This document shows positions 1 through 64,000 of a stretch of 64,000 bases of DNA, one piece after another. The position numbers and the translations under genes are program-made. How positions within the stretch are numbered: the first letter of the stretch is position 1; each line of letters opens with the position of its first letter. A model generated the notes under the pieces. It ran no database searches. It was not told the origin of the DNA and worked only from the letters and a program-made list of their open reading frames with translations. The DNA lies in contig OZ024748.1 in NCBI GenBank assembly GCA_964016885.1, positions 53,692,001 to 53,756,000 of the forward strand. The letters run 5' to 3'. The stretch is from Eledone cirrhosa (Eukaryota).

Positions 1-602
1 GGTACCTTGGCGATCAGATTAGCATGGGGGGGGGGGGGTCCGCGGCCATAGTATCTAGAATAAGGACAGGTTGGAAGAAGTTTAGGGAGCTACTTCCTCT
101 GTTGATGAAGAAGGGTTTCTCCCTGCGTACGAAAGGCCGGTTTTATGATGCCTGTGTGAGGAGCACGATGCTGCATGGTAGTGAGACATGGGCGGCAACT
201 GCAGAGGATATGCGACGGCTGGAGAGAAATGAGGCAAGCATTCTCCGTTGGATGTGAAATGTCAATGTGTGTGAATGACCCAACATGAATGTGTTGAGAG
301 AGAAACTGTGTCTGAGAGGGATAGAATGTAGTGTGCGAGAGAGGAGACTGAGGTGGTATGGACATGTGATGTGCATAGAGGATGACCGATGGGTGAAGAA
401 GTGCCAGGAAATGCCAGTTGAAGGAAGACGTGGTAGAGGTAGACCACGAAAAACATGGGCGGAGGTGGTGAGAACAGACCTCAGATCGCTGAAGCTCGCG
501 GTGGAGATGACGAAGGACCGTGACAAGTGGAGAGATGCTGTGCTGAATAAGACATGTCCCACCCTTGCAAGCAGGGAAAAGCGGACATAAAATGATGATG
601 AT
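1..602 (+). mobile_element. RTE-clade LINE 3' fragment (RT C-terminal region, in-frame stops) with (ATG)n tail
   Basis: ORFs 24-257 and 285-590 read YDACVRSTMLHGSETW...RRLRWYGHVM...GRRGRGRPRKTW...DRDKWR, typical of the RTE C-terminus; ends gcaagcagggaaaagcggacataaaatgatgatgat. Confidence 0.9.
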
Positions 603-633
603 ATACACATATGTGTGTGTGTATATATATATG

Positions 634-686
<53 letters not shown>

Positions 687-713
687 GTCTATGTGTGTAT
701 ATATATATATATA

Positions 714-1000
714 TCATCATCATCATCATCATCGTTTAACGTCCATCTTCCACGCTTGCATGGGTTTGGACGGGAGTTTTCCCACTTGAGGCAAGAGTGG
801 TTGTCTTGCTCGCATAGGACTGTCTGGCGGGTTATCTACGGCTGGATGCCCTTCCCAACACCAACCACGTTTACAGTATGGACTGGGAGGTTTTTACCAT
901 GTTACCTACACGGCCACATTACAGCGTGGACTGTGTGTTTTTTTGTCGTGACACCTACACGACCTCATTTGTTTCGGACTGGATGTTGTGGTACCAACAT
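714..1000 (-). mobile_element. SINE with RTE-like 3' tail ((CAT)n on +)
   Basis: (cat)n-cgtttaacgtccatcttccacgcttgcatggg...ggctggatgcccttcccaacaccaacc; close copy at 48795-49085. Confidence 0.8.
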
Positions 1001-1589
1001 AACTTTACATTGAAAGGGGTGGTGTGGATGGGGTGGGGGTAGTGGGACGGGGGTGTATTTTTGTTAGAGGTGCCTACTGACTGTAGTAGGTTTCAATTTG
1101 TACTTAGGTAAGGTGGGTCTTCTGTATTACTGTGTAGCGCCAAAGATCTCGGTCCAGTGACATTGTCTTGGAGAGGTGTAAGTGTGTGAGGTCGGAATAT
1201 ATATATATATGTATATATATATGTGTGTGTGTGTGCTTTTGTGTTTGTATATAAACGGTAAACAAATATCAAAAATAAGAAAACAAACGACACAGTACAT
1301 GGAAGAAATATATTAGTTTAATGCTTGAAATAGCAGGAAGAGAGTCTTATATATATACACACATAATATATATACAGGTATACTTCACCCTATGTCATTA
1401 ATTTGTTCCAGAAGTCAAGACTTAAGGTGAAAAACGCGGAATATTGCCTATCCCCCATAAACTCCTAACAGGTATTACCTACATTACTTTATGCTGTATA
1501 TTTTAACATTTATTTAAATGAGATTTCATGTTTTTATTGATTATTTTTAGTGTTTTTTGTGGTTTAATATTTTTAGTAGAGCGATGTGA

Positions 1590-2546
1590 AGTTAGGTTGA
1601 CATAACACAAGGTGTATTTTTGGTAGACCAATGTAAAGTTGGGTCAACATAGCACTAGATGTATCTTTGGTAGACCAATGTAAAGTTGGGTCAACATAGC
1701 ACTAGATGTATCTTTGGTAGACCAATGTAAAGTTGGGTCAACATAGCACTAGATGTATCTTTGGTAGACCAATGTAAAGTTGGGTCGACATAACACTAGA
1801 TGTATTTTTGGTAGACCAATGGAAAGTTGGGTCAACATAACACGAGGTCTATTTTTGGTAGACCAATGTAAAGTTGGGTCAACATAACACGAGGTCTATT
1901 TTTGGTAGACCAATGGAAAGTTGGGTCAACATAACACAAGGTCTATTTTTGGTAGACCAATGTAAAGTTGGGTCAACATAACACGAGGTCTATTTTTGGT
2001 AGACCAATGTAAAGTTGGGTCAACATAACATGAGGTCTATTTTTGGTAGACCAATGTAAAGTTGGGTCAACATAACACGAGGTCTATTTTTGGTAGACCA
2101 ATGTAAAGTTGGGTCAACATAACACGAGGTCTATTTTTGGTAGACCAATGTAAAGTTGGGTCAACATAACACTAGATGTATCTTTGGTAGACCAATGTAA
2201 AGTTGGGTCAACATAGCACTAGATGTATCTTTGGTAGACCAATGTAAAGTTGGGTCAACATAACACTAGATGTATTTTTGGTAGACCAATGTAAAGTTGG
2301 GTCAACATAACACTAGATGTATTTTTGGTAGACCAATGTAAAGTTGGGTCAACATAACACTAGATGTATTTTTGGTAGACCAATGTAAAGTTGGGTCGAC
2401 ATAAGGCGAGATGTATTTTTGATAGACCGATGTAAATTTGGGTCGACATAAGGCGAGATGTATTTTTGGTAGACCAATGTAAAGTTGGGTCAACATAGCA
2501 CTAGATGTATCTTTGGTAGACCGATGTAAAGTTGGGTCGACACAAC
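1590..2546. repeat. 47-bp tandem minisatellite, about 20 copies
   Basis: Unit ggtcaacataacactagatgtatttttggtagaccaatgtaaagttg; gggtcaac at 1641 and 1688 gives period 47. Confidence 0.95.
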
Positions 2547-2940
2547 CCTGAGTACCTTTTTGATTTCCATGTGTCTAACATACGTGGGCATGCCCACAAA
2601 GTCAGAAAACAGCACAGCACCCATGATTTTCGGAAACATTTTTTCATGCTCAGAATTGCTGAAGCATGGAACAAACTACCTGCATCAGTTATTAGCTGTC
2701 GAGACTCTGCATCCTTTAAAACCTCCATGCTTCCTGAGGTTTGCCAACACTACACCTAATATTCCCCCTCCATACACACGCACACATCTATATCATGACT
2801 CATACACTATTCACTTCCCTGACATTTGTCTGGCCTTCTGCCTAAAGTAGAAACAATTATTCTATGTACTATACATGCACCTTTGACGAGTTGTAGTGCA
2901 CCTGAGCACTGTGCACAATAATTTCATTATTATTATTATT
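2547..2940 (+). mobile_element. CR1-like LINE 3' end with (ATT)n tail
   Basis: IRGHAHKVRK...RKHFFMLRIAEAWNKLPASVISCRDSASFK matches the CR1-type C-terminal motif; tail cattattattatt; the same 3' UTR recurs at 40185-40285. Confidence 0.8.
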
Positions 2941-3036
2941 ATAACACTAGATGTATTTTTGCTGTATAATATTAAGAAAAACTGCCATAACTTCGAAAAT
3001 GATGAAATACGAAACGATGTAAGCTGAGGTGTATCT

Positions 3037-5700
3037 AGTGTAGTGCGGTGTGGTGTGGTATTGGTGTGGTGTAGTGTTTGTGGTGTGGTGTGGCACAGTG
3101 TAGTGCGGTGTGGTGTAGTGTTTGTGGTGTGGTGTAGTGTAGTACAGTGTAGTGTGGTGTGGTGTGGTATTGGTGTGGTGTAGTGTTTGTGGTGTGGTGT
3201 AGTGTAGTACAGTGTAGTGTGGTGTGGCACAGTGTAGTGTGGTGTGGTGTGGTGTGGTGTAGTGTTTGTGGTGTGGTGTAGTGTAGTACAGTGTAGTGTG
3301 GTGTGGTGTGGTATTGGTGTGGTGTAGTGTAGTACAGTGTAGTGTGGTGTGGTGTGGTATTGGTGTGGTGTAGTGTTTGTGGTGTGGTGTAGTGTTTGTG
3401 GTGTGGTGTAGTGTAGTACAGTGTAGTGTGGTGTGGTGTGGTATTGGTGTGGTGTAGTGTTTGTGGTGTGGTGTAGTGTAGTACAGTGTAGTGTGGTGTG
3501 GCACAGTGTAGTGTGGTGTGGTGTGGTGTGGTGTAGTGTTTGTGGTGTGGTGTAGTGTTTGTGGTGTGGTGTAGTGTAGTACAGTGTAGTGTGGTGTGGT
3601 GTGGTATTGGTGTGGTGTAGTGTTTGTGGTGTGGTGTAGTGTTTGTGGTGTGGTGTAGTGTAGTACAGTGTAGTGTGGTGTGGTGTGGTATTGGTGTGGT
3701 GTAGTGTTTGTGGTGTGGTGTAGTGTTTGTGGTGTGGTGTAGTGTAGTACAGTGTAGTGTGGTGTGGTGTGGTATTGGTGTGGTGTAGTGTTTGTGGTGT
3801 GGTGTAGTGTAGTACAGTGTAGTGTGGTGTGGCACAGTGTAGTGTGGTGTGGTGTGGTGTGGTGTGGTGTGGTGTAGTGTTTGTGGTGTGGTGTAGTGTT
3901 TGTGGTGTGGTGTAGTGTAGTACAGTGTAGTGTGGTGTGGTGTGGTATTGGTGTGGTGTAGTGTAGTACAGTGTAGTGTGGTGTGGCACAGTGTAGTGTG
4001 GTGTGGTGTGGTGTGGTGTAGTGTTTGTGGTGTGGTGTAGTGTTTGTGGTGTGGTGTAGTGTAGTACAGTGTAGTGTGGTGTGGCACAGTGTAGTGTGGT
4101 GTGGTGTGGTGTGGTGTAGTGTTTGTGGTGTGGTGTAGTGTAGTACAGTGTAGTGTGGTGTGGCACAGTGTAGTGTGGTGTGGTGTGGTGTGGTGTAGTG
4201 TTTGTGGTGTGGTGTAGTGTAGTACAGTGTAGTGTGGTGTGGCACAGTGTAGTGTGGTGTGGTGTGGTGTGGTGTAGTGTTTGTGGTGTAGTGTAGTACA
4301 GTGTAGTGTGGTGTGGCACAGTGTAGTGTGGTGTGGTGTGGTGTGGTGTAGTGTTTGTGGTGTGGTGTAGTGTAGTACAGTGTAGTGTGGTGTGGCACAG
4401 TGTAGTGTGGTGTGGTGTGGTGTAGTGTTTGTGGTGTGGTGTAGTGTAGTACAGTGTAGTGTGGTGTGGCACAGTGTAGTGTGGTGTGGTGTGGTGTGGT
4501 GTAGTGTTTGTGGTGTGGTGTAGTGTAGTACAGTGTAGTGTGGTGTGGCACAGTGTAGTGTGGTGTGGTGTGGTGTGGTGTAGTGTTTGTGGTGTGGTGT
4601 AGTGTAGTACAGTGTAGTGTGGTGTGGCACAGTGTAGTGTGGTGTGGTGTGGTGTGGTGTAGTGTTTGTGGTGTGGTGTAGTGTAGTACAGTGTAGTGTG
4701 GTGTGGCACAGTGTAGTGTGGTGTGGTGTGGTGTGGTGTAGTGTTTGTGGTGTGGTGTAGTGTAGTACAGTGTAGTGTGGTGTGGCACAGTGTAGTGTGG
4801 TGTGGTGTGGTGTGGTGTAGTGTTTGTGGTGTGGTGTAGTGTAGTACAGTGTAGTGTGGTGTGGTGTGGTATTGGTGTGGTGTAGTGTTTGTGGTGTGGT
4901 GTAGTGTAGGTAGTGTAGTATGGTGTGGTGTGGTGTAGTGTAGTACAGTGTAGTGTGGTGTGGCACAGTGTAGTGTGGTGTGGTGTGGTGTAGTGTTTGT
5001 GGTGTGGTGTAGTGTAGTACAGTGTAGTGTGGTGTGGTGTGGTATTGGTGTGGTGTAGTGTTTGTGGTGTGGTGTAGTGTAGTACAGTGTAGTGTGGTGT
5101 GGTGTGGTATTGGTGTGGTGTAGTGTTTGTGGTGTGGTGTAGTGTAGGTAGTGTAGTATGGTGTGGTGTGGTGTAGTGTAGTACAGTGTAGTGTGGTGTG
5201 GCACAGTGTAGTGTGGTGTGGTGTGGTGTGGTGTAGTGTAGGTAGTGTAGTATGGTGTGGTGTGGTGTAGTGTAGTACAGTGTAGTGTGGTGTGGCACAG
5301 TGTAGTGTGGTGTGGTGTGGTGTGGTGTAGTGTAGGTAGTGTTTGTGGTGTGGTGTAATGTGGTGTGGTACAGTGTAGTGTGGTGTGGTCCAGTGTAGTG
5401 TGGTATGGTGTGGTGTAGTGTTGGTGTAGTGTAGTATGGTGTATTGTGGTGTAGTGTGATACAGTGTGGTGTGGTGTGGTACAGTGTGGTACAGTGTGGT
5501 GTGGTGTAGTGTGGTATGGTGTGGTGTGGTATGGCGTGGTGTGGTACGGTGTGGTGGGGTACGGTGTGGTGTGGTGTTGTGTGGTATGGTGTAGAGTTGG
5601 TGTTGTGTGGTATGGTGTAGAGTTGGTGTTGCGTGGTATGGTGTGGTATAGTGTAGTGCAGTGTGGTGTGGTGTTGTATGGTGTAGTGTTAGTGTGGTGC
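3037..5700. repeat. Pentamer-based (GTGTG/GTGTA) satellite with higher-order variant blocks
   Basis: Continuous gtgtg/gtgta units punctuated by gtaca, ggcaca, gtttg and gtattg variants. Confidence 0.95.
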
Positions 5701-5792
5701 AGAGAGAGAGAGAGACTGCACTGCACCACACTAACACTACACCATACCACACAACACCACACTACACTGCACTACACTGTACCACACCATAC

Positions 5793-5794
<2 letters not shown>

Positions 5795-5831
<37 letters not shown>

Positions 5832-5837
5832 AGTATG

Positions 5838-5868
<31 letters not shown>

Positions 5869-5877
5869 ATATATATG

Positions 5878-5908
<31 letters not shown>

Positions 5909-5917
5909 ATATATATG

Positions 5918-5950
<33 letters not shown>

Positions 5951-5997
5951 ATATATGTATATATATATATGTGTGTGTGTGTATATATATGTATATA

Positions 5998-6052
<55 letters not shown>

Positions 6053-6087
6053 ATGTATATATATATATATATATGTATGTATATATG

Positions 6088-6118
<31 letters not shown>

Positions 6119-6159
6119 ATGTATATATATATATATGTGTGTGTGTGTATATATATATG

Positions 6160-6190
<31 letters not shown>

Positions 6191-6243
6191 ATATGTATAT
6201 ATATATATGTGTGTGTGTGTATATATATGTATATATGTGTGTG

Positions 6244-6278
<35 letters not shown>

Positions 6279-6281
6279 ATG

Positions 6282-6378
<97 letters not shown>

Positions 6379-6400
6379 ATATGTATATATCTATGTATAG
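5795..6400. repeat. (TA)n/(TG)n compound microsatellite, representative of dozens across the window
   Basis: Direct reading; similar tracts at 7950-8650, 9100-9400, 12690-13400, 35290-35715, 46260-46610 and 47350-48070. Confidence 0.95.
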
Positions 6401-6576
6401 CATGGATAGAACAAGTTGACCTTAGGGAGAGAAACAGGTCAGAGGACCATATTTAGCTCACCTTACAAGATTGCGCGAGGAGCACATGACAAAACAATGG
6501 AAAAATGGAGAACACCTCTTATCAGTCAATCTCTGGAAATCACTATAGATTCAGTACATCAAGGTTGATACCTGTG

Positions 6577-6619
<43 letters not shown>

Positions 6620-6751
6620 ACATCCTGAACCTTCATGGTTTGATAAAATACAGATTGATTAAATAAGGACCAGACATGAAAATATAAGTACTGGGGTTGA
6701 TTTAATCACTAAAATCCAAGTGATGTCCTAGCTTGGTCGTAGTCTAATGAC

Positions 6752-7006
6752 TTAAACCATTAAAAGAATACCAGAATGTAAAAAAATGTCTCTTGTTTCT
6801 AGAAAGCTTTGTATGTCAATCTTTAGAGTATAAACATCGCATGCCTGCCCATCATCATCATCATTTTACGTCCGCTTTTCCCTGCTTGTAAAATGATGAT
6901 GATGATGGGCAGGGATGTGATGTTCATACTCTAAAGATCGACATACAAAGCTTTCTAGAAACAAGAGACATTTTTTTTTCATTCTGGTATTCTTTTAATG
7001 GTTTAA
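6752..7006. repeat. Long inverted repeat (arms about 118 bp) with an RTE/SINE tail at the centre
   Basis: ttaaaccattaaaagaataccag...catcatcattttac and gtaaaatgatgatg...ctggtattcttttaatggtttaa, with a few mismatches. Confidence 0.9.
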
Positions 7007-7278
7007 TATATATCATAATATATAAAGAAATTAAAAGGGGTCACATCAGAATGACCCTCAAAATACTCTGTCAAGCTTTAGCTAACCTAGAAAGGTAGTT
7101 ATACCAACAGTAGTGATGATATATCTCTCTTTAGCTCTCAATCTCTCTCCATATATCTGTCTGTCTATCTATCTATCTATATATGCATCTATGTATGTAT
7201 GCACAATGAAATCTTTTCATCTCTTTTCATTTTTCTCTATATTTCTTATGAAAATGAATATAAGTATTTATTAAAATC

Positions 7279-7313
<35 letters not shown>

Positions 7314-7561
7314 AAACAAATATGATATACATACATATGTATGATATATAAATATATACATATATGTGTGTGTGTGTGTGTTGATAATGATATATATATG
7401 TACATATATACGCCCATATATACATATCTCCATACATGTATATATACTTTGATTGCACATAGCTACATATTTGTGAATATTAATTTAAGCGTCTATATAA
7501 CATGTTTAAATTAAATATGTGTATGTACATACATACACATATTTATCTATATATCTATATC

Positions 7562-7627
<66 letters not shown>

Positions 7628-7947
7628 GAATAATTTCTGACTAAGAGCAGATGAAAATACACAACACAAACACTTAAAAATTTCATGACAAAGAAACATA
7701 AAAACAAAAATATCAAACAATACTATTGTAAAATATATTTACATATTTTAAATAATTTTTTCACTATATTAATTATTTCTCCTTGAAGAAATTTATCCTC
7801 AGTCCACCTCCCACCACCCCCACACACTCACTCAAACATATACACACTCCAAGCTTCTAGTTTTTTTTTTTCCTTAATTTTATTTGGCAATATATAAAAA
7901 TATCACGTCTTTTATTCTTGAGAATTGAACAACAAAAAAAAAAGAAT

Positions 7948-7998
<51 letters not shown>

Positions 7999-8077
7999 AT
8001 GTAAATATATATATATATTTATATATATATTTATATATATGTAAATATATATTTATATATATATAAATATATATGTA

Positions 8078-8137
<60 letters not shown>

Positions 8138-8358
8138 TATATTTATATATATATAAATATATATGTAAATATATATATATATATATATATAAATATATAT
8201 TTATATATATATAAATATATATGTAAATATATATATAAATATATATTTATATATATATAAATATATATGTAAATATATATATAAATATATATTTATATAT
8301 ATATATATGTAAATATATTTGTATGTAAATATATATATATATATATATATATTTGTAC

Positions 8359-8392
<34 letters not shown>

Positions 8393-8466
8393 CTATATAT
8401 TTACATATATATATATATATGTAAATATATAGTTATATATATATATATATATATGTAAATATATAG

Positions 8467-8528
<62 letters not shown>

Positions 8529-8607
8529 GTATATTTGTATGTAAATATATTTGTATGTATATATATATATTTATATGTATATTTGTATGTAAATATATAT
8601 GTATTTT

Positions 8608-8651
<44 letters not shown>

Positions 8652-9294
8652 CGCGTATATAAAAGTTTATTTTTCTCTGAAAATATTTTAATTAAACCAG
8701 CTGCTATATTTCAAAATGTTCTCACTCTGACTGTGTTATGTTGATTGAGGTTTTCCATTAAATAATGCACCTATGTGTATGTCTACATAGGCCTCCTGTG
8801 TGTATAAGTATATATATACATGTATATATGTATGTGTGAGACTGTGTGTATGTATATATATGTGTGTGTATGTGGGTGTAAATATCAATGTGTTTATAAT
8901 AAATATGTTAATCTGTGAGTTTAAATAATATACACCATATCTGTGTCGGTTTGCTTTTTTTTAATTTTATTTCTTCCTGCAATAATGTATGTATTTATGT
9001 ATGTAAATATATATTTATATCTGTTTATGTATATATATATGTGTGTGTGTATGTTGAAATGAATTGTGTTAATGTATATAAGAATGTATATAAATATGTA
9101 TATATGTATATATATATATGTATGTATATGTATATATATATATGTATGTATATATATATATATATATGTATGTATATATATATATATGTATATATATATG
9201 TATATATATATATATGTATGTATATATATATATATATATATACATGTATATATGTATGTATATATATATACATATATATATGTATATGTATGTA

Positions 9295-9337
<43 letters not shown>

Positions 9338-9797
9338 ACATGTATATATGTGTATATATATACATGTATATATGTATATAATGTCTAAATGTATATATGT
9401 TTATATATAGAGTTGAATTGTTGTGTAAATATTTATATTTATGTATGGATGTCGAGATGAATGGTTGTGTGGATGGATGGATGGATAGAAAACTGTGTCC
9501 ATGTATGTGTGTAATTGTTTGTGGTTGGTTGTACGTGAGTGGGTCTTTGAGTGTGTTTGTGTGTGAGTGTGTAGTTAATTTCAGAATCTAAAATGGTCAT
9601 TTTTATCTACATACATACATACAATGTAAACATATATCTACACATATCTACAATGAAATACATACATCTACCTCACTCCACACCCTGTCTCTCTCAGCCT
9701 GACCCCCTCTCTTCACACACTGATATATAGTTTTCAATCGGAGTATGTGTGTGTGTATATATATATATGTGTGTGTATATATATATATAGATAGATA

Positions 9798-9847
<50 letters not shown>

Positions 9848-9900
9848 TATCTATCTATATATATCTATAATAAAGAAAGATATCTATATATATATCTATA

Positions 9901-9954
<54 letters not shown>

Positions 9955-10499
9955 TGTCTGTGTATATTTTTTAAATATGCCTTTGTGCATGATTGGTTTT
10001 AAGTTTTAAGTGACGTAAAACTAATATTTCATGTCAAAACTTTATGTGAAACACATGCACTCACGTATTGAAATGCATAACCACATACACACACACATAC
10101 AGAAACACATATCCACACGCTCACAGAGAAACACATAACCACATACACAACACATAACCACAAACACAACACATAACCACACACACAACACATAACCACA
10201 CACACAACACATAACCACACACATGTACACAGAGAAACACATAACCACACATGCACACACATAAAAACACATGCATACATGCTGAAACACTGACATACAC
10301 ATTAGCATGAATGTAATATGTGCGTAAATTAATATACACACCTGAAGTAACTCAAAATAATTTGTGAAGACACAGCTTCTAACCACATTAATGGATGTAC
10401 ACACACACACCACATCACCATAATACATATATATATTTATATGTGTGTGTGTGTGTGTATATATTTGTATGTGTGTTTATATATATATATATATATATG

Positions 10500-10695
10500 C
10501 CACGGAAAAAAAGAACCCAGCACTCACTGTAAATGAGGTTGGTGTTAGGAAGGGCATCCAGCTGTAGAAATCAAGCCAGAATCAGTTCCTGTATGAGCAA
10601 GATAAGGTTAGCTGACCGGTCACTGCCCACAACAGGACAACCTGTCTAACCCTTGCTAGCATGGAAGAACGGACGTAAAACGGTGATGATGATGT
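10500..10695 (+). mobile_element. RTE-tailed SINE, 3' part
   Basis: gttggtgttaggaagggcatccagctgtagaaa...gcatggaagaacggacgtaaaacggtgatgatgatg. Confidence 0.8.
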
Positions 10696-11014
10696 TATAT
10701 ATATACTTCTCTATCCAAAACGTAGAACCCTCTACCAATTCCTCTAAGCATGAACTTGATAAGACTTTGTATATTTGCATTCCTCTTAAAAATTCAGATA
10801 AGTTGAGAAAACAACTATATGTTTGGCTAAGTAAGGCTTAAGCTAGATGTGTCTACAGGAACTTATTGCAAGATCTTGGTGTATCCTGGTGAACCATATG
10901 TCAGCCAATTAATTGTACAATTAACAGTTTGTTGTTTTGTTATGTATATATATGTATATATATATATATAATTTGTTTTCAAGGTTTTTGATATGAAATT
11001 GTGTGTCGAAACAA

Positions 11015-11195
11015 ATATTGTTATACTTGGGGAGGGTCATATTGTTATAATATTGTCAGAAATAATAACAGAACACACTCACTGTTTGGTTTGGGATGCT
11101 TTTCGTTTCTGTATCTTTTATATTTCCATAGTTAATTTATTTGACAATCAATGTTTATCATTGATTGACCAGCGATTAAACATACAGATACATAG

Positions 11196-11229
<34 letters not shown>

Positions 11230-11365
11230 CTATCAAAGGTCTTTCGTTGCACATCTGCATCATCAGTGGTACTATTATGTTTCCTCCGATTGTATTGTAA
11301 TGTCTACGCCATTTTTATTTAATTAATTAATTTATTTCTTCTTGTCTCTGTCTCTGTGCATGCTA
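11015..11365. repeat. Unclassified interspersed repeat (second copy at 30403-30740) with a decayed hammerhead-like motif
   Basis: Shared ttgttata(c/t)ttggggagggtcatattgttataatattg...catcatcagtggtact. Confidence 0.7.
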
Positions 11366-11474
11366 TTTATAACAACCAACTGTATTTACAGTTATTTTCA
11401 TCATTTGAGTTTTCCTAGAACCATTTTATAACTATGTTGCTGAAGACATGAGTACTGTTGAGTTTCAAAGCTTA

Positions 11475-11702
11475 TTAACCCTTTAGTGTTCAAACCGGCC
11501 AAAACCGGCCAGAATTCTTTACCTCTTTCTGTTGAAACTGGCTGTAACTGGTAACTCAAACTGATGTTAAGGTATTGTTCTCAAAATAAATACTTTCAAA
11601 ATCTCATAGATTCGATATTATGTGAGATAATAATGTGAGGTAAAGCCTTTACCATGAAAATATAATAGTATATATAGAGTAATGTGAATGCTAAAGGATT
11701 GA
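11475..11702 (+). mobile_element. piggyBac-type MITE
   Basis: ttaa-ccctttagtgtt at the start and aatgctaaaggattga at the end; homologs at 28405-28904 and 55572-55800. Confidence 0.7.
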
Positions 11703-12370
11703 AACCTTCTCTGGATTAAAATTCTGATGAAAAAAAAAGCTGTTTAATCTTGGTAACAACACTCCTGTCGTAATTTAGCACCAAGATCAATAGCCTGTAT
11801 GATGACACCTACACATTGACCAAACACACATCTAAGTCTAATGATCAAGGTTTAAGATTCAATTCTGATATCGCAAGCCATAGAATGTTGATGATGTAAG
11901 AACTCTATATACCTTCATAACATACATATGACTACAATAAAAAAGGCATTGAAAATACCATGTATGCTCAAATATAAGCTAACCCAGTTATTTTATGTCT
12001 GAGAAATGGGCAAATATCCAAACCTTCTTTTCGTAGAATTTAAAGTTGGTGAAAATTGTCAAAATATTGACCCCAAATATAAGCCGGCATCCTCTCTACC
12101 ATCGATTCTTGGGTCTTATATTCAAATATAGATAGTAAACTAATAACACCCCTGATGATAGGACTGTGAGTGGCTAGAAACTTTGACATAATTATGGGCT
12201 TAGGAGGTTTGTTGTTCCAAGTGATGTGTGGAAGCTTTATTAAAAAAATAAGATTCTGATAAAGAAATTGAAACTTTAAAGTAGTCGTGTCTTCAACAAC
12301 ATTTGTACAAAATACACACACACACACATTATTATATGCATATATATGTATATATGTAAGTATGTGTGTA

Positions 12371-12426
<56 letters not shown>

Positions 12427-12483
12427 TATATAAAATAAAATAAAATAAATAAGTCAAATATTTAAAATCTGGCTTCGTTAATT

Positions 12484-12538
12484 ACTGCTATATATATTTC
12501 GGTGACAGCCATCTTTGGCTGTGACCTCTTCAGGCAGT
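12484..12538 (-). ncRNA. Type I hammerhead ribozyme motif (intact core)
   Basis: Minus strand: actgc CTGAAGA ggtcacagcca-aaga-tggctgtcacc GAAAT atat ATA gcagt; stems I, II and III all pair. Confidence 0.85.
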
Positions 12539-13333
12539 CCGAATTGGTGTGGTAGAGACGAGTACACATGTTGTTGAGGTGTTTAACTTCGTCAATACTC
12601 CGATATGCCCAGTTCCTGGTTGGGTTGTTATTTCTCTGAGGAACTGGAATCATGATGTCGATAAACAACAAACATATACGCAAAATTTATATAAGTATAT
12701 ATGTATATATATGTAAGTATATATGTATATATATATGTAAGTATATATGTATATATATATGTAAGTATATATGTATATATATATGTAAGTATATATGTAT
12801 ATATATATGTAAGTATATATGTATATATATATGTAAGTATATATGTAAGTATATATGTATATATATATGTAAGTATATATGTATATATATATATAAGTAT
12901 ATGTGTATATATATATATATATATGTAAGTATATGTGTATATATATATATGTAAGTATATAAGTATATATATATAAGTATATATATATATGTAAGTATAT
13001 ATGTATATATATATATATATATATGTAACTATATATGTATATATATGTAACTATATATGTATATATATGTAGCTATATATGTATATATATGTAACTATAT
13101 ATATATATATATATATAGTACGTATATATGTATCTATATGTAAGTATATATGTATATATATGTAAGTATATGTGTATATATGTATGTGTGTATATATATA
13201 TATATATGTGTGTGTATATATATATATGTATGTGTATATATACATATATATATATATATATGTATATGTCTATGTATATATATATATATATGTGTGTGTA
13301 TATGTGTATGTATATATATGTGTGTATATATGC

Positions 13334-13389
<56 letters not shown>

Positions 13390-13772
13390 GTGTGTATGTA
13401 TGAATATATATGTCATTTATACAAGCTCATATTAGCAAATAAACAAAGACACCATATTTAATTAATTAAAGTTTCTATTTGACAATTTCTCAACATTTTT
13501 TTTTCAGTTCTAATTTAGAATTGGTTTTATATATACTTCCTGTTCAGTTTCTTCGCCTTTATAGTCTGTTTGAACATGTATATATGTGTGTATATACATG
13601 TGTATATGTGGGTTTGTATGTGAATATATGTGTGTGTATATATATGTGTATATACATTTGTATATGTGGGTTTGTATGTGAATATATGTGTGTGTATATC
13701 ATCATCGTTTAACGTCCATCGTCCACGCTTACATGGGTTTGGAGTCTACATATATATGTGTATATACATTTG

Positions 13773-14450
13773 ACAGGCTGGATGGCGCGCGGTGTCTGGT
13801 GGTTGCAGAGCGGCGTCCCGCCAAGAAAACGACCCTCTGCTTATGTCAGGTCGCCAGTTGGTACTACTGCTAACATGTATCCCAGTACAACCTTTCTCAT
13901 GGTCGGGTCGTTAGCGACTAAACTGGCAACCCTACCAAGATTTCTTGGTGAGGAGGGTGACTTTGGACATCCTGCAGGACTAAAAGCAAAACATGTCAAA
14001 GGGCAAAGGAGCTCTTAAGAGTCAATGACCATCCAAAATCACCGGCAGAGATGACCCCTTAGCCTTTGTCAAGGCAGAATTCTAGGAGAAGGAAAACTCT
14101 GATATAACACCTGCAACCCTGATGGTATCCAATGATGTTGACTTGTTCTTCTTTTTGGTAAATATCATCTTGGTTAAGAGAGTGGGACTGGCTTTGTGCA
14201 GTGCCTTTTCTCACTATAAAAGCTTCACGGCACAGGCATTGCTTTGTATCTGGAGATCTCTCTGCACTTGTCGTCACATAGTACTATGGGCCCAGCACTG
14301 TGTCAATAATTGTCACAAGTGTAATGTTTGTACCAGAGATTTCAAGTCGCCGGCTGGACTAAAAAGTCACACTCGTTCAGCGCATCGGTAAGGGTTCTCC
14401 TACATGGATATAAAGTAGTGGCCGTACTCGAAAACAAGTTGGCAGCCACC
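13773..14450 (+). mobile_element. Non-autonomous, probably RTE-derived element ending in a C2H2-like motif, with an 11-bp TSD
   Basis: Flanked by atatacatttg (13762-13772 and 14451-14461); 3' end reads CNVCTRDFKSPAGLKSHTRSAH; second copy at 21354-21850. Confidence 0.65.
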
Positions 14451-14552
14451 ATATACATTTGTATATGTGGGTTTGTATGTGTGTATATGTGTGTGTATAT
14501 ACTTTTGTATATGTGGGTTTGTATGTGAATATATGTGTGTGTATATACACGT

Positions 14553-14870
14553 GTTTCTTGCTCCATGAGATGGACTCCATAACAACACATCACCTGCTAT
14601 TTCTTCCTTGCTGCGCCAACAGTGGCCAGCAAATCTGAGTCTCTGTCCACGTATTGACCTGCTGATAGGTGGTTTATTGCCATAGAGATCCTTATTTGTT
14701 GGGTGTTCATGGAGCAAGAAACGCTGGTTGTCCCAAGAAGACATACGTCAAGCAACTTGAGGACGATACTGGATGCACTGCGGAAGAACTGGCAAACGCT
14801 ATGAGAGACAGAGATGGATGGAGGAAGCATGTCGTAGAAAGCCGAGCAATCTCGACCTGATGATGATGAT
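14553..14870. mobile_element. RTE-type LINE 3' fragment with 5' inversion
   Basis: Minus part HPTNKDLYG...QRLRFAGHCWRSKEEIAGDVLLWSPSHGAR; plus part HGARNAGCPKKTYVKQLEDDTG...DRDGWR then (tga)n; TSD atatacacgtgt. Confidence 0.85.
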
Positions 14871-15714
14871 ATACACGTGTATATACATTTGTATATGTGA
14901 GTTTGTTTGTGAATATATTTTTGAACATGAATATGTGTGTATGTATATGTTTATATATATTTTTTAACATGAATATATGTGTGTATGTATATGTTTATAT
15001 ATATTTTTTAACATGAATATATGTGTGTATGTATATGTCTGTATATATCTTTGAACATCAATATATGTGTGCGTATATGTGTATATATATTTTTGAATAT
15101 GAATATATGTGTGTGTATATGTGTGTGTATATGTAAGTGTATATATTTTTGAACATGAATATATTTGCATGTGTATAAATGTGTGTATGTATGTATGTGT
15201 GTGCTTGCATGTGTCTGTTTGTATGTGTGTGTCTATGTGTATGTATATTTGATGTTTGAATAAGGTGTGTGTGTATATATATATATTTTGTATATGAATA
15301 TTTGTGTGTGCTTGCATGTGTCTCTGCATGTGTCAACTGTATTTGATATTTGAATGAGACAATACATGTGTCAATATGCATGTGTGTGTGTATATGTGTG
15401 TGTTTAACTGTATTTTCATTTGATATTTGAAGAAGACAATATGTGTGTGTGTGTATACATATGTGTGTATATGCATGTATGTATACATATGTGTATATGT
15501 GTGGGCATATATTGGATATCACATAAACAAATGCTGCTTTTATCATCTAAACAATTATGTTTATAACTGCATGTCTGTCTGTCCCTTTGTCTCTGTTTCT
15601 TTCACTCTCTTTATCTCTCCACCCTCCCTCTCTTTCCTACTCTCCCTCTCTCTCCCCTACTCTCCCTCTCTCTCAATGATTAACGCTTCAATTTCATAAA
15701 CCCCCAAACCTATG

Positions 15715-16640
15715 CTGCTCTTCTGTGTCACAGTATTGCCCTTCTGCGTCACAGCATTGTTCCTCTGTGCCACAACGTTGCCTTTCTGTGTCACAGCATT
15801 GCCCTTCTGTGTCACAGTATTGCCATTCTGTGTCACAGTATTGCCATTCTGTGTCACAGCATTGTTCCTCTGTGCCACAATGTTGCCTTTCTGTGTCACA
15901 GCATTGCCCTTCTGTGTCACAGCATTGTTCCTCTGTGCCACAATGTTGCCTTTCTGTGTCACAGCATTGCCCTTCTGTGTCACAGTATTGCCATTCTGTG
16001 TCTCAGCATTGCCCTTCTGTGTCACAACATTGCCTTTCTGTGTCTCAGCATTGCCCTTCTGTGTCACAGTATTGCCATTCTGTGTCACAACATTGCCCTT
16101 CTGTGTCACAACATTGCCCTTCTGTGTCACAACATTGCCCTTCTGTGTCTCAGCATTGTTCCTCTGTGCCACAACGTTGCCTTTCTGTGTCACAGCATTG
16201 CCCTTTTGTGTCACAGTATTGCCATTCTGTGTCTCAGCATTGCCCTTCTGTGTCACAACATTGCCTTTCTGTGTCTCAGCATTGCCCTTCTGTGTCACAA
16301 CATTGCCTTTCTGTGTCTCAGCATTGCCCTTCTGTGTCACAACATTGCCCTTCTGTGTCTCAGCATTGCCCTTCTGTGTCACAGTATTGCCCTTCTGTGT
16401 CACAACATTGCCCTTCTGTGTCTCAGCATTGCCCTTCTGTGTCACAACATTGCCTTTCTGTGTCTCAGCATTGCCCTTCTGTGTCACAACATTGCCCTTC
16501 TGTGTCTCAGCATTGCCCTTCTGTGTCACAGTATTACCCTTCCGTGTCACAGACATGCCCTTCTGTGTCACAGCATTGCCCTTCTGTGTCACAACATTGC
16601 CCTTCTGTGTCACACCATTGCCCTTCTGTGTCACAAACAA
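15715..16640. repeat. 21-bp minisatellite, about 44 copies
   Basis: Unit ttctgtgtcacagcattgccc. Confidence 0.95.
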
Positions 16641-17407
16641 GAGATTTCTTCTGTTTTAAGATCTTTTGTTATAGTAAATTTCTTACCCATGACATCAAGA
16701 AAGATGTTTGTCCGACCATGTTCTAGTATGAAAACCTACACATTGACAACCCCTTGTTATTCCTGCTAGCATGGGTTAAGCAAGTAGTTCCATTATAAGA
16801 CAAGTCAGATCAGATGACTATTTCTTGCTCATTCAGAACTTTTCTGCCTAGATATTAATAATGGTATATATTAATTTTATGCTGGGGTTCCCTTTGACAT
16901 AAAAGCTATTTCAAGAGTTCTGCGGGTGTAAAAAGGTTGAGAAACATTGCTCTAATCTAATGAAACACTTAAACTTTTTAAAACACCCAAATTGAAGTAC
17001 TTTTTTACATAGTAAAAGATAGTACTGCTCCTATACTCAAATTACATCTGAGACATGTGGCTGGTTGTTGAAAAAAAAATTGAAATAAATGGGATAACAG
17101 GCCTTGAATACTGGGATCACCTCAGAATGCTCAGACACTATTGTGTCGAACATGGCCATGAGTGACACTACATCATTTCCACGCTGTGGAAAATATTCTA
17201 TCAACATTGCTCAAATGATGCATCAAGTTTAGAAAGTCACCCAAGTTTGGGTCCTCATATCATACAACTCCTACAAAAGTTAAGCTCACGTCCCATAATC
17301 AGATTGTAGAACAGTTTCACCTCAGTTCATTTCTTCTTGAAACAAATCAAGAAGAAAAAAGCCCATAACTTTCAAATTTCTCTGCACAAATATATATATA
17401 TATATAT

Positions 17408-17595
17408 AATATAGATGAGATTCTACAGGACTAGAACTGTTTCATTCATTAGAAATCATCAGGAATCTCTGATGATTTCTAATGAATGAAACAGTTCTAG
17501 TCCTGTAGAATCTCATCTATATTAAAACTTTTATACTCTGCTATGTATTGAGTACCTTACTTACTGTGGTTACCTCCGATTCAACCCGGAATAAC

Positions 17596-17596
<1 letters not shown>
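17408..17596. mobile_element. Fold-back element in (TA)n (palindrome 17408-17523 plus tail), Penelope-like pseudo-LTR type
   Basis: Perfect arms of about 55 bp containing a hammerhead core; tail tactctgctatgtattgagtac; both flanks are (TA)n. Confidence 0.7.
17417..17469 (-). ncRNA. Type I hammerhead ribozyme motif
   Basis: Minus strand: gagattc CTGATGA t-ttc-taat-gaa-t GAAACAG ttctagtc CTGTA gaatctc; stem I 7 bp, stem III 4 bp, weak stem II. Confidence 0.75.
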
Positions 17597-17627
<31 letters not shown>

Positions 17628-17739
17628 TTTTAGTTCCTTAGAGAATTAACACCACACTCAGGATCTGAACATATCAACAATCTAACAAGGTAAAAATCTA
17701 CTCCAACTATGTTTTCCTGTTTTTTCTGTTCAACTTCTA

Positions 17740-17802
17740 ACTGCTTGATGAGGTCATAGCTGTTGAATTATGGCTATCACCAAAATATATATATATAGCA
17801 GT
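17740..17802 (+). ncRNA. Decayed hammerhead motif (core mutated)
   Basis: actgc tTGATGA ggtcatagct...ggctatcacc aAAAT atatatat ATA gcagt; same family as 12484 and 18755. Confidence 0.65.
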
Positions 17803-17945
17803 GAATATGAATAAACAAAGTTAATTTTAACCTATTGACTTACACTTCTTGTTTTTACCTTACTCCAGAATAAACAGACCCACCTACACACTTCATTGAG
17901 TGTTCTAGCCTGCCTAATGAAGTGTCGGTAAACAATACTCAATAT

Positions 17946-18009
<64 letters not shown>

Positions 18010-18441
18010 TATATATAAATAAGACTGTTATTGCTCCAAACAGTCCATAAACACTCAACAAATATCTTAAAATGAATGCGAACCTGCAGTCATGCCTTCC
18101 AAACCAAACCATGCACACCCTCCAGATTTAGCATACATAACTGGACCACGACAGCTACCTAATGGGGGAGACAGTCATTATCAAGCTGCAGCTGTCATAT
18201 TATGTAGTTTCTATATAATAAAGCCCCCAAAAGCTATTATCATCTATATATTTACAGGACTTTCATGAACATGGAAGCATTTGCCTGTGACACATCAACT
18301 CTTTCACATAATTATGTTACCATCTGATGATGTCCTACTGGTGCCGGTTGCTGTTGTAATGATTGATCTCAGAACAGCTCCACACTGGTGTCACTGAAAT
18401 ACGTATTATCCAATAAATATAATTATGTAACATCTGTCTAG

Positions 18442-18497
<56 letters not shown>

Positions 18498-18607
18498 TAT
18501 ATATATATATATATATTATTAGGGTAAACATTGATGCAATTCAATTCAAGCACTCAACGTACTTTTTCCACATACTTCGCTTTTCCTTATTCTATATATA
18601 TATAGAG

Positions 18608-18925
18608 ATTTTGAGTTTATGTTGGTTGTATACCAACACCTCAGTATGCAGGCTGGAGCACTCGACGAAGTGCGCAGGTTGGTTTGGTTACTCCGGAGTA
18701 GTGTAAAATAAAGTTAAATAAAAGTCAAATGATTAAAATTTAGCTTCGTTTATTACTGCTATATATATTTCAGTGACAGCCATCTTTGGCTGTGACCTCT
18801 TCAGGCAGTTTGAATTAGTATGGTATAGACAAGTACATATGTTGTTTAGGTGTATGATATTGTCAATACTCTGATATGCCCAGTTCCTTGTTGGGTTGTT
18901 AATTCACTAGGGAACTGGAGTCTTA
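18608..18925 (-). mobile_element. Hammerhead-bearing element, paralogous to 12430-12680 and 17640-17945
   Basis: High identity to 12450-12650; the downstream tail aligns with 17860-17943. Confidence 0.7.
18755..18809 (-). ncRNA. Type I hammerhead ribozyme motif (intact core)
   Basis: Minus strand: actgc CTGAAGA ggtcacagcca-aaga-tggctgtcact GAAAT atat ATA gcagt. Confidence 0.85.
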
Positions 18926-19269
18926 TTGATATCATGCTTAAGATGAAGTAGAGGAGGATTCGACGCTTTGGACATAAGTCTTTCTTCAGGAAATGGAGAG
19001 TTCAGAGAGAGAACAGTTTGGAACATTGGAGTTTGGAAAAATATTTCTATGAAGGTTGGGGATGGTAGGTGTGAGGTTGAGGTGTATGATGCCTGTGGGT
19101 GAAGAGAAATGCTGTATGTTAGTGATGTAGTGGTAGTGAATATAAAGGATATGTATGTATAGGACAGAAATGATCCAAGCATCTTCTGATGGATGTATGA
19201 TGAAGCACCGAGGAGCTGAGAGACGAAAGTAGGCATAAAATAAATCAGATATTCCATGCAGGAGAGAAG

Positions 19270-19490
19270 ATAGCACTGGTATGGATATAGTATACATATG
19301 GATGATGACTGTTGGGGGCCAGGAGGAAATCCCAAGGATCCCAATGGAAGGAAACCTTCGAAGAGGAAGTTGGGAGAAAACCTCAGCTGAAATGACAAGA
19401 GCTGATCTCAGAACTCTGGATGTCACATTGATGGTGAAGGGGAGCTATGGTGGAAAACACCCATCAACCCCATGCAGGCATGGAAAGTAT
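19270..19490 (+). mobile_element. Highly decayed RTE 3' fragment
   Basis: PMEGNLRRGSWEKTSAEMTRADLRTL; ends acccatgcaggcatggaaa. Confidence 0.55.
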
Positions 19491-20732
19491 TAGTTTGGTA
19501 AAGATATCCCAGCCCATGAGACGAGTTTAACATATCATTAAATTCAATAATACAGCCAAGATGTAAGTTGAGTTCAATGGAATGCATGTCCTTGTGTTTT
19601 TCCTTGTTATGTCTTTATTGTAATGTTCAATTTAAATATATATATATATGTTTGTGTGTGTGTATGTCTACACATACACTCACACACAAGCAATGAATCA
19701 TTTTACATCCTCAAACATGGTGCTCCCAGCCAACAACCACAGACACACCCTCAAATATCCATTACTCTCTTTCCCTCCAATACACCACCAGCTTCCTTCT
19801 TCTTTCCTACCCCACCTATCCTGCCACCCCCACCCCACCAGAGCCATCTTTGCCAACCCATCAAATAAGTTGGAAAGTAAAAGGACATAATATATATATA
19901 AATAAAATATATATATATAAATAAAAAAATATATATATAAATAAAAAATATATATATATATAAATAAAATATACATATAAATAAATAAAATATATATATA
20001 AATAAAATATATATATATATATAAAATATACATATATATATATAAAATATACATATATATATATATGTAAAATATATATAATATATATATATATAAAATA
20101 ATAGATAATATTAAATTAATGAAAAACTTGATGGTATCAATTACATCTTGATATTATTAATTTTGTGATACTTTTAAAATTATCAAAATGCTGTATTATC
20201 AGTGTAAGTATGGTTTTAAATTATATAATGATACTTCAATCAATTATATGCCAGATCAATCAAACATTGATATTATATTTCTAGATAAAGCTACATATTC
20301 AATTATACAATTCAATAAACAATGGCATTATTTATCAAACAATGATATTATAGTTTATACAATTATTGTAGATCCTTTTATGAAAAATAATCATAGTTAC
20401 AATAAACATCTAAATAAATGAAAATGAAAATATTATATGGTATAATATGATATGGTACAATATAATATAATATAATATAATATAATACAATATAATATAA
20501 TATAATATAATATAATATAATGACGATAAGAATAGATGGAGAAGAGGTTTCATATTTAATGACTGTATGTATTGCCAAATATAAAAATGATATTAGTAAA
20601 TAAAACCATTGTATTGATTTATTTCAACTTGTCAATACACATACACACACACACACATACATACACATATACATACATATATACATACATATATATATAT
20701 ACATATACATATATATATATATATATATATAT

Positions 20733-21030
20733 CGGACCAGTCTGTGTGTCGTGTTCTTGAGCAAGACACTTTATTTCATGTTGTTCCAGTTCACTCAGCT
20801 GTAGAAATGAGTTGTGACGTCAATGTTGCCAAGCTGTATTGTCCATTGCCTTTCCCGTGGACATCGGTGGTGTGGAGAGGGGAGACTTGTGTGCATGGGT
20901 CACTGCTGGTCACCCACAAACAAGCTTGCCCAAATTTGTGCCTCAGAGGGGAACTTCCTTGGTGCAAATCTGTTCTTTGTCTAACCCATGATAGCATGGA
21001 ATAATGGACGTAAAATGGTGATGATGGTGT
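20733..21030 (+). mobile_element. CORE-like SINE
   Basis: gtgttcttgagcaagacactttatttcatgttgttccagttcactcagctgtagaaatgag resembles the CORE domain; related copy at 33150-33475 (-). Confidence 0.75.
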
Positions 21031-21054
21031 TATGTATATGTATGTATATATATC

Positions 21055-21314
21055 ATTCATCATCATCATCATTTTACGTCCGCTTTTCCCTGCTTGCAAG
21101 GGTGGGATGGGTCTTATTCAGCACAGCATCTCTCCACTCGTCACGGTCCCTCGTCATCTCCACCGTGAGCTTCAATGATCTGAGGTCTGTTCTCACCACC
21201 TCCGCCCATGTTTTACGTGGTCTACCTCTACCACGTCTTCCTTCAACTGGCATTTCCTGGCACTTCTTCACCCATTGGTCATCCTCCATGCGCATCACAT
21301 GTCCATACCACCTC
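21055..21314 (-). mobile_element. RTE LINE 3' fragment, same family as 1-602
   Basis: RRWYGHVMRMEDDQWVKKCQEMPVEGRRGRGRPRKTW...REKRT plus tail. Confidence 0.9.
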
Positions 21315-21353
21315 CTATATATATATGTATGTTTGTATGTATGTATGTATGTA

Positions 21354-21850
21354 AGGGTGACTTTGGACATCCTGCAGGACTAAAAACAAAACCTGTCAAA
21401 GGGCAAAGGAGCTCTTAAGAGTCAATGGCCATCCAAAATCACCGGGAGAGATGACCCCTTAGCCTTTGTCAAGGCAGAATTCTAAGAGAAGGAAAACTCT
21501 GATATAACACCTGCAACCCTGATGGTATCCAATGATGTTGACTTATTCTTCTTTTTGGTAAATATCATCTTGGTTAAGAGAGTGGGACTGGCTTTGTGCA
21601 GTGCCTTTGCTCACTATAAAAGCTTCACGGCACAGGCATTGCTTTATATCTGGAGATCTCTCTGTACTTGTCGTTACATGGTACCATGGGCCCAGCACTG
21701 TGTCAATAATTGTCACAAGTGTAGTGTTTGTACCAGAGTTTTCAAGTCGCTGGCTGGACTAAAAAGTCACACTCGTTCAGCACATCGGTAGGGGTTCTCT
21801 TACATGGATATAAAGTAGTGGCCGTACTCGAAAACTAGTTGGCAGCCACC
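21354..21850 (+). mobile_element. 5'-truncated copy of the 13773-14450 element
   Basis: Near-identical from agggtgactttggacatcc to ttggcagccacc. Confidence 0.85.
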
Positions 21851-22044
21851 ATATACATTTGTATATGTGGGTTTGTATGTATGTAGAGAGGAACATTTCC
21901 ATATATAATGGTTTCTTTATTTCCATATATTGATTAAATGAAGGTATCTATACTCTACCAATGTATTAAGTACCAATACAGTGCCCCCCCCCCCCCCACA
22001 ATACAACTCAAGAAACTATATACTATATATATGTTCATACAAAT

Positions 22045-22078
<34 letters not shown>

Positions 22079-22828
22079 TTATGCATATATATGTGTGTGT
22101 GTATATATATATATATATGCAAGTATGTATATATATGTATATATATATATATGCATGTATGTATATGCATGTATGTGTATATATATATGAACGTATATAT
22201 GTATATATATATGCATGTATGTATATATGTATATATATATATGCATGTATGTATATGCATGTATGTGTATATATATTATATATATAAACGTATATATGTA
22301 TATATATATATATGCATGTATGTATATGCATGTATGTGTATATATATAAACGTATATATGTATATATATATATATATATGCATGTATGTATATGCACGTA
22401 TATATGTATATATATATATGTATATATATGTATATATGTATATATGTATATATAGTATTGCACGTTATGTAGAAAGCAGCAGAGCACCAGGTAGTGTGGT
22501 GAGAAGATGTAATTCAACGGAGTAATTGCTGTATTGCAGTAAATTGTTGACTTCGCTGAACTTCTCCTTGTTTCACTCAGTTGAGAGATCTTGAAGCAAT
22601 CTTCACTCTTCACAGATATCTGATCAATTAACCACCTCGTTTAATCCCAACCACCATGTCTTTTCATCCTTATCAACCTATGGGTAATGGTGTGGATGTC
22701 ATTAATTGCACCCCCCCCCCCTACACCCCACACGTGCACACACACACACACACACACACAGAGAGATCTTTTTGAATGTACACCTTCCACTTCTTTTTTT
22801 TGTTCTTATTATTATTATTCTTATCATT

Positions 22829-23180
22829 ATTGGCAGTATCGGTAGAGGGTCGGACGACGCCATGCTTTGTAGCATAAAGTTACGGCCCTGTATGGTCTGA
22901 GTTCAAATCCCGCCGAGGTTAACTTTGCCTTTCATCCTTACAGTGTCGATAAAATAAAGTACCAGTAATACACTGGGATAATTGCTGGCATTGTGCCAAA
23001 AAAGTAGAAATCGGTAGAGGGTCGGATGCCATGCTTTCCAGCATAGTTATGTCCCTTTACGATCTGAGTTCAAATCCCGCCGAGGTTGACTTTGCCTTTC
23101 ATCCTTACGGGGTCGATAAAATAAAGTACCAGTAATGCACTGGGATAATTGCTGGTATCGTGCCAAAAAAGTAGAAACTA
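22829..23180 (+). mobile_element. Tandem dimer of a tRNA-derived SINE (type A)
   Basis: Two units, each with B-box gagttcaaatccc followed by gccgaggttaactttgcctttcatccttacggggtcgataaaataaagtaccag. Confidence 0.85.
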
Positions 23181-23267
23181 TTATTATTATTATTGTTTTT
23201 GTTGTTGTTGTGTATGAGTCAATTGCACTGAGAATTGAACTCACAACCTTTCAATTGCAAGGCCAAT

Positions 23268-23307
<40 letters not shown>

Positions 23308-23459
23308 TCTCTCTCTCTATATATATATATATACTCACACATACATACACACCCATACTATACACACATAAATCCACATACAAACATGTAAGTATTTATT
23401 CAAATATGTGATTGTATATATATACATTTACATCACCACATGCAGACAGATACATACAG

Positions 23460-23497
<38 letters not shown>

Positions 23498-23764
23498 ACT
23501 TGTCAACGAGATTTGTCTTACGTAGGATTGGTCAGCTTCAGGCTGGAACTGATAAGACTTGTTCAAGGTGACATGGAGTTGGATCAAACCTGAAACTGTG
23601 CGCTTGTGAAGCAAACTTTGAAACTGCACGCGTATCTCTAACCTGCTATATGTGTGTGTATGTGTGTGTATGTGGGTACATGCATACTTGAATAAATACA
23701 TGTTTGTGTGTGGATATGTATATATGTATATATCATACATACACATATATATATGTGTGCGCGA

Positions 23765-23815
<51 letters not shown>

Positions 23816-23856
23816 GACACATATTTGTTTGTGTATGAATATATATATATATATAT

Positions 23857-24050
23857 ATAGGAAGAAGTATGACCCCGACGGCAGAGCTCAAGCCATTTCG
23901 ACGGCTAATTCTGGACAGAATTAGCCGTCGAAACGGCTTGAGCTCTGCCGTCGGGGTCATACTTGTTCCTATTACCCACTCTACTACCCTGAGTATTGAG
24001 TACTTTGGTGCGTTATTGTCCATTTGGTTCCTTACCACATTTCCTTCGTT
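23857..24050 (+). mobile_element. Palindromic element in (TA)n: 116-bp hairpin (hammerhead 3' half plus its inverse) and an 80-bp tail
   Basis: Arms ataggaagaagtatgaccccgacggc... and ...gccgtcggggtcatacttgttcctat; copies at 42372 and 53681. Confidence 0.85.
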
Positions 24051-24431
24051 ATATATATATATATTACTTCAAAATATTAATAAACATTGTTCCTTCGATC
24101 AAATCTCCTTCTTTTTTCTCTTTTTTCTCTTTTTCTCTCTTTCCTCACGATTTGCTATCTCGATCTATCACTTACACTACCAACAATAATGAGGTATGAA
24201 TATATTATTATTTTAAACATTTTTAACAGTTATAGAAGTTTATGTATTATATATTATTAATTATTAAATATTTATATATCTTTTTACACATTCTCATACG
24301 TACCCTCTGTATTATATGTAATTTTTCATGTTTCAACTTAGGGTATATAAATATCGAGTTTTGTCATAACTAATCACTGTCGTGACTAAATTATAACCAT
24401 CAACATAGTCAAGGTATGTCAAGCATCAACT

Positions 24432-24497
24432 TATTTTATCTGATGAGGACATACTGTTGAAATAGCTCAGTATCTCTGAAATATGTATAATAAAATA
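24432..24497 (+). ncRNA. Type I hammerhead ribozyme motif (intact core)
   Basis: tattttat CTGATGA ggacatactg-ttgaaatagct-cagtatctct GAAAT atgt ATA ataaaata; stem I is 8 perfect pairs. Confidence 0.85.
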
Positions 24498-25120
24498 TAT
24501 TTCATCACATGAATGTCTATATTTATTAATATTTTGAAGTAATATTAATAACTCCAGAAAACTCATTGTAGAGTGCTTATAATCTATTGTGAAACTTTAT
24601 TCATTGATGAATTCATTGAACCTTGTTAAACTTTTAATCATCTTATATATATATATATATAAATATATATACACAAAGCTTATATTTTTAAGCAGACTTG
24701 ATTTAGGTGTCACAGAAACTCTACATCGGATTTTAACAGCAATTCCGGGAGTCCAGGTCTGGTTATCACTTATTTTTTATCATTTATTTTGTTTTGACCT
24801 GTTTAGCTTGATTTGGTTTTTGGCTTGGGTGGTTAATGCCTTCTTGACCACCTTTTCAGTTTTGTATGGCTTCTTAAAACATTGTTTAGCTCTGGTTTTT
24901 AACTATTGAGCACTTTGCCAGTATCATTTCTGTTTTTGCGTTTCGCTTCGCTTTTCCTGCCCGCCGAAAATGCAATTCTCCCTGAATCTTTATTTGTATA
25001 TATATATATATATATATATATTTGTTCAATGAAAGAAACATTAGTTTATTTAGAATCAACTGACTTATATATAACAGATTACAAGCACTCAATGGTATTA
25101 TATATATGCATATATATATA

Positions 25121-25216
<96 letters not shown>

Positions 25217-25218
<2 letters not shown>

Positions 25219-25535
25219 ATTGGGCTTGCAGTCGAAAGGTTGTGAGTTCAATTCTCAGACCGGGTGATGTGTTGTTTCCTTGAGCAAGACATTTTATTTC
25301 ACATTGTTCCAGTTTACTCAGCTGTAGAAATGAGATGATGGGGACTGGGGTCCCTATCATTCCACTGAAAAGTGGTCGTGGAGGTGCCATGGCAAAAAAC
25401 ACCCAGCACTCACTGTAAATGAGGTTGGTGTTAGGAAGGGCATCCAGCTGTAGAAATCAAGCCAGAATCAGTTCCCGTCCCACCCTTGCAAGCAGGGAAA
25501 AAGTGGACGTAAAATGATGATGATGATGATGATGA
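25217..25535 (+). mobile_element. tRNA-CORE-like SINE with RTE tail (type B)
   Basis: B-box gagttcaattctc, CORE-like block, tail cccttgcaagcagggaaaaagtggacgtaaaatgatgatg. Confidence 0.85.
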
Positions 25536-25557
25536 TATATATATATATATATATACA

Positions 25558-25657
25558 CATGGTGTCCCCAAAAATGTGTACACACTTCAACAGCATTCTA
25601 ATAAATATTGCCTGTACAGGTAATCAAAGTTTGTATACATCTTTTGGGGACACCCTA
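25558..25657. mobile_element. Tiny Tc1/mariner-type MITE
   Basis: TIRs ggtgtccccaaaaatgtgtaca and tgtatacatcttttggggacacc within a TA tract. Confidence 0.7.
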
Positions 25658-26167
25658 TATATATATATATATATGATAGATAGATACCTGCAGCATAATA
25701 CTCTCACACTTACATAACTCCATAACAAACATACACACAGCCACAGCAATAACAACAACAACACTAACTACAACAACCATAACAAAAACATGAGTCTGAA
25801 ACAATATTTGAATTGCATATATACCTATTTCCATAAAAGGAATGTACAATTTAGGAGAGGTATGAAATTGAGATGGTTATTATAGAATGGGCGGTAATAT
25901 CAAAGTAAGCTAGAAATTGATAAAAACACTACAAAATAAGTTATTTATCCAATGATTTGAAAATTGATGTGTATATATCGATACTATATCAGTAATCAAT
26001 GAATATGTGAATAAGCATCTTCACTGTTGGTCTTTCTATATTTGCTCTGAATATTAACTTTCTAAAAGTCTTTTGAGACCACCACCTTTCCATACCTAAT
26101 CCCTCCATCCATGCCCTGCCACCTTTTTATTATTATATAGACTTAATATGTAACAATAGTACATGGT

Positions 26168-26224
<57 letters not shown>

Positions 26225-26246
26225 TTATATATATATTTATATATAT

Positions 26247-26282
<36 letters not shown>

Positions 26283-26600
26283 GTACATGCATATAAATAT
26301 TTTAGATATATATTATATATTTTATATATATAAGTATTATATGTATATATATAAAATAGAGAGAGAGAGAGATATATCATCATCATCATAATCACCGTTT
26401 AACATCCATTTTCCACGCTAGTATGGGTTATAATATCTAAAGACATCGAATATAGCATAAACCCTAAATCTAAATAATAACATATCGAATATGAAAAAAA
26501 AATTAAATAAATACTACAACCCCTCCCCACTTAAAAGGAATAATATACATTTGTATATATATTCAGCACATGTATGTATGTATGTATGTATGTATGTATG

Positions 26601-26631
<31 letters not shown>

Positions 26632-26683
26632 CATCATCATCATCATCATCGTTTAACGTCCATGTTCCACGCTTGCATGGGTT

Positions 26684-26722
<39 letters not shown>

Positions 26723-26844
26723 AAATATATATATGTGTGTGTGTGTGAATACACACACACATATATACATATGCCCCCCCACACACAAACACACACATAT
26801 ATATATATACATATGCACACACACACACACATATGTATACATAT

Positions 26845-26883
<39 letters not shown>

Positions 26884-27636
26884 TACATATATAAGTAACC
26901 AACAGTAACCAAATATATGTTATTATAAAAGGAATTTGCTTTTATTTTATGAATGTGGCAATGTTCCTACATTATATTATATAAGCCAATCATCTAAAGA
27001 TACTCCAATATAACACAAAGAACATGAAGAACTCTTTGATGAGACTTTCAGAAAACTATCTATCTGAACACAACATTGACAATGATATGATATAAGAAAC
27101 AATGAAACATTCCTTTCACAGGGTTTTCCTAACCCTTTTGCTACCAGATCACTCCAAGCAACCACTGATCCTATGAAACAAACAACCCTATTTTAAAGGG
27201 TTCTGTTTTTAATGAAAATCTCCCCACTCCAATTTTGCACTGATTCTATGAAGTAAAACAGCTCTCTTAAAGGGTTCCTATTTAAATAAAATGTTCTGCC
27301 CCTGATGCTGCAATTATAAGGATCAGTGTCATGGCTGAAGGGCCTTGTTGGAAGCAGAAGGGCCAAGTGACGTAATGTAATGTAATGGGAAGTAAGACGT
27401 AGCAACACATTTGTGGGTTTCTCTCTTGCTATTGGTCAGTTGGGAAGAAGCAGGATGTGTTTATGCTCCTTGTGCTTAAGGTTGTATGTATATACCTTCT
27501 GACCAGAGGGTATTGGCAGTCAGGGTGCTTTCAAATGTTTGGACATACCATGATGTATGTGAGCTATGTCCTTCTCCTCAATAATTTTAATGAATCCCTC
27601 CAAATTTGTCATTAATTAATTCATTAAAATAGAGTG

Positions 27637-27833
27637 TATGAGGGTTTGCTGAAAAGTTCATAGGCTGACCAAGATACTCTCATGGATTGACCAAATGAGG
27701 TTCATTTTTCAACATAGTCTCTGGAAAGAAACAATGCAGTTAAGTTAGAGTTGAAATTAATGCATGTAAAGTTTCACAGCTCTAGCATCACTCCTTCATA
27801 GTCAGCCTATGAACCTTTCAATCGACCCTTATA
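27637..27833. mobile_element. mariner-type MITE
   Basis: TIRs ta-tgagggtttgctgaaaagttcataggctgac and gtcagcctatgaacctttcaatcgaccctta-ta. Confidence 0.8.
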
Positions 27834-28016
27834 TGTAATTAGAAGTATGGTCACAAATGGGTTAGCATCCATAAAATCCCAAATTATTTCTTTATAAGAT
27901 AGACCAACTCATGAAGAAGTCCCTAGGAGTACGTAAAAGACACAATACTAAGCTACCATAAACAATGTTTTATCTCAATATAAAGCCAATATAGAAATAC
28001 AATCAATCAAAATATA

Positions 28017-28220
28017 AAATATTGGTCACTCTCCGACAGGTTTATGGTTGAGCCCATAGCAGTGGAGACTTCTGGTGTTCTTGGCCCTAGGGCGACCTCC
28101 CTACTCACCACCATCGACACAGAGTTGGCTACCCACAGGTGTGAGCCACAAAAGCTGGAATGGCTCTTCTAACACGTGTCCCTCATCACCATCCAGAGAA
28201 ATACCTTCTTTATTCTAGGG
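28017..28220 (+). mobile_element. Relic of a CRE-like (restriction-like endonuclease) non-LTR retrotransposon C-terminus
   Basis: Manual translation: KYWSLSDRFMVEPIAVETSGVLGPRATSLLTTIDTELATHRCEPQKLEWLF*HVSLITIQRNTFFIL. Confidence 0.7.
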
Positions 28221-28404
28221 AAGTTATGTCCCTGGTATAGTGGAAGAATCTTCCTGCCTCTTTGCTTTGCAGCTTTTCCATGGTTGGATGTACTTCCTAT
28301 CACCAACCACTTTACAGAGTATACTGAGTGATCGTTTATGTGAGTGTATGTTCTGTATATATATGTATGTGTTTATATTTGTCTTTATGTTTATGTCATG
28401 TAAC

Positions 28405-28904
28405 TTAACCCGTCAGCATTTAAACCAGCCATAACCAACTGCTCATACTTATGTTAACACTTTTCTCTATATATACTATTATATGTACTATTATATTTTG
28501 ATGTTAAAGGCTTTACCTCACATAGTATAGAATCTATGAGATTTTGATATTCTTTATTTTGAGAAAAATATCCAAACGTTGGTATGAGTGGCTAGTTACA
28601 GCCAGTTTAAACAGAAAGAGGTGAGAGAATTCTGGCCAGATACGGCTGGTTTAAATGCTAAAGGGTTAAGATATTGTTCTCAAAGTAAATAATATCAAAA
28701 TATCATAGATTCAATATTATGTGAGGTAAAGCCTTTACCATGAAAATATAATTGTTTCTACTATTGGCACAAGGCCAGAAATTACCCAGTACATTACTGG
28801 TACTTTATTTTATCGACCCCGTAAGGATGAAAGGCAAAGTTAACCTCGGTGGGATTTGAACTCAGAATAGTATATATACAGTAATATAAATGTTAAAGAG
28901 TTAA
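28405..28904. mobile_element. Nested piggyBac-type MITEs (inner inverted copy 28454-28669) plus a SINE A fragment at 28750-28866
   Basis: TTAA at 28405, 28454, 28666 and 28901; alignment to 11475-11702. Confidence 0.7.
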
Positions 28905-29329
28905 TGATAGGACAAAAAAAAAAAAAGAAAACAGATTGGTAAATTAAGTATCTGACTAGAAAAATATAAGTACCAGGATTTATGAGATCGAATAAATCAA
29001 AGTGGTGCCCCAGTATGGCCTCATGCTAATCACTGAAACCATTTAAAGAACAAAAGAATATATTCCATTACAAAACACAGCAACACTCTAATGAATATAC
29101 GCAACCCTACTACAACACATTAACACAGAGTTTAACACCTTAATTGGCAGGAGATTTCAGTTGACACAATACATTCTGATAGATAAACAATACTGGTAAC
29201 ACTACAACTGGCATAATGGCATCACAATTAAACTTTCTTCACAGTTTAAATATCCTCCCCACATATACATACAACACACTCCACATACCTCACACTGTTA
29301 ACTACAGCTAGTAATTACCAACAACACGA

Positions 29330-29750
29330 TCACCACCACTACTACATCCATCACCTACATTACTACCACCACCACCACCCCTATCACCACCAGCACAACC
29401 ATTACCACCATCTCCACTCACCACCATCACCGCCACCATCAACCCTCAACATCACCACCGCCACCATCAACCCTCAACACCATCACCACCACCATCACCC
29501 CTCACCACCATCACCACCACCATCACCGTGACGTTCACCTCCACCATCACCCCTCACCACCACCTCCACCATCACCTCCACCATCACCATAACTACAACC
29601 AGCATCACCTCCACTATCATCACCAATATTATCACCATAACCACTACCATTACCACCAACACCACCACCATCATCACCCAACCACCATCATCATCACCAC
29701 CCCTCCCCATCACCCCATCACCACCACCATCACTTCTCACCACCACACCA
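29330..29750. repeat. (CAC/CAT)n low-complexity tract
   Basis: Direct reading. Confidence 0.9.
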
Positions 29751-29999
29751 TATTTTACTTCCAAACACTTAATTATCTCAACCACATGACAAATACTTCT
29801 CCAGCCCTCACCACACAACCTCTTCATTATCATCACAACTCACAAATCAATGAACAAAGCAAAATCACTTTCACAAGCTTCAAAATATTCTAGTCCTGTA
29901 GAAGCCATATATATATTAAATTTGATATACATACACATATATATATATAGTGACGGAACATAAGTCAATTGCATGAACTCATAATCCTTTATTTACTCT

Positions 30000-30378
30000 C
30001 ATCGCCGTTTTACGTCCGTTCTTCCACGCTAGCATGGGTTAGACGGCTTGTCCTGTTGTGGGCAATATCCGGTCAGCTGACCCTGTCTTGCTCATATGGG
30101 AACTGATTCTGGCTTGATTTCTACAGCTGGATGCCCTTCCTAACACCAACATCGTTTACAGTGAGTGGTGGGTGCTTTTTTGCCGTGGCACCTTCACGAC
30201 CACTTTACAGTGGAATGATAGGGATCCCAGTCCCTATCATCTTTTCTACATTTCTACAGCTGAGTAAACTGGAGCAATGTGAAATAAAGTGTCTTGCTCA
30301 AGGAAACAACACATCACCCGGTCTGAGAATTGAACTCACAACCTTTCGATTGCAAGCCCAATGCTCTAACCACAAAGC
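30000..30378 (-). mobile_element. Type B SINE
   Basis: Reverse complement of the 25217-25535 family. Confidence 0.85.
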
Positions 30379-30410
<32 letters not shown>

Positions 30411-32361
30411 ATATTTGGGGAGGGTCATATTGTTATAATATTGCCAAAAATAATAATAAAACATGCTCACTGTTTGGTTTGGATTGGTTTTCGTTTCTGT
30501 ATCTTTTATATCTCCATAGTTAATTTATCTGGCAATCAATGTTTATCATTGATTGACCAAGGATAAAAATACAGATATAAATATATATATATATATATAT
30601 AGTCTATCAAAGTTCTTTTGTCACAGATCTGTGACATCATCAGTGGTACTAATGTTTCCTCCCATTGTATTGTAATGTCTATGCCATTTTTATTTTATTT
30701 ATTTATCTATTCTTGTCTCTGTTTCTGTTTGCGCATGCGTTTCCGTGTGTGTTTTCTGTTTGGTGAAAAGCGGACGTAAAATGATGATGATATATATATA
30801 TATATATATCATCATCATTTAACGTCTGTCTTCCTCGCTAGCATGCGTCTAGACGGGAATTGTCTCATTTGAGGTAAGATTGGTCGGGTGATCGTGTCTC
30901 ACTCGTATAGGACTGTCTGGCAGGTTTTCTACGGCTGGATGCCCTTCCCCTAATACCATATATATATATATATATAACCATCATTCTATCTAAGAACCTT
31001 TATGTTTGGTTCCAAAAATGAACTTAATTCTGAAAAAATTACTTGCTGTATATATTCAAATATAAGCTGAGGAATGTGACCAAAAAACTCAATGGAAAAA
31101 AGGGGGAGTATTAGATTGTTGACCAGTTCTTATTGGATACTGTCACCATTGTTCAGAGAATAGTATTGGTCCAGTGCAAGGCCTGTCTTCATTTAAAAAG
31201 CTTTAAGTACAGGCCTCACTTGATCTAAACAACTTCCTTGTCTCTTGTGTGACGATGGTCTTTTCTTTTTTCTTTTGCTGTAGCCTATGCAGAAATGAAT
31301 CTAAGTCCTTGGCAGGGCTAAAAGGTCAAATTTGTACCAGCCATGTTTGAGAAATAGGTCAAGTGACGGCAATTCTTGAAACTGAGATGCAGCTTTTATT
31401 ACACCTCCTCCTCATCATCATCATCTTACTCCTCCTCTCTTCCTCCTCTTTCTCTTCTTCCTCTCCTCCTCTTCCTTTTCTTCCTCTTCCACATCTTCCC
31501 GCACCCCATCCACCTCACCCTCTTCACACTCCTTTCTTTTCCTCCTCATCCTCTCCATCCTTCTTCCCTTTCTTCATCCTCATCCTATACCTAACACCAT
31601 AAATAAAATCTGAAGTACCCAACAAATTATCTCTAGGCCTAGGGTGCGATGGTGTTGGGGCTGCACCCCACAGACAAGATAGCAAAAGTATTTCCGTAGA
31701 CAATGGCCAATGACACCTGTTGCAACAGCCAAAATTATATGAAAAATCATAGGCAGTGTCTTTCATTAGAAATATGAAAATGAAGAGGGTTAACTTGTAT
31801 CTACAGGATCTTTCTCCAATCACAAACTATGTACACAGCACTGTATTTTGCTCTCACCATTCTACTGATATATAACTTTACAACTGTTCCAATTTGACAT
31901 AAAATACATACAAGAACATGGCTCCAAATTGTCTAAATATAGCAGCTATGAAAACCATTCTCTTACATGTTACCAATAATGACAATGGACATCAAATACC
32001 ACCAACCATTAAACACCACAATGTGAATATATCATATTTACAAAAGAGAAAATTACAAGAAAATTACATGCAATGTTTCAGCATTGTTCAAAGCATATCT
32101 AGATGAAAACATATCAACTATTTGTCATTCTATCTATACTAACACTAATCCAAATACTATTTCTAATTCTTACTCTAATTTTAATCTCTACATTAACTCT
32201 CACACACTCATCTTTCTTCACTTCTACCTTCACCTAAATCAAACATTTTGGACCACCGCCACCCCTCACAACCATGTAATACCCTCAGCGCTCCCCAACC
32301 CTATTTCCAAAGAGACCTGCCTATATGCAAATTGTAAATAATATATAATAAATAAAATCAT

Positions 32362-32535
32362 TATCGTATTTCCTGGCGTTGAAGACGCTGCTTTTTTCCT
32401 TAAAATAAGTCTCAAAAATCTACCACACGTCCTAGAGACCAAAGTATGTTTATCATTTTTTTTCCAAATTTTGGGTTGTCAAAATTAGGGTGCGTCCTCG
32501 AGGACAAAGTATCTTCAGCGCCGGGAAATACGGTA
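32362..32535. mobile_element. Tc2/pogo-type MITE (CCGTA-type TIR, TA TSD)
   Basis: ta-tcgtatttcctggcgttgaagac and tcttcagcgccgggaaatacgg-ta; copies at 45699-45841 and 56452-56622. Confidence 0.8.
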
Positions 32536-33149
32536 ATTTATGATAACATAATATATACTATGTATAAATAAATATATATATTTTTTTATTTTGCTATATT
32601 TATATATATGTATCATTTGTTATTTAATATACTATTATATCATCTCTACCACCCCCTTAGGCCCCAGCGACCCCTGGACCTTCTCAACACCCCCTGGGGA
32701 CAGTAGCACCCACTTTCAGAACCTCTGACCTAAACGTCAATAAAACACAAAACATATACTGCTTTTTAAACAAGTTTTATCTCATTTATTGTATTATATT
32801 ATATTTTAACTTCTCCCTCTCAGGTCCCTGTAGCTTACTCTTCTTACCTTGTCCTGAACTCCATGTACTATGGAAAACTACACAATCCACTATATATTCT
32901 ATTTCAGTTAATTAATTCAGTTAATTAATAAACACATTTTAGAGATAATAACTTAACAGATAGTTCTTATATAAAATTATGTTGGCAGATTTTAAATCAA
33001 ATAGGAACCATTTAAAATGGGTGGTTTAGTTTCATTGAACAAAAGCTGGTTTGGGTGAGGCTGGTAGCAAAATGGTTAAAGAAAGCAAAACAATAGAAAA
33101 GCACTATATTTGTCCAAGAAATAGCAACATTAGTGTAAATATGGTAAAA

Positions 33150-33475
33150 ACCTCCTTTGATTATGAATGACCATGGGATTTGTACCTAGAAAGTTCCCCT
33201 CTGAGGCACAAGTCTGGGCAAGGTTATTTGTGAAAGACCAGCAATCACCCATACATATCAGTCTCCCCTCTCCATGCCACTGATGTTGTCCAAGGGAAAG
33301 GCAATGGCCTGTACAGCTTGGCACTAGTGATGTCACAACCTCTCTGAGTGAACTGTAGCAACGTGAAATAAAGTATCTTGCTCAAGGACACAATGTATCA
33401 ACCAGTTCAGGAATTGAACTTACAACCTCACAATTGCAACCCAATGCTCTAACTACTAAGCCATGTGCCTTCACA
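33150..33475 (-). mobile_element. CORE-like SINE
   Basis: Reverse complement of the 20733-21030 family plus a tRNA-like head. Confidence 0.75.
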
Positions 33476-33919
33476 TTAGTGTACAAATAATCTTAAATAT
33501 ACTCTTTTTGACACTATTTTCAGTGAATTTAGTCAATCATATCAAGTGTTGAAGACATGATATATGCACCCAGTACACTCTGTAAAGTAGTTGGTGATAG
33601 GAAAAACAGCCAGCAGCAGAAACGATGCCATACACTTAAATGTATGAAGAATAGTCTCTGAAGCCAAGTAAGAACATCCAAAAGGTGTTATTACATTTGA
33701 CTTCTTTACACTACTATTTAAAGATGAAGAATAATTAAATTAATATGACAGACAGATTTTATGTTATATATATATATATATATATATAAATTAATATGAC
33801 AGATTTTATGTTATATATATATATTATATATATATACATACATATAAATTAATATAATAGATTTTATGTTACATACATATATATACAGATATATACAGAT
33901 ATATACATATATATAAATC

Positions 33920-34045
33920 AGGATGGATTAAGTTAGAAACTGGTTAGACCATTACTCACCAGAGTACTCAATACTTGAGGTAGAGTATGGTTATATGAAT
34001 GAGTCAGAACCCCGACGGCTGAGCTCTTGCCATTTCAACATCTAG
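33920..34045 (-). mobile_element. Non-palindromic relative of the 23857 element
   Basis: Minus strand gaaatggcaagagctcagccgtcggggttc...actctacctcaagtattgagtact; similar piece at 44105-44230 (+). Confidence 0.7.
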
Positions 34046-34106
34046 TTATGACACATTCATATATATATATGTATGTGTATGTGTGTGTGTATACATATAT
34101 ATCATA

Positions 34107-34852
34107 GATTGGCAGTATTGATAGAGGGCCGGATGCCATGCTTTGCAGTGAAGTGTTATGGTCCTTTATGATCTGAGTTCAAATTCTGCCGAGGTTAACT
34201 TTGCCTTTCATCCTTACGGGATCGATAAAATAAAGTACCAGTAATACACTGGGATAATTGCTGGCCTTGTGCCAAAAGTAGAAAGAGAGTCGGATGCCAT
34301 GCTTTCCAGCATATTTTTACGTCCTTTTACGGTCTGAGTTCAAATCCCGCCGAGGTTGACTTTGCCTTTCATCCTTACGGGGTCGATAAAATAAAGTACC
34401 AGTAATACACTGGGTAATTGCTGGCCTTGTGCCTAAAGTAGAAACAATTATAATTTAACATCTATTTTCCATGCTAAAATGGGTGAGAAGGGTTTGTCCT
34501 ATTAGAGGCAAGTCGGGTCAGGTGACCATGTCTTGCTCATATAGGACTGTTTCTGGTTAGATTTCTACAGGTGGATGCCCTTCCTAGCTCCAACCACATT
34601 TACAGAGTGTGCTGGGTGCTTCTCGCCGTGTCTTGACCACTTAAGAGTGTGAGCTGATATATAATTGTTTCTACTTTTTTGCACAAGGCCAGCAATTATC
34701 CCAGTACATTACTGGTACTTTATTTTATCGACCCCATAAGGATGAAAAACAAAGTTAACCTCGGCGGGATTTGAACTCATAATGGCAAGGGCCGTAACTC
34801 TATGCATCAAAACATGGCGTTCGACCCTCTACCGATATTGCCAATCCACCGC
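34107..34852. mobile_element. SINE cluster: type A dimer (+, 34107-34450), RTE-tailed SINE (-), type A (-, 34661-34852)
   Basis: Same diagnostic blocks as the other copies. Confidence 0.85.
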
Positions 34853-35068
34853 CTGATATATATAATGATATGCAGATGTTATAGGTATGATGTTTTCTGT
34901 AAATAATTGGTGATCAACTGATTCTGATTAACTTATGTTTACATATGCATGTACCATTGTCACCTGTATCGAAACACAGGCAGACATTAAAGACTGGCTT
35001 TAAGTTGTTAACCTTACTTTTTCTTAATCTTATATATACATATATATGTCCCTCTCTCTCTCTCTCTT

Positions 35069-35107
<39 letters not shown>

Positions 35108-35126
35108 TTGTGTGTCTCTCTCTCTT

Positions 35127-35159
<33 letters not shown>

Positions 35160-35639
35160 GTGTGGGGGGGGGGGGTACTCAATACATTAGTAGAGTGTAT
35201 ATAATAAATTTTATATAGAAATGGCTTCTACCGGACTAGTACTGTTTCATTCGAAGGAAATCATCATTTCTATATTAAATTTGTTATATATCATACATAT
35301 ATATGTATATATATCATACATATATATGTATATATATCATACATATATATGTATATATATCATACATATATATGTATATATATCATACATATATATGTAT
35401 GTTTATCATACATGTATATATGTATATATAACATATATATATGTATATATATATATCATATATATGTATATATGTATTATCATATATATATATATATATG
35501 TATATATATATCATCTATATATATGCATATATATCATATATATGTATATATATCATATATATGTATATATATCATATATATCATACATATATGTGCATAT
35601 ATATATATGTGTATATATCATACATATATATGTATATAT

Positions 35640-35717
<78 letters not shown>

Positions 35718-35946
35718 AGCATAAATAGCTGCACTGCATAGTTATACACATGCTTACAGGCATACTATACATGTACAGTTTTTGTATATGTCACTGTCTG
35801 TGTGTGCATCAGATGCACTTGCATGTTTGTGGTGGGTGTCAGTGTGAGTAGACTTTACTACTTTTTCTAATATCCCCCCCCTTGCTCTTTTTTCTCTGCT
35901 CAATTTCTTATACTGCTCAGTACTTAATACCAAAAGGAGAAATTCC

Positions 35947-35997
<51 letters not shown>

Positions 35998-36046
35998 ATA
36001 CTTAACACCTTTCGTAACTGTACCCCTTGTTGTTGTTATTTACTTT

Positions 36047-36095
<49 letters not shown>

Positions 36096-36147
36096 TTTAT
36101 TTATATATATATGTGTATATATTTATATACATATATTTATATTTATA

Positions 36148-36197
<50 letters not shown>

Positions 36198-36472
36198 TTT
36201 ATTTATATATATATGTATATATAATTATATACATATATTTATTTATATATATATGTATATATAATTATATACATATATTTATTTATATATATATGTATAT
36301 ATAATTATATACATATATTTATATATATATATATATATGCATATACACATATATACATATATTTATATATATATATATATACATATATTCATATATAAAT
36401 ATATGTATAAATATATGTATATATGTGTGTATATATATATAAAAAATAAATATACACATATATACATATATT

Positions 36473-36503
<31 letters not shown>

Positions 36504-37510
36504 ATATATACACACACATACATACATATATTTATACATATATTTATATATACATATATATATTGAAAATCCGATAGACATGCTACTTCCCTGCCACCCT
36601 TACACCACCCCATTTTTTTTTTGTTGGTTTGTTTTTCTTTTGTCTTCTGCATCTCTACTTTCCTCTTCCTCCTTTTCATCATCATCTTCATAAAAAAAAA
36701 TCTTCATTAGTTGGGTTTTTTTTTCCTTTATTGTCATTACCTACTACATAATTTTTTTTTTTCTTAGTCTCACTTCTTCATCTTCTTCTTCTTCTTCTTC
36801 TTCTTCTTCTTCTTCTTCTTCTTCTTCTTCTTCTTCTTCTTCTCTTTCTTCTTCTTCTTCTTCTCTCTCTGCCTAGCTGCCATTTGTCTCTCAGCCTTCG
36901 CCTGGATAAGGATATCACATATACTATTCTTCGGCTTCTCTGGAATTTTTCCTTGCCGTATAACAAGCAGTGGTAGAGAAAGGGTGGAGAGGAGGAGGAG
37001 GAGGAGGATGTAAAAGAGAGAGAGAGAGAGAGAGCGAGAGGGAGTGAGAGAGAGATAGACAGACAGAGAAAGAGTTAGAGAGGAAAAAAAAATCGAAAAT
37101 ATAAAGAGAGAAGGATATATTTTTATATACAATATATATATAATATAATTTATATATATATATATAGAATATATATATATATAATCAATATATATACATA
37201 TATATAGAGAGAAAGGGAGTAACAGAGAGAAAGTGAAAGAGAGAGAGAGGAGAGAGAGAGAAACAACCTCTTCTGCCTGGGCAAAAAAAAAATTAATAAT
37301 AATTGAAAGTAAAACACAAAAAAAAGGAAAATAAAAATTATACCACAAACCAATTCTACATACAAAAAGTAAAACAAAATATAACACATATATATACCCA
37401 CATATATATATACATATATACACACACACACATATATATATATATACATATACACACACATATATATAATATACACATATATATAATATATATATATATA
37501 TTATATGTAT

Positions 37511-37543
<33 letters not shown>

Positions 37544-37588
37544 ATAGTATTTATGTATATATATATATATATATCTATATATAGTATT

Positions 37589-37626
<38 letters not shown>

Positions 37627-37867
37627 ACAGGTAACATGCCAAACCAACAACAAATGTAATAACAACAATAACAGATATTAAGGAAAAATAATAAAATAAA
37701 CATACATAACATTTTATGAAACCAAAGTGTGAAAAAATATTTTTCCAAGTAAGTAGAGAGTTCCTTAAATTTCTAATATTTCTGTGTATTTATTGATGAT
37801 GTTGTAGTTATTGATATGGGTGAGGTTATTTTGATGTTGTCGTTCTTGTTATGGGTGAGGTTATTGT

Positions 37868-38485
37868 TGGGGTTGTATTAATATAGCTGTGGTAGTATGG
37901 GAGGTTGTATTAATATAGCTGTGGTAGTATGGGAGGTTGTATTAATATAGCTGTGGTAGTTTTGGAGGTTGTATTGATATAGCTGTGGTAGTTTGGGAGG
38001 TTGTATTGATATAACTGTGGTAGTTTTGGAGGTTGTATTGATATAGCTGTGGTAGTATGGGAGGTTGTATTGATATAGCTGTGGTAGTATGGGAGGTTGT
38101 ATTAATATAGCTGTGGTAGTTTTGGAGGTTGTATTGATATAACTGTGGTAGTTTGGGAGGTTGTATTAATATAGCTGTGGTAGTTTGGGAGGTTGTATTG
38201 ATATAGCTGTGGTAGTTTGGGAGGTTGTATTGATATAACTGTGGTAGTTTTGGAGGTTGTATTGATATAACTGTGGTAGTATGGGAGGTTGTATTAATAT
38301 AGCTGTGGTAGTATGGGAGGTTGTATTAATATAGCTGTGGTAGTTTTTGGAGGTTGTATTGATATAACTGTGGTAGTATGGGAGGTTGTATTAATATAGC
38401 TGTGGTAGTATGGGAGGTTGTATTAATATAGCTGTGGTAGTATGGGAGGTTGTATTAATATAGCTGTGGTAGTTTTTGGAGGGGT
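37868..38485. repeat. 32-bp minisatellite, about 19 copies
   Basis: Unit gttgtattaatatagctgtggtagtatgggag. Confidence 0.95.
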
Positions 38486-39051
38486 TGTGTTGATGATGAT
38501 GATGTAGTTGTTGTTGAAATGGCTATGGGTTGTGTTATGACTGTGGTAATTTTGGGGGTGTGTTAATATAGCTGTGGTAGTTTTGGTGGGGTTGTGTTGA
38601 TGATGATGATGTAGTTGTTGTTGGGGTTGTTGTTAATATGGCCGAGGTAATTTTAGGGGGTTGAGGGTTGGGGTTGTTGTTAATATGGCCGAGGTAATTT
38701 TGGGGGGTTGGGGTTGTTGTTAATATGGCCGAGGTAATTTTGGGGTGTTATGTTGCTTTTCTTACTGTTGTTGTAAGGGTCAGTAAGGATGGGCTTGGGT
38801 AGAGGGGTGGGATATACACATGGGAACTACTAAAGGTTGAAAAACCAATATGCAAACATACATAACATACAGGTGTACATAGAATTATCTTTAGTAACAC
38901 AAACATAAATATATATATATATATATATATACGTTTGTGTATACACACACATATAAATGTGTGTGTATACAAATATTTTTATATTATATATATGCTATGT
39001 GATAGATATATGTATATTATGTCTATTATGTGTACATATGATGTATATAAG

Positions 39052-39085
<34 letters not shown>

Positions 39086-39385
39086 CAACAAATATATGAT
39101 ATAAAAGTATATATATATATATATATATATATATACTTTTATATCATATATATGTATGTAACAAATATATGTATATTATGAATACATATGTACATATGAT
39201 ATGTATATGTCTAAATATATATATAGATAAGTATGTTTTTTAAAAATATAACTATATATATATATATATAAATATATTTACATGTATGTAATTATATATT
39301 TATATGTGAATATGTATGTGTAGGTATCTATATGGATATATATATATATGAATATGCATACATATGTATGGATATATATATATAA

Positions 39386-39433
<48 letters not shown>

Positions 39434-39543
39434 GTATGGATATATATATATATTATATTATATATATATATATATGTATGTATATGTATGTCTGTATATA
39501 TATATATATAATGTATTTTACTATATGCATGTATCTCTCTCAT

Positions 39544-39577
<34 letters not shown>

Positions 39578-40184
39578 AAAGCAAAATGTGTATAGATATC
39601 AGATATATATATATTATGTACGTGTATATGTGTGTGGTGATTTGCCAGCATTGTGAAGTTGTTTGATTAAATATACTTTGTTGTCTGTCCCAGCTCACTG
39701 CACTTTGGAGTTCAATTCTACCGAGGTGAACTTAGTCTTTCTGACTTTTGAGGTCGATAAATAAAGTAGCAGTCCAGTACTGGAGTTGATTCTCTCTTTA
39801 CAAGAAATCAGTTGTGTTCTGGAGAAGGATAGCTTCCTACATGTTTAATAGGCACAAGACGTGCTGTGTGTCGTGAGGGTCCCCTCTATGTCTACACCAA
39901 GAGTTAAGGGCCTTTTACCGACATCAGCATATATATGTCAATGAATATATATATATATATATATAATTATAATTGAATATAAAAGAGAGATAAACACAGA
40001 TATATACATATATGTGTTCAAATCATAAGGGACCAGACGATTTGAACACATATATGTATATATCTGTGTTTATACGGCTCAGAAAAATCTCTTTCCTAGA
40101 GCTATTTTATTGTAAGAGACTATTTTGAGTTTCTAACTCAATATATATCTTTGCTATATATATATATTTGTCTCCACGTGTGTA

Positions 40185-40250
40185 TTTTCTATATACTATA
40201 CATGCACCTTTGACGAGTTGTAGTGCACCTGAGCACTTTACACAATAATT

Positions 40251-40285
<35 letters not shown>
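40185..40285 (+). mobile_element. CR1-like LINE 3' UTR tip
   Basis: Matches 2860-2940. Confidence 0.8.
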
Positions 40286-40287
<2 letters not shown>

Positions 40288-40348
40288 TTGTCGTTTACCG
40301 TCTATCTTCCACGCTAGCATGTTATTATCATTATTATTATATACATAC

Positions 40349-40540
40349 AGGGCGGTGGGTTTTCAGTATTGGTAGAGGGTCGGATGCCATGCTTTGACGC
40401 ATAGAGTTACGGATCTTCTCATTCTGAGTTCAAATCCCGCTGAGGTTAACTTTGCCTTTCATCCTTACGGGGTCGATAAAATAAAGTACCAGTAATGTAC
40501 TGGGATAATTGCTGGCCTTGTGCCAAAAGAAGAAACAATT
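40349..40540 (+). mobile_element. Type A SINE
   Basis: B-box and central block. Confidence 0.85.
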
Positions 40541-40592
40541 ATTATATACATACTTACACATATCTCTCTCTATCTATATATATATGTGTGTG

Positions 40593-40650
<58 letters not shown>

Positions 40651-40662
40651 CGTATATGTGTG

Positions 40663-40736
<74 letters not shown>

Positions 40737-40829
40737 CGTATATGTGTATATATACATATATATATATGTATATATACATACATATATGTGTGTGTGTGTT
40801 TGTGTGTGTATCATCATCATCATTTATCA

Positions 40830-41158
40830 TTTCATTTTATGTCCGCTTTTCCCTGCTTGCAAGGGTGTGATGGGAACTGATTCTGGCTTGATTTCTACAG
40901 CTGGATGCCCTTCCTAACACCAACCTCATTTACAGTGAGTGCTGGGTGCTTTTTTGCCGTGGCACCTCCACGTCCACTTTTCAGTGGAATGATGGGGACC
41001 CCAGTCCCTATCATCTCATTTCTACAGCTGAGTAAACTGGAGCAATGTGAAATAAAGTGTCTTGCTCAAGGAAACAACACATCACCCGGTCTGAGAATTG
41101 AACTCACAACCGTTCGATTGCAAGGCCAATGCTTTAACCACTAAGCCATGTGCCTCCA
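40830..41158 (-). mobile_element. Type B SINE
   Basis: Near-identical to 41945-42288. Confidence 0.85.
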
Positions 41159-41409
41159 TATATATATATATGTTTGTGTGTGTGTATGTTTGTGTGTGTA
41201 TGTATATCCATATCTGTGTATATACCTATTCAAGGAGCATTCACTCACATATATATGCAGATTTATACATAAACAAACATGCATACATAGATAGATATTT
41301 TCTTTATTAAGGCCAAGTTTGAGTCTAGTTACTCTGGAGTTTCCCTCGTATACTCAGACAGTAAAACCACTCAAATTTCACCCAAATACAGAAACTGTTA
41401 GTCTCCACA

Positions 41410-41586
41410 ATAATTGTTTCTACTTTAGGCACAAGGCCAGCAATTACCCAGTGCATTACTGGTACTTTATTTTATCGACCCCGTAAGGATGAAAGGCAAA
41501 GTTAACCTCGGCGGGATTTGAACTCAGATCGTAAAGGGACGTAACTCTGCTGGAAAGCATGGCGTCTGACGCTCTATCGATACTGC
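41410..41586 (-). mobile_element. Type A SINE
   Basis: Reverse complement of the type A consensus. Confidence 0.85.
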
Positions 41587-41944
41587 TGAGCACTACAATG
41601 CTGAGCACTCACTTTTACCGCTGTCAATACTAAATAGATACTCATATACACATATTTATATATACATACATACGCACAGACACATACATACATACATACA
41701 CACACAGACACATACATACACACACAGACAAATACATACATACGCACACAGACAAATACATACATACACATACAGACAAATACATACATACACACACAGA
41801 CACATACATACACACACACAGACAAATACATACGTACGCACACAGACAAATACATACATACACATACATATACACACACAGACAAATACATTCATACACA
41901 CATATACACACTCACACACGCACATGCACATGTATGTATATATA

Positions 41945-42288
41945 TCATCATTCATCATTTCATTTTATGTCCGCTTTTCCCTGCTTGCAAGGGTGGGACG
42001 GGAACTGATTCTGGCTTGATTTCTACAGCTGGATGCCCTTCCTAACACCAACCTCATTTACAGTGAGTGCTGGGTGCTTTTTTGCTGTGGCACCTACACG
42101 ACCACTTTTCAGTGGAATGATAGGGACCCCAGTCCCTATCATCTCATTTCTACAGCTGAGTAAACTGGAGCAATGTGAAATAAAGTGTCTTGCTCAAGGA
42201 CACAACACATCACCCGGTCTGAGAATTGAACTCACAACCTTCCGATTGCAAGGCCAATGCTCTAACCACTAAGCCATGTGCCTCCATA
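41945..42288 (-). mobile_element. Type B SINE
   Basis: tRNA-like head, CORE-like block and RTE tail. Confidence 0.85.
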
Positions 42289-42371
42289 TATATATATATA
42301 TATAGAATACCAACTACAAGTGCAGCCATTCTTTTCCTTTTTTTCAAATATATATATATATATGTATATAT

Positions 42372-42585
42372 ATAGGAACGAGTAGGAGCCCGATGGCTGA
42401 GCTCAAGCTGTTTCGACGGCTAATTCTGGACTAAAATCATGATTTTAGTCCAGAATTTAGCCGTCGATACGGCTTGAGCTCAGCCGTCGGGGTCCTACTC
42501 GTTCCTATCACCCACTCTACTACCCTAAGTATTGAGTACTTTGGTGCATTATGGTCCATCTGGTTCCTTACCACATTTCCTTCGT

Positions 42586-42586
<1 letters not shown>
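42372..42586 (+). mobile_element. Palindromic (TA)n-inserted element, copy 2
   Basis: Hairpin 42372-42508 plus the same tail as 23857. Confidence 0.85.
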
Positions 42587-42650
<64 letters not shown>

Positions 42651-42950
42651 ATATATGTGTATATATATATGTGTATATGTATGTATATATATGTGTATAT
42701 GTATGTATATATATGTGTATATGTATATATGTGTATATATATGTATATATATATATATATACATGTATATGTGTGTATGTTTCCGTTGGTCTTTCCAGTT
42801 GCTAATACTATCTATCGGTCGCAACTCCAGGTAGAAGGAATCGAACTCACAACCTTACGATTGCGAATCCAATTCTCTAACCACTCAGCCACACGCCTTC
42901 ACTGTATGTATATACATGTATGTATATACATGTGTATATGTATATATATG

Positions 42951-42983
<33 letters not shown>

Positions 42984-43164
42984 GTATATATATGTATATA
43001 TATATGTGTATATATATGTATATATATATGTGTATATATATATATGTGTATATGTATGTATATATATGTGTATATATATGTATATATATATATATATGTG
43101 TATATATATCTATATATGTATATATGTATATATATGGGTATATATTTGTATATATATGTGTATA

Positions 43165-43200
<36 letters not shown>

Positions 43201-43278
43201 CATATAATTTAAAAAAGGGAAAAACATGACTGCACATGTAGTTGGTATTCTATAAGTGTAATTTTATGAATTTGCTAT

Positions 43279-43343
<65 letters not shown>

Positions 43344-43470
43344 GGAGGTGAGTTTTATTGTAGTACAATAAAGCAATGCAGATATCGGATAAGAAGCACT
43401 CTACAGTTTGTAGGACTGGAGTATACATATGGTTAAAATACATGGAACTCATTTAACCATCTTTTAATCT

Positions 43471-43527
<57 letters not shown>

Positions 43528-43837
43528 CTATATTATATTTTGAGAATAAACTCTGTCGTTTACAATAAATCAGCTCCAAGAAAAGGGGCATTTCCGAGCA
43601 GTTAAATACATATATATAAGCAAAAGGGATATTTAATTTGTTGGTAATTCAACAAATATAAATGTTTATAACTGATTCGAAGCACTCAATAGGTTTTCTG
43701 GAGTATAATATCAATGATATTAAATAAATATATATATACACATACAAATATATATATGTATATACACATACACATCATCAATACTGCTTTAGGTCAATAT
43801 TTCCATGCTTGCATGTTATACGAGTTGATTTCAGCAC

Positions 43838-43930
<93 letters not shown>

Positions 43931-44279
43931 CAAATATGTATATATAGGTAAATATATGTATATATATAAATATATATATATATATGTATATATATACAAA
44001 TATGTATATATAGGTAAATATATGTATATATATATATTAATATATATATATATATATATATTTACATATATTAATATATATATATATATATTTACATATA
44101 AACAGCTAGCTCTAGTCTACAATTAGCAAGAGCTCAGCTGTCGGTGTCCCAACTCTTTATAATATAACCATACTCTACTACCTCAAGTATTGAGTACTCT
44201 AGAGAGCAACAGTCTAACCAGTTTCAAAGTGATTGCATCTTGAATTATATATATTTATATATATATATATATATATTAT

Positions 44280-44490
44280 CGTCATCATCATCATCGTTTA
44301 ACGTTCATCTTCCATGCTATCATGGGTTGGATGGCTTTGTCCCACATGAGGTGAGATTGGTCGAGAGACCGTGTGTCACTCGTACAGAACTGTTTCTGGC
44401 AGGTTTTCTACGGCTGGATGCCCTTCCTAACGCCAACCACATTTAGAGAGTGAACTGGGAACCTTTCTACCGTGTCTCCTACATGACCAT
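44280..44490 (-). mobile_element. RTE-tailed SINE fragment
   Basis: (cat)n cgtttaacgttcatcttccatgct...ggctggatgcccttcctaacgccaacc. Confidence 0.75.
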
Positions 44491-44578
44491 TTATATATGT
44501 GCATACATATATATATATATACAGTATATATATATATGTGTATATATATATATGTGCATATGTATATATGTATATGTA

Positions 44579-44653
<75 letters not shown>

Positions 44654-44657
44654 GTGC

Positions 44658-44698
<41 letters not shown>

Positions 44699-44927
44699 CA
44701 TATATAAATATATATATATGATATCAAGAGTCAATTGCACTATGTTGGCTTGCAATGAAATGTGTATGCTTATATCTTAGCTTTGTTCTTGTAACAATTG
44801 TTATTAGTTGGTGTACTGAATTATATCAATGTCTCCCTCACTGTTTATATGTATGTTGATTTGTATTTGATTGTATTTCATTCATTATATATCTATATCT
44901 TTCTGTCTGCTCGGTTAAGAATACATG

Positions 44928-44976
<49 letters not shown>

Positions 44977-45097
44977 TTAAATATGTATATACACGAATAT
45001 ATATAAGCACCTGCATAATTTCAGACAGGAATCTCTTCATGTATGTATACTTATGATTACATGTAGTATACATTGCATATCTCTCTCACTCACTCAG

Positions 45098-45166
<69 letters not shown>

Positions 45167-45513
45167 GTATAGGTATATATATAATTAATATATAAATACG
45201 TCTGATTGTATATATACATATATATAATTTGAATATTTTGGGAAATATTAGATGCCCAAAAGCTGTAACAATAGTCTGCCACTATATATAATAGTTAAAT
45301 ATTGAACCTGGAAAGCAACTCCTACACATTGAAAGAAGTGGCTAGTGGTGTCTATGAGAAATCAAACTCTATGTAACATCTAAGGGGCAACACTCAGTGC
45401 TTTGATATATATATATATATATATATAGTAATAATAATAAATTTGAAGACTAAAATCCAAATAGGGCTCTATAAGGATAAATATATATCAAATATATAAG
45501 AACTGTAGAGCAA

Positions 45514-45658
45514 ATATTTATTAAAATAACAGATTAAAGTTTAAGCAAAGAATCGCTGCTTTCACCCTTAACGGGATCTTCTGAAACTCATAGTTTCAGA
45601 AAATCCTGTTAAGGGTGAAAGCAGCGATTCTTTGCTTAAACTTTAATCTGTTATTTTA

Positions 45659-45666
<8 letters not shown>
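45514..45666. repeat. Near-perfect 153-bp palindrome beside (TA)n
   Basis: atatttattaaaataacagattaaag...ctgaaact cat agtttcag...ctttaatctgttattttaataaatat. Confidence 0.9.
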
Positions 45667-45698
<32 letters not shown>

Positions 45699-45700
<2 letters not shown>

Positions 45701-45841
45701 TGTATTTCCTGGAACTGAAGACACTTTGTTCTCAAGGACGCACGCTATTTTTGACAACCAAAAATTTGAATAAAAATGATAAACGACCTTTGGCCTCTAG
45801 GATACATGGTAGATCTTTCCTTGATGCCGGGAAATATGGTA
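45699..45841. mobile_element. Tc2/pogo-type MITE copy
   Basis: Homologous to 32362-32535, opposite orientation. Confidence 0.7.
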
Positions 45842-46767
45842 TATTTCCATGCTGGCGAGGAAGATAGACGTTAAACGATGATGATGATATATATATGTGT
45901 GTGTGTGTGTGTGTATAAAGAATTTGTAGGTATATAAACATGCCAGAAAATATATTGATATATGTATATATGTATACACATTGGTGCTGTCACAGTTATA
46001 TACTCTGTATTCATACAGATATAACTTATTCATATATATTGTTTCTCTGATGATTCCACCTGTGTAAATATTCTATTGAATATTTCGTATATATACAAAA
46101 TACTGTGTTTCTTACACGATGTATGGCTCTTTCTCTCTCTATATATATACATTATACATATATCTTTATATATATATATATGTATATATAACACTTGCTG
46201 GGAGGAAAAGTGGATGCTAAACGACAATAATATATATATATATCTTCATATATTATATATATATATATGATATATATATGATATATATATATATATATAT
46301 ATATATCATATATATATATATATCATTTATCATGTATATATATCATTTATCATGTATATAGATCATACATCATGTATATATATCATATATGTATATATAT
46401 CATATATATATCCGATATTATATATATCTATATATGATATATCATATATATATATATCATATATATATATATCATATATATATATCATATGCATATCATA
46501 TATATATATATCATATATATGATATGCATATATATATATCATATATATATCATATGCATATATATATATATCATTTATATATATATCATATATATTTATC
46601 ATATATATAAATTTTGAGTATATGTTGGTTGTAAAGAAACGAAGCCAAATTTTACATATTTGACTTAATTATTTTATATCATATAAATATATCATATATA
46701 TATGTATATATCACATATATATATGTATAGAAAACGATCGACTTTCGTCAAATCGGACCGAGGGAAC

Positions 46768-46950
46768 AATGTTTCCGTTGGTCTTTCCAATTGCTAATAC
46801 TATCTATCGGTCGCAACTCCAGGTAGAAGGAACAACGTGAAATAAAGTGTCTTGCTCAAGGACATAACGCATCGCCTGGTCCAGGAATCGAACTCACAAC
46901 CTTACAATTGCGAATCCGATTCTCTAACCACTCAGCTACACGCCTTCATA
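46768..46950 (-). mobile_element. CORE-like SINE variant (internally deleted copy at 42777-42900)
   Basis: gtgaaataaagtgtcttgctcaaggac...ggaatcgaactcacaacc. Confidence 0.75.
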
Positions 46951-47405
46951 TATGTATATATCACATATATATATATATATATATCACATATATATATATA
47001 TATATAGAACACCATTGTCATCGTTACATATATTTTTCCATTATTACGTGAGTTTGATGGGTTTTCTCCAGCTCCAATTCTCACCTTCTGCGTTATTCCT
47101 CCATCATCTCTTGTAGGATTAGAAACCTCCTGGGATCAACTTTCACCTTTTCCTTACACATAGTCTACTCATGTGTATCCAGTTTAGAATATAGACCCTG
47201 TACCCCTGCCTGTTGTGTCGTGTTGAAAGAAGGGACTAAATAGGTTGGGGACAGGAAAAACGTTTTGCTCTGTAATATAGTGCCAGAAAGATCTGTCCAA
47301 CCCATACCAACATGGAAAAATTGCCATAACTACGATGATGATGATCATCATCATATATATATATATGCATATATATATACATATGAATATATATATATAT
47401 ATATG

Positions 47406-47471
<66 letters not shown>

Positions 47472-47531
47472 TATATATATAATCATATATGCATATATAT
47501 ATAGTAATAATAAGACTAAAATCCAAAGATT

Positions 47532-47668
<137 letters not shown>

Positions 47669-47716
47669 TATGTGTATATATATATATATATGTATATATA
47701 TATGTATATATATATG

Positions 47717-47783
<67 letters not shown>

Positions 47784-47884
47784 ATATATATATGTATATA
47801 TATATATTTGTATGTATATATATATGTATGTATATATATATGTATATATATATATATACATATGTATATATATATATATATGTG

Positions 47885-47924
<40 letters not shown>

Positions 47925-47930
47925 TATGTG

Positions 47931-47963
<33 letters not shown>

Positions 47964-48032
47964 GTGTATATATATATATGTATATATATATATGTATGTA
48001 TATATATATGTATGTATATATATATGTATATA

Positions 48033-48070
<38 letters not shown>

Positions 48071-48290
48071 TAAGTTAAAAAAAATTACATCTACATATGC
48101 ATACTGAAATACTAGTGTGTATATGAATACACACACGTATACATATGTATATGTAACAAGTCTTTCACTGGTTGCTTTACTGTGAGCACCCAGCTATTCT
48201 GTATGTAAACACACAGACAAACCGGTTTTTAGAGTCATACTGGTTTTTGAGGGAACACCTTCCCTCTATTCTCCAGAAAGCCAGACAAGG

Positions 48291-48335
48291 AATATTGAAC
48301 TAGTTTCGTTGTTGCTACAACTCATCAGCAATATT
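48291..48335 (-). ncRNA. Minimal type I hammerhead ribozyme motif (intact core)
   Basis: Minus strand: aatattg CTGATGA gttgt-agca-acaac GAAAC ta GTT caatatt; stem I is extended by 48268-48280 pairing with 48351-48363. Confidence 0.88.
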
Positions 48336-48436
48336 TACCTATCTACCGGCCTTTCTGGAGAATTGTAAAAGCACATATCGTTATATGCTTTTTCTATGAA
48401 AATTAGTATATATATATTTATATGTATATATATATG

Positions 48437-48467
<31 letters not shown>

Positions 48468-48548
48468 TATATATATATGTATATATATGTATATATATAT
48501 ATGTATATATATGTATATATATATATTATATATATATGTATATATATG

Positions 48549-48580
<32 letters not shown>

Positions 48581-48794
48581 TATGTATGTATATATACATA
48601 TACATATATATATATATATATGTATATGTATATATATATGTATATGTTCCTGTATGAGCAAGGCATGGTCAGCCGACCAGACACTGCCCCCAACAGGACA
48701 ACCCGTCTAACCCATGCTTGCGTGGAAGAACAGACGTAAAACGGTGATGATGATGTATATATATGTATATGTATATATATATGTATATATGTAT

Positions 48795-49085
48795 CATCAT
48801 CATCATCATCATCATCATCAGGTTTAGCGTCCGTGTTCCACGCTTGCATGGGTTTGGACGGGGGTTTTCCCACTTGAGGCAAGAGTGGTTGTCTTGCTCG
48901 CATAGGACTGTCTGGCGGGTTTTCTACAGTTGGATGCCCTTCCTAACACCAACCACATTTACAGTGTGGGGCTGGGAGGTTTTTACCGTGTTGCCTACAC
49001 GGCCACATTACAGCGTGGACTGTCTGGCGGGTTTTCTACAGCTGGATGCCCTTCCTAACACCAACCACATTTACAGTGTGGGGCT
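48795..49085 (-). mobile_element. RTE-tailed SINE with an internal duplication
   Basis: Matches 714-1000; the block ggactgtctggcgggttttctaca...acagtgtggggctg occurs twice. Confidence 0.8.
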
Positions 49086-49421
49086 GTATATGTATATATA
49101 TACATATATATATATATATATGTGCACACGTATATAAATATTATAAAATTGTCTTTGTCTCTATATATGCACCTGTGTCCATCTACACACACATATATAT
49201 ACGTACACACATACATAAATATACACTTACATCTACACTTACATATTTACCTGCATATATAAATATACACTTACACATACATATATATATATACACACTT
49301 ACATACATCTATACTTACATATTTACCTACATACATAAATATACACTTACACACATATATATATATATACACACTTACATACATCTATACTTACATATTT
49401 ACCTACATACATAAATTTACA

Positions 49422-49489
<68 letters not shown>

Positions 49490-49534
49490 TACATCTACAC
49501 TTACATATTTACCTACATACATAAATATACACTT

Positions 49535-49573
<39 letters not shown>

Positions 49574-49618
49574 TACATCTACACTTACATATTTACCTAC
49601 ATACATAAATATACACTT

Positions 49619-49693
<75 letters not shown>

Positions 49694-49738
49694 TACATCT
49701 ACACTTACATATTTACCTACATACATAAATATACACTT

Positions 49739-49771
<33 letters not shown>

Positions 49772-50214
49772 CACATACATCTACACTTACATATTTACCT
49801 ACATACATAAATATACACTTTCATATATATAAAGATATACACACACATACATACATCTACACTTAGATATCTACATCCATCCATAAATAGATGTCCACAG
49901 GAAGAGTCTTGCAACATGCTGCTATGTTCTATCAGTTGTCATGGAATATTGGTTGGCAAATGCCGCACTTTTTTTTCTTTTTTTCCTTTGTTGAGGAATT
50001 AGCAAGGAAGAACTACCTTGAAAATAGAAAAGGAATGAAAATAAAACAATCTGTGTTATATTTACTACAAATATTACTATTACATATATATATATATGTT
50101 TCTGTGTATGTGTGTTGTGCATGTGTGTGTGCATATGTGTGTGTATTTTATATATATGGGCATGTGTGAGTGTGTATATGCATATATATGTGTGTATATA
50201 TATATATACACCTT

Positions 50215-52425
50215 CATCACTACCACCACCACCACCACCATCATCACCACCACCAACGCTACCATCACAACTTCCTCTCACCAACATCACCACAACCCTC
50301 AGCCCCACCACACCTTCACCACCACAACCATCACCCAACTCCATCACCCCCCACCAATATCAACCACCCCATCAACCCCCACCAATATCACCCACCCCAT
50401 CACCGCAACACCACCACGATCATAACCCCCACCAACATCACCACAACCATCACTCCACCACAGCATCACCACCACAACCACCACCACCGCTCCATCACCC
50501 CCACTAACATCACTATCACACCCTCCTCTCACCAACATCACACCATCACCACCACAACCATCACCCACCACACCATCACCACCACAACCGTCACTCCCAC
50601 CACACCATCACCACCACAACCATCACCCCCACTCCACCAACTCCACCACCACAACCATCACTCCATCCTACCATCAACACCACAACCATCACCCCACAAC
50701 CATCACTCCATCACACCACCACAACCATCACTCCACCCCACCATCACCACCACAACCATCACCCACCACCAACACCAGCACAACCATCACTCCACCCTAC
50801 CATCACCACCACAACCATCACCCACCACCAACACCACCACAACCATCACTCCAACCCACCATCACCACCACAACCATCACTCCACCCCACCATCACCACC
50901 ACAACCATCACTCCACCCCACCATCACCACCACAACCATCACTCCATCCCACTATCACCACCACAACCATCACTCCACCCCACCATCACCTCCACCACAC
51001 CAACACCACCACAACTATCACTCCACCCCACTATCACCACCACAACCATCACTCCACCCCACCATCACCACCACAACCATCACTCCACCCCACCATCACC
51101 ACCACAACCATCACTCCACCCCACTATCACCACCACAACCATCACTCCACCCCACCATCACCACCACAACCATCACTCCACCCCACCATCACCACCACAA
51201 CCATCACTCCACCCCACCATCACCACCACAACCATCACTCCACCCCACTATCACCACCACAACCATCACTCCACCCCACCATCACCACCACAACCATCAC
51301 TCCACTACACCATCACCAGCACAACCATCACTCCACCATACCATCACCACCACAACCATCACTCCACCACACCATCACTCCACCACACCATCACCACCAC
51401 AAACATCACTCCACCCCACCATCACCACCACAACCATCACTCCACCCCACCATCACCCCCACGACCATCACTCCACCACACCATCACCAGCACAACCATC
51501 ACTCCACCCCACTATCACCACCACAACCATCACTCCACCACACCAACACCACCACAACCATCACTCCACCACACCATCACCACCACAAACATCACTCCAC
51601 CCCACCATCACCACCACAACCATCACTCCACCCCACCCTCACCCCCACAACCATCACCACCACAACCATCACTCCACCCCACTATCACCACCACAACCAT
51701 CACTCCACCCCACCATCACCAGCATAACCATCACTCCACCACACCAACACCACCACAACCATCTCTCCACCACACCATCACCACCACAACCATCACTCCA
51801 CCCCACCATCACTCCACCACACCATCACTCCACCCCACCATCACCACCACAACCATCACTCCACCCCACTATCACCACCACAACCATCACTCCACCCCAC
51901 CATCACCACCACAACCATCACTCCACCCCACCATCACCGCAACCATCACTCCACCCCACCATCACCACCGCAACCATCACTCCACCACACCATCACCACC
52001 ACAACCATCTCTCCACCACACCATCACCACCACAACCATCACTCCACCCCACTATCACCACCACAACCATCACTCCACCCCACCATCACCACCACAACCA
52101 TCACTCCACCCCACCATCACCACCACAACCATCACTCCACCCCACCACCAACACCACCACAACCATCACTCCACCACACCATCACCACCACAATCATCAC
52201 TCCACCCCACCATCACCACCACAACCATCACTCCACCACACCATCACCACCACAACCATCTCTCCACCACACCATCACCACCACAACCATCACTCCACCC
52301 CACTATCACCACCACAACCATCACTCCACCCCACCAACACCACCACAACCATCACTCCACCACACCATCACCACCACAATCATCACTCCACCCCACCATC
52401 ACCACCACAACCATCACCACAGCAA
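50215..52425. repeat. CA-rich minisatellite, about 31-bp unit
   Basis: Unit accatcaccaccacaaccatcactccacccc. Confidence 0.92.
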
Positions 52426-53680
52426 CAACAAACAGCAATAACACAATTCAGTTTTATTTGGCAAGCTAAATTAAATCCAACTGACAAATATTAGTGAATG
52501 TTTTAACAAAATATCTCCCTTTCTTTTGAATACTTTCAATTGTATATACAGCATTAATATCAAATTAAAACATATCAACATTTTTATGTAATACTAAACT
52601 ATTATAATATAATACCGAAAATATACTTTTACAATGCTAAATCACACTAAAATTCCATCAAATTTATCAGAAAATTGTATTTCCTCTTTCGAAGGTTCTC
52701 AATTATTACCATCCATCATCCAATGGATATATTTTTAAAACTGAATTATTATCTTTATTATATAAAACTGATTAATTTAAAATTGAGAAAAAAATATTTA
52801 AATCCTTATTCCATTACATGACATCATTGTTCCAATGAACTATTAAAATTATTTGACATACCATCCTTTGAAGATATTTTGTTTTGTATTTTTTTTTTTT
52901 TCAATGTATTTTGCAAAAGAACAGTAAAATTATTGTATTCAAATAGTTTATACATGTTCCAATTTGGAATCTAACATGCTTCATTGTCAAATAGCAAAAA
53001 ATAATAATAAAAATAAAAAATAAAATTATAGGAATAAAAATAAAATAAATTAAAAAAATAAATAAATAAAAAATAAAATAAATAAAAAATAAAATAAAAT
53101 GCAAAAAATAAAAATGACAATATTTTCATGTAAACATATCACCTTAAAACTTGAATTTATTTCAAATCTTTTATTTTTTGTGGGGAAATATTATAAGCAT
53201 AAAGCATTTAGTTTCTCAGATGCAAAGGATATTATTAACTCCCTGAAATATTTAAATGGGAGATTGGAGTCATCCTTTTAACAGATCATTATTTTATCAT
53301 TTCCTACATAATAAATTACAACCTTTTACTACACAGGTTGTTGACTATATTCATAAATAGTTTTGTTTAAATTTCACTTTTTTTGTTTTTTTTTGTTTTG
53401 TTTTTTGTTTTTTGTTTTTTAAAGTGTTTCTGTTTTTCTATCTGCTGGTTTGAAATCTTTGTATCTTATTATTAGTGTTATTATTATTAGTGTTATTATT
53501 ATTATTGTTTCTGGTGTCAAGTTAATTGAGTTTCCCTCCCCACCCCAAAAAATTGTTAGCCTTGTGCCTAAACCTGAAACCATTATTATTATTATTATTA
53601 TTATTGTGTTATATATATACAGAATATATATATATAAATATGTATACATATACAGTATATATATATATATATATATATAT

Positions 53681-53884
53681 ATAGGAAAAGGTATGACCCC
53701 GACGGCAGAGCTCAAGCTGTTTCGACGGCTATTTCTGGACTATTTCAGTCCAGAAATAGCCGTCGAAATGGCTTGAGCTCTGCCGTCGGGGTCATACCTT
53801 TTCCTATTACCCATTCTACTACCCTAAGTTTGAGTACTCTGGTGCGTTATGGTCCATCTGGTTCCTTACCACATTTCCTTCGTT
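53681..53884 (+). mobile_element. Palindromic (TA)n-inserted element, copy 3
   Basis: Hairpin 53681-53807 plus tail. Confidence 0.85.
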
Positions 53885-54058
53885 ATATATATATATATAT
53901 AGTACTGTGTTCTCACACCACCACCAAGATTCAACAGCAAAGATGGATGAGTTGCATAACGTTGAGTGCTTTTCTTATCTTAGATTATGGTTGGCTATAC
54001 GGAATTACTAGTTCTATCCACTGGTGAACCACCAAACTTAAATGAATCTATCTATCTA

Positions 54059-54094
<36 letters not shown>

Positions 54095-54821
54095 GATATA
54101 TTTCTTTATTAGCCACAGGGGCACAAAAGAAGGGGACAAATACAAAGGGGGAAGTTTACATACAATATATATAGATAGATATATATAGTTATATATAACA
54201 GTGCCATGCAGTTCCACACTGTAAATGAGGTTGGTGTTAGGAAGGGCATCCAGCTGTAAAATCTCCGGCCAAGTCTTCAGTTCCGTCAGAGCAAGGTACA
54301 GCATGGCCAATTCTGGCCAGACTTGTCTCTTGGCAAGCTCAACCCATCTAACCCATGCAAGCATTGGAAAATGGACGTCAAACGGTGATGATGATATCTG
54401 CTGTACACTTCCACAACCTGTAGATCTAGCTGGAACACCAAGGTAGTAGATTGGTAGTATCGCTAGAGCATCAATATGCTTTGTGGCATATAGTTGCATC
54501 CCTGTCTTTATGTTCTGAGTTCAAATCCTGTTGCCAGCATTGTGAAGTTGTTTGATTAAATATACTTTGTTGTCTGTCCCAGCTCACTGCACTTTGGAGT
54601 TCAATTCTACCGAGGTGAACTTAGTCTTTCTGACTTTTGAGGTCGATAAATAAAGTAGCAGTCCAGTACTGGAGTTGATTCTCTCTTTACAAGAAATCAG
54701 TTGTGTTCTGGAGAAGGATAGCTTCCTACATGTTTAATAGGCACAAGACGTGCTGTGTGTCGTGAGGGTCCCCTCTATATCTACACCAAGAGTTTTACCG
54801 ACATGAGCATATATATGTCAA

Positions 54822-54857
<36 letters not shown>

Positions 54858-54859
54858 TA

Positions 54860-55016
54860 ACGCCATGCTTTGATGCATAGAGTTACGGCCCTTGCCATTC
54901 TGAGTTCAAATCCCTCCGAGGTTAACTTTGCCTTTCGTCCTTATGGGGTCGATAAGATAAAGTACCAGTAATACACTGGGTAATTGCTGGCCTTGTGCCA
55001 AAAGTAGAAACAATTA
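54860..55016 (+). mobile_element. Type A SINE
   Basis: B-box and central block. Confidence 0.8.
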
Positions 55017-55571
55017 TTATTTCTTTGTTAGTTTCATGAGAGTTTCTATTACTTAATCTTGATCATCTCTGTGTTCCTGTTGTTATTTTTGTGAGTGCTG
55101 TGGAAGTATAGCCACTTCCTGTTAGTCAACTGCATCAATCTTGTTTTTTTATGGGGTTTAGCCTGTGGTTTTATTGTTATTTTATTGGGTATCAATTTTG
55201 TAGAATATATGTTGTGAGAGTTGTGTTTTATTTTGTAAGGGGCCTGTTGTGTTGTGTGTGAAAATTGCTCAATTTGACCAGAGCTTGCATAGGTTGGATA
55301 AAAAGTGGCATTATGTCTGTCACAACTGCCCATATGACCTCTATATTCTAGATTATACTAACCTGTCTCAAATAAATGTCATATTTTTTACATACTGTAC
55401 TTATACTACTTTTAATGCATCAGGTCATATATTAAATCAATAGATATGGAATTTATTTAAATTTCAAGAAATCTGCTCAACCAACCATTGATTTTTTTTT
55501 TTCTATTTTATTATTTATTTAACTATTTAGTCAGGAAAGGCAGCGCAATACACTTGACTCCTTAAACTCTT

Positions 55572-55800
55572 TTAACCCTTTAGCATTTACATTACTCTAT
55601 ATATACTATTGTATTTTCACAGTAAAGGCTTTATCTTACATAATTATCTCACATAATATCGAATCTATGAGATTTTGATATTATTTATTTTGAGAACAAT
55701 ACCTATATGAAGGCATGAGCAACCAGTTACGGCTGCTTTGAACAGAAAGAGGTGAAAGAATTCTGGCTGGATACAGCCAGTTTAAATGCTAAAGGCTTAA
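55572..55800 (-). mobile_element. piggyBac-type MITE
   Basis: ttaa-ccctttagcattt and aaatgctaaaggc-ttaa. Confidence 0.75.
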
Positions 55801-56451
55801 TACCAAACCAGCCAAAACCCTCTTTGGTTCTATGAAACAATACCACCCATTTTAATGTGTTCTTATTTAGATTAAAATCTTCTGACAATTTTTATATAAG
55901 AACCATATGTTACTCTCTTTGTAGGGAATTAATTAATAATTTTAGTAAATCTGTCAAAATTCTTCATTAACAAATTGAAACGTGTATTTCATTAGAAATA
56001 CTGTTATGAAAGAATTAATGTTATCTTATCTCAGTTTGGCTCATCTTGATTCACCTTGATTTGACTCATCTTAGCTTGCTTCAAATTGAGTCAGCTTGGC
56101 TCACATTGACTAAACCTGTTTTGGGTTTGCTTGACTCATCTTGACTCAGTTTAAGTTTGTGTAGCTTTACTTGGTTCAACATTCCTCAGTATTTTATGGT
56201 TCAGCTTCAGTTGACTCATTTTAACTTGGCTCAAATTTATTCAGCTTGGCTCAGTTTGTTTGTGTAGCTTTACTTGATTCAACCTTCCTCAATATTTTAT
56301 GGCTCGGCTTCAGTTGACTCATTTTAGCTTGACTCAAATTGATTCAGCTTGGCTCAGTTTAATTTGGTGTAGCTTTACTTGGTTCAACATTGCTCAGCAT
56401 TGCTTGGTTCAGCCTGATTTAATATATTTTAAACTTGATATAGGAAATGCT

Positions 56452-56622
56452 TACCATATTTCCCGGTGCCAAAGATGCTTTGTCCTCGAGGACACACCCT
56501 AATTTTGACAACCAAAAATTTGAAAAAAAATAATAAACTACCTTTGGTCTCCTGGGTGCATGGTAGATTTTTATACTTATTTGAGGAAAAGAGAAGCCTC
56601 TTCGATGCCGAGAAATACGGTA
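56452..56622. mobile_element. Tc2/pogo-type MITE copy
   Basis: ta-ccatatttcccggtgcc and gatgccgagaaatacgg-ta. Confidence 0.75.
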
Positions 56623-56851
56623 TGTTCCAATTGAATTGAGATAGTTTGAAATAAATGACCTCATTTGTAAAAGTTAAGTTAATGAAGCAAGCTCTCTGTA
56701 TCGTTGCTTTACCTAATAGAAATAGCAGTCACATCTCCCTCAAATCACATCCATACATATGATGGATTTTCTTGTCAATTTCACATTGTTTGATCAACAA
56801 AACTACTAACTCATTGTACTACAGTGTCTAACTCTTGTTAGCAAGGAAAAC

Positions 56852-57728
56852 GTGATGGTGGTGTTGGTGGTTGTGGTGGCTGTGATGGTGGTGATTGTGG
56901 TGGTGGTGGTGGCGGTGGTGATTGTGATGGTTGTGATGGTGGTGGTTGTGGTGGTTGTGATGGTTGTGGTGGTGGTGGTGGTGGTGGTGGCTGTGGTGGT
57001 TGTGGTGGTTGTGATGGTAGTGATGGCGTTTGTGGTGGTTGTGGTGGCTGTGGAGGTTGTGGTAGCTGTGATGGTTGCGGTGGTGGTTGTGATGGTTGTG
57101 ATGGTGGTGATGGTTGTGGTTGTAATGGTTGTGATGGTGTGATGGTGGTAGTGATAGTTGTGATGGTGGTAGTGATAGTTGTGATGGTAGTGATGGTAGT
57201 TGTTATTGTTGTGATTTTGGTGGTGGTAGTGGTGGTGGTATTGATGGTAGTTGTGATGGTTATGATGGCTGTGATGGCTGTGATAATTGTGGTGGTTGTG
57301 GTGGTTGTGGTGGTGGTGAATGTGATGGTTGCGGTGGTTGTGATGGTGGTGATGGTTGTGGTTGTAATGGTTGTGATGGTGTGATGGTGGTAGTGATAGT
57401 TGTGATGGTAGTGATGGTAGTTGTTATTGTTGTGATTTTGGTGGTGGTAGTGGTGGTGGTATTGATGGTAGTTGTGATGGTTGTGATGGCTGTGATGGCT
57501 GTGATAATTGTGGTAGCTGTGATGGTTGTGGTGGCTGTGATGGCTGGGGTGGTTGTGATGGTTGTGCTGGCTGTTGTGGTGGTTGTGGTGGTTGTTGTAG
57601 TTGTGGTGGTAGTTATGATGGTTGTGGTGATTGTGGTGGTGGATGTTATAGCTGTGGTGGTTATGATGGTTGTGGTGATTGTGGTGGTGGTTGTGGTGGT
57701 GGTGGTGGTTGTGGCAGTTGTGGTGTTG
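56852..57728. repeat. (GGT/GAT/TGT)n triplet tract with an internal block duplication
   Basis: Direct reading; 57139 and 57381 begin similar blocks. Confidence 0.9.
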
Positions 57729-58411
57729 GAGAGGGACAGCGACAGGACAGTGGACAAGGCTGGAGAGATATTTCGATGTGTAAAAATGTCAATAAGAGAA
57801 AAAGGACTCTGGTAGGAATGTACATATTGGAAGAGGGCATTGGGGGTGGAGGGGGAGACAGCAGAAGGAGATGGGGGCGAGGGGGAGGGGGGTTAGAGAG
57901 CAGAGGGGGAGTGAAAGAGGGGTGGAGGGATGGGAGGAAGAAGGAAAAGAAAGGCAGTGGGAAAAGACATTAATACATAAGAAAAGTAAAGTAGTGGGAG
58001 GTAAGATGAAGAACAGCAAGAAAGAGTGAAAGAGTGAGAGAGAGAGAGAGAGAGAGAGAAAGAAAGAGAGTGTGAGAGAGAGAGAGCAGGAGAGAAAGGG
58101 GAAATAAATTGTTTGAGAGAAAAAGTAAGAAAGGGAGAAGATAGAGAGAATAATATATAAATTATTGGATAGGAGGAGATAAAAATGGAGAGATAGAGAT
58201 AATATGGGAGAGAGAAAGGGTGAAGATATATAGATAGATAATGAGTGAGAGGGAGAGGGGGGAGAAGAAATTGTTGAAAGTGTGAAAAGAGGATAAATGA
58301 GGAGAGAGAGAGAGAGAGGGAGGGGGGAGAATCAGAGCTAATGAAAAGGACAAGAAAAGAAGAGAATATGGAATGCAGCAAGAAATAACAACCATTATAT
58401 ATATATATATA

Positions 58412-58470
<59 letters not shown>

Positions 58471-58478
58471 GGTTGTGA

Positions 58479-58658
58479 ATTGGCAGTATCGGGAGGGTTG
58501 GACGCCATGCTTTCTAGTATAGTTACGGCCCTTTACAGTCTGAGTTCAAATCCCGCCGAGGTTAACTTTGCCTTTCATCCTTACGGGGTCGATAAAATAA
58601 AGTACCAGTAATATATACTGGGATAATTGCTGGCCTTGTGCCAAAAGTAGAAACAATT
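58479..58658 (+). mobile_element. Type A SINE
   Basis: B-box and central block. Confidence 0.85.
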
Positions 58659-58772
58659 ATATATATATATTTATATATATATATACACATATATATAAAA
58701 TACAGACTGTGAGGTAGATATTTCCTGCCAAGACAGTTAACTTGTCCTTCTATGTATATATATATACACATA

Positions 58773-58844
<72 letters not shown>

Positions 58845-58902
58845 AGTCCTACCCATGCTAGCGTGGAAGATGGACGTTAAATAATAATAATGATGATGAT
58901 GA

Positions 58903-58938
<36 letters not shown>

Positions 58939-59217
58939 CATATGCAAGTATGGATAAACATGCAAAAACGGTGATGATTGTGGTGATGATTGGTGGTGGA
59001 TGTTATAGCTGTGGTGGTGGTTGTGGTGGTGGTTGTGGTTGTGGTGGTTGTGGTGGTGGTTGTGGTAGTTGTGGTGGTGGTGGTGGAGAGGGACAGTGAC
59101 AGGACAGTGGACAAGGCTGGAGAGATATTTCGATGTGTAAAAATGTCAATAAGAGAAAAAGGGCTCTGGTAGGAATGTACATACATACATATATATGTAT
59201 ATATGTATGTATGTACT

Positions 59218-59322
<105 letters not shown>

Positions 59323-59799
59323 CACTGATCACTTTCCTCTCTTAACAACTATTCATAGTGATGGTGGTGGTAGCAGTTGTGTTGCTTATGATAGTGGTGG
59401 TTACTGTGATGATGTTTATACTGGCAGTGGTGGTGGTGGTGGTGGTGGTGGTGGTAGTAGTAGTAGTGGTGGTAGTAGTAGTAGTGGTGGTTGTGACTAT
59501 GACAGTGGTGATTATAATGATGGTGTTTGCAGTGGTGGTGGGAGTGCCAGTTGCAGTTGTTGGTAGTGGTGGTGATAATGTTGGTGCTGGTGGTGATGCT
59601 TGTGGTGGTGGTGGTGGTGGGAATGCTAGTGGTGGTGGTTGTGGTGGTTGTGGTGATGCTAGTGTTTGTGATGGTAGTGCTGCTATTACCTGCTGGTGAT
59701 GCCGGTGGTGATGGTGCTGCTGTTGGTGGTGGTGGTGGTGGTGGTGATGGTGATGGTGCTGGTGGTGCTGCTTGTGGTGGTGGTGGTGTAGGTTTTGGT

Positions 59800-60120
59800 G
59801 TATCGAAGCATGGCGTAAATATGCAAATGTGAATCTACCTCAATTTACAGGTTTTACAGCATGGCTATGAATAATAAATTAATCACACCTACAGAGGCAT
59901 CTACTGAGGTGTGGGGTGTAGAGTGATGGAGGCTCGGGGGTTTGGTCAGCTTTTATCTAGCCGTGGAAACGCAACCAAGGATTTACTGGCAGACATGCAA
60001 TTTCACCTACACCGCCATCTTAGCGCCATCTTTGGTGCTGTTCTTTGCTGCGATTCACTGCAAAGGCAGAGCAACTAACTAGCAAGCCAAAACAGATATG
60101 CCTTGGTCACATCTTACTAA
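59800..60120. promoter_or_regulatory. Candidate cis-regulatory island
   Basis: Unique CpG-retaining sequence with octamer ATGCAAAT (59821) and two YY1-type CGCCATCTT motifs (60013, 60024). Confidence 0.35.
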
Positions 60121-60364
60121 ACAGATTTTTAATGATCTTTCGCAAGGACAACTGCTGTGTGTGTTATTGTGGTTCCATGTATGTGTTTGCATATGTATAT
60201 GCATAATTGTTTATATATATATATATATATATGTAGAAGTTATATTTAAATTGTTGGGATACAACAAGCAAATACTTTTATAACTGATATAAAGCACTCA
60301 GCAAATTATTGGAGTAATAATACGATATATTAACAAATAGAAACTATATTTATAAAACCATATT

Positions 60365-60429
60365 TATTTCATTATACATATTTCAAGGACACCAAGTTAA
60401 ATTATGGTGTGCTTTCATCAGATAAAATA
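60365..60429 (-). ncRNA. Type I hammerhead ribozyme motif (intact core)
   Basis: Minus strand: tattttat CTGATGA aagcacacca-taatttaact-tggtgtcctt GAAAT atgt ATA atgaaata. Confidence 0.85.
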
Positions 60430-61385
60430 TAATATAGAGCAGTTTTATAAATAAATATTGACATACCCTTAAAGAATGCGACCATTTTTTAATGCACACC
60501 ATAATTTAACTTGGTGTCCCTGAAATATGTATAATGAAATAAATATGGTTTTATAAATATAGTTTCCATTTGTTAATATATCGTATATATATATATATAT
60601 GTATATATAAATATACAAACTCACATACATACACATATGATACATACATATATATATATACACATACACATATACATAAATATATACCTATACACATATA
60701 TATGTAATTATACATTCATACATACATCATCACAGTTTAATATCTATTTAAACAGTGATGATGATGATGATGATGAAGTATGTATATATATTTAATTACA
60801 TATATATTTATACAAATACACACACACACACGTGTTTGGTGGTTGTGTATATTGGTAATAAATGTGAAGGTGTGTGTTTGTGTAATTGTGTACATACATT
60901 TACTCAGATTCAAACACATGCCAATGTATATAGAGACATGTACGAATTCCGTTGAAAAAGTATCAGACCTTAGTCTGGGTAAATGAATTACATACTTAGT
61001 GGGGTTCAGTTGTTAAACCCCTTAAAAGTAAGGCCCTTAAACCCCAACAAACTTAGCCCAGTATGTAACTAGGAGCTGTTCAATTGGCCTCAGTGAAATA
61101 AAATGCAAAGTCAACAGTTTGCCAGGATTTTAACTGAGGACCTACAGTAAGGAACAACCTGCAAATTGGTACAAGGCCACAAAATACAAAAAAACAGGAT
61201 CACTTTGAGTACTTGTATTTATTTGATTGACCCCAGATAAACTAAGTAGATCATCTTCATCATCATCATCATCAAATGCTCGTTTTCCTTCCTAACAAGG
61301 GTTAGACAACACACACATATATATAATTATATATATATACGTTTGTGTGTGTATATACATACATACACACACACATATATATAAT

Positions 61386-61418
<33 letters not shown>

Positions 61419-61512
61419 TTGTATGTATGTATATATATATATATATATATATTTATGTATATGTATATATATGTGTATGTATATGTATATATATATAATT
61501 ATATATATATAT

Positions 61513-61703
61513 AGGGCGGTGGATTGGCAGTATCGGTAGAGAGTCGGACACCATGCTTTGAAGTATAGAGTTACGTCCCTTTATGATCTGAGTTCAAATC
61601 CCGCCGAGGTTAACTTTGCCTTTCATCCTTACGGGGTCGATTAAATAAAGTACCAGTAATGTACTGGATAATTGCTGGCCTTGTGCCTAAAGTAGAAACA
61701 ATT
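61513..61703 (+). mobile_element. Type A SINE, apparently full length
   Basis: gggcggtggattggcagtatcggtagag head, B-box, central block and aattat tail. Confidence 0.85.
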
Positions 61704-63094
61704 ATATATATATATGTGTGTGTGTGTGTCTATGTATATATATATGTATAATTCATTGTATATAGGTCTGTTTTTCTCTGGTAACAAGGGTTGGCCTATA
61801 TATATATATATATATATCATTTAACATCTATTTTCCCTGCTAGCAAGGAGTTGAATGTAATGTCACAGACCAAGTCAGTACTCAAGTGGGGCCACTAACT
61901 GCTAAATGGGCTGGGGGCATACACATGCATGCCGTTTATATATGTTCTAGTACTCTGGTCTACTTTTGATCATGGGTCTTCATGAACAGCGCTGTCCTTG
62001 GGCTAAACATCTACTACTGCTATTACTACTGTCACTTTTACGATCACCATCATTGCAAATATTCCCAAGAGAAAGATGTATTGGATAATGTAGTCCTTGA
62101 CAAGCCAAACGAAATAAGAAAGACATGGCAGGAACATGTTTTATCATAGGTCTGTTCAGTCAGTTTGAGATCACCTTAACTTGTTGTTTAACCCAAAATC
62201 AACTCTGGTTAAATAATTGAATGATCAAAGGCATTCTTGTCATGACCACGCAGTCTTTTATGCATACATAGTCTATCAGGGTTGCATTGTCCAGAGTTTC
62301 TCCTACAGCCACCACTCCCAGCAAACCATCACCATATCCACTACCACCACCAATGCCACCATAACCATTACTACCACCACCACCACTACCATATCCACAA
62401 GCAACACGATAGCCACCACTGCCACCACAACCAACACCATAACGACCACCACTACCATAACCATCACTGCCTCCATAACCACTACAATCACCCCCACAAC
62501 CAACACCATAACGACCACCACCACCACAACCAACACCATAACCACCACAACCAACACCATAACCACTACCACCTCCACCACCACCACCATTGGAAGGGCT
62601 CCACATTCTTCTGTGATTCTTAAGGAAGTAAAAAGAAAACCATGAAAATCAACAATATAATAAGAAATATAAAAAAAAATAACAAACAAAAATAAAAACA
62701 ACAGAGACAGAAGGGAAGAGAGAGAGGGGGAGAAATAAGAGAGTGAGAGTGAGAGTGGACATTGAAGTATAGAAGGAAGAGGAGAGGATGAAGGAAAGAG
62801 AGCGAGAGGAAGAGAAAGAAAGAGAGGCAAAGAGAAAGAGAGAGAAGGAAAAAAGAGGGAGAGAAAGAGAATGTAAGGTAGTAGGGAGCAGTGATGAGAG
62901 GAGAGTAAGTGGAAGGAAAAGGGTAAGAGGTAGAGAGAGAGGGGGAAGAGTGATAAGAGGAGTAGAAAGAGAGGAAGAAGTAATAAGAGGGGGTGGGGAA
63001 GGTGAAAGGACAGCTGGAATGTGTTGATTGGAATAGAATACAATAGAAGAGACATTTAGAGGAGAGACTGAGACAGACAGACAGACATGGCAGG

Positions 63095-63850
63095 GTATGG
63101 TGGTGTTGTGGTGGTGTTGTAGCAGTGTATGGTGGTGTTATGGCAGTGTACGGTGGTGTTGTGGCAGTGGTGTTGTGGCAGTGCACAGTGGTGTTGTGGC
63201 AGTGTATGGTGATGTTGTGGCAGTGTTGTGGTGGTGTTGTAGCAGTGTATGGTGGTGTTATGGCAGTGTACGGTGGTGTTGTGGCAGTGGTGTTGTGGCA
63301 GTGTATGGTGATGTTGTGGCAGTGTTGTGGTGGTGTTGTAGCAGTGTATGGTGGTGTTATGGCAGTGTACGGTGGTGTTGTGGCAGTGGTGTTGTGGCAG
63401 TGTACAGTGGTGTTGTGGCAGTGTATGGTGGTGTTGTGGCAGTGTATGGTGGTGTTGTGGCAGTGTATGGTGGTGTTGTAGCAGTGTATGGTGGTGTTAT
63501 GGCAGTGTACGGTGGTGTTGTGGCAGTGTGTGGTGGTGTTGTGGCAGTGTACAGTGGTGTTGTAGCAGTGTATGGTGGTGTTGTGGCAGTGTATGGTGGT
63601 GTTATGGCAGTGTACGGTGGTGTTGTGGCAGTTGTGTTGTGGCAGTGTACAGTGGTGTTGTAGCAGTGTATGGTGGTGTTGTGGCAGTGTGCGGTGGTGT
63701 TGTGGCAGTGTACAGTGGTGTTGTGGCAGTGTACAGTGGTGTTGTGGCAGTGTATGGGGGTGTTGTAGCAGTGTATGGTGGTGTTGTGGCAGTGTACGGT
63801 GGTGTTGTAAGGTGGTGTTGTGGCAGTGTATGGTGGTGTAATATGGTGTA
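63095..63850. repeat. 21-bp minisatellite
   Basis: Unit gtggcagtgtatggtggtgtt. Confidence 0.93.
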
Positions 63851-64000
63851 GCAACAGTGTGAGGTGGTGTAGACACAAGAGGTTATAAAGGAGAGACAGG
63901 GGGACATAGAAGTGTTAGGCAGTGTAAGAAACAGGACAAGAAAATTACAAAAAGCAAGAAACAACATAAGAAGGCATGTACTTATATATATATATATATA

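What the first reader, a model, noticed from the sequence alone, without database searches (positions are those of the whole stretch)
23857..24050. Three palindromic elements whose right arm is the 3' half of a hammerhead
Seen at 23857, 42372 and 53681: the right arm at 23857 reads tagccgtc GAAACGGC ttgagctct GCCGUC ggggtcatac, i.e. GAAA, a 5-bp stem III with palindromic gagctc loop, and a GUC site (single substitutions in the other two copies). CUGANGA is absent and an inverted copy of the arm takes its place. The outer arm end is the same (cctat) in all three. Copy-specific substitutions mostly appear in both arms (gaacgagtagga/tcctactcgttc versus gaaaaggtatga/tcataccttttc), and centre lengths differ. 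Inference: each palindrome was made independently at insertion by snap-back within stem II, a reproducible signature of the integration mechanism. These copies would yield dsRNA hairpins rather than active ribozymes.
Basis: partly seen in the sequence, partly recalled or inferred. Interest (0 to 1): 0.75.

Follow-up and report, generated by a model that had tools for sequence, protein, structure and literature searches.

The report
Twin-primed Penelope stubs lacking half ribozyme
These three DNA palindromes are short back-to-back stubs of a very abundant and likely still active Penelope-like jumping gene; they hold only half of its ribozyme, likely because two separate reverse transcriptions, one from each cut DNA strand, ran off an RNA start that lies inside the ribozyme, which offers a testable answer to how this class makes its inverted ends.

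Summary
The three palindromes are real (23857-23972, 42372-42508, 53681-53807; each followed by a 76-77-nt tail, all in TA runs). They are 5'-truncated insertions of a Penelope-like retroelement with Hydra-clade protein motifs; young copies have intact 717-codon ORFs and a 3,531-bp tandem unit. Long copies carry the missing hammerhead 5' half, with core UUGANAA (U3-A8 variant), not CUGANGA. The head-to-head layout with one-sided tail is the known layout of this class. Whole-arm snap-back is not supported: either arm may be the longer (12 vs 14 short loci; 7 vs 8 long loci, by up to kilobases). Arms stop at one place: 69 of 81 arms reaching the zone end 54-66 nt upstream of the fixed end, often exactly at initiator-like adenines inside stem II, and 98 of 100 such arms add an untemplated C, the mark expected from a capped RNA start. 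Best model (inferred): two cDNAs, primed on opposite strands and started at the two tail boundaries, run off the mRNA start and are joined end to end. No RNA data were available. Earlier scan notes reached the same twin-priming model on other DNA of this genome.

The parts
23857..23916 (-). Element 1, tail-less arm (60 nt; inferred second cDNA, starting at the CCTAT boundary)
   Evidence: arm extent read against long copies
23916..23972 (+). Element 1, tail-bearing arm (57 nt, 1-nt overlap with the other arm): stem II 3' strand, GAAA 23930-23933, stem III, GUC 23950-23952, stem I 3' strand. The tail-less arm is the longer by 3 nt.
23973..24049 (+). Element 1, 77-nt one-sided tail; in full elements it lies directly before the ORF region
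42372..42508 (.). Element 2 palindrome; both arms reach the upstream initiator-like A, each followed by an extra C/G, around a central AT (42436-42443)
42509..42585 (+). Element 2, 77-nt tail
53681..53807 (.). Element 3 palindrome; tail-less arm 62 nt, tail-bearing arm about 66 nt; one private substitution present in both arms
53808..53883 (+). Element 3, 76-nt tail
33947..34050 (-). Older diverged relative (75-79% identity): one-armed stub with part of the tail
44130..44198 (+). Older diverged relative (74-80% identity), partial

Best explanation
The palindromes are severely 5'-truncated insertions of a Penelope-like retroelement with Hydra-clade motifs, likely made when two cDNAs, primed from the two strands of a cut in a (TA)n run, each ran to the RNA's likely capped start inside hammerhead stem II and were joined head to head. 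Shown: family identity; ORF with RT and C-terminal GIY-YIG-type motifs; TA targets; two fixed outer ends 77 nt apart; either arm may be longer; a sharp stop zone with an untemplated C; the full hammerhead (U3-A8 core) only in longer copies. Inferred: the two fixed ends are the two reverse-transcription start sites, as measured in vitro for another family; the stop zone is the transcription start; the extra C copies the cap; the centre is sealed by microhomology-type end joining with short templated fillers. Inferred consequence: an mRNA starting there carries only the ribozyme's 3' half at its front and a whole ribozyme in its downstream repeat; long and more-than-unit arms would come from read-through (or circular) RNA. 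The stubs lack the ORF and half the ribozyme, so they are likely dead ends, and would form roughly 55-65-bp dsRNA hairpins if transcribed.
For: Full element at L031: TA run, inverted copy from ATAGG, direct pLTR plus tail, ORF, pLTR plus tail, TA run. Young copies: 784-codon open frames and 3,531-bp tandem period; 12 full-length ORFs, 8 distinct proteins, in 20 fetched loci. In 16 of 20 young loci with both ends in view, one arm ends at CCTAT and the other at the tail end; tail-less arm longer in 7, tail arm in 8, equal in 1; in L086 and L094 the tail-less arm is longer by about 1,020 and 550 nt within one unit. In 58 loci found by the tail alone (own two left out), 46 were two-armed: tail-less longer by 5 nt or more in 12, tail arm in 14, within 4 nt in 20; 69 of 81 arms that reach position 54 stop at 54-66, against 5-10% loss per 13-nt bin before it (Fisher p about 2e-42, arms treated as independent). 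Many arms start exactly at A61 whatever the partner arm does, also in one-armed copies joined to TA. Where both arms stop at A61 and the next base could be C or T, it is C in 98 of the first 100 listed arms (330 loci in all; hand count), and in 19 of 20 arms after dropping fillers that begin CAG or CCAG on either strand; 0 of 98 long copies have G at that place. An extra G marks capped full-length L1 junctions (PMC11702581, passage). Two RT start sites bound the tail, and both strands are cut and extended, in the anole element (PMC11167929). A young natural copy folds by minimum energy into the three-way hammerhead junction; the U3-A8 core is a described PLE variant (PMC4209133).
Against: No RNA evidence: no RNA holder was listed, so start site, cap and cleavage are inferred from DNA. 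Reverse transcriptases can add untemplated bases at any template end, and part of the C excess can come from templated CAG/CCAG fillers. Stops spread over 54-66 and lie on the 3' strand of the upper stem II hairpin, so structural stalling may contribute. Arms of one insertion share their haplotype (13 of 14 young loci concordant at recurrent variants; 37 of 42 short ones at three diagnostic sites), which snap-back also predicts; the two-cDNA model needs the same RNA or the same source locus for both. In one-armed junctions the G excess is weak (about 6 G to 2 unexplained C, hand count). 20 of 46 short loci are near-symmetric and do not discriminate. Pfam found nothing in the ORF, so domains rest on motifs and on comparison by eye with the published alignment. 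The initiator consensus is recalled.
Confidence: 0.75

Rival explanations
1. One reading: one cDNA folds back within stem II and copies itself to make the inverted arm.
For: Arms match their own partner; three rare alleles are clearly shared by both arms (L110, L129, L134); short self-templated fillers occur at centres; 20 of 46 short loci are near-symmetric.
Against: A cDNA begun at the tail end cannot give a longer tail-less arm, and one begun at CCTAT has no tail to copy, yet the tail-less arm is longer in 12 of 46 short and 7 of 16 long loci. It gives no reason for the return strand to stop at CCTAT each time, nor for one-armed copies to start at the same base. For five multi-unit long loci the argument is weaker because the arm contains an upstream tail.
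Confidence: 0.07
2. Two cDNAs as in the best model, but they stop because the RT stalls at the upper hairpin of stem II (or at a cut in it), not at a capped start.
For: The stop zone 57-65 is the 3' strand of the apical stem II hairpin; stops spread over 13 nt; long copies pass through the same place.
Against: The RT passes stems I, III and lower stem II with little loss (5-10% per bin); starts are base-exact at two adenines in initiator-like words; the added base is C in 98 of 100 arms. Another family in the window (17404) is centred just upstream of its core, not in stem II.
Confidence: 0.12
3. Self-priming on an antisense RNA makes the head-to-head junction, as proposed in print for rotifer Penelope elements.
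For: PMC3846280 (Discussion passage) reads junction palindromes as self-priming on an antisense template; which arm keeps the tail could then be set by later endonuclease resolution, so arm asymmetry alone does not exclude it.
Against: Many junctions have 0-2 nt of overlap and loops up to kilobases; an extra G on the sense strand at a fixed base fits the 5' end of a sense RNA; in vitro work shows sense-template initiation at the tail boundaries on both strands (PMC11167929).
Confidence: 0.05
4. The palindromes are a MITE-like or SINE-like unit that amplifies as a palindrome from a few master copies.
For: Thousands of short copies with near-identical outer ends; some apexes recur.
Against: Centres are highly varied, the same centre recurs in different subfamilies, and arm lengths form a continuum up to more than one full unit.
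Confidence: 0.01

Closest known systems
Hydra clade of Penelope-like elements, incl. Hydra-1_Obim (Craig et al. 2021, PMC8557442; section 11 read whole, other passages and supplement hits seen)
   Same: C-terminal GIY-YIG-type endonuclease; RW-basic motif, DKT, CxCx5C linker, CxxC before E and CxH after N, no GxKF/Y; (TA)n insertion; hammerhead in the 3' region; alignable by eye with the printed Hydra-1_Obim protein.
   Different: A different family: four DNA words and one peptide word from this element had 0 hits in the supplement file. Unit 3,531 bp (Hydra generally under 3 kb); core U3-A8 or C3-A8, not canonical (Hydra-1_Obim has ctgaagag); pLTR tandems present; tail 77 nt.
General EN+ PLE insertion layout: inverted 5'-truncated copy plus one-sided tail (PMC8557442 Fig. 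2 legend; PMC3846280 passages; PMC2377424 passages)
   Same: Head-to-head inverted copy at the 5' side, partial tandems, tail on one end.
   Different: Tail 77 nt rather than 30-40; most copies are minimal stubs stopped at one site; the printed explanation seen is antisense self-priming or is left open.
Poseidon element of Anolis in vitro (Frangieh et al. 2024, PMC11167929; parts 1-2 of 4 read)
   Same: Both strands cut and extended at AT-rich DNA; two internal RT start sites bound the tail; ribozyme cleavage not needed for insertion.
   Different: The parts read do not address inverted arms, run-off or a cap mark; canonical C3-G8 core; other clade.
PLE hammerheads, U3-A8 variant of Schistosoma (Cervera and de la Pena 2014, PMC4209133; parts 1-2 of 4 read)
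   Same: Type I fold in the pLTR, U3-A8 core, palindromic loop 3, pairs of motifs on opposite strands 100-700 bp apart noted.
   Different: Here stem III is a stable 5 bp and stem II is long; about a quarter of 5' halves have a mismatched C3-A8 core; the likely RNA start lies within stem II.
L1 twin priming and cap-derived extra G (PMC11702581, passages)
   Same: Second priming from the other DNA end; extra G at full-length 5' junctions.
   Different: L1 twin priming copies different parts of the RNA and gives an inversion without duplication; here the same stretch is copied twice from two fixed starts.

Membership tests
EN+ Penelope-like element | Single ORF with RT and C-terminal GIY-YIG endonuclease | tested here: met
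   717-codon ORF with FD..YRDD and VIY..YIG motifs; Pfam scan gave 0 families; homologues carry PF01541 in one case
EN+ Penelope-like element | pLTRs from partial tandems, inverted 5'-truncated copy, one-sided tail | tested here: met
EN+ Penelope-like element | Hammerhead motif in the pLTR | tested here: met
   three-way junction by folding of a natural young copy; 5,071 pattern matches to the 5' half
Hydra clade | RWK motif, DKT for DKG, no GxKF/Y | tested here: met
   RLRWR (R for K), DKT, no GxKF/Y
Hydra clade | CxCx5C linker; CxxC and CxH beside conserved E and N; CCHH absent | tested here: met
   CxCx5C at 639, CxxC..E at 737, N..CxH at 756; only one Cys inside the GIY-YIG core
Hydra clade | (TA)n insertion | tested here: met
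   tail ends in a TA run in 78 of 78 scored loci (77 by the rule, 1 by eye)
Hydra clade | Generally under 3 kb, canonical hammerhead core (typical, not defining) | tested here: not met
   unit 3,531 bp; core U3-A8
Hydra clade | Placement in the RT phylogeny | not tested
Neptune/Nematis clades | CX2-5CxxC linker finger and CCHH | tested here: not met
   no CX2-5CxxC match; my first guess, dropped
Type I hammerhead ribozyme (long copies) | Core 3-8 pair, GAAA, NUH, three stems | tested here: met
   U3-A8 in 76 of the first 100 listed, C3-A8 mismatch in 24; position 7 varies G/U; fold
Type I hammerhead ribozyme (long copies) | Self-cleavage at GUC | not testable with these tools
   no RNA runs; arm starts are not clearly enriched at the cut site (about 13 of 100 at 19-21, about 10 expected; hand count)
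Type I hammerhead ribozyme (the three window stubs) | 5' core strand present | tested here: not met
   absent in all three; they fold as one long hairpin

The most novel reading that the evidence does not exclude
Penelope-like elements integrate by obligatory double priming: both strands of the target cut are extended from two fixed RNA sites, so the inverted copy is the second cDNA and the tail is the gap between the starts. In this family the promoter sits inside the ribozyme's stem II, so the mRNA's front copy is a half ribozyme while the rear copy is whole, and thousands of genomic stubs record the capped start at single-base resolution on both arms.
Probability: 0.6. Interest if true: 0.7.

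Novelty: new variant of a known kind. Interest (0 to 1): 0.5.

Why it matters
How Penelope-like elements form tandem and inverted ends is named as an open problem (PMC8557442), and the one explanation I saw in print is antisense self-priming (PMC3846280). This family gives thousands of natural junctions and young intact copies that favour double priming and end joining, link the in vitro two-start result to the genomic layout, and predict exact transcription starts. It also gives a natural series of ribozyme cores (U3-A8 and C3-A8) to assay. As a side effect the genome holds thousands of short near-perfect hairpins that could feed dsRNA pathways if transcribed; that was not tested. The layout and the clade themselves are known.

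Tried and rejected
Rfam scan: no hammerhead hit at the three stubs among the 150 rows shown of 507; mostly TA-repeat noise. Inverted-repeat finder was swamped by TA repeats. Pfam, phage tblastn and PDB sequence search gave nothing useful. Tail search with the young copy returned no match, as very common words are skipped. RNA: no RNA holder listed; contigs of three runs cannot show starts. Script failed to build its reference pool, so its classes are void and were not used. Neptune assignment rejected. Splice-acceptor origin of the stop rejected: arms begin at the A of AG, not after it. G at position 62 as a subfamily trait rejected (0 of 98 long copies; overlapping loci may count twice). Canonical CUGANGA parent rejected (9 matches). 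Cleaved RNA as template: no clear excess at the cut site, inconclusive. Order of C3-A8 and U3-A8 subfamilies not established. No host exon was evident among ORFs of 130 aa or more; whether the stubs lie in an intron is unknown. Literature searches returned 0 papers; one search listed no paper with both pLTR and twin priming; most subscription journals and bioRxiv supplements were not searchable, so absence from print is not shown.

Full report
Observation. The three elements are present as described. Each is TA run, left arm from ATAGG, centre, right arm to CCTAT, a 76-77-nt tail, TA run. Arms are closer to their own partner than to other left arms (42 loci). Most arm-shared differences are subfamily variants found in many loci. 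All three fold as one long hairpin (-115 to -132 kcal/mol with tail). Positions below are counted upstream from the last base of CCTAT.

What it is. A search of the own genome with arm plus tail gave 1,569 candidates, 40 scored. Longer hits extend upstream; L031 is a complete unit with an inverted copy, a direct repeat plus tail, an interrupted ORF, and a second repeat plus tail, between TA runs. A protein search returned 138 scored places, most with one score, many with 784-codon open frames, in tandems of 3,531 bp and in inverted pairs: a young and likely active family. The ORF shows RT motifs, a C-terminal GIY-YIG-type core and the Hydra-clade marks RW-basic, DKT, CxCx5C, CxxC and CxH (against section 11 of PMC8557442). 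It aligns by eye with Hydra-1_Obim but is another family. Pfam gave no hit; a tree was not built. An octopus host is suggested by that relative and by earlier notes; I did not test it.

The ribozyme. Long copies carry the 5' half. The young copy folds by minimum energy into stem I, core, long stem II, GAA, stem III and the cut site; the outer end of stem I lies 3 nt from the CCTAT boundary. The genome holds 5,071 exact matches to a 5'-half pattern; of the first 100 listed, 76 have U3-A8, 24 have C3-A8, none G8, and position 7 varies. G8 occurs in 27 matches, 9 of them canonical CUGANGA. U3-A8 is a described PLE variant (PMC4209133). Cleavage is untested; arm starts show no clear excess at the cut site (hand count).

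How the palindromes form. In 20 young loci, 16 show both ends (one tail end is clipped by my fetch); all 16 have one arm ending at CCTAT and the other at the tail end. The tail-less arm is longer in 7, the tail arm in 8, equal in 1. These loci were picked as inverted or tandem ORF pairs, so they show the layout, not its frequency. For an unbiased view I took 60 loci found with the tail alone and left out the window's own two: 46 of 58 are two-armed by script, tail-less longer in 12, tail arm longer in 14, near-equal in 20 (no bias, p 0.85). One cDNA folding back cannot give both classes. Two cDNAs, one per target strand, each from its own fixed start, can. This matches the anole element, which cuts and extends both strands and starts at the two ends of the tail (PMC11167929). 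Both arms share a haplotype in 13 of 14 young loci and 37 of 42 short ones (two of the 42 are misaligned short arms), so they come from one RNA or one source locus; this fits snap-back as well and does not discriminate.

Why the 5' half is missing. Of arms that reach position 54, 69 of 81 stop by 66. Many start exactly at A61 or A65 whatever the partner does, and so do one-armed copies joined to TA. Both adenines sit in words that match the insect initiator consensus (recalled, not from a call); Drosophila Penelope has an internal initiator-type promoter in its pLTR (PMC2377424, passages). Where both arms stop at A61 and C or T was allowed next, C follows in 98 of the first 100 listed arms of 330 loci, and in 19 of 20 after dropping fillers that could be templated (hand counts; p); no long copy has that base (0 of 98). 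Element 2 in the window shows the same at A65 on both arms. An extra G is the cap mark at full-length L1 junctions (PMC11702581, passage). So the stop is most likely the capped RNA start, inside stem II. Rivals are hairpin stalling (the zone is the 3' strand of the upper hairpin) and antisense self-priming (PMC3846280). Centres show 0-2-nt overlaps or short, often self-templated fillers, as expected of microhomology-type end joining (general knowledge).

Abundance. 3,654 apexes match one exact pattern that needs both arms to reach 61, and 1,948 another with one shorter arm; these are lower bounds. Three copies in 64 kb need no special explanation.

Known versus new. The layout, tail, pLTR hammerhead and clade are described (PMC8557442, PMC3846280, PMC4209133). 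The family, its U3-A8 core with long stems, the start inside stem II and the cap-like base on both arms were not found in searches, which miss most subscription journals and bioRxiv supplements. The retrozyme preprint (10.64898/2026.07.22.740005, part 1 of 5 read) concerns tandem units, not these stubs. Earlier scan notes on this genome reached twin priming and start-site centres for other pieces; my reading was recorded before that look-up, except the Hydra lead, which I then tested.

Verdict. Observation confirmed; interpretation partly supported. Identity as Penelope-like stubs about 0.97, two-cDNA origin about 0.85, capped start about 0.75-0.8; combined 0.75. Interest 0.5.

Noticed in passing
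window 17404-17579: A second TA-embedded palindrome with one-sided tail from another family; its arms include a CUGAUGA core and the centre lies a few bases upstream of it.
   Followed up: partly
window 23973-24049, 17520-17560 and the printed 3' end of a coral Hydra element: The tails of different families share a CTCT..GTATTGAG(T/C)AC word that folds as a hairpin; a candidate signal for RT binding or initiation.
   Followed up: no
window 48275-48346 (-), 24440 (+), 11266, 12533, 18804, 60421 (-): Further hammerhead-like cores from other repeat families (Rfam HH9 hit below gathering score; regex hits).
   Followed up: no
G000: Arms that start at A65 often carry one more T than any long copy seen (4 T versus 3), suggesting slippage at transcription start or at the template end.
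   Followed up: partly
G000: About a quarter of listed 5' halves have a mismatched C3-A8 core yet belong to amplified subfamilies, in line with cleavage being dispensable for insertion; age order untested.
   Followed up: partly
L102:3251-3754; L097:3097-3369: Young insertions with extra template switches at the centre: repeated 176-nt pieces covering the ribozyme 3' region, and a 273-nt piece from elsewhere in the unit.
   Followed up: no
L099:3787-3987: The open frame extends 67 codons upstream of the first Met, through stem III, the cut site and the tail.
   Followed up: no
L099, positions 48-37 upstream of CCTAT: Relative to A65, +18 to +29 resembles the Drosophila MTE promoter element (9 of 12, consensus recalled) and overlaps the ribozyme's GAAA.
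   Followed up: no
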